Shown here: positions 1-64,000 of the stretch, piece by piece
Layout of the letters: each line of letters begins with the position of its first letter
How positions within the stretch are numbered: position 1 is the first letter of the stretch
From: Podarcis erhardii
Taxonomy: Eukaryota
Assembly (NCBI GenBank): GCA_964252035.1
Contig: OZ176200.1
Strand: one strand, 5' to 3'
DNA length: 64,000 nt
Position numbers and translations under genes: made by a program
Notes under the pieces: generated by a model
What the model was told of the DNA's origin: nothing
Database searches by the model: none
Seen by the model: the letters and a program-made list of their open reading frames with translations, nothing else

Positions 1-2293
1 GGGCTGCATCTGTGAAGCTTCAGATATGTTCACACAATCAAATAATAGTTGTAGAGAGTAGCCAGTAATCTTTGTTTGTTATTTTTATAGCCCTGGATGA
101 GCTGAGAGATTTTCTCCTTACCCGACTCATTAGTTTACATGAGCAGGGATGGCCGAGGAGGTCCAATTTCTTATCCTGTAGTATCAATCGGGATATCTTC
201 AAAGGGGAAATAGATGCATTTGTGGAGAATACAGCTCCCCATGGTGAAGATGGCTGTGTACTACCTCCAGTATCAGGGTTGGTGTGCCTCTGAATACCAT
301 TGCGAGGAACACAAGTGGGAACAGTGCTGTCGTACTTCCGTCCCATCCATGAGCTTCCCATAGCCATCTGGTTCCCCATTGTGGGAACAGAATGCTGGAT
401 CGGATAGGCTTTTGGGACTCTACGTATGTAAGCAAAAATAGGTGTCTATATGGGCACTGTATATATTAGCAGTTAATAAATGACATCAATTGCTATTGTG
501 TTTTTGTGAATTCTGTGATTGAGTGTAGGGTTCTCTTAACCTTTCTAGACCCGTGAACACTTGCCAGTTTTCGTCTTGAGGTGGGGAAGCCATTGTTTCA
601 GGTGGGAATCCAAATAAATGAACAGAAAACCATTGATCTCCTCAGAACCAGGAGAAATTTCTTGTCTAGATAAATATGAGCTGACTACATATGCTGTAAA
701 CTGTACAAATGACTCAAATGCCACAGCAAGGAATGAGGGCTGATTTAGGGGTTCCTGCTATTGAGGCATGCAGTCAATGGACTAAGGGGACTAGGTTAGT
801 CTGCTAAATGCCCCTGGTAAATTAGAATATTAAAGTATTAAAGCCTGGCGCTTTCTTCCCAAAGCCCAGGAAGCTTCTTTCCAGCATAGGGGGGGGGGGG
901 AGCAAAGCTCATATCTGTGATATCAGGATGTCATGATATCACACATGCAGTCCCCCCCCCCCAATTGCCCTCATAAGCTGGCGTCTCTAGCCCTACGAAA
1001 AATTTCACCATCACTGATTGGGGTCTTGGTTTCCCTCCAGTCCATTTGATGCACTCTGTCCTGTTGCCTTGGCAGGCTGTAGGGTGGAACTTTCCATCAT
1101 CAATAGATAAGCATCTTCGTATTCCTCGACTACATAAACTAATTTGAGGTTCTTTTTTGCTGCTGTTGATTGGGAACAACCCTGAAACTCTTCATAATAC
1201 CTTACTTGGCAGCCTGGCAGCATGTAAACAACCCTTAAGGGGAATGTCACTGAATTGGTTTATTTTACTGATACTATCACCTAAACTTTATGTCTTAAAG
1301 GGTGATTATGGCTGTCCAGGCAGCCATAATCCGTTACAAATTTCTGCAGAAAAAGCTGGTTAGCTTAAAAGGAAGTCTATTTGCGTGTTTGGTGATGCAA
1401 ACTCTCTGGATAAGAAACACACATTTAATTACATTCCCTTTTCTTCTTTTGTTTTTGTTTGAAGGGGGCTTGTTATAAATGTGTTTTGATTTTAATTCTT
1501 TTTTTTGTATTTGGATATCATAAAGGCATTTGGTCAAAACAGCTGAACTTATGGTTCATATTAATTTCAAAATTTCAAGCTCTCTTTCACCACTATGTGT
1601 TTTGGAAACGATTGTAAAAACAAGACTATGATTCTGCTGTGAAATAGTTCAGGGTATTGTTGCTATGTTATACCCACCAAGTATTGTTGGATAAACAGGG
1701 AATAAAAGTGAGCTTTCAGTTTTATTCCATTTTTTAAAAAAATGAACTGAACAATATAAAGGTTAATAGTCCTTGCATCCGTTTGGGTGTCAGCAAAATA
1801 GGTCTTCCAGTTGCGTTTCAGTTTTGATGAAGCTAAACTGTACCCAATATCTCATCATTCAGTGGCACCACTCAATGGCTTTCTGTTGAATATGTAAATA
1901 ACCTCCTCCATTTAATAACACTGTCTCTGAGTTAATATGAAAACTCTAAACTTGATCTATGACGGGCTGTTTTGGACGCATAAGGCATCACTTAGAAGTA
2001 ATGTCATCAGGTAATGGTCATGCACATATGAATGCTCTCTTTCTCCCTAGGGTCCATGTCACATTTTTATTTTAATGGGTTTAAAGTAGGGTTGAAGAAC
2101 CAGATGTTGTTGGACAGCAACATGCATCATCCCTGACCGTTGTCTATGCTGGCTACAACTGGACAGCAACTGCAAGGAATACTTGATACAGAAGAGTGAA
2201 AACCTCTTTAGCACTTACATGCCATTTTAGAGTGCCTCAAATGCTCCACAGACATCTCTCCTGTATTGGTGTCTGCAGCCACAGCAGGAACTG

Positions 2294-2379
2294 GAAGAAG
2301 AAGAAGAAGAAGAAGAAGAAGAAGAAGAAGAAGAAGAAGAAGAAGAGGAGGAGTTTGGATTTGATATCCCGCTTTATCA
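2294..2379 (-). mobile_element. 3' tail of a Squam3-like (MIR/Ther1-related, tRNA-derived) SINE with a (GAA)n microsatellite; split from its body by the L1 insertion
   Basis: (GAA)n then GAGGAGGAGTTTGGATTTGATATCCCGCTTTATCA, the same tail seen on the intact copy at 28889-29146. Confidence 0.8.
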
Positions 2380-4357
2380 TTTTTCATTTTTGTAAATATT
2401 TATTGAGATTTTTAAATACAAATGCAAAATTAGTAAACAATATAACATGTTTCATAACATAATTTCATAACTTCTTTGGACTCCCTCACGTCTCCCACTC
2501 CCACTTACATCATTATAAATTTTTGCCAGCAATTTATCAACTTGTTTGCATTCTTATGTCCCGCTCATTTAAATATAATTTAATAATTCTCCAAAAAGTT
2601 TATATTTTCCTCAGTCTCACTTATCATCCTAATTCCAACTATTTTAATGGTGCTCAATTGTTTGTGATCTAGCATCCTTATTAACATTCAACCAAATTAC
2701 AATATTTTTGTAGATAAATCTTGAATTTCTTCCAGTCTTCTTCAACCCTCTCCTCTCCCAGGTCTCGGATTCTGCCGGTCATCTCAGCCAGTTCCATATA
2801 GTCTATCAGTTGCATCTGCCATTCTTCCAGTGTGGGTAGATCTTGGGTTTTCCAATATTTAGCGATGAGTATCCTTGCTGCCGTTGTTGCATACAAGAAA
2901 AAAGTTCTGTCCTTCTTTATCACCTTCTGGCCGACAATACCCAGAAGAAAGGCCTCTGGTTTCTTAAGGAAGGTATACTTAAATACCTTTTTCAACTCAT
3001 TATATATCATTTCCCAGAAAGCCTTCACTCTAGGGCACGTCCACCAGAGGTGAAAGAATGTTCCTTCATTTTCTTTACATTTCCAACATTTATTATCAGA
3101 CAGATGGTATATTTTAGCAAGTTTAACTGGGGTCATGTACCATCTATATATCATTTTCATTACATTTTCCTTCAAAGCATTACAAGCAGTGAAGTTCAAC
3201 CCAGTGGTCCACAACCTTTCCCAGTCTTCAAACATGATATTATACCCAATGTCCTGTGCCCACTTTATCATAGCCGATTTAACCGTTTCGTCTTGTGTGT
3301 TCCATTTTAACAGCAAGTTATACATTCTTGAAAGTACCTTAGTCTTAGGTTCTAACAGTTCTGTTTCCAATTTCGATTTCTCCACCTGGAACCCTAACTT
3401 TTTGTCATTTTTAAAGACTTCTTTAATCTGAGCGTAGTGTAACCAGTCTCGCACTTTATCCTTTAATTTCTCCAAACTCTGCAATTTCCAATTGTCTCCA
3501 TCTTTTTCTAGTAATTCCCAATATTTTGGCCATTTGGCCTCCATATTGGGTCTTTTTCGGGCCTTACCTTCCAGAGGTGAAAGCCACCTTGGAGTTTTGT
3601 TTTCCAATAAGTCTTTATATTTTGTCCAGACATTAAACACTGCTTTTCTGACAATATGGTTCTTAAAGGCCTTATTGATCTTAACCTTGTCATACCATAA
3701 ATATGCATGCCAACCAAAAGCGTTATTAAAACCTTCCAGGTCCAATACGTCAGTGTCTTCGAGAAGTAGCCAATCTTTTAGCCAGCAGAAAGCTGCGGCC
3801 TCATAATACAACTTTAGGTCTGGCAGGGCAAAGCCCCCTCTTTCTTTCGCATTTAAACTTAATTCTGGGCTTTTTGCCCTGCCAGACAAACTTAGAGATG
3901 TCTCTCTGCCACTTCCGGAAGCACTCCGTCTTGTCCACAATCTGCAGTGTTTGGAACAAAAACAGCATTTTTGGCAATACATTCATCTTGATAGCAGCAA
4001 TTCGGCCTAACAAAGAAAGTTTCAGTTTTGTCCAACTGTCTAAGTCTCTCTTAATTTCTGACCAACATTTTTCATAGTTATCCTTAAATAGACTCAGATT
4101 TTTTGCTGTTATGTTTACCCCTAGGTACTTTACTTTTTTAACCACTTTTAATTCTGTCTCTCTCTGAAACCGTTCTGACTCTGTATCTGTCAATTTTTTT
4201 TCCAATACCTTGGTTTTCTGTTTGTTTAATTTAAAACCTGCTACCCAACCAAAGTCTTAAATCAATTGTAATACTCTTTTCGTACTAGATTCTGGCTCCT
4301 GCAAAGTCAAAACTAGGTCATCTGCAAAAGCTTTAAGTTTATATTGTTTCGCTCCGA
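2380..4357 (-). mobile_element. 5'-truncated L1-clade LINE (ORF2 RT through C-terminal CCHC domain, 3' UTR, short A-rich tail); inactive
   Basis: Minus strand reads KLKAFADDLVL (RT catalytic motif), YLGV, and CWKC...FHLWWTC zinc knuckle; ORF2 stop at 2681; one in-frame TAA and one frameshift near 3850; AATAAA and A-rich tail; flanked by the 19-bp duplication TTGATATCCCGCTTTATCA (2361-2379 and 4358-4376). Confidence 0.93.
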
Positions 4358-4587
4358 TTGATATCCCGCTTTATCACTACCCAAAGGAGTCTCAAAGTGG
4401 CTAACGTTCTCCTTTCCCTTCCTCCCCCACAACAAACACTCTGTGAGGTGAGTGAGGCTGAGAGACTTCAGAGAAGTGTGACTAGCCCAAGGTCACCCAG
4501 CAGCTGCATGTGGAGGAGCGGGGAATCGAACCCGGTTCCCCAGATTACGAATCTACCGCTCTTAACCACTACACCACACTGGCTCTC
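4358..4587 (-). mobile_element. Squam3-like SINE, head and body
   Basis: Reverse strand starts GAGAGCCAGTGTGGTGTAGTGG (A box), has GGTTCGATTCC (B box) and a MIR-like CTGGGTGACCTTGGG core. Confidence 0.85.
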
Positions 4588-4792
4588 CAACAGTTTGACT
4601 TTACCTGTGATGGTGTGCTCTTCCACTGTCTCTTGAGACAGACAGATGCCAAACACTTCCACTGTGCAACCACATAAGCTTTCATCATTACTCCATTCAC
4701 ATTATGCTGAATCTCATTATACGTTAGCAGAACTTAATTCTCAGTTAAATCAATGGGTTACCTGAATGATGACTAACTTGTTCCATTGCATT

Positions 4793-4979
4793 AGAGCCAA
4801 CTCCTAGAGGCCGAAGTCCTTTGGCCCTCTCAATAAAATATTTGAGGGGGCTGCCTCTCCCAAGCTGATTTGCATTGCCATTCAAATGGGGTATGTGCGC
4901 ACACAACTTGTGATTGATTATGTGAAGCGAGGCTTACCTGACCCCCTCCCCCAATACTTTATGCAGGTTGGAACCCCTG
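4793..4979. mobile_element. Degenerate MITE (hAT-like), related to 47258-47435
   Basis: Shares the CAATAAAATATTTGAGGGGGCT...TTGCCATTCAAATGG core and GAGCCAACT / GTTGG-A-C-CCC-like ends with the second copy. Confidence 0.55.
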
Positions 4980-6169
4980 TTCCATTGATTTCAAGAGGAC
5001 CTAAGTTCAGCTAACGTTAGCCTGGAGCCAACCAAATGAGTTTGACCAAGATCCAAAGGCTTGTGTGCAGTAAGGATTTTCTGTCCTCATTTCCTTGAAA
5101 TCTGCCTTAGAAAGGTCAGGAAACCCTCCAGAGCAGCATTCAAAGTTGCACAAAGCAATGCAGGCAGCAGAGGGTGGAAGCAAGGTTTTGATGCATGCAA
5201 GTGAATATCTGGAACCTGGCCTTAGTGTTTAACATGCCATAAATGACTTTCCTGATTTTCCTGTAAAATAATATTATTATCCCCCTGGACCAAGCAGATA
5301 ACTTTCTTGCAAAACATACAAAGGATAAAATTATCATTCCATCTCCACCCACCTCCAGGTTTGTTCATTCATTCACTTGTTTTGGATCTGGGACATTGCC
5401 ATCTATGCATGGCTCTTTAAATACATTGGGAGGAATTCGACATCTCACTTGCAGGGTCATTCTATCAGTACTTCTGCTAGCCAGATGGAAAGATCTTCCC
5501 CTCTCCTTTCCCCTGCACACTGTTCTATGGATTCTCCCCACCCTCCAGAGTGAATTTGGGGAAGAGGGAGGAGAAGGGGGAAATGCCCATTGCATTGGTG
5601 AGAGTCTTTGCGCTGGCTTCTGCAAGCATGCTGGGATACCTAAATCCAGCCCAGGAGGTGGCACTTGGTGCTCAGGGTAGACCCACTGAAGCTAACAGAC
5701 ATGACTAACTTGGGTTCATTAATATCATTGAATGTACTGTGAGTGGGACTTAGCTACATACAACCCATAATCCAGGCATCCCTGGTGCTTTAGCTACATT
5801 GAGTGTCCATAGTCCCAGGCGTGGTGGTGGTGTTCTTCTACCTTATGCCACATGAAATGAAAGCTGTAATGATATCGTTAAAAGATGGAAACTCGCTGGC
5901 TCCCTGCATAAAATCTCCATATCTCTGTTTCTGTACATTTACTTCAAGGAGGCGGCAAATGTGATCTTAGTGATCCTTTGCTATAATGAAGTGTTTTCTT
6001 TCCTCTTGAACACCTGGCTAGAGCAGTGTCCCATCAACAGCTTTGCCTCATCACTTGTTACCCAGCAGGGGTGAAATTAACCTAACACGTTAACATGTTT
6101 GTTTTTACTTAATTCTGCACTTCAGAAACAGCTGGCACATTGGTGGCCACCCCAATCCCAGCACTGTCT

Positions 6170-6463
6170 ATTGCTCAGCATTCGTGTAATTGTGGAGCTT
6201 TAATAGCCCCATTAGCTCTTCTGCTAAAAGGGTCACAGCAACTCAAGGCAAGGATTCTGTGAAGCAAAAGCAGGTTGCTGGTTTAATGAGATGGAAACTG
6301 CAACCTGTAGCTTCCATTTCCCCCCATCTTTAAGACTTGTTGACTAGGCACACAGTTGACTTAATGTGCTCAGCCAGCAAAAAAAATGGTCTAGGACTAT
6401 GCTGGGAAGGTGGAGCTGTGCCCAAATCTTACGCAATTGGAACTAGCCAAAGGGTTATAAATA
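6170..6463 (+). promoter_or_regulatory. INS: Insulin proximal promoter with TATA box (TATAAATA 6456-6463)
   Basis: TATA about 90 bp upstream of a GTAAGT donor; several TAAT/ATTA cores (6187, 6201, 6211, 6284, 6362); TGCTCAGC Maf-like sites (6172, 6377); GGAAACTGCAACCT at 6293 resembles the mammalian A2/C1 element. Confidence 0.65.
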
Positions 6464-6486
6464 TCGAAAGGAAACAAGGTGGAAGT

Positions 6487-6546
6487 CACTTATTTCCTTT
6501 AGTCTCGGAGCCATCTTCGACCCTACCACTGACTCATCTTGGTTAG
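6487..6546 (+). other. INS: Predicted non-coding exon 1 of INS (start approximate)
   Basis: Begins about 30 nt after the TATA and ends at TAG|GTAAGT (donor 6547). The acceptor TCTCTTTCCAAG at 8281 leaves 17 nt before the ATG, the same spacing as in human INS exon 2. Confidence 0.65.
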
Positions 6547-7242
6547 GTAAGTCTGTGGTCTCCACCATTTCTTTTTTGTCGTGATGCGGCAAGGAGAGTT
6601 CAGAACCCTGCTTGGGTGTTGCACTCATGGGGGAGGGTCATAAGTAGGTCTTGAAGGTTGACTTCAGAAATTGCAATGAAGCAACCCCAAGTGATGCACA
6701 GCCATGCTTCTTTTGTAACATCTGAAACTGCAGCCAGAACATCCTGTTGCTGGGCAAATGGAAGACTTCAAAGCATTTTGCACCCTTAACAAGTTGCTCC
6801 CAAAGTCATGTGTAGAGACATATAAATTCTGTTTTCAAAATTTCTGAATTGCTATTGACTGTCAACCAACATTGTTTGATGGTGCCCACATTCAGGGGAA
6901 ATTTTGCATGCTGTGTTGTGCAAATTTCCGCTTTGTGCCATGTGCGCATATAGCAGTGGGCAGTTACATTTGATTTCAAAAGATGAAAGATCCCCAAAGG
7001 GAAGAGAGGGGTCAAAAAGGAGTTGAAAGGTGAAATCAATAAGGTCAGATCACTCCAAAATGCTTGGGAGTTGTTTAGAAACTCAACTGGAGTGTACACA
7101 ACAGATCAGGAAATGTACCATGAGAATGGTGAAGAGCTCCAAAAGGATCTCTCCAAGCTAACTTGAATGGGCCATAAAATGGCAAGTGCAATTCAGTGTA
7201 AACCAGTATGAACTGATGTGTGTTGAGATTTAAAAAAAAAGT

Positions 7243-7268
7243 TTGTGTGTGTGTGTGTGTGTGTGTGC
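7243..7268. repeat. (GT)n microsatellite in INS intron 1
   Basis: Direct reading. Confidence 0.9.
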
Positions 7269-7625
7269 ATAGTCCTGATCCAGAAGGCTCTTCTTATGTT
7301 CTCTTTTGGGCTATGCCAGTCTCAGCCCCCTACCATGCATACATCTGGAGACATGAACTTTGTCAGGTGTGCCCTGTCACATGTTTAGGTATACATGTAA
7401 AATGTATTTAAGTGTACAAAAATATATATTATATGGCCTCAATGTTTTAGGTAAAATCAGAGTCCTATTGCCATTAGTATTTTACCACTTCAGCAAAAAC
7501 TTTCTGTAAAGAGAAGGAGAATAGTGAAGATCAACTTCATTAAAAAAGTAAATAAGATTTAGAGTAAATTTAAGTTAATTATTTTTATTTAGCAAAAGTT
7601 TGCCACTCAATAAAAAATTAGTTTA

Positions 7626-7830
7626 TACACTCGTACCTCAGAAGTCAAACGGAATCTGTTCCAGAAGTCTGTTCGACTTCTAAAATGTTCAGAAGCTCCT
7701 GCAGCCAATCGGAACCCGCAGAACCCACATTGGATGTTCGGGTTCCAAAGAACGTTCACAAACTGGAACACTCACTCCTGATTTTGCGGCATTCAGGAGC
7801 CAAAACGTTCACCTTGCAGACTTTAAAAAC
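7626..7830. mobile_element. Degenerate Tigger/pogo-like MITE in INS intron 1
   Basis: TACACTCGTACCTC end resembles the TACAGTGGTACCTC TIR of 28228 and 41876; internal GGAATCTGTTCCAGAAG...CAGCCAATCGGAA. Confidence 0.5.
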
Positions 7831-8298
7831 AGTAGACATAATAAAATTGCCATGGATAAATTCAACCATTTTGCTTTCTTAAAACACACACACAACCAAA
7901 TATAATTACATGCCTGGGTAGGCTTACCTAAACAAGATTTTTAGCAGGCATTGAAAACAGTAAATTGAAGACATCTGTCTAATATTAATGGGCAAAGGAC
8001 TTCCAGAATAGGTGTTGCCACACTAAAAGATCAATTTCTCTTTTAGTGTGGAACCAGCATTCTGTAGCACTTTTTAAATTGCCAGTTTCACAGATCAAAG
8101 CAGTGAAGTGGGTACAAATTGAGGAACGGATTTTTAAGCTTCAGAATTTTATGATATATACTACTAACATTTGTATTACCATTTAGAGTTTGTTTGCCAT
8201 TTGTAACGTTTACATTTGCCATCATTCTGAAGCTCCTTTTTAATCTGCTAGCAACCTATTTCTCTCCTCTCTCTTTCCAAGGTCTCCTGTTCATCAGC

Positions 8299-8485
8299 AT
8301 GACTCTCTGGATCAGATCTCTGCCTCTCCTAGCGCTGCTTGCTGTTTCAGCTCCTACTACTAGTTATGCTGTTCCCAATCAGCACCTATGTGGCTCCCAT
8401 CTAGTGGAAGCACTCTACCTTGTATGTGGAGAGCGGGGTTTCTACTATTCCCCCAAAACACGGCGGAATGTTGAACAGCCCCTAG
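8299..8485 (+). CDS. INS: Preproinsulin coding exon 1 (signal peptide, B chain, RR, start of C-peptide)
   Basis: [62 protein letters not shown]; phase-1 donor G|GTAACT at 8486. Confidence 0.99.
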
Positions 8486-8612
8486 GTAACTTTTCCAACT
8501 TCCTAAAAAGCATCAAAATGTTTTATACTATAGTTTCTTCATGAATGGCTCGTCCACGTTTCCACTTGTCCTGTGCCTAGAAAGCATGGATCCAAGTAGT
8601 TTTCCCTTTGCT

Positions 8613-8736
8613 CCACTGCTTTCCCCAGGGAAAATCTGATCTTTAGTGCTCAATCGGAACAAACATCAACCCGGAGAAAACCTGAATTGTCGTTTGCTTC
8701 GACTAAAGAGTGATTTTCCCCAGGGGAAAGCAGTGG
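8613..8736. repeat. Long imperfect inverted repeat (probable MITE) in INS intron 2
   Basis: CCACTGCTTTCCCCAGGGAAAATC...TCTTTAGT pairs with ACTAAAGA...GATTTTCCCCAGGGGAAAGCAGTGG. Confidence 0.7.
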
Positions 8737-9990
8737 GACAACAGGAAATGTGGCTAAACACTAAGTCATAACTCTAGATGCAGAGAGTCTTGTGTTGGGG
8801 GCTGGGCTGCATACACCAATATTTATATCAAGGTTGACGTTCCCAGGCAAGCGGTTCCAACATAATGGTGAACCCACCAGCACTTTAAAGAATTAATGTA
8901 AGGGGAACAAGGTTTGAAAAGAGCCCTTCAGGTCTTCCCTTGGTGCCCATGAAGTCTCCAAGCCTACTGCTCCCTCACTGCTCTCTTGGTCATGAGGTGG
9001 TGAGTGCGGTAACCTTATCCTCTCATGTAAAGTACATAGAGATGAAGGAGGAAGTTGGAAGAGCTGGCACTCTTTCCCACTTCCTTTTTCAGCTCTGTAT
9101 GCTTTCTTTCTAAGGTCAGAATAATTCTCCTGGATCTCATGTTTACTCAGATCCTTTGGAAAAGTAAAGTGTTGTGTGTTTCTTTGTGTTGTTGGTGGGG
9201 GCTGGTCCAGGGGAGGGGGAAGAGAAGTGAACAGAACTCATGGTATACCCTGTATTCCAGGAATCTGCTCTCTCTGAAAGTTCAATGTTCGATTTAGAAG
9301 CTCTACCGTTTATAATTAGAAATGTAAGGGAAATGTGAAGTCAGTGTTCTGATCAATTGCATATTTGGCTTCTCAACTCTAAATAAGTAATTGGTTTCAA
9401 TTGTTTGTGATATGTACACTGGCCTCAATATTCAAAGAACTTGTTTTTTCCACAGTTGTGTCTCTGAAGCCACACTTAATTTTGGTTGCATAGTTAACTC
9501 TTTTCTGTGTTTGAAAAAGATTTTCAATTTGCTTTTCTTTAGCCTTCAACCCTCATCCTTACATGTTAAATGTTCTCCTAGTTCTTCTTGTTACTTTTAG
9601 CCATGTTAATTTTTATAGCATGCAAATGAAGACTGTCCAGAATTGCTTCCATAAAATGGCTATCCATACAGCAAATGTATTATTTGAAAGCCCTGTTTCA
9701 TGCAAAAAGAGTGTTCAGCACCCTTACCAATGTAATGCTGGATGTGACCAAGCCAAAATATGTGGCAAAGAGCTTTTGAATGCAATGATTGCTGCATCTA
9801 TCACTTACCCCCTGAAGCATTTTTATTTTACTCACCTCCACATGGGGACAACGACCTTTCAATCAATACTTTGATTCTTTTTATTGCATAGTACAGTAGA
9901 TACAGTCTGTCTTGTATTATATATTATGTATCAAGTGGTTTTTTTCTACTCCCATTAACTGAGGAAGCAAGGCTGTTATATATTGAAATA

Positions 9991-10130
9991 AGGCAGGTGT
10001 GGAGACCCTTTGGCCCACCAGAAGTTTCTGAACCACAACTCCCATTATCCTTGGCCATTGACCATGCTTGCTTGGGCTTCTGGGAGTTGCAGTTCAGCAG
10101 CATCTGGAGGGGCAAAGGTTGCCCACCCTT
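9991..10130. mobile_element. Palindromic MITE, same family as 40084-40219, in INS intron 2
   Basis: ACAACTCCCA...TGGGAGTTGCAGT internal palindrome and CATCTGGAGGGGCAAAGGTTG end. Confidence 0.7.
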
Positions 10131-10713
10131 GAAGTAGAGGGAGACACAATGGCAGCTTACAGTAGCAATGGAGAAAGACTTGCTATAGCACACATTGGGG
10201 GGCTCTTCTGAGGGATATGTCTGCCCAGATGTTGAAAGGTGGTCAGAGTGGAATGCATCCCATCAGTTTCTCACTGCTTCTTCTGTGTGGGAATTTGCTG
10301 ATGGTTCACTTCATTAAAAAGACTCACAATGTGGAAAATAACATTCCGACCGTGATATAGAATATGCCACTTGTTTTTAGTTAACTGGCTCAAACTACTG
10401 CAGCAGTCCAGGACAGCCATTGCAGAGATGAGTTAGACATGAATATGAAGCCAGAAGTGTTCTGAAAGTATATACTGCAGTGGATCACATGGCAGTATGG
10501 GAAACCCCCCTTTCTATCTTAACTTTGGTTGTCTCTTCAAGCTGAGTGATTGGTTAAATGAAACGCTTCTGGGTGCACATGTTTGCTCCACTTTACAAGA
10601 AAGCTGTTTTAATGGCTGAAGCAAGATAGGAATGCAGGTTTTCTGGTGGACATATGCACACATAGAGTACATTTCAGAGATGCATCAACCTGAGTATTCT
10701 CTCCATCCAACAG

Positions 10714-10850
10714 TGAATGGGCCTTTACAGAATGAAGTGGAAGCACTGCCATTCCAACCCCAGGACTTTGAGAAGGTGAAGAGAGGAATTGTGCAGCAAT
10801 GTTGTCAAAACTCCTGCTCCCTCTATGATCTAGAGAGCTACTGCAACTAA
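10714..10850 (+). CDS. INS: Preproinsulin coding exon 2 (rest of C-peptide, KR, A chain, stop)
   Basis: Acceptor CCATCCAACAG|; (V)[44 protein letters not shown]. Spliced CDS is 324 nt, 107 aa. Confidence 0.99.
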
Positions 10851-10929
10851 CAGAGGAACACCTGGCTGTGCATGGGGGGTGGGCGGGGGTGGGGGAAAGC
10901 ACTTTGCTATTGCACCTTTGAAGTAACTG

Positions 10930-10935
10930 AATAAA
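10930..10935 (+). terminator. INS: INS polyadenylation signal
   Basis: AATAAA 80 nt after the stop codon. Confidence 0.8.
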
Positions 10936-13315
10936 AACCCCGTGAATCTACTTAAGCAGCATCTGTGTTGATTATCTGTAATGAGAGTGGGGAACCTTTA
11001 TCAGCTCAAGGATAACCTTCCAAGGACTACATGCCAGTAACAGGGTCAGAGGCAAAAGTGGGGGATCAATGTGCTTCTTATTTTTTGTACAGTAGGCAAC
11101 ATTTGACCCATACAACATGCTGTTCATGCAAAAGTAAGAGCTTTCTACATCAGCGCCCCATCACACCTCTCTCTATCCATGCAAGGAAGAGGACACATTC
11201 CAGCCAGGCAAAGCATCTTCAAAACATTTAGAACCCCCTGGATTCTAAAGTTTAGAAGAATATCATTACTTCAATCTCTGGCTTGTCTACTGCTATAGGA
11301 CTTCTAATGTGCTTATGGCGGGCCCCTGCCTGCAAGGGTATCCCCATTCATTTCAGTGAAGGAACCTGATCCGCCTGCTTAAAGGAACGCTTCTGAAGAT
11401 TAGACCCTTTCATTCAAATGGATGGAGAAACCTCAAAAAGTAGAAGCTAGTGGTCATCATGGCTAGTAGCCATTTATAGCCTTATCCGCTAGGAATGTGT
11501 CCATTCTTTTAAAGGCATCCAAGTTGGTGGCCATTGCCACCTCCTATAGGAGTTCCATAGTCCAGCTTTGCTCTGCATGAAGAACTTTCTTTTATCTGTC
11601 CTGAATCTTTTTACCCATGAGTTCTGTACCTCTTTTTATATATAGTGGTGAGCTTCAAAGCTTTGCCAACATAACCCTACACCAAAATGGACAGGTCCTG
11701 TATTGAAGAGTGAATTCAGAATCTGAAACCAAGTGGCTTTAATTTCAGGCAGATGTGGTATTAGCCAAGGCATACTCTAGATGCTGTTCCACTGCTTGTT
11801 AGTATTTTGTGTGCATGAGCATACTGTAAGCACTTCTGAGAGCTACATGCAAAATGTTCAAATATGGAATCATTGGATGTAGCTGAACACAGAGGAAGTA
11901 GCAATGTCTTCCATTTCTGTAAACAAAGACCTCATTGCTCTGCAATTTAGAGATTCCTTGTTATTGGTGGAAGGGAAAATTAGCCACAACAATTAGCCCA
12001 CATACAATTTGAACATTTTTGTATGTGCATTACCCATTTTCTGCTCATTTTCTGTTTGCTCTTACTTGAGGGATATCGTTGGATAAAACAACTATCTCTC
12101 TGGAAGTTCCAAAATTCACTTTAGAGGAATATGCTTATTAGACCAACTGAAGGCGACATTTGGCCTTCTCCAAAACACTATTTTTCTGCACGCTGATTTT
12201 GAATTTTTTCCATTGCCTAATAAAGATATTGCCCTAATGTTTATTTTTGGGATTTTACTTAAAAGCTATTTGGGTTGTCATAGTTGTAGAGCATGCATAT
12301 ATTTTACTTCCAATATGAATGACAGTTGCAGGGACCTCAGCACCCATCACCACCACTGTGGTTTTGTACAGTTACTACTGGACAGAGCCTATTGGCTTCT
12401 ACCACCTCCCCATGACATTAAGATTTTTTTTAAAAAATAGGGGGAGTGCTTTTTAATTTGTTGCTTTATTGCCTTTTCTTTAGAGACAGTAAAGAAGAGA
12501 ATTTCCCCTCTCTCTTTACAAACTTTTATAATTACAATTACCCTCCATTTCTTATCCGTACTTTCCTTAATGAATATTTTTATCACACCCACACCGTACA
12601 CTTAGAGCAAATATAAAGCATATGGATTCCCTCAATGAATCCTGGGAAGTGTAGTTTGCAATTCCTAGGATATTTTTTTTACCATTCCTGGGATTCCTTG
12701 GAAGAAGCTATGTCCTTTAACTGTGTGGCATGGATTCTCCTTGGGTCTTCATGTAGTCCTTTACATGAAAAAAGGAGCAAAATACTCAGGGAAGGTTCCC
12801 CGGCATTTTGGGAAATGTTCATTATATTTTGGAAAATACATGTTCTTCACTGCTTTCATTGTGAGGCCCCCATTCACACTTGCTGAAAAATAATAAACAT
12901 GGTGCTGCTGAAGGGTGGATGGATGAGTTGGTAGGTGGCAAAGAGGCTGCAAGGAGGCATTCTATGGGTGCCTGTAGTGGCTGTCAAAACGGACAGCTGC
13001 TACAGTTCACCTGGAAGCTTCTTTCCATAGGAAGCCTTGCCCACAAGTTGCTCTGTGAACTGATCCTGAACAATCCATGGCTTAATAGGTCTCATAAGGC
13101 AGAAATATGCAAAGTAAAATAAACCCTGTATTCCTGATTTGAAGAAATCATTGTCCAGGACAGCTAACTCCTAGGAGTAATGTTAACTGGAACCAGGGTG
13201 TACAGTTGCTATTTAACACCCGTTTGTATATTTACACCATGCGTACCTGGCATTCAGCTTCAAAGCCTGAGGTAGCCTTCCCTGTGACAGCCTATTCACA
13301 TACACGTGGCTAATC

Positions 13316-13440
13316 TAGGGTTACCAGATTTCCCCCCCAATGAATCCGGGGACACTTTTCAATCTCAGTGGATTTTGTATGGGGACTGATTTGTAAATCC
13401 GGGGACTGTTCCCGGGAAACGGGGACGTCTGGTAACCTTA
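13316..13440. mobile_element. hAT-type MITE
   Basis: TIRs TAGGGTTACCAGA / TCTGGTAACCTTA; 8-bp TSD GGCTAATC / GGCTTATC (one mismatch). Confidence 0.85.
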
Positions 13441-15929
13441 GGCTTATCTGCATGCTTGCAAGTAATTAGAATTGTGGAGAAAGACAATACCAGCAGCTGT
13501 CAGGCACTTTGAGTTACATTCCCAGCATATTTAAAGCATTCAGATACCACAGGGATGAGTACATTATTAATGCTAGGAGAGCGGCGTTTTAAAGTTGGCA
13601 TCATGATCCTAGAAGGATATGTGGGGCAGCTGCATTTTAATAACATTCTCGGGGGCACTAAATAGCTCCCTGAGCACGCCTGTCATTCACATTGCTACTT
13701 TGATTTAGAAAACAAAACAATGAAGGTTCAATATTATATTAGAAGCAACAAAAGCACACCCCTGCTTTGTAAAATGGAGTTGCTGACAGGAAGAGGAAAG
13801 GAGGGGGAGAGAGGAGATGCAGCAGTAACGGTCCATGAGTTTGTTTCAGAAAACAGAGACACATCACAAAACACCCTTCTTTTTTAAAAAAAAAGGAAAA
13901 AAGAGGGACATGGTTGTGTGTTTGTGTGTCAATCTGTGCACACAAAGGGAAAGGGTGCAAAATGAAAGCCAGTTTCTCTTCCAAGCATTCCCCCCCCCCT
14001 TTTTTTTTTGGTGGGGCGGAGGCAGATCTAAATGTTGGGAAATTCTGATATCCATTAACCACACATGCCTGAGCATCCCCATGTTGCAGTTTTGTTTCTC
14101 TGAACAAAGCCTGCCTCTCTGGTGGTCCATGGATCTGCTAAAAACAAGAAGAGAATTCCAGTGATAATATTTCACCTTTTCAAACATATGCACACAAATA
14201 CTCACCAAGCAGAGAGGCAAGCTGTTTGCCTGTCACCCTGACATTTTTGTCCGTATCTGTGGTTGCCACTGATTCCACTCTGTCTGGAGAAGGTAAGCTG
14301 AAACAGTTGATACCCCTCACTGTGAAAAAAGACACACACACACACACACACACACGAAATGGTGGTCTCATTTGACTCCAGAATTGCAGCCATTTTCTTA
14401 ATCTCAGCCAGCTGGAGAGATCCTGAGGGACGCAACAGGTGGGTAATACGGCAGTGTCTTCTCCCTCCAAAATACAAAGAGCACACAGACACCCCACCCC
14501 CTGTTAAAATTGGTCACTGCCATCTTGTCATTCCTGGCTTAACCAAGGGCACCATTTAGGGCAGGAGGAAACCAGTCCTCAGCCCTGGCACAGACCATTT
14601 GTGATTATGGCTCAAAGAACTTTATTTCTGCCCAAAAAATTGCTCGCTATTGCCATAAACAATGAAATGTTTCTATCTATTAGGGCCAAGTAATTAGCCA
14701 TTCATACCAAAAATATTTAAATGTGACCATTTGACTTTTTCTGTTAACATGGTTATAGTTACACAATTTTCTCTCTCTGCTTTTGTACACTATCATTTTG
14801 AATAAATTCAACTGCAAGTCTGGCTGACTTTTACTCTCCTTATCTCCCCACCTTACCCCTGGCAAAATTTCTTTCTCGCTATCTCCCACCACTGACTCCT
14901 GAAATGGGGTGGAAGAGAAAATATCTAGCCTTAGCACTCAAGCCAGTTTTTAGAGGCTAGAACATGGGTCCAAAGTCTTTTTCTTCTTCTAGTTCAGCAC
15001 ATGCAGTATTGATAAGGTTTGTCCACTTCCGACAGCATAGCAACACGGACTGCTTTGATAGCGATCAAGCTGGTCTCTTTCTTTTATTGCTATCAGGAGC
15101 AAAAAGCCACATGCAGAGCCACTTGGGGAGGGTAATAATTGGCAAATGGCCACATAGAAAACCATATTTCATGCTTTTCAGCTGACAGTGGACCCTAACA
15201 GAGTGGAAACCGCCCCCCCCCCCGAAATCTGCCTCTCTTGGCTACTGACTGGAATTTGGAAGTCAGGCAGTATGGGCCAAATTGTTTGAAGATGGTCATG
15301 TGATCCTCTAATTTGAAGGGCTGTCAGAAGGCAGGCCTCTCTCTGAATGTGTCCTCTATTTGAAAGTTTGTCAGGTCCAAGTCCAGTTTAAAAGATAAAG
15401 AGTCGTAAAAAGTTGCCCATGAAAAGCACCAGACAGCAGACTGAACCGGCACACAAGTCAACTGAGCACATTCTTTCCCACTATAGTGACATGTGAGAGG
15501 AACTTCTAGTTAAATGACAGAAGATGCTTCTACACTTGCATATATATGTGTGTGGGTTAGCACATGTCAATTTAATGCAAACAAAAGTCCTCTTTTGTTC
15601 TCTTTTTTTGTGCTGCATTTCTTCTTCTTAGGCACTGCGCAAGTGTCCACCCTAGATTGTTAATGGACAGCTCCTTCACTCTGTTTGCTGATAAACTACA
15701 TTCTGCCATAGTTCCATCTCGTCTGGACTGCTTCCTCCAAGAACCTCTGGAATTCATTCAGAAAGTACTAAGTGGTGCATCAACTAAAGGGCCAAAAAAC
15801 ACTTTCTCATAAACAGCCTAGTATATTCTGTTTGAGAAGGGATGAAGAGAAAGAAGTATGGATAGAGATGAAGCAAGAGGGGTGGAGAAGAAAGCATATT
15901 GCTCTCCCAAATTGAGATTCCATAAATGG

Positions 15930-16497
15930 TGTGCTGGTCCAGGGGGGAGGTTACCGTGGGGCGAGGTCCAGGACCTGAGTTGAGGGTCGGCAGACAGTCC
16001 TCCTCGGGCGAAGTAGGGTTCACAGCGAGAAGCCGGGCAAGGACAGGAACTCTGGGGGAACAGGACAGGATGCTGGCCGAAACAGCTCTTCAACGATGTT
16101 GCTCCTGCAACCTGGGACCGGGCTGACTGGCCTTTATCTTCTCTGAGGCCAGGGGCGGCCCCGGCCCCCAGGAGAACCACCTCTCCTGGCCTTAAGGCGA
16201 GCACTCCTCCTGGGAGAAACCAGTTCCCTCCACCTCTCTGCCCTGAGCCTCTGCAGTACAGGAGAGGCTGAAGGGTTACTGGACCCAGGGGGAGACTCAC
16301 CTGTAGGCACTGAGTCCTCAACCACCTCCGGAGCCAGAGTGGATTCACCTGGTGCCTGATCCTGAGGATCTGGCACAGGTGCAGGCGCTTCAGAATCAAG
16401 GCTCTGCCCCAGTTCAGCCGGCCCTGGAGGCAGGGACTCCTGTGCAGGCTGGGATTCCTCCGGTTCAGCCTCTGAATCGGATTCCCAGGCCATCACA
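15930..16497 (-). mobile_element. Solo LTR (Gypsy/Ty3-like or other LTR retroelement), 568 bp
   Basis: TG...CA ends with 7/8 inverted match (TGTGCTGG vs CCATCACA); exact 5-bp TSD AATGG (15925-15929, 16498-16502); GC box and GATAAAG TATA-like motif on the minus strand. Confidence 0.85.
16134..16493 (-). CDS. Hypothetical LTR U3-encoded 119-aa protein (acidic/Pro-rich N-terminus, Arg-rich C-terminus with RRSARL)
   Basis: Open frame from an ATG 4 nt inside the LTR end to a TAA within the TATA-like motif; no evidence of expression. Confidence 0.35.
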   Translation of the reverse strand: MAWESDSEAEPEESQPAQESLPPGPAELGQSLDSEAPAPVPDPQDQAPGESTLAPEVVEDSVPTGESPPGSSNPSASPVLQRLRAERWRELVSPRRSARLKARRGGSPGGRGRPWPQRR

Positions 16498-18934
16498 AAT
16501 GGTCTTCCTCATTGCGGTTTGCAGTTCAAGATCTTCCTCTACTGGCCTGCCATTTTAGGAAGGGCTGTTCTGGAGCACCTTCAATCCAGCACCATTCATG
16601 ATTAGCAAAGGATTTATACAGAAAGACTGAGAAGTAATTGTGCCTCACTTAGTTATTCTGGGTTGCATACATAATACCAGGCATGATCAATGTGGGTTGA
16701 TTTCCACCCAACTGTTTAATGAGAATTTAACCCTTGCTCACTTTCTTTCTTCTGTTCCTCTCTGAATTGGTTATCTTGTTCCATTGCTCCCTCTTACATG
16801 CCCCAGTCCTCTGAGCTGTGTGGACTGGCTCTTTTACTTGAACCATCTGCACTGTTTTATTGAACCGCTATCCACCAGAGAGATGAAGTTCTAGGCCTAA
16901 TACACAAAACAAGAACTAACAAATCACCAGGCTGGGGCAGCTTCCACTGAGGCATGGATGGATAGGAGACAAGAGGGAAGAGAGGTGGAGTGGAAAGTAT
17001 AAGCAATTTCTCAAAGAACTCAAGTGTGAAAATGCTGACCTTCTAACAAAAATATGCAACTTGTCCCTTGGATCAGCCTCCATATCTGCGGACTTAAAAG
17101 TACCCAGTACAACACCCATTTCAAAGATGAGTTCAGGCACTGGGATCTGCCCCATATCTTTGGTCATGAGGACAGATGCAAAGGATCCATTCAGCTTCTC
17201 CTTATCCTCCTTTAGCATTCCTTTGACTCCCTTGTCATACAAGGGTCCAGTTGCCTCCCTGGATGGTTTTCTGCTACTAATATATTCAAAAACGTCTGCT
17301 TATGCAATGAGGCTTCCCCACACTCTCTTCACCATGTACACCCATTGAAATTGGCTATGGGAAAGCCAGGAAAACCCCCAGAATGGGGGAGGGGAAAATC
17401 ATTTCATCTCGCAAGGTAAAATGCTTGTGCTGATGGAAAGATCACCTTAATGTGACATTGAATTTCTTCCAAAATGTGCAACACTGCCCTCCATGTTCAG
17501 ATTCCAATCTTCAAATCATAGCTCTTCTCTGCTAGCAGAAAGACGCACAACATTTATATTATTTTCAAGAATGAGATCAAGAGAATGGGACAGGAACACT
17601 CCAACAGCCTGGGGATTCCCCTTCCATCACTCCAGAAATAGGGTGTGAGTCAAACTGACCATAACCTTCCCCTGTAGTTTTGCTATCCTCTGCTATTTGG
17701 AGAGACTGGGTATGGGATGACTATGCCTGCCCCTGCTTGACATACCAGCTATAAATACATTGTTGGAGTTAAGTACATAAAAGACAGAGATGAAAGAAAG
17801 CAACAGGGAACCAAGAAACTACGATGCAAGAACACACGGTTTAAAAATGCCACAGTCTTGTGAAATATATGCCTGTTTTACATGTGCCAAAGATCTCGCT
17901 CCTATGGTAGAGGTTCTGAAACTGGCATGTCCCTCCCCCACCACTTAAAATGTAAGGTGAAGATCAGATGTTCCTCATAGATAGTCACTTGTGCAGGGGC
18001 ATTCTTCCCTTCTCAAAAAGGGGGGCGGGTCAAGATCACATCAGTAGCAGATGGCATGGTGAGTGATGCTGCTCACCTGAGCTTCAGTCAGTTGTGTTGC
18101 TGCTACTTACAAGGGGGTTGATGGAGGTAGTGGTGAGGGCAGTGCAAAGGCACTGGCAGACCTGCTCTGGTGCTCCTGCTGATGCACTTGCACCACAGCA
18201 ACCTCCCTGCCACCTTGCCCCTTTTGGTAAGCTGCAAGAGTACAAGTGACCAGCCATCAGGTGTGTGGTGACACTGCATATATGGGCTTTTGCTTGGAAT
18301 ATACCCATCACATACTATATTACCAGTATGAGGCTGCACCCACTTCTCCATGATGGAACCAGGATATCAAATTTGGATAAGAATCCAAACTATAGACATT
18401 GCTTGTGTCATGAATTAAAAGGAAGGTGACTTGTGGAACACAGGAGATTTAGTTTATTATACCCAAACACTTGAGAATGAGGACCTTGCGGCACTGTTCC
18501 ATAGAGGTTGAAAACATTCTTCTCTCGAACCCAGCCAGCCAAATTTGGGTGCAGACGGGAATACTTCCATGCCTCAATCCTATTAATAAAATCAGAACAG
18601 GGATTCATATTTCAGAGAATTAATGCATCCATAGTCAGTGGTAACATAAACATCAAACAGCTCACTCATCTCTGTGTTTACACAGACCTAAGTTAGGAAT
18701 TCATTCCCAAATTGCAGCCAATCTTGGTTAAACTGTGTGAGAGATTTATTCCTAGAATGTTGGATTATGGAATTAATCTTTTCATTACATTCTAGCTTCA
18801 CTAAAACTAGAAAATAGTTGCTGGCATGTCAAGGGATAGTGAAATCTTCTGCCAAATCAAGTATTGGGAATGCCTTGTGTCAGTGATGGCTGACTTCTTC
18901 AGCTGGGAGAGGAGTGGACATGATCCCTAAGCCC

Positions 18935-19040
18935 CAACCATCTCCAACTTGGTGCTCTCCATGTGTTTTGGACTACAACTCTCATCATCCCTAACCATTG
19001 GCCATGCTGGCTGGCAACAGGCTAGGGAAGGTTGCCCCAG
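18935..19040. mobile_element. Partial palindromic MITE (family of 40084-40219)
   Basis: GTTTTGGACTACAACTCTCATCATCCCTAACCATTGGCCATGCTGGCT core. Confidence 0.65.
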
Positions 19041-19887
19041 CTGAAGAACCTCTGGAATGTAGTTCAGTGACATCCCTGTGACCCTGCTTACGCCATGGCT
19101 CCTGCTGTTGGGAAGTGGGAGAGTCCTGGGTCTCTGCAATGGCACACCAGGCTCCAAGGGGACCTCCCATTTATTCATGGAATGGAACAGATTATCTCCA
19201 GTTCTCTGACTTGACCTAAGCTTGCAAACTATCTGGGAGCAAATGTAGCTGGTGCAACGCCAAACAAACGTCAGCTTATGAGGGAAGAAGCAGTCTGAGT
19301 GGTAGCCACTTGAAGGAAGAAGCACTGCTGCTGTATGCCAGGGCTATGAAATCTCAGGCCCAAAGATCATGCTTTTTACGGACCTGTTCTGCCTTCTCCT
19401 TCAGTGCTTTGGCCAGTCTAGAATGTGGCCTTGAACTGTGATGATGGATCTTGCTTGCCTTGACGGAAGATGGAGAGAAACCTCCAATTCCTGCATGCGT
19501 GGAATGTACCCTGCTCTACAAAGTAAGGAGCACACCTGTTGTTCCATCTACTTTTGTTACTGGTCCCATCCACCACTGTCATGTGGCCCCTGAAAGGTTT
19601 CCTATGAGGAAATGTGGCCCTCTGGCTGGAAATGTTTCCCTGGCCCTACTACATGCAATCCAATCTCAGGAATGCTTCATTTGGCCTTAATGTTTGGAAC
19701 ATAGGTTCCAAGAAAGAGATCAAGAAAGGCCTAAACTACCTCCTCACAAATAAATCAACACAAGTGAGCAATGCACATGGTTAGGATTATTTGTTCCAGC
19801 ATGCATCACCTTAATGCTTAATGCTTAAATGAGATTGTAAGCAATGAGAAAAAACAGTGTATGCCATCTCAGTTCTCCATAATATTG

Positions 19888-19955
19888 CATGAATGAATGG
19901 ATGCATGAGTGAGTGAGTGAGTGAGTGAGTGAGTGAATGAATGAATGAATGAATG
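19888..19955. repeat. Compound (GAAT)n/(GAGT)n microsatellite
   Basis: Direct reading. Confidence 0.9.
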
Positions 19956-20454
19956 GTGTCAATTCCAGAGAATACAGCAAATGTCGAAGCAACCTTAGAT
20001 TGCTGTTCAGGAAAGTGATACACATACTCAAATCTTCAACAGGACTTAAAATAAACAGTTCTGATCTTTTTCCTTTCCAGTTTAAACAGCCATAGACGTA
20101 CCTTTGTGAATACAAAGCTCTTTGATTTATAAAACGTTCAACTGTTATTGTTAAATGGCGAATGGAAAAAGAAAAACAACCTCACACAAGAAATTCAAGG
20201 TCTTTTTCTAGAGAACAGAAGTTTTCATTCTGCTCTGCTCACTCCCGGCATTATCATCAGTTAATTCAATGGCAGCGTGTTTAGAGTCAAGGACAAACGC
20301 TGAGATGGATCAGCAGCTGGAAGGTTAGGAAGCAATGGTCCTTTCTCATGGCTCCAGCACATGCCCACAAAAAGAAAAAAGAAGAAGAAAACAGTACAAA
20401 AGGGTATGGTCATCAGTGGCTACTAGTCCTGGCAGCTGTATAATGGAGGCAGCC

Positions 20455-20606
20455 TGCCTCAAAATACCAGAGACTTAGGTAAATCTTCCCCAGCTATTGA
20501 GCCCAAGCCCTGCTTGTGAGTTTCCCATAAGTGGCTGTGGGAAACAGGCTGCAACCCTAGATGGGCCTTTTGGTCTGATCCAGCTCCACATACATTCTTA
20601 TGTCCC
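20455..20606 (+). mobile_element. Degenerate CR1 3' end
   Basis: CTAGATGGGCC...GGTCTGATCCAGC...TTCTTATGT terminus, like 43620-43886. Confidence 0.5.
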
Positions 20607-20845
20607 TCCAGGTCAGAGTGGGGAACCTCTGGCCTGCAGGCCCAATGAGAGCTGCGATTCCATCTGTAATGCCTTTTCAGCCAAGCCATTCTAAGGTGCT
20701 GTGATGTCAGGTGAAAACCTGGTTCTGCTTAAAGGACGTTTGCAGGCACTTGCTGATGAGCTGATCAGCAATGCTTGCAGAGGCCCATTCAATGCGGTAC
20801 AAAATAGCACTTTGAAAGGGGAGTCTGAAAACACCGACACTGCGG

Positions 20846-21430
20846 AATGTCTCGCCAGAGTGGTGCATACTCTAGTTATCTCTTGCTTGGACTACTGCAA
20901 TGTGCTCTACGTGGGGCTATCTTTGAAGGTGACCTGGAAACTACAACTAATCCAGAATGCGGCAGCTAGACTGGTGACTGGGAGTGGCTGCCGAGACCAC
21001 ATAACTCCAGTCTGGAAAGACCTATACTGGCTCCCAGTATGTTTTCGAGCACAATTCAAAGTGTTGGTGCTGACCTTTAAAGCCCTAAACGGCCTTGGTC
21101 CAGTATACCTGAAGGAGCGTCTCCACCCCCATCGTTCTGCCCTGACACTGAGGTCCAGTGCCAAGGGCCTTCTGGCGGTTCCCTCGCTGCGAGAAGCCAA
21201 GTTACAGGGAACCAGGCAGAGGGCCTTCTTGGTAGTGGCACCCGCCCTGTGGAATGCCCTCCCACCAGATGTCAAAGAGAAAAACAACTACCAGACTTTT
21301 AGAAGACATCTGAAGGCATCCCTGCTTAGGGAAGCTTTTAATGTTTAATAGACTATTGTATTTTAATATTCTGTTGAAAGCTGCCCAGAGTGGCTGGGGA
21401 AACCCAGCCAGATGGGTGGGGTATAAATAA

Positions 21431-21479
<49 letters not shown>
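20846..21479 (+). mobile_element. 5'-truncated L2-clade LINE 3' end with (TTA)n tail
   Basis: LVISCLDYCNVLYVG...LQLIQNAAARL...HITP...WLPV...FKVLVLTFKAL is the typical L2 ORF2 C-terminus; stop at 21348; (ATT)n tail 21431-21479. Start approximate. Confidence 0.88.
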
Positions 21480-21480
<1 letters not shown>

Positions 21481-21513
21481 ACACAGCAGGGGGTGGGAAT
21501 CACATTATACCAT

Positions 21514-21957
21514 TGTGATGCCAGGTGACGGACAACTGGGCGGAGCTGGTAGCTGACAGGTGGGTGGAGTCAGGGAATGAGATTAAGTGAGTCAGAAGGG
21601 GAATTGCACAGAGCCACGGCCAGAAGAGGAGCCTGTAATACCAGGGCCTCTCTGGCCTAAGGCTGTCACACTGCTGTCAACTGACAGAAGTTCTGGGACA
21701 ACTATTGTCTCCCTTGCTCTGGTGTGGTAAAGGAGTGCTGGAGCAGACTGGGCCCCTTCAACTGAAGAGGCATTAAAGGTGGTGCTTATAACTGAGCTAA
21801 AGCTGGTGCCCCTATATAAAGCTCAGCCTAAGGCTAACTGCATCAGAGCTCAGCTCTTGTACAGCAGAAGGCTTGAGTCCCCTCTGCTGCCTGCCCTTGT
21901 ATTCAATGTGAGCCCTGCCCAAAGACTTGCCTTGCCCAGGATGCTTGGTTCATAACA
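21514..21957 (+). mobile_element. Solo LTR, 444 bp
   Basis: TGTGATG...CATAACA termini; 4-bp TSD CCAT (21510-21513, 21958-21961); GGGCGG, TGAGTCA (21588) and TATATAAAG (21813). Confidence 0.65.
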
Positions 21958-24900
21958 CCATGGTCATCTGGACACATCACACCCTCCCAACGTTACTTTT
22001 ACACAGCCCTCTGGTATTCTGCAACTGCTGCACTTAACAAAAATAATATTTTTCTTAGATTCTGTTGCATGATAGCGCACATGCTATAATAAAATGTCAT
22101 TTCAAAACATTCTGTTTGTGTCGGTATGCAACGACGTTGGAATATTCTGGATGCAACTTCATCAGCTTTCACATGGAGCAATTGGACTTGGCTCTGATTT
22201 GGGAATCATTTATTCATTTCAATTGGAAGCTCTTTGGGGCAGGGACTGGTAAACTGCAAGCAAAGTATTATCCCTTATTTTGGAAGGGCAAAACGAGTAA
22301 CCTTTGCGGAGGGCAATTCAGCATCTTTCATCGTTCAGCAGTTGCCAGGTTAAGTAGGGGGATTCCTGAAGCAGGAATGCTTCAGAGCCACAAAACAGAG
22401 CATCCATTTACGCTGGGGGGAAAAAGGTTTGTGTGCATTTTTTTTTTTTCATTGTGATTCTAGTGAAGAAGGGGGAAAACACTATATACACATCCACAGA
22501 GACTAATTTATTCTGACTCAGCAACTGCTTTTAAAGCAATTTTGTGGTGGCAGCAAGGCACCATGCCCGGCTAAAATATCTTGGCTCCACTAGGCTTAAA
22601 ACAAATATGCCAAGGTCTCATGCCAGTGGCAGAGGGCAATTTGAAGGGAATGCAAATAAAGACTTAAGTTCATTCATATTGTTTGCACAGAGAGCTTGAA
22701 AGCTAATCTGGAGAGTGGGTTTTGTGAGATGGAAGCCTTCAGGCTGAGGCATTGTTAGCATTGCCTAGAAAGGCCAGGAGTCCTTTTTCCTCATCTGTGT
22801 TTGCCAATGCATACCGAAAAAGATCTTGCTCAAGTTTCTAGGAAAAAAGGTTGAATCATTTTGTGATTACTGGTCCAAATATAGGACGCTGGGATCTAGG
22901 TTGCCTAAGAATTCTGAAAACTAGTGGCGGGCGGGGGGGGGGGGGAGAAATGAGATCCAATCCAAATGGTAGAGCCCTTCCAGAGCCACATGTACAAAAG
23001 GAAATTCCAATGAAACTCTCCACTTGTGCAATCAGTAAGGTCAGGTGTTGCATTCTCAGATAAACCCTGCTGCCCAGAATAATGGTCTTTAGCTGTATTT
23101 GAAAAGGAAGGGGGAGGTGTTTTTGCTGTCCAGTTTGCTAAGGTCAGCATGGTATGTAGCAGACATTGTTGGACTTTGCCAAAGAAGATGCGACTCCAGA
23201 TCTCTTGTTCACCTGTGAAGCTCACTACATGACCTCAGGCCAGTTACTATCACTCAGCTTGACCTCCATCATAGGGTAGTTGTGAAGAACAAGATGGGGA
23301 GCCCCTTGGAGAAAGCAGGATATTAAAAAATGTACTAATTCTTCCCCCTATATTTCTTTCCTCTTCCTGAAAGTCATTGATAAGAAGGGGATTCCTTTGT
23401 GTCTTGCGATGAATCATCTATTTCAGACCAATATTTTGGTTCATTTATTCTTTGCTGGCCATAGTATTTTGGAGAACACGTCAGGCAGCAGAGTGTATTG
23501 GACTGTCCCTTGGAATTTCAAGGTTAAGGAATAACTTCCTTAGCCACTACACTTCGCAAACCTGCCTTGAACAATAGCTGGACTGAATACATCATTTGAA
23601 TGAGATGGTGAAATCTTGCTAGGCAGAGGGTTAGCATTGCTAGTTTGTTCCCATTACACTGAAACATTCATCGGTCAGGGTTGAATGTTTCCTTCAGCCA
23701 TCGCTCTGTCGTGTATTTTCAGTATCCTGGCATAGGAACACAAAAACAACTCATCCCTTCTCACCATTTGCTCTGGAAAAAGGTCTTAAGTATCTACATT
23801 GTATTGTAGTGGTGAAGCCTCTGACTCTGATTTGAAGAACCACTGGGGTGGTATGGAATACTCATAAATATCCAAACACTAGGTGAACAAACCTGTCTGA
23901 GGATTTGCTGTCTGAGGATTTGTATCCCACTGAGGATTTGCTGTTGAGCTTCTGTGAGAGAAAGGAAATTTGTTTGGCTGGAAATGAAACATCAGAAAAT
24001 TCAGAGAGTTTCAGCCTTTAGGAGCAGGCATAGGATTGGGAAGAGGTTCCAGAAGGCAGACAAGGAACTGAAAAGCAAGTTGAATGAAGAGCACCGGCTA
24101 GTCAACATACTGAGAAAAATAGGAATCTGATCTGAGGGATGGGTAGAGGAAAGGGCAGAGGAAAGAGGAGTCTTGGTTGGAATTAACCAGCCATCATTTG
24201 CACAGCAGACATTTATTTTTTCTTAATTATTTGGGTGTTGGGGGCCACCTGAAAGCTCATTATAGATCACTAGCAGGCTGCAGACTATCATTTTTTAAAA
24301 ATATATTTTCATTCCTCTGCTTTTTTAGAGTTCCTGGAAAATCGTAGGTATTGAGTTTGGGTTCAGGGTCACTGTGATGGAGAGATCAGGAGATACATTC
24401 TCCAGCCACCTCTATTCCTTTTTTCTGTTTGCTACAAGGGGGTAGCCATCTCACTCCAGCCTCTCATCCCTGCTGGTCAACAATGGAGAATCCCAGCCCT
24501 CTTGCACTAATAATATCACCAGTGAGTCATGTGAAAACCTGCCAGCCCAAAGGCATCCTCGTTTGGGGATCTCTCAGCTGCTGAGCAGGCAGGGGCTGGT
24601 GGGGGGGGGGGGAGAACCAAGGAAGAATAGAGCCTGCCGATGTCTGTCATGAGGGGAGGCCACAGCTGTGGATGTGCCGGTGGGGCAAAGCAGGATAGAA
24701 ATCTCTCTTTTCCACTCCAGCAGCTGAGAAAGAGAGTGTAGGGGAAGCCAGGCTGTTGTCTGTCTCCATCAGTTTGCGGTCTGGCAAGAAGGAAATTCCA
24801 TCTCTCCTCTGTCACACCAACAACTGTGTCGCCCAATTTGCCATACGCAATGAGCAGAAATAGAAATCTGAGCACTTGTGCTATGCCCACATTATCATCA

Positions 24901-27900
24901 CCCATATTAAGGGATGAACATTTTTGCAGGAGGACTGCAAGCATCCCAAGACAGAGAGTTATCTGGTTATTATTGTGGGGGAGCCTAAACATCAGGCACA
25001 CGTTTCCAAAATCTTGGCCCCAGATTAACGTGACAAAAGTTCTGGGGAAATCTACTGTGGAACTGCTTTTGGGACACAGTCCTAGTCGCGAGTACAAGTG
25101 CTCCTTCTGCACCTTACTCCCCAAGTGACAGTGGGGAAATTGAAATATTTGGTTGGCCGTTCAGGAAGTCATCATGCCAAACTGCGGAAAGGAAGCCATC
25201 AGGTGCTGAGACAGCAGGCAGTTGTGTGGTGATGGTGGCCACATGCCCTGCTTTACGGAGGACAATCCTCTGCCTAAAGGTGTCCTCTATTTAAAAGGCT
25301 GTCCTGTCCAAATCTTTAAGATAAAGAGCCGTCAGTCAGAACAGCAAGCTGAGCAGGCATCCAGATTGCCTGGTCAGCCTTCTTCCATGATGGGGAGATA
25401 TATCTTATTTCCACTTAAATCACAGTAGTTATCTCTAAAGTTGCATCTACACATGTAAGTTAGCATATGAAAATTTTATGAAAATTGGTGCCCACTTTTG
25501 TCCTCTTTTTTTTGGCAAGTTTGCTTACAGTCAGGTGGTGTTCTGGCCTAACTGGCTGGGGAGGGCTGCAGGCTGCGGACTGCGGACTGGCCAACTGCAG
25601 GCAGGCTTGGGTACAGGAATTCCCTGGGGGCAGGTCCAACTGGCCAAGGGGCAGAGCTTAGCCCTGCTCCCAGAGGGAATAAACTGAGGCCAGTCCAGCC
25701 CCCCTCCCAGCTTTTCCATTGGATCTTGTAGGACAGAGATTGTCCATCGTGGGCAGAGATTAAGGACACGGAACATCGTGAAGGAGCATAAGGGTTTATG
25801 ATCTGGAGAAAGGCTCCCTTTCGTCTTCTCTTTTTTGGCAATGTATAATTAGCCACCCAATATGCGGTGAGCCTGGATGGGGTCAGGAATGCCTTTGAGC
25901 CTGGCTATGGCATGAGGTCCTGCCTTCCCATGTGCCGTGCTGCTGCCTGAATCCAAGCTGAGTAGACTAAGTGTTCCAGGGTTCGGAGTGGTCAAGGGCA
26001 CCCCAGAGGCGGTTTTAGGTTAGCAGTTTGGCCACATTGAGTGCTGCACTGCAGGGGGCACTGCAACAATGATGTAGAATAGAGTGCAAGAGGTGGGGGT
26101 GCTGAATTGCACAAGGCACCAATAAAATTTGATAGCCCAAAGTCCTCTAGTGGGGACCCTCCCAAGCCCTTCTTTACCTTCAAGGAGCAGCCTGTGCAAA
26201 AGTGAGAATTATCTGATTTGGCCTCTCGGCTCCTTGGCTCTGCCAACAGTGCAAAGGGAGGATGCTTGGCCCTGGCAAATGCCACCATCTGGAGCCAGCT
26301 CTCCAAAGCATGGGGTTGGCAATGTGTCCTGCAGCATGCATGAGGGTGGCAGCATCTCTGGACATGACTTAGGTGGCACACTTGCCAGAAAGGTCAGCCA
26401 CCGTTGTATCGCTCTCTCCCTCCCCAAGAATCCCTGGCGCAGGCTGTGTCAGAGCAAGGCCAAGGGTCTGAATTCCAAAGTCTAAAGCCCATCGCAGAAA
26501 ATGCCCCGCCAGCGTTCCCTTTTCCTTTGAAATGATCTGTGACCTGGCAGTGGGGACACCGGTCATACGTCTTAGGTTGCTGCAATTCCTCTGCTCCCTT
26601 TGCACTTTGCTTTTCAAATTACTCAACAATGTAGCTTTTGGCACCCCTCAGGAGAGCAGGAACATGCTGCAATCTGACAGGCATCTATTAAGAATGGTGT
26701 TTGTGGCCGGGGCGGAGCATGCTATTTTCCATCTCAGCTTTCAGATTCTGCCCCAATAAAATCCAAACTCTTGCACTGACAGCTCAGATTCTGTGATCAA
26801 AATAAATCACCCACGGTGATCATCAATAAGCTTTGTGTAATATCGCTTCTGTTACTGTTATGTTAAGTGGCTCAGTTTCCATATTGCTGCTCCTTACAGA
26901 AACAAACATGGTGTTAACTGGAGGAAAGGTCCCCAGCTAGAGTTGTACTGTAAAGATACAGAAGGAAGAAAATCTACTTTTCTGGAGCTGTGCTTCACTC
27001 ATTTATTGATTTGTTTGTTTGTTTTCAAAACTTACATCTCTCCTATTTAACTATAAAATAATTCAAGGTGTTTCACAGCCATTCAGTATCAAGCATGCAT
27101 TACACCACCATAATAACAAAATAACCAAGGAGCCAAAATAGGAAGCAAAACAATCTAATAAGCGGGAAACCAGAAACAAATGGAGGGCAACAGGAACAGC
27201 ATTGATATGCCCACATAAGAAGGAATACTGGAGGCCCTCATCATTAACCAGGTGCCAAAGGCATACAGCATTGAACATTGGCAGAACTCAACTGAGGGAA
27301 GATGGGCACCACCACTGAAAAGGCCTTGCTGCCCACTGCACCTCAGACGACCGAAGGAGGCCTCTGTGAAACTTTAATTGAAACTGTGGACACATTTTCA
27401 AACAATGAGGATGAGAAACTTGCTTCTTTAAAAATGATAGCTGGCATTCTCAGGTATTCACCCCAGGAAGCAGATAATCAACCAATCATTAGATTCCACC
27501 CAAAAAGTGACATTCATAGCACTGCAGAAGGCCAGCAGCCTTGTGTTTAGCACATTGCTGCTACTGAAATCTGCCCGTCTGCCTGTGACTGCTAGGCAGA
27601 GCCCTGCTTTTAGCCACCGTCCCCAACACCACCACTGCTTGCTGCAGCAGCTGCACATTGCATGCAATGGTTTGTTGAAAAAAACCCAACAGTCAAGGAC
27701 CTGTAGAGACCAGGTGTCATGATCACATGGAGCTACTACAAGCAAATAGGTTCTCGCCCATTGGGATTTCTCTGCAGACAACCTTGTGGGACATGTGGTC
27801 GCTATAGTAAGCTGTTACAACATCAGAGGGTGGTGGCTCTGAGCAGGGCCCTGTTCTGCAGTCTCCACAGAAATGTCCTACATGTGAGGAAAGCACAAAC

Positions 27901-28227
27901 TGGGTTATTTACATGTTCCCCTTGAATATTTGGGGAGCATGATTGTCACCCCACCATAATTAACTTGTGTGCAACTTTATTTTTGAAGGGAGGTGTTCCT
28001 TTTTGGAGAAAGCAAATATTGTTTCAATGCAATCTGACTCCAAACTAGCTTAGAATTGATCATACCTTATATTTATTTGTGAGCTGTGCCCCACATTGCA
28101 AAGCTGTTGTACTGATAAATTGGAAGTGCATCTGTATGGAGGCATAATCTGGAGGCAAATCTCATTCAGATTAACAAGGCAACAATTTTAGGACTGGGTG
28201 ACAAAATTTGATTTGTAAAGCACTTTA

Positions 28228-28453
28228 CAGTGGTACCTCAGGTTACAGACGCTTCAGGTTACAGACTCCACTAACCCAGAAATAGTACCTTGGGTTAAGA
28301 ACTTTGGTTCAGGATGAGAACAGAAATTGTGTTCCAGCAGTGCGGCGGCAGTGGGAGGCCCCATTAGCTAAAGTGGTGCTTCGGGTTAAGAACAGTTCCA
28401 GGTTAATAACGGACCTCCGAAATAAATTAAGTTCTTAACCCAAGGTACCACTG
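28228..28453. mobile_element. Tigger/pogo-like (Tc1/mariner superfamily) MITE
   Basis: TA TSD on both sides; TIR CAGTGGTACCT / AGGTACCACTG; similar copy at 41876-42101. Confidence 0.9.
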
Positions 28454-28690
28454 TATGTGGTGAAACGTGCCATAGTGATGATGGCAGTCGTCTTTTTACC
28501 AAGGTGCTCGGTGCTTACCCATTCAGAGAAACTTCCAGCTCTGCTATGCAAATACCACTGATTCAATAAAAGTTATGCACAGGGGAAAATAAAGGACCCT
28601 ACCTGCATTTCACAGTCATTGAGCAATCCGTGTTTTAACAACATAAAGATATTTAAGAACATTGCCACACCGGCCATGTAAACAGTAAAA

Positions 28691-29319
28691 AAAGGTAAAG
28701 GTAAAGGACCCCTGACAGTTAAGTCCAGTCGCGAACGACTCTGGGGTTGCGGCGCTCATCTTGCTTTACTGGCCGAGGGAGCTGACATTTGTCTGCAGAC
28801 AGTTTCTCCGGGTCATGTGGCCAGCATGACTAAGCTGCTTCTGGTGAAACCAGAGCAGTGAACAGAAATGCCGTTTACCTTCCCACTGGAAGAAGAAGAA
28901 GAGGAAGAGTTTGAATTTGATATCCCACTTTATCACTACCCTAAGCAGTCTCAAAGCGGCTAGCATTCTCCTTTCCCTTCCTCCCCCACAACAAACACTC
29001 TGTGAGGTGAGTGAGGCTGAGAGACTTCAAAGAAGTGTGACTAGCCCAAGGTCACCCAGCAGCTGCATGTGGAGGAGCGGAGATGCGAACCCGGTTCCCT
29101 AGATTACGAGACTACTGCTCTTAACCACTACACCATACTGGCTCCCACCAGAGCGGTACCTATCTACTTGCACTTTTTGGCATGCTTTCGAACTGCTAGG
29201 TTGGCAGGAGCTGGGACCGAGCAATGGGAGCTCACCCCATCACGGGGATTTGAACTGTCGACCTTCTGATCGGCAAGCCCTAGGCTCAGTGGTTTAGACC
29301 ACAGCGCCACCCGCGTCCC
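28691..29319 (-). mobile_element. Sauria SINE (Squam1-type), interrupted by a Squam3-like SINE
   Basis: Reverse head GGGACGCGGGTGGCGCTGTGG and (ACCTTT)n tail; the two halves are contiguous across 28889-29146. Confidence 0.9.
28889..29146 (-). mobile_element. Squam3-like SINE nested in a Sauria SINE
   Basis: Near-identical to 4358-4587 plus tail 2294-2379; (GAA)n tail. Confidence 0.9.
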
Positions 29320-29940
29320 TATGTAAACAGTAATGTTATATAATAAAATATTCCAGGAGAAAATTTGACCCATTTCCATCCACAGCTAATGTTGGATTTT
29401 AAAGGACCAGAATGTCTATGCTTTGTGGTACACCAAGAGTGACTTCTACTAGGGTTTGGATTATGGATGCAGACTTTTTCACTGCCAGCAAAATCTGTTT
29501 TACAACAATCCTAACCTTGCAGTCCCAGACGCATCCAGGAGATGGAGTAAAAGTTAACCAAAAGAATACTTCTGAAGACTTGGCTGTGTTTGGATGGAGA
29601 AGCAAATATCTGTGCCATGGCCATTTTGAGCTCTCTGATCAGTAGCAAATGCTGCCTGACGTGACACATGGAACTGCTCGCCAAGTGGAAATAAAACCCA
29701 TGCTTCATGAAAGGAAAAACATGTTGTTGTTGGGTTTGTTTTAAAAAAAGAGAGAGAAAAGAGAGAAAGAGAAGAAACATCAAAAATTCATAGGAAGTAT
29801 GATGACTGGCAAGCTGGACTCATTAGGCTCAGTTCAGATCATGTTTACACTTGCATAAATCCAAAGCGGTGCCACTGAGGTCTAGAGGGATGCTCCAGTA
29901 AAGCAATCTGACTCTACTCACTAGCTTTAACCATATCCCA

Positions 29941-30117
29941 GGAGAGGGGCCAGAGCTCAGTAGTCAAGCATCTGCTTTGCATGTAGACAGTTCAGTCTCT
30001 GGCATCTCCAAGTATGGCAAGGATACAGCCCTTTCAGAAACCCTGGAGGGCTGCTGCTATTCAGTGTGGATGGTTCTGAGCTAGATAGACCAAATGGCAG
30101 CTTCCTATGCTCCTATG
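29941..30117 (+). mobile_element. Squam2-like tRNA-derived SINE (degenerate)
   Basis: GGGGCCAGAGCTCAGTAG...GCATCTGCTTTGCATG...TGAGCTAGAT...GGCAGCTTCCTATG. Confidence 0.7.
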
Positions 30118-30290
30118 TTGTGCAGGATATTAGATATGGTGGGGGGGGGCATGCACATGCCCCCCAGATCTGTAGAGCATGGATAATACGGTATGACAGT
30201 GCCTGTTACCAATAGCTGTTTGAAACTAGCAAGATGACCATCATTATGATGCTAGATGAGTCTGCAAGTGCACCCATGTGGTCACCATGG

Positions 30291-30377
30291 TGCCATCCAA
30301 ATGCTGTTGGACTCCAACTCCCACAAGCCCAATGGTCAAGTATAATGGGAGTTGGAGTCCAACAATATCTGGAAGGC
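30291..30377. mobile_element. Internally deleted palindromic MITE (family of 40084-40219)
   Basis: TGTTGGACTCCAACTCCCA...TGGGAGTTGGAGTCCAACA inverted pair. Confidence 0.65.
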
Positions 30378-32306
30378 ATTACTTTTACATTACTGCCCTG
30401 AACTACTGGGTGGTGCCATTCTGTGGTGCTTTGCAAGCAGCTACTTATTGCTCTGCTTTGAAGCAAGCCTTCCCCAGTGGCAAGCTTGAAGAATAAGCTC
30501 TGTCCTCCATTCAGCATGGCCCAAGTAAGCTCCTTTTCCCTCCTGCAGTGAATGGCTTCTGTTCACTTGTATGGAGTACATGGGTGTACTCTGAGATGTC
30601 ACTGAAGTGAGGATTCAGCCTGCTCTCCCTGCTGTTGTGAACCCCAGCTCTTGTGAAGCAAGCCTGCTCTGGTCTGTACAACCTCTGCTCTTTATTTGCA
30701 CAGATTCTCTCCCCACCCCCCACCCCCACTAAAAAGTGGGATAAAATGCTAAACCATAACTCAGCAGTGATGCAAAAGATCCCATGTTCCATCTCTAGCA
30801 TCTTCCGGTAGGGCTGGGAAAGACTCTCTGAAACCAAAGGGACTTTATCCCTCTCTTCTTCCCCCACGTGTGCCCTACAACCTCCCCAGATCTGCTTGTC
30901 TGGGGGAACCCCTACAACAGATTTAGGGGCTGTGCAGGGGAAGATGGAGGGACAGTCCTGTTGCACAAGCATGACTCCTTCTGCTGATGGAACATTTTAC
31001 CCAGCACTACTTTGGATACAAGGCAGCTTTCTATGCTCCAATACACATCGACGCCCTGCTCAGGCGTCATGCCTCAACAGGAAATTTCCACCCGCGTCAA
31101 AGGTAGGAGGACCACACATGCTGGGCCCACTCCCAAAATATCTGGCTCTGCCTGCTCATTCCCAACCTTCATGCGTCGAATGGGAAAGCTCTGAGGGGGG
31201 CATTTGCCCACGTTTGCTTGAATGTGAATAGAAAGCTCCCACAGGATGGGGAATCCAGATTAAATAGGATTCCTGGTCACCCAGGGAGTTATACTTGCAT
31301 TTAAAATAAGGTGTGCTTTCCTTGCTCGACACAGAAAGGCGGGAATAGGGGGAGGGCAATGCACCTGGCCCAGGCCTCCTGCGTGGGTATTATGCCTCTA
31401 TTTATTGAACCCTAGGGAACGTTCACCACTATATCAAAAGACGGAGAACGCTGTCACCTTGTCATTTCAAATTTCTGTAAATATTTATCAAGTCCTAGAG
31501 GTACGGCTTGGGAGACTGTGGCAAAACTGGGTGATGTGTTTGCATTGTCTGCCATCTGTAAGATAGACAGGCAGATACCAATAACCACAGACCTGGCAAG
31601 TGACATTGGGTCATTGTGTTTCCATGGGCCTTCCACCATCTGTTTAGGTCTGCATAGTCTAAACATGAAGGCCACAGTTCAGAAGAACCTGACAAATATC
31701 TCTGTGCACCCAGCAGATCTGAGTTCTGTGTTTCTCAGAGAGCCCTCCGTGCCGCTCAGCAAAGCCCTTTTCAAATCAAAAGCCGTTTCTGATGCAGCAG
31801 GTGAGGGCTGCCCTCGCAAGAAAATAAGCGGAAAGCAAGGCTATGCCAAACTCCCTTGAGAAATTTCGCTCATCTGATCAAACTTTCATTTGACCTCTCT
31901 CAAAATTCCTCAGATGTTTTGGCTGGAGAGGGGCCTCTGTAGTCACTTGAATTTTGCTTTAAGCAAAACCTGGGGGTAATCCAGGAACGATACATGGAAC
32001 CTGGCAAATCCAAGGACAAAACTGCCTGTATTTGGAAGGCAAGTGCATTTAGAGTCCTACTCTTCTCCCACATGCAATCCACATGCAGGGGCATTTGATG
32101 TAGGCTTGGGGTTTTTTTTTGGGGGGGGGTGGCAGGCGACAGAATTCAATCCAGCAATCCCCTCCACCGACATTCTGAGATGGTTCTCTCTCATAAGGAT
32201 ATTTTCTGAATGCTTGTACCAGCTCTCAGTTAACTAACAAAACAACAGAGACCACACCTGCAGCTCACTGTTAAACAGATTAGAGAAAATAATAAATATA
32301 GTGGTC

Positions 32307-32584
32307 TAGGGCTGCCATACATCTGGAAAACCCAGAAATGTTCTCTTTTGGAGGGCCAACATGCCCATCTGGGAGGATTTTTACATTTTAAAGGAAATTT
32401 CCAGTTTTTTGGGCTTGGGTGGCTAAGGCTTGGGCTGCTCTGCACATTACAGCTGCTGCCAGCCTGAGCCAGGGAAAGCAAGCCCAGTGGCAGCCCTGCA
32501 TGCCCTCACACCTCTTTCTCCAGCTCAGGCTAACAGCAGCTCGGGCTGTCTTCTTTTTTCTCTCTTCAAGATATGGCAACCCTA
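32307..32584. mobile_element. hAT-type non-autonomous element
   Basis: TIRs TAGGGCTGCCATA / TATGGCAACCCTA; no intact TSD seen. Confidence 0.7.
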
Positions 32585-32729
32585 CCTAGGCTTGATTGTT
32601 TAAGCAGCTGAAATAAATGGGAGTTCTAATCTGCTCTAGATTGGAAGTTTAGGGAAGTGTTTGGGGAGGAAGGAAGCTAAAGGAAGGGAGAGATCTTAAA
32701 GATCTGTGTTTCTGTGCCACATACAGTGA

Positions 32730-34046
32730 AGTGAAGAGAAGTTAGCTCCCTCTTTTTGGGGGGCTGCTTTGCGGGCAGGAATCCGGGTCTTTCACAATGA
32801 CCCGGCAGTGGGCGGAGGAACGCAGGCCATGTCAGCAGGATCCCCGGCCATGTCACGCCCCCCAGCCAGCCAATCGGGTTTGCCTGGGGCAGTGGCTATA
32901 GCTGTTTAAATTGTGGCGCGGCCAGGGAAGCAGCCTCCTTTTGCCTTCATTCTCAGGATCTCCCAGCCCACTCACCCTCTTTTCTTGCGTGGATTGACTT
33001 GTTGTTGTTGTTGTTTAGTCATTTAGTCGTGTCTGACTCTTCGTGACCCCATGGACCAGAGCACGCCAGGCACTCCTGTCTTCCACTGCCTCCCGCAGTT
33101 TGGTTAAACTCATGCTGGTAGCTTCGAGAACACTATCCAACCATCTCGTCCTCTGTCGTCCCCTTCTCCTTGTGCCCTCCATCTTTCCCAACATCAGGGT
33201 CTTTTCCAGGGAGTCTTCTCTTCTCATGAGGTGGCCAAAATATTGGAGCCTCAGCTTCATGATCTGTCCTTCCAGTGAGCACTCAGGGCTGATTTCCTTA
33301 AGAATGTATAGGTTTTATCTTCTAGCATTCCATGGGACTCTTAAGAGTCTCTTCCAGCACCATAATTCAAAAGCATCAATTCTTCGGCGATCAGCCTTCT
33401 TGATGGTCCAGCTCTCACTTCCATAAATCACTACTGGGAAAACCATAGCTTTTACTATACGGACCTTTGTTGGCAAGGTGATGTCTCTACTTTTTAAGAT
33501 GCTGTCTAGGTTTGTCATTGGTGGATTGACTATGGCCTTGCTATCACTAATGTCGGTTGCCTGGTTGTGGGGGCTGGGTAGAAATTTTTCCACTTGGCAA
33601 AATTGCCCATTTGGTTTTTGCCTACCTAGAAGCAATTGTCACAACTTTGTAAGGTTAGGCATTGGGTAAGCCTTATTATGGGAGGAGAGGTTATTTCCGT
33701 CTGCCCCTCCTCGTTAAGGGTATCCTGTTAAAGGGATCCAGGGGTGTGGTTCCTGTCCGAAGCCTGGGCGTCTGTTAGGGCCATTCCATGACCCCAGCGG
33801 TGACCCTGGGGGTGCTCTTAATCGATGTATATCATATGGCTCCCCCTTCCGGTGGTTAACTCTTATGAGACTTCCTGCAGTCGGTCAGGAGTCAGGATAT
33901 AGTCTTGCTTCACCCAACTGCCTAAGCCAAACTGCTCACATCTGTAACCAACAAAGTTGTGGCCTTATTTTTCCCATTAACCCAATATACTTGTATTGGT
34001 GTATTTATTTTGGAGCAGGCTGTGGGGCCCGGGGCCTTGCCATGCA
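32730..34046 (+). mobile_element. LTR-like element (Gypsy or DIRS type), interrupted by BovB; ends approximate
   Basis: CpG-rich, with GCCAATC then TTTAAA promoter-like motifs and an AACAAAGTTGTGGCC poly(A)-like block; the halves are contiguous across the BovB TSD; element TSD not resolved. Confidence 0.45.
33000..33520 (-). mobile_element. BovB (RTE-clade LINE) 3' fragment
   Basis: LKLRLQYFGHLMRREDSLEKTLMLGK...RWLD...WRALVHGVTKS; (CAA)n tail; 11-bp TSD GTGGATTGACT (32989-32999, 33521-33531). Confidence 0.95.
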
Positions 34047-36168
34047 ATGAGACATCTTTCTTATTGTGGATTCATGATGATTTCTGCCCCTGATATTATC
34101 TGGGCAGTTAAGTCCAAGAAAGCTTTGAATAATGTTTGCATCTTCAAAAGTTTGGGGTGCTCATCCATTCTGTGCATGTCCTGTAACTTCCTGCTGAAAT
34201 CCTGCAACTTCTTATACCTCAGTAGTTCCATGTGTGTGTTTTGTCCTACTTTTTTTGTGCTATAGTGCAAGAGTGCCCATAATGTGACAGTCTTAAGGAA
34301 GCATTGCAGAACAACTAATAAGGTGGAATGATTTGTGAGTGGCAGACCCGTGCAGAGGAGGACCTCAGAGGGCTAAGCCAGCTGTGGGGTGAGGGCTGCC
34401 AGAGGTCTGCCAGATTTACACTGTCATACCAAAAACTTTACTTTAACAAGACTCCTGCCCAAGGCCTCAGACAAGCTCTGCAAGAGCCTGATGGGTTGCC
34501 CAAGTATAAATCTACCACTAATGTCCTATTAGGGCTTATTGACACTTCCCCTTGTCGCAGTCTTTCTGCCTGGGGAAAACTGCTCTTTAGCACTCAATCA
34601 GAGCAAACAGCAATTGGGGTTTCCTTCCAGACTAACGTTTGCTCTGATTTAGCACTAAAGAGTGAATTTCCCCTAGGAAAGAAGCAAGGAAGGGTGGAAA
34701 CCACTTGAACATGTGCTTTCTAGGCATGGGACAAGCGAAAGTGTGAACAAGCCCTTAGTGTATAAATGGCATGTTGCAGAATACCGTTGCAAACACACCC
34801 CAGTCTGGAAGGGCACTATATCTGTGTTATATCAACCTGTGCAAATTAACTATGTCTTAATTAGATTTGAAAAGAAGATCACTCCTTGGAGGCAGAAATG
34901 CCTTTAGGACAGACCTGTAGATGAGCACAACACACATCACACCTTTTGACTCCGCAAAATCTGTTTGACCAGAGGCAACAATGGGACAAAAGAAATGCGT
35001 GTGTACACTGAAGGAAGCGATGCCTCTCTTAAAGCACTTTCAACTCTTTTAAGAAATAAGTGATTCATGATACACTCAGCCCCCTATTCTCTGCTAAGCC
35101 ACTGGGTATAAGGTGACCTGGAAAGCAAAGCGATTACAATCTTCTGATTAGGATTAGGCGGGCCTGGCAACACAATTATCTTCCCTCACCTCTGCTCTTC
35201 TGCCTACCCTTTGTAACTCTGGCCAGTAAACATCATTATCATTGGCTTCCCCGTGAGAAAGTCAGCTTGTTGCTGCACCATGCTTACCACATCAGTCAAA
35301 AACAAAAATCAAAATGTACATTGGAGGTGTCTCTAAAACAATCGCTTTGCGCAAGAGACGGCATAAAGTGCTAGCACCAAGGACAGAAGGCAAAACAGTA
35401 ACTAGCAACAACCTGAATAATGAAGGGAATTACACATAAATTCACGGAGTACTTCAGATAAAGAATTCAGCAGTTTTCGGAGTTTGGTAAACAGGATACA
35501 GACAACACACCATATCTGTTTGTAGAAGCACATTTTGTGACCTCAAAGCTGCAGCAGCGAGCAATTTTGTTAAGAAAGGCATTTGGTCAAAAATAAAGAT
35601 ATTCTACATTGTAACGTTGCATCTCTCATGTGGAGATTTGTTTTTGCAGCAAGTGGCATTATTGTTCAACTTTAAAACGGGGGGGGGGGGGGGGACGGGA
35701 CCTGAAACTCAGATATAAGAAATAGCTGGTTGCCAGCGTTCTGAACATCTTTGATTGAGGATGTGGAAATAAGGGGGTGCTAACAACCTGACCTTAGGCA
35801 GTTTTTGTGAAAGGTCACATAAAGAAAAAGCCAAGGTCTTAGAGAGAGATATACAGAGAAAGTGGCAAATCCAAGGATAAAACTGCCGCTTTCCAGTCAC
35901 TTTCATCATATTCATGACATCAGACTAACTGGCCTGGAGGAAAAATGATATTGTAAAGAAAATAGCACACTTGAAGTCATTTGGAGCTAGTCCCTTCACC
36001 CCAGAATTGTGAATGCACTCTGCCCCAGTGGAGGGAGAAATGTCTTGTGGGTACAAGTAGTGCTAACTGGCTCTGCTATCTAACAGCCTATGTCTCACAA
36101 CTGCGTAATGCATCCCAGGCAATCAGTTTCACTTTGTAACTTTGCAAAGGAAAGTTACAGTACAAAAT

Positions 36169-36553
36169 GGTAAAAAGGTGAAGGACCCCTGGGCGGTTAA
36201 GTCCAGTCAAAGGCGACTATGAGGTTGCGGCACTCATCTCACTTTTCAGGCAGAGGGAGCCGGCATTTGTCCACAGACAGCTTTCTGGGTCATGTGGCCA
36301 GCATGACTAAACCACATCTGGCACAACAGAACACTGTTATGGAAACCAGAGCACATGGAAATGGTGTTTATCTTCCCACTGCAGCGGTACCTATTTATCT
36401 ACTTGCACTGGTGTGCTTTCGAACTGCTAGGTTGGCAGGACAGAGCAATGGGAGCTCACCTTGTTTGGGGGATTCAAACCACCAACCTTCTGATCAGCAA
36501 GCCCAAGAGGTTTAGCGGTTTAGTGGTTTAGACCACAGCGCCATCCTTGTCCC
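36169..36553 (-). mobile_element. Sauria SINE
   Basis: Full head-to-tail match to the other copies; 10-bp TSD AGTACAAAAT (36159-36168, 36555-36564). Confidence 0.9.
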
Positions 36554-37202
36554 TAGTACAAAATTACATTTACTGGCCATGCTGGTGTGTCGGTGTCAGA
36601 GCAAAATTATGAGTTCTGCTGACCATGTTGAGTGTTCCTTAACTGAGGCAACCACCCATTGACAAGGGCAATGAATAAGCTCAAGTCAAACTACAATGAA
36701 ATTTCACAGCCCCCATGTTGACTCAAAATGGGTATCTCGGAGCATCTCCAATCAACTCCTTAAAAAGCATTTACCTCTTAACTGCAGATCTTAACTGCAG
36801 ATCATGCTGTTAATTTTTAAACAAACCATCAGGTGAGATGAGTGGAAATATAATTATCAATCATGTGCTGGTATCACTTTGAGTTACTTGGGAAGGATCA
36901 ACCTGATTCATTTTATTATTTTAAAATTAAACCTAGGGGATCCAGAAGGTGCGTGTGAAGTATTTCACACAAATAGGTGCCAGATAATTTAGGAAATGAT
37001 GGGGCTGAGGAGCAGAAAGGGACTGAGATGTTTCTAGGGAAAGATATATCCCCAAAACACTTTATGAATAAGAAGCAGGCATATTTCTAACTTTTTTTAT
37101 TGCCCTCTGAAAAGAAGGAGAAATGTCTGTTTAAGATCCTCTGCAATCTAGGGAGCCAATGTTGAAGATCAAGTTGGTCTATGTGGATCTCAGAAACCCA
37201 AT

Positions 37203-37460
37203 GCTCAGAGTGCATGATATGGATGCAGAAGGTCCCAAGAACAATCCCTAGTGTCTCCAGGTAGATAAAACCCTAGAGAGCCACTGACACTCAGGGATCA
37301 GGGATCAGAGCCCCTCAAAATGTTGCTGGACTACAACTCTCATCAGCCCTAACCATTGCCCATGTTGGCTGGGGCTGTTGGAAGCTAGTGTCCAACATCT
37401 GGAGGGCCTTCACTCCTGGTGCAGATGATACTGAGCTATCGTATAAGACTGCTTTCTGAT
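37203..37460 (+). mobile_element. Degenerate Squam2-like SINE with a palindromic MITE inserted at about 37310-37400
   Basis: ATGCAGAAGGTCCCA...AAACCCTAGAGAGC, then the MITE core, then GATACTGAGCTA. Confidence 0.5.
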
Positions 37461-37945
37461 CTTTGGCTCCTCTGGATGCAACACCCCCTCAAGAAAACAA
37501 GAAAATCAAGGCTATTTTACTATTTTTATCCCAAAAGGTATAGGGAATATTAGGTCAATTTTCCAGTTGAGAGGATCATCTTTAGTCAATAATTTACCAG
37601 ATGAATTAAGCTTCTGTTTGTGGAAAGTCTCTAGGCAGAACTGGGATTCTCTCTCTTTGTCCTCCCGCCCTTCAGTCAATCAAATGTATTTGCTTTTTCT
37701 AGCTGCTGCAGGGATAAAATACAGATAAAATGTTTTGCTGGAATTTCCAAGGTCCCAACAGCATAGTTCCTCAAAAGTCTTCCTGTGAGGTAAGGAAATT
37801 CTACAATATCCATTCTGAAGGGGAGAAGAACAATGTAATGAAACTAGGTGAAAAGGCACATTAGAAGCCCATGAAAGGCCACAAAATCAACTCAGTCATT
37901 CTGTGGCTTTTTCTCGTTTTATGGGAAACAAAACTGTCTTTTCGC

Positions 37946-37954
37946 ACAATACAT

Positions 37955-38010
<56 letters not shown>
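37946..38010. repeat. (GT)n(GA)n compound microsatellite
   Basis: Direct reading. Confidence 0.9.
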
Positions 38011-38011
<1 letters not shown>

Positions 38012-38146
38012 AATCTCTTTATTATATACAGGCGGCGAAAAAGAGATGTTTCTTGACATCTAACTTGTAAAAAGCCCAACTTAACATCCAAACCACTCAA
38101 TGCCTGAGGGCAACGGTGCTCTTAGGGCAGCAGTATCTAACATGGC

Positions 38147-38509
38147 GGGTGGCGCTGTGGGTAAAACCTCAGCACCTGGGACTTGCCGATCGCATGGTCG
38201 GCGGTTCGAATCCCCGCAGCGGGGTGAGCTCCCGCCGTTTGGTCCCAGCTCCTGCCCACCTAGCAGTTCGAAAGCACCCTTAAGTGCAAGTAGATAAATA
38301 GGTACCGCTTTATAGCAGGAAGGTAAACGGCGTTTCCGTGTGCTGCGCTGGTGCTGGCTCGCCAGAACAGCTTCGTCAGGCTGGCCACGTGACCCGGAAG
38401 TGTCTGCGGACAGCGCTGGCTCCCGGCCTCTAGAGTGAGATGAGCGCACAACCTTAGAGTCTGTCAAGACTGGCCAGTACGGGCAGGGGTACCTTTAACT
38501 TTACCTTTT
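38147..38509 (+). mobile_element. Sauria SINE (different subfamily from the minus-strand copies)
   Basis: GGGTGGCGCTGTGGGTAAAACC head, GGTTCGAATCC B box, ACCTTT tail; 13-bp TSD TATCTAACATGGC (38134-38146, 38510-38522). Confidence 0.9.
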
Positions 38510-39612
38510 TATCTAACATGGCTCCCACCCAGATCTTTTTGGAATGCAGCTCCCACCAGTCCCATCCAGCAAAGTCAATGGTGGTGGTTGTTGTATTCCA
38601 ATGACATTTGGAGGGAACCATGTTGGCTACCATTGTGTTAGGGAGCGACCCATGTGGCCCTGAGCCTCAGCGCCAGGCCCCAGATCCCACACTCCTTTCC
38701 CTCTCTTTTCTAAAGAATATTTTTTTTTTATAAAAGGGGGTGTGGAAAGCATTATTACAGGGTGCAAAGGCAGTGCAGAGCTTCAGGCTCACTCCCTGTT
38801 CTGAGAAACGAAGTGATTGCTGTTTTCTGCACCACAAACTGCTTTCACCTTGACTGCTTTAAAGAAGCTCATTATCCCCTAAGTAAAGTGATGGGCACAA
38901 ACAAGCAATGGGTAGGTCCCTGCAGATATGCGGGGTGGGGGTGGGGGTATGCAGAGGTATGCAGAAAACATTGCTTTATTGAAGGGAAAAACTCTCCTCT
39001 TCCTCCTCACCTCACATCTACAAAAGATAGGGAGGGCCAAAGCTGCACTTATGCATTGCTTTCATGCTGTCTGGCAGCACAGAGCAGTACACAATCCATG
39101 AACCCACAGCTGCTGCCTTAGGTCCATCCAGGGGATACACAACTTTCAACACACATCCCCTTTGAGCCCAGCGCTGCCCCTTTATGCTTCAAGGGAAACA
39201 ACCTTGGAGGAACAGAGAGAGGGTCAACAAATTGTAAGGCCCGCGTGCCTTTGGACATGCATCCTCTGAAGCCAATTCTCTCCCTCACCCCTTTTAAGCC
39301 TTTTCCCCTTCAGCCAGGCCAGGACTCTGTGATGGCCTCAGGGGTATCACTGTCCATCCTGATTTCATTGTTGGGCTTTTAGTCCGGGGGATGAATGTGC
39401 TGTGTTCATTCCCTAAGCCCAAGACAAGTCGTCATCATGGTTTCAGGGTTGAACAGGGGGAGGGAGCAAGGTCTCCCCCCCCATACACACACAAAAAAAA
39501 TCTTCAGACCCTGAAACCATTACAGGAGTGGGACAGCTGCCATTCTAGCCCCTCTGTTTAAGCAGGGAATTATTTTGTTCCCTCAGAGTTCTCCCAAGTC
39601 TACTGAGTCCTT

Positions 39613-39983
39613 GAATTATGGTGCTGGAGGAGACTCTTGAGAGTCCCATGGACTGCAAGAAGATCAAACACATCCATTCTGAAGGAAATCAGCCCTGAGT
39701 GCTCACTGGAAGGACAGATCCTGAAGCTGAGGCTCCAATACTTTGGCCACCTCATGAGAAGAGAAGACTCCCTGGAAAAGACCCTGATGTTGGGAAAGAT
39801 GGAGGGCACAAGGAGAAGGGCACGACAGAGGATGAGATGGTTGGACAGTGTTCTTGAAGCTACAAACATGAGTCTGACCAAACTGCGGGAGGCAGTGGAA
39901 GACAGGAGTGCCTGGCGTGCTCTGGTTCATGGGGTCACAAAGAGTCGGACACGACTAAACGACTAAACAACAACAACAACAAC
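39613..39983 (+). mobile_element. BovB 3' fragment
   Basis: Same ORF2 C-terminus as 33000-33520; (CAA)n tail; 11-bp TSD ACTGAGTCCTT (39602-39612, 39984-39994). Confidence 0.95.
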
Positions 39984-40083
39984 ACTGAGTCCTTTGTTAC
40001 CCAAATGGCATAAAGAGGCTGATGTGGATGGCTCTACTTGCTCTGCCTCTCTTCTCTTCCCTTCTCCCTGCTCCATGGTGTAA

Positions 40084-40219
40084 CAGGCATCCCCAACCTG
40101 CAGCCCTCCAGAAGTTTTGGCCTACAACTCCCATGATCCCTAGCTGACAGGACCAGTGGTCAGGGATGATGGGAATTGTAGTCCAAAACATCTGGAGGGC
40201 CAAAGGTTGGGGATGCCTG
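40084..40219. mobile_element. Complete palindromic MITE (hAT-like)
   Basis: Perfect 16-bp TIR CAGGCATCCCCAACCT / AGGTTGGGGATGCCTG; the interior is also self-complementary. Confidence 0.85.
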
Positions 40220-41224
40220 GTTGTAAGAATGACCATGAAGGAGGGACAAATTAACTTCAGAGAATGTGCACCTACAGACAGGCATTCCCGAGCCCCATGT
40301 TCCGTTTAAAGATGGCAACACGCAAGGAAGTGATGTCAATTCTTCACTTGACTCATCCCTGATTGAACCTGGACACACACGTGTCCTTCTTGTTATGATG
40401 AATATTCTTGTCTAGAATATGCTTCAAAATTATCATCATAGAGAGTCATTTCACACAAAATTTCCAAGACAAATGCCACCTTTGTGTAGGGAAAGTGCAT
40501 GTTTGTACACTGAGATATGTACAACAGGCACATGTCCCTGAATGCATCTGTTTTGGGTGAAGAAGCAGCCATTATCCCACCCCCCAGAAGTGATAAACTA
40601 TGGGGACAATGTTCAGCTTCCTCCTACAGCTTCAGATAAGTGTGCACTAAAGACAGGGGTTTGGCTCAGTTAATGACACCAGTGGTATGAAATCTGTAGA
40701 CTCCTTGGAGCTTGGTTTAAAGCTTTTCAAATGACTTTTCCATCATGTTATATTAATTCACATAATTCACTCAATATTCCATGCATATGTATTTTTCCTA
40801 TGAGTCTTGAATGTTAACATTCCCTGCACAGGTATTTATAGTTCCTCAGCACATTTCCCTCCACAGACTGCTGCTGCTGTGTAAGTGTGAGGGGTGTTTC
40901 TCTCTCTCTCCCCCTCCTCTTTTTTTTTTTAAAAAAAACTATTTTCAAGCCTAGTTGTCTAGATAAACAGCTCATCCTGTAGTTAAAGTGTTTCTGGACT
41001 GTACCACTTCAGGCTGCAGGTAAAAGATTGACTGGTTGAATGTTCTTCCAAATTAAAAACTACCATCACATAGAAAATTAGATTCAAAGAGAGTAAGAGA
41101 TCTAGCTTAACCTTCTCCCCTAGGCCTTCAATATATAGGATACGCCCCCTCCAGTGGGGAAACATTTATACAGTCTGAAATGGTATAGTCCAGGAACAGT
41201 TTACCACATGCTGCGCGTTCTGTG

Positions 41225-41422
41225 TAGGGACATAGGAAGCTGCTTTTTACTGAGTCAGTCCAGTGGTCCATCTAGCTCAGAATTGTCCACACTGACTGGC
41301 AACAGCTTTTTTGGAATTTCATACAATGAACCTCTCCAGTCCTACCTGGAGATGCCAGGGATGGAAACTGGGACCTTCTGCATACAAAGGAATGTTCTAC
41401 CACTGAGCTGTGGCCCTTCCCC
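41225..41422 (-). mobile_element. Squam2-like tRNA-derived SINE
   Basis: Reverse strand GGGGAAGGGCCACAGCTCAGTGGTAGAAC...GAAGGTCCCAG...TGAGCTAGATGGACC...CAGCTTCCTATG. Confidence 0.8.
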
Positions 41423-41875
41423 ATATATCCTCCTCATTTCCCCCCATTGCTGCCATACTTCCTGTGTGATCTTGAACAGCTCACCTACTTCACCATGCCT
41501 CTGTTTCCCTATCTGTAGAAGCAACAACAAAATTTCCCCTCCAGAACACCCCCACTCCACATCTTGGGATGACACATCACCTCCCTAAGCTTCCTCTCAC
41601 CATTAACTTCTGACCCCAATGCATGTCTTTATGGCAGCATTTTATTCCCATTCGCTGTTGACTTCAACATTCACGTTGACATCCTGTCTCTACTGCTTCC
41701 GTCTTGCTACCCCCTCGATCATCATTATGGCATCTCCCAACTGGTTTCCCCAGGCACTGCAATGACTTTTCTTAAAGTCATCTTCAGGGAGTTATTCTAA
41801 ATTCTGAAGAAACCACCTCTTGACCTTCTTTGGAAGTGCTCTGAACATTTTGCCTAGGAAAAGCATAAAAGCATA

Positions 41876-42101
41876 CAGTGGTACCTCAGGTTACATACAC
41901 TTCAGGTTACAGACTCCGCTAATCCAGAAATAGTGCTTCAGGTTAAGAACTTTGCTTCAGGATGAGAACAGAAATCATGCTCCGGCAGCAAGGCAGCAGC
42001 AGGAGGCCTCATTAGCTAAAGTGGTGCTTCAGGTTAAGAACAGTTTCAGGTTAAGAACAGACCTCTGGAACAAATTAAGTACTTAACCTGAGGTACCACT
42101 G
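41876..42101. mobile_element. Tigger/pogo-like MITE
   Basis: TA TSD; TIR CAGTGGTACCTCAGGTTA / TAACCTGAGGTACCACTG. Confidence 0.9.
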
Positions 42102-42270
42102 TATTTATGCATTTATGTGAAATTGTGTTTGAGACTTGCCAGCACAACCATGTAGTGGGGAAGGATTCTACGTCTAAAAATTTGCCTACCTGGAAAAGGG
42201 TCCTATCTAGCCAGATGGAAAGTTTTACCCCGGTGGGAAACTTGCCATGAACAGTATTATTTCCCTAAAT

Positions 42271-42372
42271 CAGAGGGAGTAGCCGTGTCAAAACAACGAA
42301 GAACATCTTAAAGGCTAACAGAATGATTGAGCGCAAACCTTTGTGGACCAGAATCCACTTCATTAGGTGTGT
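42271..42372 (-). mobile_element. Old Penelope-like element 3' end with a decayed hammerhead
   Basis: GAGGGAGTAGCCGTGT terminus and CTTAAAGGCTAACAG block; the reverse strand has CTAATGAAGTGGA...TCCACAAAGG. Confidence 0.6.
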
Positions 42373-43619
42373 GAATTATAAGTATTATCCACAACTGGTG
42401 TTTGCATGCATACATATACAAAGGTATAGATGGGGAGGAATGGGGCCAAATAACAAAGAAGTGCAAAAAGTTAAAGTCTTTGACAAATTCTTTCAAAGCT
42501 TAAGATAGGCAAAGTAACCATTCACAACTGCATTAATGGGTGATGACACAAACACAGCCATTGGGATGGGTGATAGTTCAGAAATCTCTGGTGGGATGAT
42601 TGTGTTATCCTCAGTTACAGCTATTGTGAATGATCACATTGCTTATCACCAGCTTGATACAGAATTGTATATTTTTCTCATTTCGTGGTGATATGGCCCT
42701 ATTCCCTCCCTCTATTGATGGATGTGACGTGAAAGAGAAAGATAAAGCACCAAGTGATAAGACTTCATGCACTAGATGCTTCTAGGCCATTAAAAATTTG
42801 TTATTCTTTAAGGTACCACTGGGCTGTTTTCTTGTTTTACATCCAAACAGGAATTCAGAAGAGAGCATGGGCAGCAAAGAGAAAAATGGGTAACGTGACC
42901 AGAACATCGGAGGAAGATGTGTGAGGAAGAGGAAACGGTAACCAGGGTGCAACCTAAGAAGTATCAGTCTAAGCAACAATGAGTTAGGGAAGTAACCTGA
43001 TAAGTTTACTGGGATAGTCTTTGAATGTTGATGTCCCTCACCTTGTCTTAACCCCATGCAAACCCCTCTTCTGCAAGCTGAGTTGCACAATTATAAAAGA
43101 CATACCTTTTCTAAATGCAGGACACTTCCAGACTGTCACTATTTTTTCAATGATAAACCTCCAAATTCAGGTTGGACAATTCAAGTTGATGCGGAAGTCT
43201 TGGGCAACAAACCCATTTCTACCCCAAAATTGGACTTGTTGCAATAAGGAAAGTGGCAAGGAGAGGCAATGGCAAGTGTGGGATGACGCTTGTCACAATT
43301 GTCATCTAACTTCTCTGAAAACAAACTAGAATGAATTCTCGATAAACAACCAACAACATCTGCTCTCATGGCAAACAAATCAAGATGGATGTTCAACAAA
43401 TGGGTCATCTAGAAGTGACTTCAGATTTTCTCTTGGAGAAGACTGTCAAGAGTTTCAAATATATTGGGTTTCTGTTACATTTTCTTGTAGCTTAACTTGG
43501 ATTCATTCATTCTGATGAGCTGGAGACTGGTCCTAGCCATCTCCCCTCTTCTGCAACGTAAGATCAATGTTGCCGTCATCCTCAAAGGAGAGACAGTTGC
43601 ATCTGCATAGCCAGCCAAG

Positions 43620-43886
43620 GTGTGCAGATTGAGTTGCAATCACAGCAGTGGAGGAGAGGGCTGTCAATGGCTTCTAGCCATGATGGCTATGCTCTGTCTC
43701 CACAGTCAGAGGCAGCGATGCTTGTGAGTAGCAGTTCCTGGGAATTGCAGGAGGAGACGAGTTCTTGTGTGCTTGAATCCTGCTTGTGGGTGTCCCACAG
43801 GCATCTAGCTGACCACTGTGAGAACATGATGTTGGACTAGATGGGCCATGGGCCTGATCCAGCAGGCTTTTCTTATGCTTTTATGT
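43620..43886 (+). mobile_element. CR1 3' UTR fragment
   Basis: Ends GTTGGACTAGATGGGCCATGGGCCTGATCCAGCAGGCTTTTCTTATGCTTTTATG. Confidence 0.7.
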
Positions 43887-46160
43887 TTGGTGTTGTATGG
43901 TAAACCATATATTTATCAGATGACAGATGCTGAGAACTTGTGACCAAGACAATTGTAGGGTCTGTATGCAAATCTCTAGATCCAATGAGGTAGATCATAT
44001 GCTCATCACAAGGTATTTTGTATGAGAATCTTGCATTTATTAAAGTCAAATGTCTAGCCCACATAATTACAGAAGAAATGATTTTTTTGTTTTACAAAAG
44101 CACAAAAACATTGATGTAGTGAAAATGGGATGAATTTGAGCAACATCTTGCCCCATAACCTGCCCAGTATGGTGGGTGGGAACTATTTTTCTTTGTCAGA
44201 AATGATTGAAACAGAAAATGTCATAAGCAAGTTTCATAATGGTTAATGATTGGCATATATATTATTTGCAAAATCACTTTGCACCAGGATTTAGTGAAAA
44301 TGTTTGTTTCTCAATAGGTTTTGATGATGAGCTCCTCTTTTTATTGCTATAGGTTTAAAACATTGGAGGAATCACCAGCATTAAATGAGAGCATTAGGGG
44401 AGAAATGTTAATGGACTGGATCACAGGGTGTAGTTTGCATAGAGAGGTTTTTTACGAAGTACAGCTTCAATCTTCTTTGTACTTAGATCGAGTGTTATCT
44501 TTTATTACATCATAGTTTTCCTTTAAGCTGTTGGGATGTTGGATTAGGTGAGGAATTCCACCGTCCTTTGCTTTTAAATAGCATGGCTATGATATCACTA
44601 GATTCCTTTCTGAACCCCCCACCCTGAATTCTCTCTCTCCAGTTCTCCACCCTGGTTTCAAAATCCCATTTGACCCTTTCATTACCATGGTCTACAAACC
44701 TTCTTGTGACAGTAAAACATGGGTAATTGCACTGAAAATACCAATACCAATAACACAGTTAAAATACATAAATCTTAGAGGACCAGACCATAAGATTTAA
44801 GTTATTTGGGTGAATGAGAAAGACTTTTACCCAGCACAAAAATGACCATAAGGTGGCAGATTAACCATAACCAGGGTGCAAGTACCAACAAGGTCCTCTC
44901 CCTGGTAGTTACCTGTCACATTTCATTTAGTGGGGGAATTCATAGTGGGGCTTCTGAAGAAGATCTTGCAAACTCTCCCCATGCCCTACTGCTCAGTGGT
45001 TGGACTCCTTGCACACATGGTGTTGCTGGGTGCATGAGTGAGACTGGCAATGCCTCATTCAGTCAGTGAAAAGCTCAAATTAATTAGAAGTCAGTGACTG
45101 GTTCCTGGAGGAGCAAAGCAGCACATTTCAGAAGAAATCTCCTAAGTGTACAGGAAGCATTCTCAGTGCTCAAAGTCAGCATTCACTAAATGCCTTTATG
45201 CAGAAGAGGCTTTCACTAGAAAGGGAATGGTTTGGTAACGTTTCAGTGGATGTCCAGAAATCATGAGATCTGATAAGGACGTTGTCCATCCGTTGCTTAG
45301 CTATGATGTAGACTGGATTCAGATTTCCAGAGTCTGGCATCTTATTACTATTTGGATTAAGCTCATGTGCATTTTCAGAAAATTTTCTTTTGTGCTGCTG
45401 TTCTCTAGGCATGGAAGGTGTTGCCTGAAAATCTCGCTGCTTCTCATTATTCCTTTTAAACTCTCTTGCACCATGATGTGTTGATTTAAAGCACCAAAGC
45501 AAGAAAGCTCTTCTGTACATTATATGGACTCAATTTTTACTATACATGGGTTGCTCAGACTCCAGATTTTGTCCAAATCTAGGCCATGTGTGCTATTTTA
45601 CAGGTGACACACATCTCAGTTTGAAGGAGTCCTCTCTTCGAAGGGCTGTTCATCAGAAGTCCAATTTAAAGAGCCATAAGAAGGAAGGGTCTGGATCTTG
45701 AAGTCTGCCACCAGCAGATAGCACCTGGGCAGCAAACAGATTAGAAACACAGATTGTCACTTGGTCCCACTCTTGTTTTCCACTATGGTGAAACACATTG
45801 TGTTTCTATTTTAATTATTGTAATTCTCTCTAAATTTGAATTGCATATGCAGATAAAGCTCCTAGGTCCTAAGCAACAGTGAGGACATAATCAGTGCAAA
45901 GCATATTGGGCACGTAGAAAACTCTTTCATGCCAAGAATAGGGTCTGCTTGCATCCCCTTCTTTTTTTTTACATTAGGTCTCAAAGATGGGCATTTGTGA
46001 GGGACTGAATTAGTGGTATGGGGGATTTGACCCCAAATAATGTTGTTTTGTGCTATAGCCCAACCTCTAAAGCAGGTGTTGCTAACCCATGGTGGGCCAT
46101 TCATAGCAATTTTTATGGGACACTCCCAACACCCAAACAATTTTGGCGACTGGAGGAAAA

Positions 46161-46294
46161 ATCATAGAATAATACAGTTGTAGAGTTGGAAGAGACTATG
46201 CTCAATTCCCTTCACTGCAGCTATTTTTTGCCCAGGGTGGGGGTCAAACCCACAGCCCTGAGATGAAGAGTCTCATGCTCTATTGACTGAGTAG
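46161..46294 (-). mobile_element. tRNA-Lys(CTT)-derived head joined to a CR1-type tail (SINE-like)
   Basis: Reverse strand CTCAGTCAATAGAGCATGAGACTCTTCATCTCAGGGCTGTGGGTTTGACCCCCACCCTGGGC closely resembles vertebrate tRNA-Lys-CTT, followed by TTCCAACTCTACAA...ATTCTATGAT. Confidence 0.75.
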
Positions 46295-47257
46295 ATATGG
46301 CATCCCCCCACAGACACCCTCCTAAACTAATCCACTAGAGAGGGCTGTATCCAGTTTGTTTGTTCTGTGTGTCCTGACTGTGTGGTATATGTATGCCATG
46401 CATATATATATGAGAGAGAGAGAGAGCGCGCGCGAGAGAGAGAGCGCGCACATGCCCACATTTGACCACGCCTGCCACTGGCATGTGGTACCCGGAGGAT
46501 TGGCTGAGGGTGAATTGGACCAAGAAAGATTAGCCATCCTTGCACTTAAGGCCCTATCCAGATCCATTTCAAAACAGATCCAGATCCAAAATAGATATGT
46601 GAATATGAAGGGTGGAGTCTCAAGATCTGGGGAAGGAAGGTGTTTGAGTCCAGGGAGGTTTCGTGAAATTAATGGGCATCTTTAATTTGGGAGACAGGAC
46701 TCTGGAATTATGTAATTGTCAAACAGAGATTATATAAAACTCTGGAAGATTAATATTTTCTTGAACTGTCCTACAGAGCCAGTGTGGCAAAACAGAATGG
46801 GGGCTGAGTTTAAAGAGGCAGAAAGTTCAGCTCTTCCATGAAACTCTCAGGGTGGTCTTGAACAAGCCAAAATGCCTCCTAACAGAGGCTGTCTGTAGGA
46901 TAAAAATAAGATAGCCCCATGTACACCACTCTGAGCTCCTTGTACAAGCACATGCCATAAATATAGACTTCATAAAGAAGGGGCACTAAATCCCCAATCC
47001 ACCACTGATAAAGGTGCCTAAAGTGGTTGACGGCTCTACAATTTCTGATAAAAGCCCATACGAGGAAGCAAATGTTCTTAATAAGCAAAACCCACATGGT
47101 CACCACTATCTCTCCAGTGCTTAACATTCTGCTCTGCGCTGGACAAAGAATAAAACAAAAGCCCTGGCTGGAAAGTCTTAGCAATCTAATAGGAAGAAAG
47201 GTTTGGAGTGAGAAGGAGGAAACAACCAAAATGAAGTACATGAAAGCTGTATAACAT

Positions 47258-47435
47258 AGGAGCCAACTCCCAGGGGCTGAGGTCCCTTCACCCCTCCAAT
47301 AAAATATTTGAGGGGGCTCCCCCCAATTTGATGGGCATTGCCATTCAAATGGTGTGTGTGCACCATATCATGTGATTAATCATGCGGGGCAGGTACCCCC
47401 CCAATGTTTCATTCAAGTTGGCACCCTTCCTGTCC
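47258..47435. mobile_element. MITE (hAT-like), related to 4793-4979
   Basis: AGGAGCCAACT / AGTTGGCACCCT ends and a shared core. Confidence 0.6.
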
Positions 47436-50074
47436 AATAACCAGGTGGTCACTAAAGGAATGAGTTCTTTGACAGGAGGGGTGAAGAGGCAGTTAATTGC
47501 TGCTGATTTGACAATCCCCCCAGCCCCAAATCATTCACACACAGTGTTTGTGTTTGTTCCCAACCACCGCTTTCCTCCTTTGCTGCCACTTTGGCACCAT
47601 TTTGTTTTCTTTAATCTCAAGCAATCTCAGCCAGTCGGGGGACATGTAAGCGATGTAATGACATATGCAGTGGTCCATGAGGGAGAATGGTGCTGCCTCA
47701 CCAACCTCAGTGTGCCCTCAGTCAGTTCTCAGCTGCCTGCCTTCTTATATACAACCATTTCAAGGGAGGGTACTGCCTATTGGCTTCCTCACCCCGAGCC
47801 TCAGGTTTGCCCTTGTAGAACTCAGCAGGGAGAAGGATAGCTGGTTCCACCTATCATTATTAGCTGGTTCCATCTGTTGTTGGCCTTCTGCCCTTCCAGC
47901 CCCACTGGGCATCAGCCACCATGGCGTCATGTGTGGCACCTGTAGCCAATCTGGTTTAGCTACCAAGGGCCAAGGCAACAGGGCCAATGCTTTTGTTTTG
48001 CCCTGCTGTGCTGTGGCAGTCTTGTTGCTGCAACACAAGCAGCCTCAGCTTGATTGTCTTGGCAACCAGGACATTTTTCTTCTCTTGCCCTCTTTTGCAA
48101 GACTATGAAAAATGTTCAAAAAGGGGCAATTCCTGTACCCCCACCTACCCAGAAACTGTATTGGTTGCCTCCAGTTTTTGGCTGAGCACTTGTTTTCAAC
48201 TTCTCTTTACTTGATCCAACAGCATGAATCACTTGATCCAAATGAAGCCTACCAATGTTGTGGCTGCCCCATTGCTTAGATTGCTTCACAAGGCGACTGT
48301 TCCCATGTGATAAGCCATTCATATGGATCAGGCTATGGTCACCATGCCGTTGCAAATGGCTTTAAAAGAAAAAAGGTGTCCGCATTGACATGGACAAAAA
48401 TAATTCAATCAGTAGCAGTTGGAGCAATTTAAAGTGACAGCACACATACACACCTGTAAAGTCATACTTTGCAGTAGTCCTTGGATTGCAAAGTTTTCCA
48501 TTTACCCAAGAGAGATAGGGGTCTAATGAAACCAACAAAGAAACAGTTAATAACATCATGCAGATTGGAGTGCAAGTTACAGAGAGACAAACTGCCCCTG
48601 GAGCTACCTAGCGGGTGGGGTCTTTTGCCTTTCAGTCTGGCCACCTCTCCTGAATTTTTGAGCAGCGCACCTACAAGGCACTTCAATGGTGGAGTGGGGT
48701 GATAAACCCTCTAAATGGCTTGTAAAAAAAAAGAAGCCACCACTATATTAAGAAACTATTCAGTGATGGCTGTCAAGTAGCTCAGCTTGTCCTCCACTCC
48801 GCTTTGGGAGTTTTCTTCTCCTGCAAGACAATAAGAAGGCACAGGGAGGGATCTTTATGGCCCCATAGCCACAACCAAACAGCCCTAGAATAATGGAACC
48901 ACCGGAATGTTAATTGGTCAAACAAAGACTCAGAAAGACTTTCTGCTCAAACAAAAAAGTGTTCCGTAATTATGTTTCCTTGTTGGTGTGACACCTCCAT
49001 AGTCCCTACTCAGCACCAAAAGAGGCACAACTCCAGCAGTAAGGCAGTGGGATGACTCCCCTGCTCCCTTCTATGAGGTCAATAACTTAGGCTCAATGGA
49101 AGAGTACAAGCTTTTAAAGAATAAAAATAATTTAAAACAGGGAGGGAATCACCCCTCAACATGCATGAAGGGAACAGAGGATGAAAGGGGGTGATCTTGC
49201 TCCCCTTTATAAGTTGGGTGGCGGTGGTAGGGCTATAATTATTTGTGCTGCAGCAGGGAAGGGGTTACGGATACCAAGTTCACACAAAGAAATTATTTCA
49301 CAATGTGGGAATAAGAGGGAGCTGAGCACTCATCACTAACTTTGTCAGGGGCAGTATCTAATGTGACACTTGCACTACCACATTCCACATTGCAAACACA
49401 ACAGCAGTTGCAGTTTTCCAGGGATGTTTTTTTTATCCTTATTAAAAAAGAAAGAAAGAATCCACATGGTGCCAAGAAAATGTGATATCCCCACAACAGA
49501 ACCATAATCTTGAGCAAAAGTGTCTGGGCTGTTTGCAAAATCCTGTACGCATTTACAAATTACTAACAAATGTGCATCATCCTTCCAGCTAAAAAATAAT
49601 CATCATAAAAAATGTGATAAAAAATGAACATTGGGTTGTACAGAATGGCACCCACCCAAGGTGTGTAATATTCAGATTTGGGAAGTTCCCAATTGCAATG
49701 ATTGCACTCAGTGTTTCATTCAGTTTCCTTGAGTGTGGCCTGAGTTTCCCAATGGTGTAGCATTTTCGGGAAGAATGTGCATGGTTGAAATATGTAGGGA
49801 ATTCTGAAGAGGGGAATAAAATCTGTTTTTCAACCAAGTTCGGGCCAGCATCAGTAGTTTGATCTGATGCGATTTTGATTTGATTTACTATTTGTATCCT
49901 CCTTTTCCAGCAACAACATTGAGGTCAAAGCAGCTGAAACAGCTGGGCATTAGCAACCCCCTACGGCTCTCCCTCCTTGCTACTGACGCTTGTTCACCTG
50001 CCCTCTCTGAACATGCAACCACAGATAACAGGAAGGAAAATCAGAAACCCTGGCTTGCCTTCGCCTCTTGCGTG

Positions 50075-50106
<32 letters not shown>

Positions 50107-50369
50107 AGTGTTACTGATTGGTCCTAGAAGGAGAAGGCAAGCAAATGGGCATCGACAACCCCAGTGAAGAGGAGGTGGGGTTACTCAGGAAACCCCACCC
50201 AAAGGGCATCTGCCCAAGACCCCCCCCAAACCCAATACATGTTCTTTATTTTCCTGCTGCTTCTTATGTGCCCCCTCTTGATTACTGTTATTACGCTTTG
50301 TATACCATATAATAGAAATATAAGTGATCAAGCAAAGAGATAGGTGGCATTTCACTGGTACAGTTAAAT

Positions 50370-50474
50370 CAGGCATAGGCAAACTTGGCCCTCCAGATGT
50401 TTTGAGACTACAGTTCCCATCATACCTGACCACTAGGGATGATGGGAGTTGTAGTCCCAAAACATCTGGAGGGC
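50370..50474. mobile_element. Palindromic MITE (family of 40084-40219) with one TIR missing
   Basis: CAGGCATAGGCAAACTTGGCCCTCCAGATGTTTTG...AAAACATCTGGAGGGC. Confidence 0.75.
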
Positions 50475-52334
50475 AGCACGGCACTCCTAGCTGCCTTCCC
50501 TTTCCATCAAGAGCCAGAGCGGTGCAGCGGTTAGAGAGTCAGACTAAGACCTGGGAGACCAGGGTTCAAATGCCCCACTTGGCCACGAAGCTCATCTGGT
50601 CCCATTACTGCCTCTTTGATTAACCTGAACTACAACCTAACTTCCTCCCCTTGCTGCATGCAACAGAACTTGAATTTGCCTGGCAGCATATTGCGCAGGG
50701 AACTGAAAGAGGGAATGATGGCAAAAGAGGGTACCAGTATCATTCTTACACTGATATCCCACCTTTCCTCCAAGGTGCTCAAGGTGGTACTAAGGAGAGG
50801 TAGGAGGCACAGCGGTGGCCGAGGAAGCATGTAAAGGTTGACACAAAGGTACCACAATCTTTGGGTGAGGATCTAAGGTATATTCATTCCTGGAAAGATT
50901 GCCCCTCTTGAGATTTGGCATGTCATATAGCCGAAAGAGTGTCAGAAACCCTGCCAGAAAAAAAGTTCCTCACTGATACGCCTTTTAGGTTTATTCAGGG
51001 CCCTTGATAGCACCTGGAGTCAAATATTTTCTTCTTTTTTGATCACACAAACACACACTCTTTTCAAAAGGAAAAACATCGCAGAGGCTCACCTCAGAAC
51101 ACTCACTTTCTTTTTTTGACAAGTACACATGTTGGGTGCCATGCCGCACACACCCTGCTCCCTCTCTCCCATCCCCTATCATACTTTTTCAGCAGCAGAA
51201 TATAAACATTTACAACAAAATGCACTTAGCCTCTGTGGTTATTTGCCAAGAGCTGTTGGCTCCTCACCTTGATTATGAGAGAGCCCATGTTGTGGGGCTT
51301 TGTGTGTGTCAGAAATGGGAAAAACAAATCATTCAAATTCCGCCTACACTACTTCTCCATTTACTGAGAACATCCGTTTACAAACGGTACAGGATATTTT
51401 ATGCACTAGCACTGCAAAACTATTTTTGATGCAAAAGTCAGGTAAAAGCTATCAATAAAATGCCCCCCTTTCACCCACCCACCCAGTAGAGTAATTAGGC
51501 TCCTCCAGACAACCTGCTCATTAGATTTTATTAGAGATTAGACTTCCCCAGTCTTTATTGAGCATTTGTTCTGATTTGTTTGTGGGGAGGTTCTACAACC
51601 ATAAGCGTTTGATCTTTATTTACTTGCACAAAGCTCACACAATGGTTAGACTAACATTTATTAAGCATTCTCTCTCATTTGTTTACAGCGTGGTTATAGG
51701 AGAAGGAGCCTTCCTCCCACATTCACCCTGATTTGCTCCTGGAGTGTTTATATGTCCTCCCAGGGTTGGCCCAAGACCTTTTGACACCTGAGATGAATCA
51801 CAAAAATGGTGCGCCTTCTGCCAGGGAAGAAGGAGTGAGTGAAGATCAACGTCGGGAACAGGTGGGGCAAATGAAATCAACTTTAACCAGTGGTTGAAGT
51901 AGGAATCAAAGGCCGTCCCAGGGAGGAGGGAAGAAGGGGCCTGCTGGGTGGGTGCAGAGTCCAGGAGACCCCATAGGGCAGCCCCTGCCACTTCCTCCCT
52001 GGGGGTAAGAGGAGACCAGCAGTGCCTTCTCTTCGTTGAGAGGCCACCTTGGGGAGGAGTGGCCCACCTTGGGGAGGAGTGGCCCAGCAGTGAGGAGGCT
52101 GCTGAGAAGATCCACTCTCTGGCAAACATCTCACAGCTGTTGTTGTCACTGCATCAGCAGCAGACAATACACTACGTGGAGGCTGGATTTGCTGCCCCTG
52201 TGGATCCTGCCATCCAAGTTAGTCATCTCACCTTGCCTCTTGAGTGAGCCAGCCCTGTGGCTTCCCATTAACCATGCATTCATCTCACACTTTTCGGTGC
52301 ATTTAACTGTCAATTTCCTAACTGCCAAAACACA

Positions 52335-52377
<43 letters not shown>

Positions 52378-52380
52378 TGT
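52335..52380. repeat. (CT)n(GT)n compound microsatellite
   Basis: Direct reading. Confidence 0.9.
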
Positions 52381-54062
52381 AAGTAGATTCATTGCACTAT
52401 GGTGACAGAGCACTTAAATCCATTTTAATTCTGCAACCCTAAATGTCTGGCATATCCTTAAATTCCTCCCACAAAATAATGACAATCTGGAGGCACCCCT
52501 TGTCTGGCCAGATAGCAAGTCTCCAAACTAAAATCCAAAGAACCTAGAATTAAGTATCTGCAGCAGAGGGTTGGGTTTTTTTAAAAAAAAAACTTTCTAC
52601 TCCCAGAGAGCACTTCTCACATTGATTTATCTGCCTCCACCCCCTCCCACCCTGGGATGTTGCTGTGTTTTCTGGAGTGCCTTGCAGGGTGCAATTTTAA
52701 TATATGTGGCTGCTGGCTGGGCTGTCAAGAGTTCAGTGTTACCCCACACATAACAGCAACCCATAACACGGGAAGAAAATATCTTACAGATGCATACCTG
52801 GCATTCCAGAGCTTTTCCGAGGTATTTCATTTTAGCCAACATGCTCTGCTTTTAAAAAGCCATTAATTTCACAACCCAGATGTATCTCTCACCACCACAC
52901 CCAGCTTTCACGGCAAAAAAATTAAAAAATTAAAAATGTATGTCTTCCATAAAATGCATAAAACACAACCTCCCAAGATCTGCAAAATATTAATCACACA
53001 TATACACATCCTGCCCCAGTTGTGCCCTGCATGCCCTGGCAGATAATCCAAGAGCTTCTATTGAATAACAAAGTGCAGGAAGAAAAGGCCTCAATCCAGC
53101 AGAGCCAACTCACACCAATTGTATACATGGGTCTCTTGAGGAATAGCTCCCCTCTTGCTCCTTGCTTGAGAGGTGAGCCACCCACACATAAATAAGGCTC
53201 CTCACTCTTTCTCTTCCACTGCATGGAGGCTGCTTTGTATGTTAAGCCATTCGTGGGTGCTGCTAACACGATGTTAATTTACCTGCAGAGATGCCAGTAT
53301 AGGTTTCTGAGCATATGAAGATGCTGAGGTGCTGCTGGCCCTAATAGGGGATCCCAAAGGCTGGGAGAGAGCTGAGCTGGGCTCTGCAGGATCCCAAGTA
53401 AGTCTCATGGCCATTAGCTGGAACAGGTGCAGCATCAGGTCAGGATCAGGCCCAATCATTCTGCATGGTCCATGACGGCTGTTGTGAGCAGCAGGGTTGC
53501 AGATGTCACAACCTTCCCTGCTATAGCGAGATGTATTATATTTTTAAATTATAGTAACTGTTTCTAAGTTTGCATCTATACACGTAAATGAGCATGTGCA
53601 CATGGAAACAAATGTCTTCTTTTGTATAAATGGTTACCCTAGGCTGCACCAAAGGACCGCAGACTGAGACCCTTGCAAACTGTCAGAGTAGACAGTACTG
53701 ATTTCAATGAACCCGTGACCACACAGCTTCCTCTCCTCCTGGGGAAGAGGTTCCCACATGGCTAGTGGTGTGTTTGTATGGGGCCTTTTTCCTGGGACAC
53801 CAGTTTAACCTCATCAGCCAGAAGGCCTTGGATCCTGGTGCTAACTTTCTTAAAGAATTGGCTAGTTGCTGTATGGAATGCAAATTAGTTTAGAAATTAG
53901 TTTCGAAGGGTAACTTCTAACTACAAAATGATGGGAGCTGGGGAACAACTTGAGAAAAACTGGTATACTGGTTTGAACGTTGGGAGACCAGGGTTCAAAT
54001 TCCCACCCAGCCATGAAGCTCATTGGGCCAGTCACCGTGCCTTAGCCTAACCTACCTCAGAG

Positions 54063-54251
54063 GCACCTTAAAGACCAACTAAGTTAGTTCTAGGTATGAG
54101 CTTTCGTGTGCATGCACACTTCTTCAGATACACAGAAAGCACACGAAAGCTCATACCTAGAACTAACTTAGTTGGTCTTTAAGGTGCTACTGGAAGGAAT
54201 TTTTTTATTTTGTTTTGACTATGGCAGACCAACACGGCTACCTATCTGTAA
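54063..54251 (+). mobile_element. Penelope-like element terminal fragment with an inverted 5' duplication
   Basis: Perfect 49-bp inverted repeat (54063-54111 / 54139-54187); ends CAGACCAACACGGCTACC; 11-bp TSD CTACCTCAGAG (54052-54062, 54252-54262). Confidence 0.85.
54094..54131 (-). ncRNA. Minimal type I hammerhead ribozyme (Penelope-associated)
   Basis: Minus strand GUAU-CUGAAGA-A-GUGUGC-AU-GCACAC-GAAA-GC-UC^AUAC: full catalytic core, 6-bp stem II, palindromic AGCU stem III, 4-bp stem I. Confidence 0.75.
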
Positions 54252-57200
54252 CTACCTCAGAGGGTTGTTGGGAAGATGAATTGGGGGTGAGGAGAGCCAT
54301 GTACAGTACCTTGAGCTCACTGGAAGAAAAAGTGGTACATGAATGTAATAAATAAAGGCAACAACTGATTGACGCGCACCTGATCAACGCACAATCATGC
54401 ATGTGATCAAGACGCCAAACCCGGAAGTGACCAGAAAACATCACTGAAGCATCACTAAAAGGACAGAAAGGGGGTGGTGGGGCAGAATGCTTTATGTGGG
54501 CCCCACTGACATGCATGGGGGCCCAGAATATAACCCAAATGCCAAATGAGGATTGCCTGTAAATAAAAACAAGTACTTAGAGAACATACCAATCCATAGA
54601 AACAAAAACAGATTTTCCCACCCTTTAACTGCCAACCTTTTCTCACAGCCAGTGTGGTTAAAGAGATGAATTTGTCCCCCTCTCCATGCCTGTATCCTTT
54701 CTATTCATTCTTATGGATGGTGTAGGCACTTGATTCTGCAGAATGGCAGTGGGGTCGGGGTGTTAATTTATCTGGAGACTTTCCATCATGGAGCACAACG
54801 AATGACAATGCTCTTGTAGATGTGGTTTCAGAGCTTGCTTGATACAGTATTTTTGAAATTGTCATCTTGGATGAAATGGTTAAATGTAAATGCAACCATG
54901 TATTGACTGTGGGTGGTGATGCTTCAAAGTTTTCATGTGATTCTTGCCCACTGTCAGACACAGACTTCCAAACGGCAAGGGAAAACAACCTGTCTCTTGT
55001 GATCAATAGCTCTTGTCTTGGGCTATTCTGTCCTTTGTGCCTTTTTCTTTTCCAGCATGTCCTATTTACTTGCACTCAGGGAAAGCTAAGCTGCAATTAA
55101 GATCAAAGAAACAAACACAAGCACAGCAATGGCAGCCTGTGACGCTGGTTACGTTGCTTGGACTGGTGTGGAGACTTGTTAGTGCTGGTTGGCTTTTACA
55201 GCTTTGGAGAAACTAACACGCTCTGGAGAGTCTCCGTTTGGTTAGAAATATTCTGCTGTATTTTCCATCCTTCTGCTTTCAGTTGTTAGCTACAAGCCTA
55301 TTTTGTCTTCCTTAGGGCACAACCCCCCACCCTTTATAATTTTCCTTTATCTACTCAAGGGAGATGCCTCCAACGGGCAGAGGGGAAGAGAATCAATGGG
55401 TCAGCTCTCTCTCTAAACCATTAGCCATTAACCACAGATTACAGACCAAAGGACCCTTTCCATTACGCAGTATTTGTCATCTGTATCTATTTATACACAT
55501 TACGTACAGGAAAAAAAACATATGTGGACATTCACCGTATCATTTCCTATACTGGAATATAATTTGTTAAGAAGTTTAACCTTTCTTTCTAGCTAGTTAA
55601 TGGGTTTCACTGAGTGAATAAATAATCAGCGCCTTATAATTTTGGACATAGTTTTAGGGAATGATAATCCATTTAAAATCATCGTCATCCTCTGGGCAGT
55701 AAGGTTAACTTGTGAGTAAAGCATTCCTAAAAGCAGTGACAGTGGCTTCAGAAACCAAAGGAAAACAGGTATGTAAAATCTCCCCTTCCCTCTGTCCTAA
55801 TTTTGCTGACATTTATATCTTCTCAATGTCACAAATATTCCAGCATAGAAGTACGTATTTGGAAAACAGTGTTGTGATGCTGATTCTGGAGACACTAGGT
55901 CACCCGGTTCCCTCTCACCTACTTTCAGATTATCCGGTCTCTTAGACATTGATCCTGGAGACAATGAAAAATACTGGCAGGTAAGTGTTTACAGCATGGA
56001 TGTGTTTTTGGTGATGCTCCTCTGATTTTGCATTGTGTGTTTTTGCAGCATAACCCATTTGATCTGTGGCAAATAATGGGCAACATTACTAGCAAATTTA
56101 GATCCCATTCATGCTAGGACTAACTTCAAACATCTGGAAAAATTAGACCCCATTCATGCTGACTTTAAACAGGCGAAAGAGCCCCACTGGCTGATAAAAG
56201 TGTTTGTGACTAAGCCCTGCTCAGGATCAAGAGCTTCATAAGCAAAAGCTTGTTTACATGTGAATGTGGAGCCAGCGTACCTTTCAAGGTATATAAGGTT
56301 CATGCTATGTCTCTCTGAACAGGCGAGCCAAATCAACAGCGATGTTAATGAAGTTATGAATGATTAACAAGGATGCCAGTCACAAGGAACCAATCCCACC
56401 ATGGATTAATCTACACCGGATTTCAAAAATGGAACCGCATCAATATGTAGGCTATATATTAATGGTGTGTTACTCAGCTCGGCTGACTGAGTGATTGAAG
56501 TTCTGTATGCACTAAAGATGTATCATTAAAATAAAGATAGTTAATAATTCAAGGTTTGCTACTCTCAGGCAGCACCAAAGCTGAGAAGAAGAAGCTCTAT
56601 CCAGCTAGTGCCAAACTCTAGAATTCCACCAATTCCTAGATTTGGTGTTTCAAAGGTTAATAAAAGTTTTGTCTTGTTACCAGAAAAAAGAAAAAAGAAA
56701 ATGTAGGGAGCACGAATTGTGGACCTATTTTGATATAGAAGATGATTGTCCTACACTTTTCATAAAAAATGACAAAAGCTTATCGGTTTAACACTGACTC
56801 CCTTGTTTAGATTTTTATGGGAAAATAAGACAATTGATCAAAAGAAAACTGAACTGTCAATTTCAAGGAGAAAAACCCATTCATAATTAACAGCACCTTT
56901 AAAAAAAACAACCCCCCCCAACCCTCCTAATTGTGTTAAGTTGGATACAGCCCATAGAAACAATTTATAACTAAGCTGCCCTTCCCAGGTTCTGTGGGGC
57001 TACAACAGATCACCACTAGAGGACAATAGGGCAGGTCTTTTCCCCAAGGGCTCCCTTATTGGATTGTGGGAGACTAGTGTTTGTTTTGTTGTTTCCATTC
57101 CTTTCAGGCTTTCTGTTATGCTGACTAAGAATCCATCTGAAACGGCGTCTACCTTGCTTCTGTTAAATCCACATGAAGGCTGTTACAACTTTAGACAGGG

Positions 57201-57975
57201 ATAGTGTGGGGCTGAGTAAACATACTAAGAAACTGGCAAGCACCCAGGGACATCTTCCATAGAGGAAACACCTTGAGAGCCCCTTGGAGGGGATTGAGAA
57301 GTTGGTGGGTGGGTGTGGCAGTGCCCAAGATCACCCCTTGAGTCTGCCTTTTCTCCTATAGAAATTGAGGTGCACTTGGGAGAAGTAGATGCCCTCAACA
57401 TTGCACCCACTCTTCCTAGGGCAGTGAGTTTGAGTAAGATCTTGAGGTCAGGAGCTTTTGGGCTGACCTCCCTTCCCCAGAGCAAGTTGGCAGGGCCTTT
57501 CTTTAGTTGCACTTACCTATAACAATTTAGGTGGGCAATAGCGACTGATAAACAAGAAGCGATAGGTGAGCAATAGTCATTGATTAACAAGATCAGTGTG
57601 ACTGGAGCATGACTGCAGAGCTCTTTCCTTGACCTGAGCTTTGATTACATTAAAAAGGAGGATTAATTCAATCAGTGAGATGAAAGGCAAATCATTGTTA
57701 AACATTGGGTAGCCTGAAGGTGCTGACATCTCTCAATCCCAATAGCATTGATTTAGTTCACCAAAGAAATGTATATCTATATAGCATGCATGCATGCAAG
57801 CAAACCCACCCTCCACATTTCCCCCTCTTTCCTGTGAGGGGGGAGGACGAGGAATGCTCTCCATGAAGTAAAAGCCCCCAACCATACTGTTGGAACTTTT
57901 TTTTTTTTTTGTCTTCCAAATGGTAGTCTCAGGAGAGCTTAAAAAAATTAAAAAAGAGGAGGTTAAGAAAGGAGG

Positions 57976-58072
57976 GGGGCGAATGAGAGGGGTTAGATAA
58001 CCTCTGCAATTTTATTGGCTGCTACCTTGATGGCTGGAAGTTTGAGCATGCCCATTGGATGGGTGTATAAAA
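57976..58072 (+). promoter_or_regulatory. IGF2: IGF2 promoter: TATAAAA (58066-58072), two inverted CCAAT boxes (58014, 58054), candidate PLAG1 site
   Basis: Motifs read directly and lie immediately upstream of the leader-coding exon. Confidence 0.65.
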
Positions 58073-58356
58073 GAAGGGACAGTGAGCGCTCTCAGTCTGT
58101 CTCCTCAGCTGTGGAGCAGTTAATTGAGGCTCTAGCTGCTACTGGGAAGCCCCACCAGCGCTGCCTCTGGAAACCAGACCCACGCAAAGAGGCAGCAAAG
58201 ACAGACAGGCAGACAGAGAAAGAGAGACAGAGAGAGGTGGTGGCGGTGAGGGGAAGGAAACCTCTTAAGTATATGCAGACAGACAGAGATTTCTCTTTCA
58301 AAAAAGGGACTTGCTATACCAAATACAGCCAGAGAACCCAGCAAAGCAGCCTCACG

Positions 58357-58470
58357 ATGTCAAGAAAGCAGAGGAACCACATGGATGAATGCTACAGCCA
58401 CCCTGCCTTGTTCCAAATCTGCACGCAAGAAGTTGAGAGCGGCGGCAGCAGCAGCTGTGGCAGTTCAAAG
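58357..58470 (+). CDS. IGF2: First coding exon of IGF2 (pre-signal leader MSRKQRNHMDECYSHPALFQICTQEVESGGSSSCGSSK); downstream exons are outside the window
   Basis: ATG with A at -3; phase-0 donor AAG|GTAAGG at 58471; same strand and downstream of INS as in conserved TH-INS-IGF2 synteny; resembles (from memory) the His/Cys-containing exon-1 leader of non-mammalian IGF2. No mature-peptide exon was found in the window. Confidence 0.72.
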
Positions 58471-59500
58471 GTAAGGGGAAAAGCAAACCAGCCGGGACTT
58501 ATCTCCCGTTTGCAAAGCAGCCGGGCGGACGGAGGACAGCGAGCGGGAAGGGTGCAGGGCGCGGAGGGCAGAGCAGCAGCAGCAGCAGCAGCAGCATCTC
58601 GGAGTAGCAGCTCTCCCCGAGAGCAAAGCTGCCACATTCGTGCAGTTTTTCCCCCCTGGGATGCTCTTTTTTATTTTATTTTTGCGCGCTCCGTCTCTTT
58701 CTCTCGCTCTCTCCCGTCGCTCCGTGGGCTCTCGAGTTCACCGAAGGACACACCGATTGCAGAAAAAGAGAAGCCAATAGCTGGAGTCCGGCCGGGGATG
58801 GGGAGCCCGTCTTGGAGAAGAAGCACAAAAGTTTCTGCGCTCGGCTCCCGAGAGCGACGCGAGACGCGAGCACTTTTCCAAGTCCTGGGCTCCTTTGGCC
58901 ACCCACAACTTTGCGCACTCTGCCTCGGAGTTGTGCGGTCCGTCTCCCCGCCCCGCCGCCTTGCACACCTTTTTTTTTTGTGTGTGTGTGAGGCGGTTTT
59001 CCCCTTCTCGCAATGGCTGTGCAAGCGTTTTGCAGAAAGTTCGCGCTGCAAAGGAGCGAGAGTTTGCATACTTTTTTAAAAAAACCAACCATACCGCACA
59101 AACACACACAACTTTCGGTGGGCAGACTTCGGGTTAGCGGAGCAGTCAGGAAAAACAAACCCCCTAAGACCCCCGTTCTGCAATATTGGCCTGGTGACGC
59201 TAGAGGGACCCCGAGGGATGGGTCAGAGTCCCCTGTTTTGGACTCCTTGCAAAGGTTTGCACTCTTCCAGCTTTTGCAAGCGTCCAGCTCCGGGAACATT
59301 CCTGGCTGTAGGGGCTGGGGGCTGCAGGACTGTTAATACCCAGAGCGATGAAACGGGAGGCAATTTCACGGGGAAGGGGCTGGTAAATCTCACTTGAAGG
59401 CGCGGGCTGCACAATACACAACGGAGAGTTAGATCTGTCAAAGGAGACGGGAGGCAACCCTCCACTCCTTCGTCACTTTTATGAATGGAGGTGTTGCTGC
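58400..59500. promoter_or_regulatory. CpG-island-like region over IGF2 exon 1 and the start of intron 1
   Basis: Visibly high CpG and GC content against a CpG-poor background; not computed. Confidence 0.7.
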
Positions 59501-61924
59501 TGGCCAGAAATTGTTTTGCAAAAGCTGTGCGCCTCGTTTTCTGCCCTTTGGCATTGTTATTACTGTTGTTACTTTTAAAAAAGCAACCTAGGGACATTTT
59601 TGTATGCCAAGGGTCTTAATTGCATTTATGGTGCATTGAAATTAAATAGCCGGTAGTCCTCAGGTTGTATGTGGACCTTTTGGGTGGAGAACCGAAGGTG
59701 CCCTTTGTATTTTGCCTGTGGAGAAGTGTCGAGATGAAGTTAGGCGTAAGTCCTCCTACATGTGATTTGGAGATCTGGATTGCAATTTTGTGCACAGGGA
59801 CATGTAAGGTCATGTACTTGTTTGCTGGACGGAACACTAAGTCGTGCTATTATTATTACTGGTATTATTATTACAAAATTATTGCCTGCTTTTCTCAAGC
59901 TGCTTAGAAGTGGGGAGGGGGTGTTTGAAGATTTGTGCATTTTGTATGAAGAACACACAGTTCCTTAGTCCTGGCAGTTAAATTCACTTCTTAAAAAAAA
60001 ACACTGCAGCATGTTAGGTCTCTGAGGGATGAAAACACTGAGAAGGAGGGGTGTGGGGAGAAAACTGGAAAATAAAGCCCAAAACTGACCGAGAGTTAAC
60101 TGCTGGCACATGGCCTTCTACTTTGTATAGATTATTCTTGTTGTTATTCCCTCTCCTTTTCCTTTTCTTTTCTTCCAACTGCTTTCCCCAGAAGTAATTG
60201 TTTTTGAGAAACTTGGAAAGGTTTTAGCACTCTGCTGAGCTGGAGGGATTTGGGTGACCTGAGGAAACTGTAGTTTTCAACATAACTGTACCAGCAGATG
60301 TGTCTGAACCGCTTTCAGCCAGGAGTACGCTGACAGGGTTCCTAATCTGTGGCTTAGAATGCTGAGTGTTTAAAAAGAAGGGAAGGAGGAAGGAGGAGTG
60401 GGCGGGGGAAGGTTTGCATTGGTGGTTTTAGCTGAGATAGACGTAGGGAGAGAAGAGAGCGATGCTTCAAACCCTGCGGCTGGTGCTTCACTCTGTCCTA
60501 CTGTAGACGACTGTTTACAACTCACTTCAGCACCACTAGTGTTTGTCAACAGTTGTTCAGGTTTCGGGTTTTTTCTTTTTACCCCAAGAGATTTTAGCCA
60601 GCCATGGCACAAAATACTGTCTCGAGGGGAGACAGTTGAGTTGAGGGGTGTGTGAGGGAAAAGGACTTCCCTTTGCTAATATCCAGATTTTTATTGGGGA
60701 ACATGCAACGTAACTTCTTGCAGAAAGAGACATCTTCTCCGCAACTTTCTTTAAAGTGCAAAGCTGTTTACCTGTGGTTTGCACAGAAGGCTGTTACTAG
60801 AATAGTTCTTTCTGACCTGTTGAGTCATCTACAGCAGATCAAGGGAGATCAAGGGGAGTTTACAGTGCCGTCTCAGGCAGCCAAAAAGCACTCATCTTTT
60901 ATGGTGCAAATATTTTCTTAAGCTGTCTGTGGAATGGGTACAACAGAGGCATTGCCTGCGGGGCGGAGGGGGGGGGGAATGACTTGTGTGCTTTAACTTG
61001 CTGTTACTATCTTGAAATTCTGTGCTGTGGCGGCTTTTAGACTGGCTGTCTTATTGTGCCAAGACGTTTTCTCGGCAAGAGTCTGCTTCGTCAAGGGGTG
61101 AAGTGAGGAGGAGGAGGAGGCTGTGAAACAAGAAGCTATCAACAGGCGGGAATTTTGTCTTCTTGCAGGGCTTGGGAGGGTTAGCTACGAATTGCCAGGA
61201 AACAGAGCCAATTTGAAATCTGTTTGGGGGCAAATTGCGTGCCAGTCGACTCCAGCTCACCATGGACTTTGCTTGCAAGGGAGAGACGTATCCCCCCCCC
61301 TTTTCTTATTGACTTCAGGTTTTGGAAGCAAATGCAGAAAAGGAAAGGGGGGAAATAAAAAAAGTTGTTAACCTGAGCAACTGAAACTGATCAGTCACCT
61401 GGGTGAAGACTGACTTTTAAATCTCCCTTTTCCTGTCTCCTGCCAGATGCCTTTAGAAAGAGTGTTCCTGTTTTTATTTAATGTACTAAATCTCTCTCCC
61501 CCCCCCCCAAAGTTCAAGCAATACTCTTATTTCAGTGGTAAACGTGGTGCCTGAATATGATGGTCCTTTGTGGCACAGGAGGCTTTCCGCTAGCTGAGTC
61601 CCCTTCCCCACTATCTTGTCTTAAAGCAAAGGACCACCTGAAAAGACACACTGAAGACTGGTTGTGTCCAACTAAGGTCACATCCATGCCATACATTTAA
61701 AACCCATGGCTTCTCCCCAAGAATCCTGGGAACTGTAGGGTACCCCTCCCAGAGCTACAGTTCTTAGCACCCTTAACAAACTAGAGTTTCCGGGATTCTT
61801 TGGTGGAAAACCAAAGAATTTCAGAGGCATGTTTTGGATGCGACCTCAGTTTAATGAGACTACAAATGGACTCAAGTCAGACATGTTCATTAATTTCAGT
61901 GGAACTACTTGGAGTATCCTTCCA

Positions 61925-62009
61925 TTTAGCTGAGATTCCTGCATTGCAAGGGGTTGGACTAGATGACCCTTGCGATCCCTTCCAACTCTACAGTTCCAAG
62001 ATTCTATGA
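61925..62009 (+). mobile_element. CR1-type 3' end
   Basis: GAGATTCCTGCATTGCAAGGGGTTGGACTAGATGACCC...TCCAACTCTAC...ATTCTATGA. Confidence 0.8.
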
Positions 62010-62377
62010 ATACAACTCATTTTCATCAGACTCAGGTGGCTGAAGTTTGCTTTGGTTCTACAGGCGTATGTGTGAGAGAGGTTCAAGGGAGGACCGAGTT
62101 ATATATAATTGAATGAAAACATATACGTAGCTTGTCTTGGTGCAGGGAGAGCCAACCCCCAACACTTTCCACACCTGAAAGCAAAAATAATAATCTGGGC
62201 TCTTCCAGCATGACCTGCTTTCACCTTTTTTAAAAATGGCATTTTGAAGGCCCTTCAGATAGGACTTATATCAGGAATGGGAGGTGCCTTATGGCCTGCT
62301 TGCTGCTGCTGGACCTCAACCATGACCATTTGGTCCTGATGGCTGAGGCTCAAGGGCAGCAGGTGGAGGACCACAGT

Positions 62378-62490
62378 TCATAGAATCATAGAATCTTCTA
62401 ATTGTAGAGTTGGAAGGGACCCCAAGGGTCATCTAGCCCAACCCCCTGCAATGCAGGAATCTCAACTAAAGCATCCATGACAGATGGCCC
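62378..62490 (-). mobile_element. CR1-type 3' end, inverted relative to 61925-62009
   Basis: TCATAGAATCATAGAAT...GTAGAGTTGGAAGGGACCCC...TGCAATGCAGGAATCTC. Confidence 0.8.
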
Positions 62491-63647
62491 TCTGTCTCCC
62501 ACAGACAGGAACAGCCTGCACTACAACATTTTGTTGAAGCTCCTGTGTGCACATAACCAATTAAGATCATACAAGTACAAGAGTTAAGGGGCAACTAGAT
62601 GTAACTGTAGTAGGCCAATGTGAGAGGAGCAGGTTGCCATTGCTGTTCTCTAAAAAGGTGGAGAAACACCTGTAGGCATACAATAGGAAGCTAGAGAATC
62701 TTTCCCCCACCTATGTTCTCCCCCCCAAAAAAGAAGCTTCTTCCATTTCTTCCCAGCTGAAACTGAAGTACCTCTACCAGGAGAAAAAACAGCTGATAAT
62801 TGAAGCATCCTCTCCCCACCAGCCTATCCTGTGATTTTTAAACCCTCCCACCAATGGCTTTATAGGAAATTGGCACAACTCACTCTCTGGCCCATGACAT
62901 TAAGTAAACCCCTTAATATACAAGGCCAGTATAATATTAACAGTGGGGTGGAATTCAATTGTGGGAGACAATTTCAAATGCAAGATTCAGCAAGTCAGCT
63001 CATGAATATATCTGAATTGTAACTGTAAAAAAAAAAGTTGCGGCTTTTATGAGCATTTGCTACATTTTAAAATGAAACGAATGTGTTACAGTGTTACCAG
63101 TCATGAGGCAAACAGGCCTCCTTTGCTCCACTTTCTTTTGGTTAAAGCAAAGGGATGTGTTATTTTGGCATGCACAGCTAGTAATATAGCCCCTGTACCT
63201 ACTTTGTTGGGAATAAGGCCCATGGAACCTAATGGGCTTTATTTCTGAGTGGACTGGTATTGGTTTGCACTGTGAATTGTTTGGTAATCACTTGGCATGT
63301 AGATTCATTAAGCTGCTCTGAGATCCAGGTACTACTGAGGAATGTTCCCATGTGGCCTGTGCTGTTCTCTCCCCATGCTCTTCCTTAGAGTCAGCTCTCT
63401 CTTTCAAGGTGGTCTCAGGCACACAAGAGGGAACTTAACTGTGTTTATTTCCACCTTTCATCAGCCCGGACCTGATGGCTTTCCTGTGTATCCACTTGAG
63501 ACAAATCCACAAGGTTGGAAATATCTAACTGAGGCATTTGACAAGCTGTGGCCATTCGTCTTTGATGCTGAACCCTTACCAAGGTGCTTACCCTGATTCC
63601 AACCTGCTCCAAGGGAGTGGAGTGTGGGCTCTGGCCTGAGTGCTTAG

Positions 63648-63770
63648 GGGCAGGGGTGAATAACCTGGCATCAGATGTTGCTGAACTACACCCAGCATCC
63701 CTAATTGTTGGCCATGCTGGCTGGTACTGATGGACGATGGAGTCCCAGCAACTTGTAGAAAGCCACAAGG
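63648..63770. mobile_element. Degenerate palindromic MITE (family of 40084-40219)
   Basis: CAGATGTTGCTGAACTACA...TTGGCCATGCTGGCTG core. Confidence 0.55.
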
Positions 63771-64000
63771 TCCACATGTTGTTGCTGGGAGGAGCAGGAG
63801 AGCTTGGCAGCAAGCAGGCCACATGGCAACACTGGCTCTTAAGCCTGCTACTAAGCCCCTGTTATCTCTGCTGCCCCATTGTCTCTGGACTCCTGTGGAG
63901 TAAACACAAAGATGCAAGCTTGTTTGCAGAAGATTCATCTAGGGATGGGAAAGAGCAGTAAACAAGGGTGTTTTTTTTTTGCTCCCTTGCTGTTCTCAGC

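Follow-up and report, generated by a model that had tools for sequence, protein, structure and literature searches.

Why should a solo LTR carry a long open reading frame that contains a candidate nucleosome-binding motif? The locus that raises this question lies in a 64,000-nucleotide stretch of contig OZ176200.1 (GenBank assembly GCA_964252035.1) of the lizard Podarcis erhardii, hereafter called the window. Here, a solo LTR with TG...CA ends and an AATGG target-site duplication contains, on its sense strand, a 119-codon frame encoding the hexapeptide RRSARL (Table 1). A preliminary description, made from the letters alone, had reported these features, and all of them were confirmed base for base. 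It offered two readings of the parent element: an accessory peptide encoded in U3 that tethers it to chromatin, or a C-terminal extension of pol that runs into the LTR.

Table 1. Features of the solo LTR and its flanks in the window (positions counted from the first nucleotide of the window)
Feature	Position	Strand	Basis or remark
Solo LTR, 568 bp	15930..16497	-	TG...CA on both strands; chromodomain Ty3/Gypsy family A, older subfamily A1
Target-site duplication AATGG, left copy	15925..15929	n/a	sequence
Target-site duplication AATGG, right copy	16498..16502	n/a	sequence
U3	16109..16497	-	U3/R boundary inferred from TATA-like box and self-priming site
119-codon frame, almost certainly the LTR-encoded C-terminal tail of Gag-Pol/integrase	16134..16493	-	parent elements, selection; ATG 4 nt inside the LTR end, TAA at 16136-16134
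Acidic, Pro/Ser-rich part, residues 1-79	16257..16493	-	composition: 17 D/E, 0 K/R, 16 P
Basic C-terminal part, residues 80-119	16137..16256	-	composition: 14 K/R
RRSARL, residues 95-100, HMGN-like candidate acidic-patch anchor	16194..16211	-	motif definition from PMC12487698 and PMC13347269, in part
TATA-like GATAAAG	16132..16138	-	sequence; contains the stop codon in the subfamily of the window copy
Inferred R start, 11-mer about 30 nt past the TATA-like box	16098..16108	-	pairs with the non-tRNA primer site that follows 5′ LTRs
R-U5, non-coding	15930..16108	-	subfamily alignment; rich in indels of all sizes between subfamilies

Taken singly, the window copy is unremarkable, because matched random LTRs give such a frame in 7.5% of cases. 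This is the proportion of 2000 first-order Markov resamples containing an ATG-initiated frame of at least 119 codons, and it bears out the earlier caution that a GC-rich LTR (62% GC in this case) favours long frames by chance. A sequence of the form RRSxR appears in any frame in 7% of 2000 resamples and in one given frame in 0.8% of 20000. A second frame over the LTR (15818-16492, minus strand) is open for 224 codons, and its ratios of 0.8-2.0, most of them exceeding 1, give no hint of selection. In a Pfam search, the 119-codon ORF matched no family at E values up to 10, the HMGN domain included, and a homologue search with the ORF alone gave one match among 51 candidates, a Podarcis chromodomain fusion. 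The ORF and motif of this copy are within the range of chance, and it is the family evidence that goes beyond it. The window copy is an older, decaying one, on average 4.4% diverged from its closest relatives. Most likely it yields no protein, because there is no pol ahead of the ORF and U3 lies upstream of the inferred start site. Elsewhere in the window, an insulin-family exon (PF00049, E 1.6e-12) is present at 8155-8544 on the plus strand, about 7.5 kb from the solo LTR. There is also a GC-rich stretch at 58-59 kb, which, going by synteny, may be the IGF2 promoter region.

An LTR search of the 1.5-Gb genome gave 2970 first-look candidates, 40 of which were scored. Among the best 30 scored copies, 23 are flanked by exact 5-bp target-site duplications and 4 by duplications with one mismatch, while the remaining 3 are LTRs of longer elements; the 119-codon frame is intact in 20 of the 30. 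Full-length matches are 95-96% identical to the window LTR. Copies of this family, designated family A, are found on many contigs, and the closest proteins, at 87-92% identity, are from Podarcis muralis.

Judged by its coding and priming sequences, the parent is a chromovirus (Ty3/Gypsy) of the Tf1/sushi group. A young sister element with a 1632-codon frame encodes capsid, protease, RT, RNase H, integrase and Chromo domains in this order (Pfam), and the same six domains are encoded by older parents of the window's own subfamily (Pfam). The chromodomain at the integrase C-terminus (PF00385, E 9e-15 in the young sister element) finds its best solved-structure matches in HP1/CBX chromodomains, and it keeps the three cage aromatics, as read from the sequence with the cage defined as in part of PMC3605345. 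Behind the 5′ LTRs lies a sequence without a TGG start, which can base-pair with the 11-mer located 30 nt beyond the TATA-like box (duplex of -22.1 kcal/mol, computed on a young sister element). It has the appearance of a self-priming site in place of a tRNA primer site, and self-priming has been described for the Tf1/sushi group (PMC6317226, in part). This arrangement supports the orientation and the U3 assignment made in the preliminary description; the strand call also agrees with the parent elements and with RNA reads from three RNA runs on a young sister element, which at low depth show chiefly the sense strand in the internal region. Family A resembles the V-clade chromoviruses Sushi-ichi and Amn-san in its Gag-PR-RT-RH-IN-chromodomain order, TG...CA LTRs, 5-bp target-site duplications and non-tRNA primer site. 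Amn-san is present in fish, amphibians and reptiles (PMC4131045, in part). The pol of family A continues past the chromodomain into the LTR, a feature absent from the descriptions of these elements that we consulted.

Almost certainly, the Gag-Pol frame crosses the polypurine tract and enters U3 of the 3′ LTR, and the 119-codon ORF is its C-terminal end. Young copies were surveyed by a Chromo-profile search, which is blind to the tail; it returned 30 loci, 2 of them host genes and 28 element loci. The junction is in frame at 25 of the 28 and RRSARL is reached in 24. Full-length elements were present in 8 of 13 fetched stretches, with LTR pairs 99.7-100% identical. All eight have frames of 1308-1632 codons ending in U3, and the Gag-Pol frame of young copies stops just past RRSARL. 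A larger set has 53 of 56 junctions in frame, a count partly biased towards frame by 30 loci that came from a protein query spanning the tail. In UniRef entries of Podarcis muralis, the chromodomain is likewise fused in frame to the U3 ORF. Since the frame is continuous from the chromodomain through the polypurine tract into U3, the ORF is an integrase C-terminal tail and not an accessory gene. Of the two readings offered initially, the pol extension is thus the one that holds. The tail encoded by the LTR adds about 116-129 residues to pol beyond the chromodomain. The stop codon was also said to fall exactly in the GATAAAG box. This is correct for the window copy and for some subfamilies only; young subfamilies stop 8 nt ahead of the box, and the overlap of stop and box in the window copy is therefore incidental.

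Among 30 mostly older parents picked for their similarity at the DNA level, 213 to 218 nt separate the chromodomain from the LTR ATG and the junction is in frame in 13, with no family-wide stop ahead of the LTR. The spread in spacing comes almost wholly from a G run in the polypurine region. This run differs in length between near-identical copies that lie on one contig and have an LTR deletion in common, which suggests slippage after insertion or assembly error. An out-of-frame junction would end pol 1-11 codons from the LTR start, yet the young copies retain the long frame.

Some further observations concern the distribution and annotation of these elements. A 30-Mb contig (C19), possibly the W chromosome as we infer, is over-represented for older internal sequences (13 of the first 30 junction loci), and some of its older elements are near-identical duplicates; 20 stretches making up a random 200 kb of this contig contained only 2 chromodomains, not enough to support a survey. 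The young family A elements L168 and L175 lie inside other retroelement pol sequences or adjoin a second copy. Three public gene models (P0003, P0005 and P0037) begin at the LTR ATG and are joined by splicing to gag or to a host receptor gene; these are likely prediction artefacts.

Family A is one of several chromovirus families in which pol reads past the polypurine tract. Family B has many frames of 1376 codons and reads 292 nt into its own 3′ LTR. Families D (L207) and E (L214) also read past the polypurine tract, the ends of their LTRs being judged from the junction and not from LTR pairs. Family C (L068, L083 and L094) has an ordinary non-coding LTR, and its chromodomain frame ends before the polypurine tract (two copies read through); it is a natural control. 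No RRSAR occurs in families B, D and E or in several LTR-entering tails of snakes and amphisbaenians. Given these motif-less tails and the tail-less family C, neither the tail nor the motif is needed in relatives. Families B, D and E have long acidic stretches ahead of the polypurine tract, and two cage aromatics are apparently absent from the family B chromodomain, as read by eye. A match of the window to the family E locus, at 3767-4139, is within a LINE-like fragment and hence not an LTR.

A chromodomain followed by a Gly-rich junction and then by an acidic stretch is found in the proteins predicted for Rhineura, Vipera, Crotalus, Naja, Salvator and Anolis. In an SH3-chromodomain tree of 39 rows, most squamate rows form one group, drawn open with 91/92 support, and family C falls outside it. 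The tree was built from fetched proteins; 18 of its 36 inner branches are open, and convergence and ancestry with losses look the same in it. By these sequences, the tail encoded in the LTR seems characteristic of a single squamate chromovirus lineage, with the motif being patchier. Fish chromovirus tails (P0170, P0174, P0185, P0190 and P0246) have RGRP repeats, which we take to be AT-hook-like, and close with a brief conserved sequence, R-x-P-S-P-[ED]-Y, whose coding sequence may be part of the LTR as well. In chromoviruses from soil metagenomes (L273-L352), probably fungal, an S/T/P-rich frame, possibly an overlapping gene, often extends 200-490 residues beyond the chromodomain.

In family A, the motif reads RRSARLKA, in the context SPRRSARLKA, and RRSARLQA in the oldest subfamily. 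The R-R-S-x-R core is present (residues 95-99), and the full HMGN consensus RRSARLSA is not matched, position 7 being K and not S. Decay could be expected to make 63 of the 90 alignable family A copies vary, and the commonest losses hit the CpG in the codon for the third arginine (there, 12 of 15 changes). No synonymous variant of the five core codons is shared across the family and their DNA is nearly invariant; therefore, family A alone cannot separate constraint on the protein from constraint on promoter DNA.

Other tails offer a comparison. Among 118 single-chromodomain retroelement proteins outside family A, the tails of three contain RRSAR[LI], against 0.008 expected in 7878 tail residues, a figure to be read with a search bias in mind: the queries contained the motif, the scored stretch excluded it for two ENA proteins, and P0161 came from a profile that included the other two motif-bearing proteins. 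All three matches have the form RRSAR[LI]xA and stand 4-7 residues short of the C-terminus; a looser RRSxR is not seen in any of the 118. One of the proteins is from Anolis, with the motif RRSARIAA, and two are from ENA, for which the LTR location of the tail is deduced from the protein; the three tails are otherwise dissimilar to that of family A. RRSxR was found in 0 of 69 tails of soil-metagenome chromoviruses. Two degenerate DNA pattern searches found no second motif family with other codons in this genome. In the first, 16 of the 17 matches were one RRSAS repeat with no long frame and no LTR look; the second gave 6 matches versus 8 in the control, and none of the 3 inspected was an LTR. 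An Atlas search did not find the lizard tail, and for the Anolis tail it gave only matches below 0.8, which are not leads.

The motif has tested counterparts among nucleosome-binding proteins. The cryo-EM structure of HMGN2 models RRSAR only, and Dsup binds through PPRRSSRLT; AlphaFold 3 fails on HMGN2 with the nucleosome (PMC12487698, in part). Yeast Dot5 binds through RRSARIAT, all three arginines being required, and both Dsup and Dot5 also deviate from RRSARLSA past the core (PMC13347269, in part). Family A shares with these proteins the RRSAR core, with its three arginines and serine: PPRRSSRLT of Dsup compares with SPRRSARLK in family A, and RRSARIAT of Dot5 with the Anolis motif. Unlike HMGN, the tail has K at position 7 and no HMGN domain, and the candidate motif stands at the end of a retrotransposon polyprotein. 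The recurrence of the motif in dissimilar tails lends support to the HMGN-like acidic-patch reading first put forward from the window copy.

These comparisons lead us to favour, with moderate confidence, the following mechanism. Protease would release an integrase that retains the chromodomain, an acidic linker and a basic end. The chromodomain would read the methylated H3 tail, and RRSAR, as an arginine anchor, would bind the acidic patch of H2A-H2B. The acidic Pro-rich part would be a flexible linker, and chromodomain and anchor together may tether the integration complex to nucleosomes. From its composition, this part is likely a disordered linker, and in-frame length differences are tolerated in it between subfamilies. 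Viral arginine anchors on the acidic patch, as proposed for the family A tail, are found in PFV Gag, KSHV LANA and CMV IE1. Unlike these Gag or latency proteins with other sequences, the family A candidate is in the integrase frame, beside a histone-mark reader, and encoded by the LTR. The anchor of PFV Gag shapes integration sites, and lost tethering redistributes them (PMC9040877, in part).

A simpler function for a real integrase tail would be that of a nuclear localization signal or a non-specific DNA/RNA-binding patch, with RRSARL being just one of many basic sequences able to serve. This is consistent with the tails of families B, D and E and of Rhineura, Vipera and Crotalus, which are acidic and then basic with other basic sequences, and with the RGRP repeats of fish relatives at the tail position. 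It is also consistent with the motif label on the 39-row tree, which needs four changes and is not clustered (82 of 500 shuffles are as low). However, a generic patch would not be expected to converge on one spelling, and all three RRSxR matches outside family A have the stricter form, at the C-terminus, and match motifs tested on the acidic patch. We therefore regard the basic-patch function as unlikely, though deserving of serious consideration, and prefer the acidic-patch anchor.

It could also be argued that pol merely runs on in a GC-rich U3 to the first stop, with the tail tolerated and the constancy of the motif due to a promoter DNA element. The ease with which long frames arise at this GC content, the open second frame, the near-invariant motif DNA and the tail-less family C all fit such a run-on, and what weakens it, already for the tail as a whole, is selection. 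In pairwise comparisons of single copies, young A2-type versus A3 (6 non-independent pairs), the U3 tail has a dN/dS of 0.35-0.40 and differences of 7/7/19 by codon position, with 1.1-2.0 in the other sense frames. RT-RH-IN, with a corresponding dN/dS of 0.05, is much more constrained than the tail; the chromodomain and linker come to about 0.3. An analytic neutral model with transition and CpG bias gives an expected pN/pS of 0.77-0.96, and against this model the synonymous share has a probability of 0.007-0.035 and the third-position share one of 0.002-0.004. Net between-subfamily pN/pS is 0.38-0.66 in the pol frame in 10 of 10 contrasts (five subfamilies, the contrasts being non-independent), and 0.82-3.2 in the two other sense frames. 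Within subfamilies, pN/pS is 0.52 in A1, 0.72 in A6, 0.32 in A2 and 1.10 in A2b; because it is below 1 in A1 and A6 as well, the contrast with neutrality is modest.

Family B, for which three pairs were run, gives, in one pair, a tail dN/dS of 0.23 with codon positions 17/15/41 (P about 5e-5 or less). In this family (L098 and L099), the last 55 codons have a dN/dS of 0.12 in one pair, the end of the tail being strongly conserved. The third-position excess is thus confined to the pol frame, in two families. Length changes tell the same story: the motif's offset relative to the LTR start is divisible by 3 (0, +30, -18 or -12) in 80 of the 90 alignable copies, in a set of 106 copies including 16 without an alignable motif region. 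Subfamily changes such as +30 and -18 nt preserve the frame, whereas indels in R-U5 are of every size. Automated indel counting had scored 3 of 9 ‘shared’ events in U3 and 11 of 52 in R-U5 as divisible by 3; it split the +30 insertion and was therefore dropped as a frame test, and net offsets were used. The U3 tail is under purifying selection, and the signal is real but modest. The random frameshifts and dN/dS near 1 that the preliminary description named as refuting its reading are not what related LTRs display. Together with the long frame held by young copies in spite of the early stop that awaits a shifted pol, this makes a tolerated run-on improbable.

Highly improbable, finally, is a separately translated accessory peptide of the sag or nef type, made from a spliced RNA or by re-initiation at a TGATG stop-start overlap: families A and D do have an ATG at the LTR edge, several squamate proteins show V-M, and the shifted pol of 9 of the 30 older parents would stop at a TGA overlapping the LTR ATG, but the junctions of young copies are in frame as counted above (the larger count with its partial frame bias), no stop lies between chromodomain and LTR, shifted copies differ almost only in the slippage- or error-prone G run, families B and E have no ATG there, and the ATG of family A is part of the LTR-terminal TGTGATG. 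The three RNA runs on the sister element list no splice joint into U3, at an internal-region depth of 0-4 that is too shallow to weigh on either side. In MMTV sag and lentiviral nef, coding sequence in U3 belongs to separate genes on spliced RNAs; the U3 frame of family A, unlike these, is continuous with pol.

The closest known parallel to an integrase tail encoded by the LTR comes from plants. In group A of the plant CRM elements, pol runs into the 3′ LTR, where a targeting domain is encoded (PMC3059260 and PMC3605345, in part), and an extension into the LTR is likewise seen in some Bingo elements of beet that have a type II chromodomain (PMC3605345, in part). Family A is similar in that its polyprotein frame enters the 3′ LTR. 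It differs from CRM group A, in which the CR motif replaces the chromodomain, by keeping a true chromodomain with the tail added behind it, and by its animal host and different motif. In the literature consulted, that is, leaving subscription papers, supplements and repeat databases aside, we found no vertebrate LTR-encoded integrase tail and no HMGN-like motif in a retrotransposon; the portions of PMC3601003 on LTR structure and of PMC4131045 on frog Amn-san that we consulted do not mention such a tail in vertebrates. A pol that enters the 3′ LTR is therefore known from plants, and the new feature, credible from the sequences compared here, would be a sushi-type chromovirus with a selected U3 tail and a candidate HMGN-type anchor.

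The U3 region of family A doubles as promoter DNA and coding DNA, a dual use in an animal retrotransposon. This explains the long ORF in the solo LTRs of this genome (2970 first-look candidates), as well as the ‘chromo domain-containing’ or chimeric gene models produced by gene predictors. For annotation, such LTR ORFs are better treated as pol tails than as genes. The choice of insertion sites by vertebrate chromoviruses is usually credited to the chromodomain alone, and the selected tail is a possible second determinant. More tentatively, and with rather less confidence than for the mechanism in family A itself, vertebrate chromoviruses may several times have made U3 encode an HMGN-type arginine anchor, giving integrase a two-point grip on the nucleosome that steers insertion. 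If true, a retrotransposon integrase would be using the motif of HMGN, Dsup and Dot5, and the tail would be the animal equivalent of the CR targeting domain that the LTR encodes in plants.
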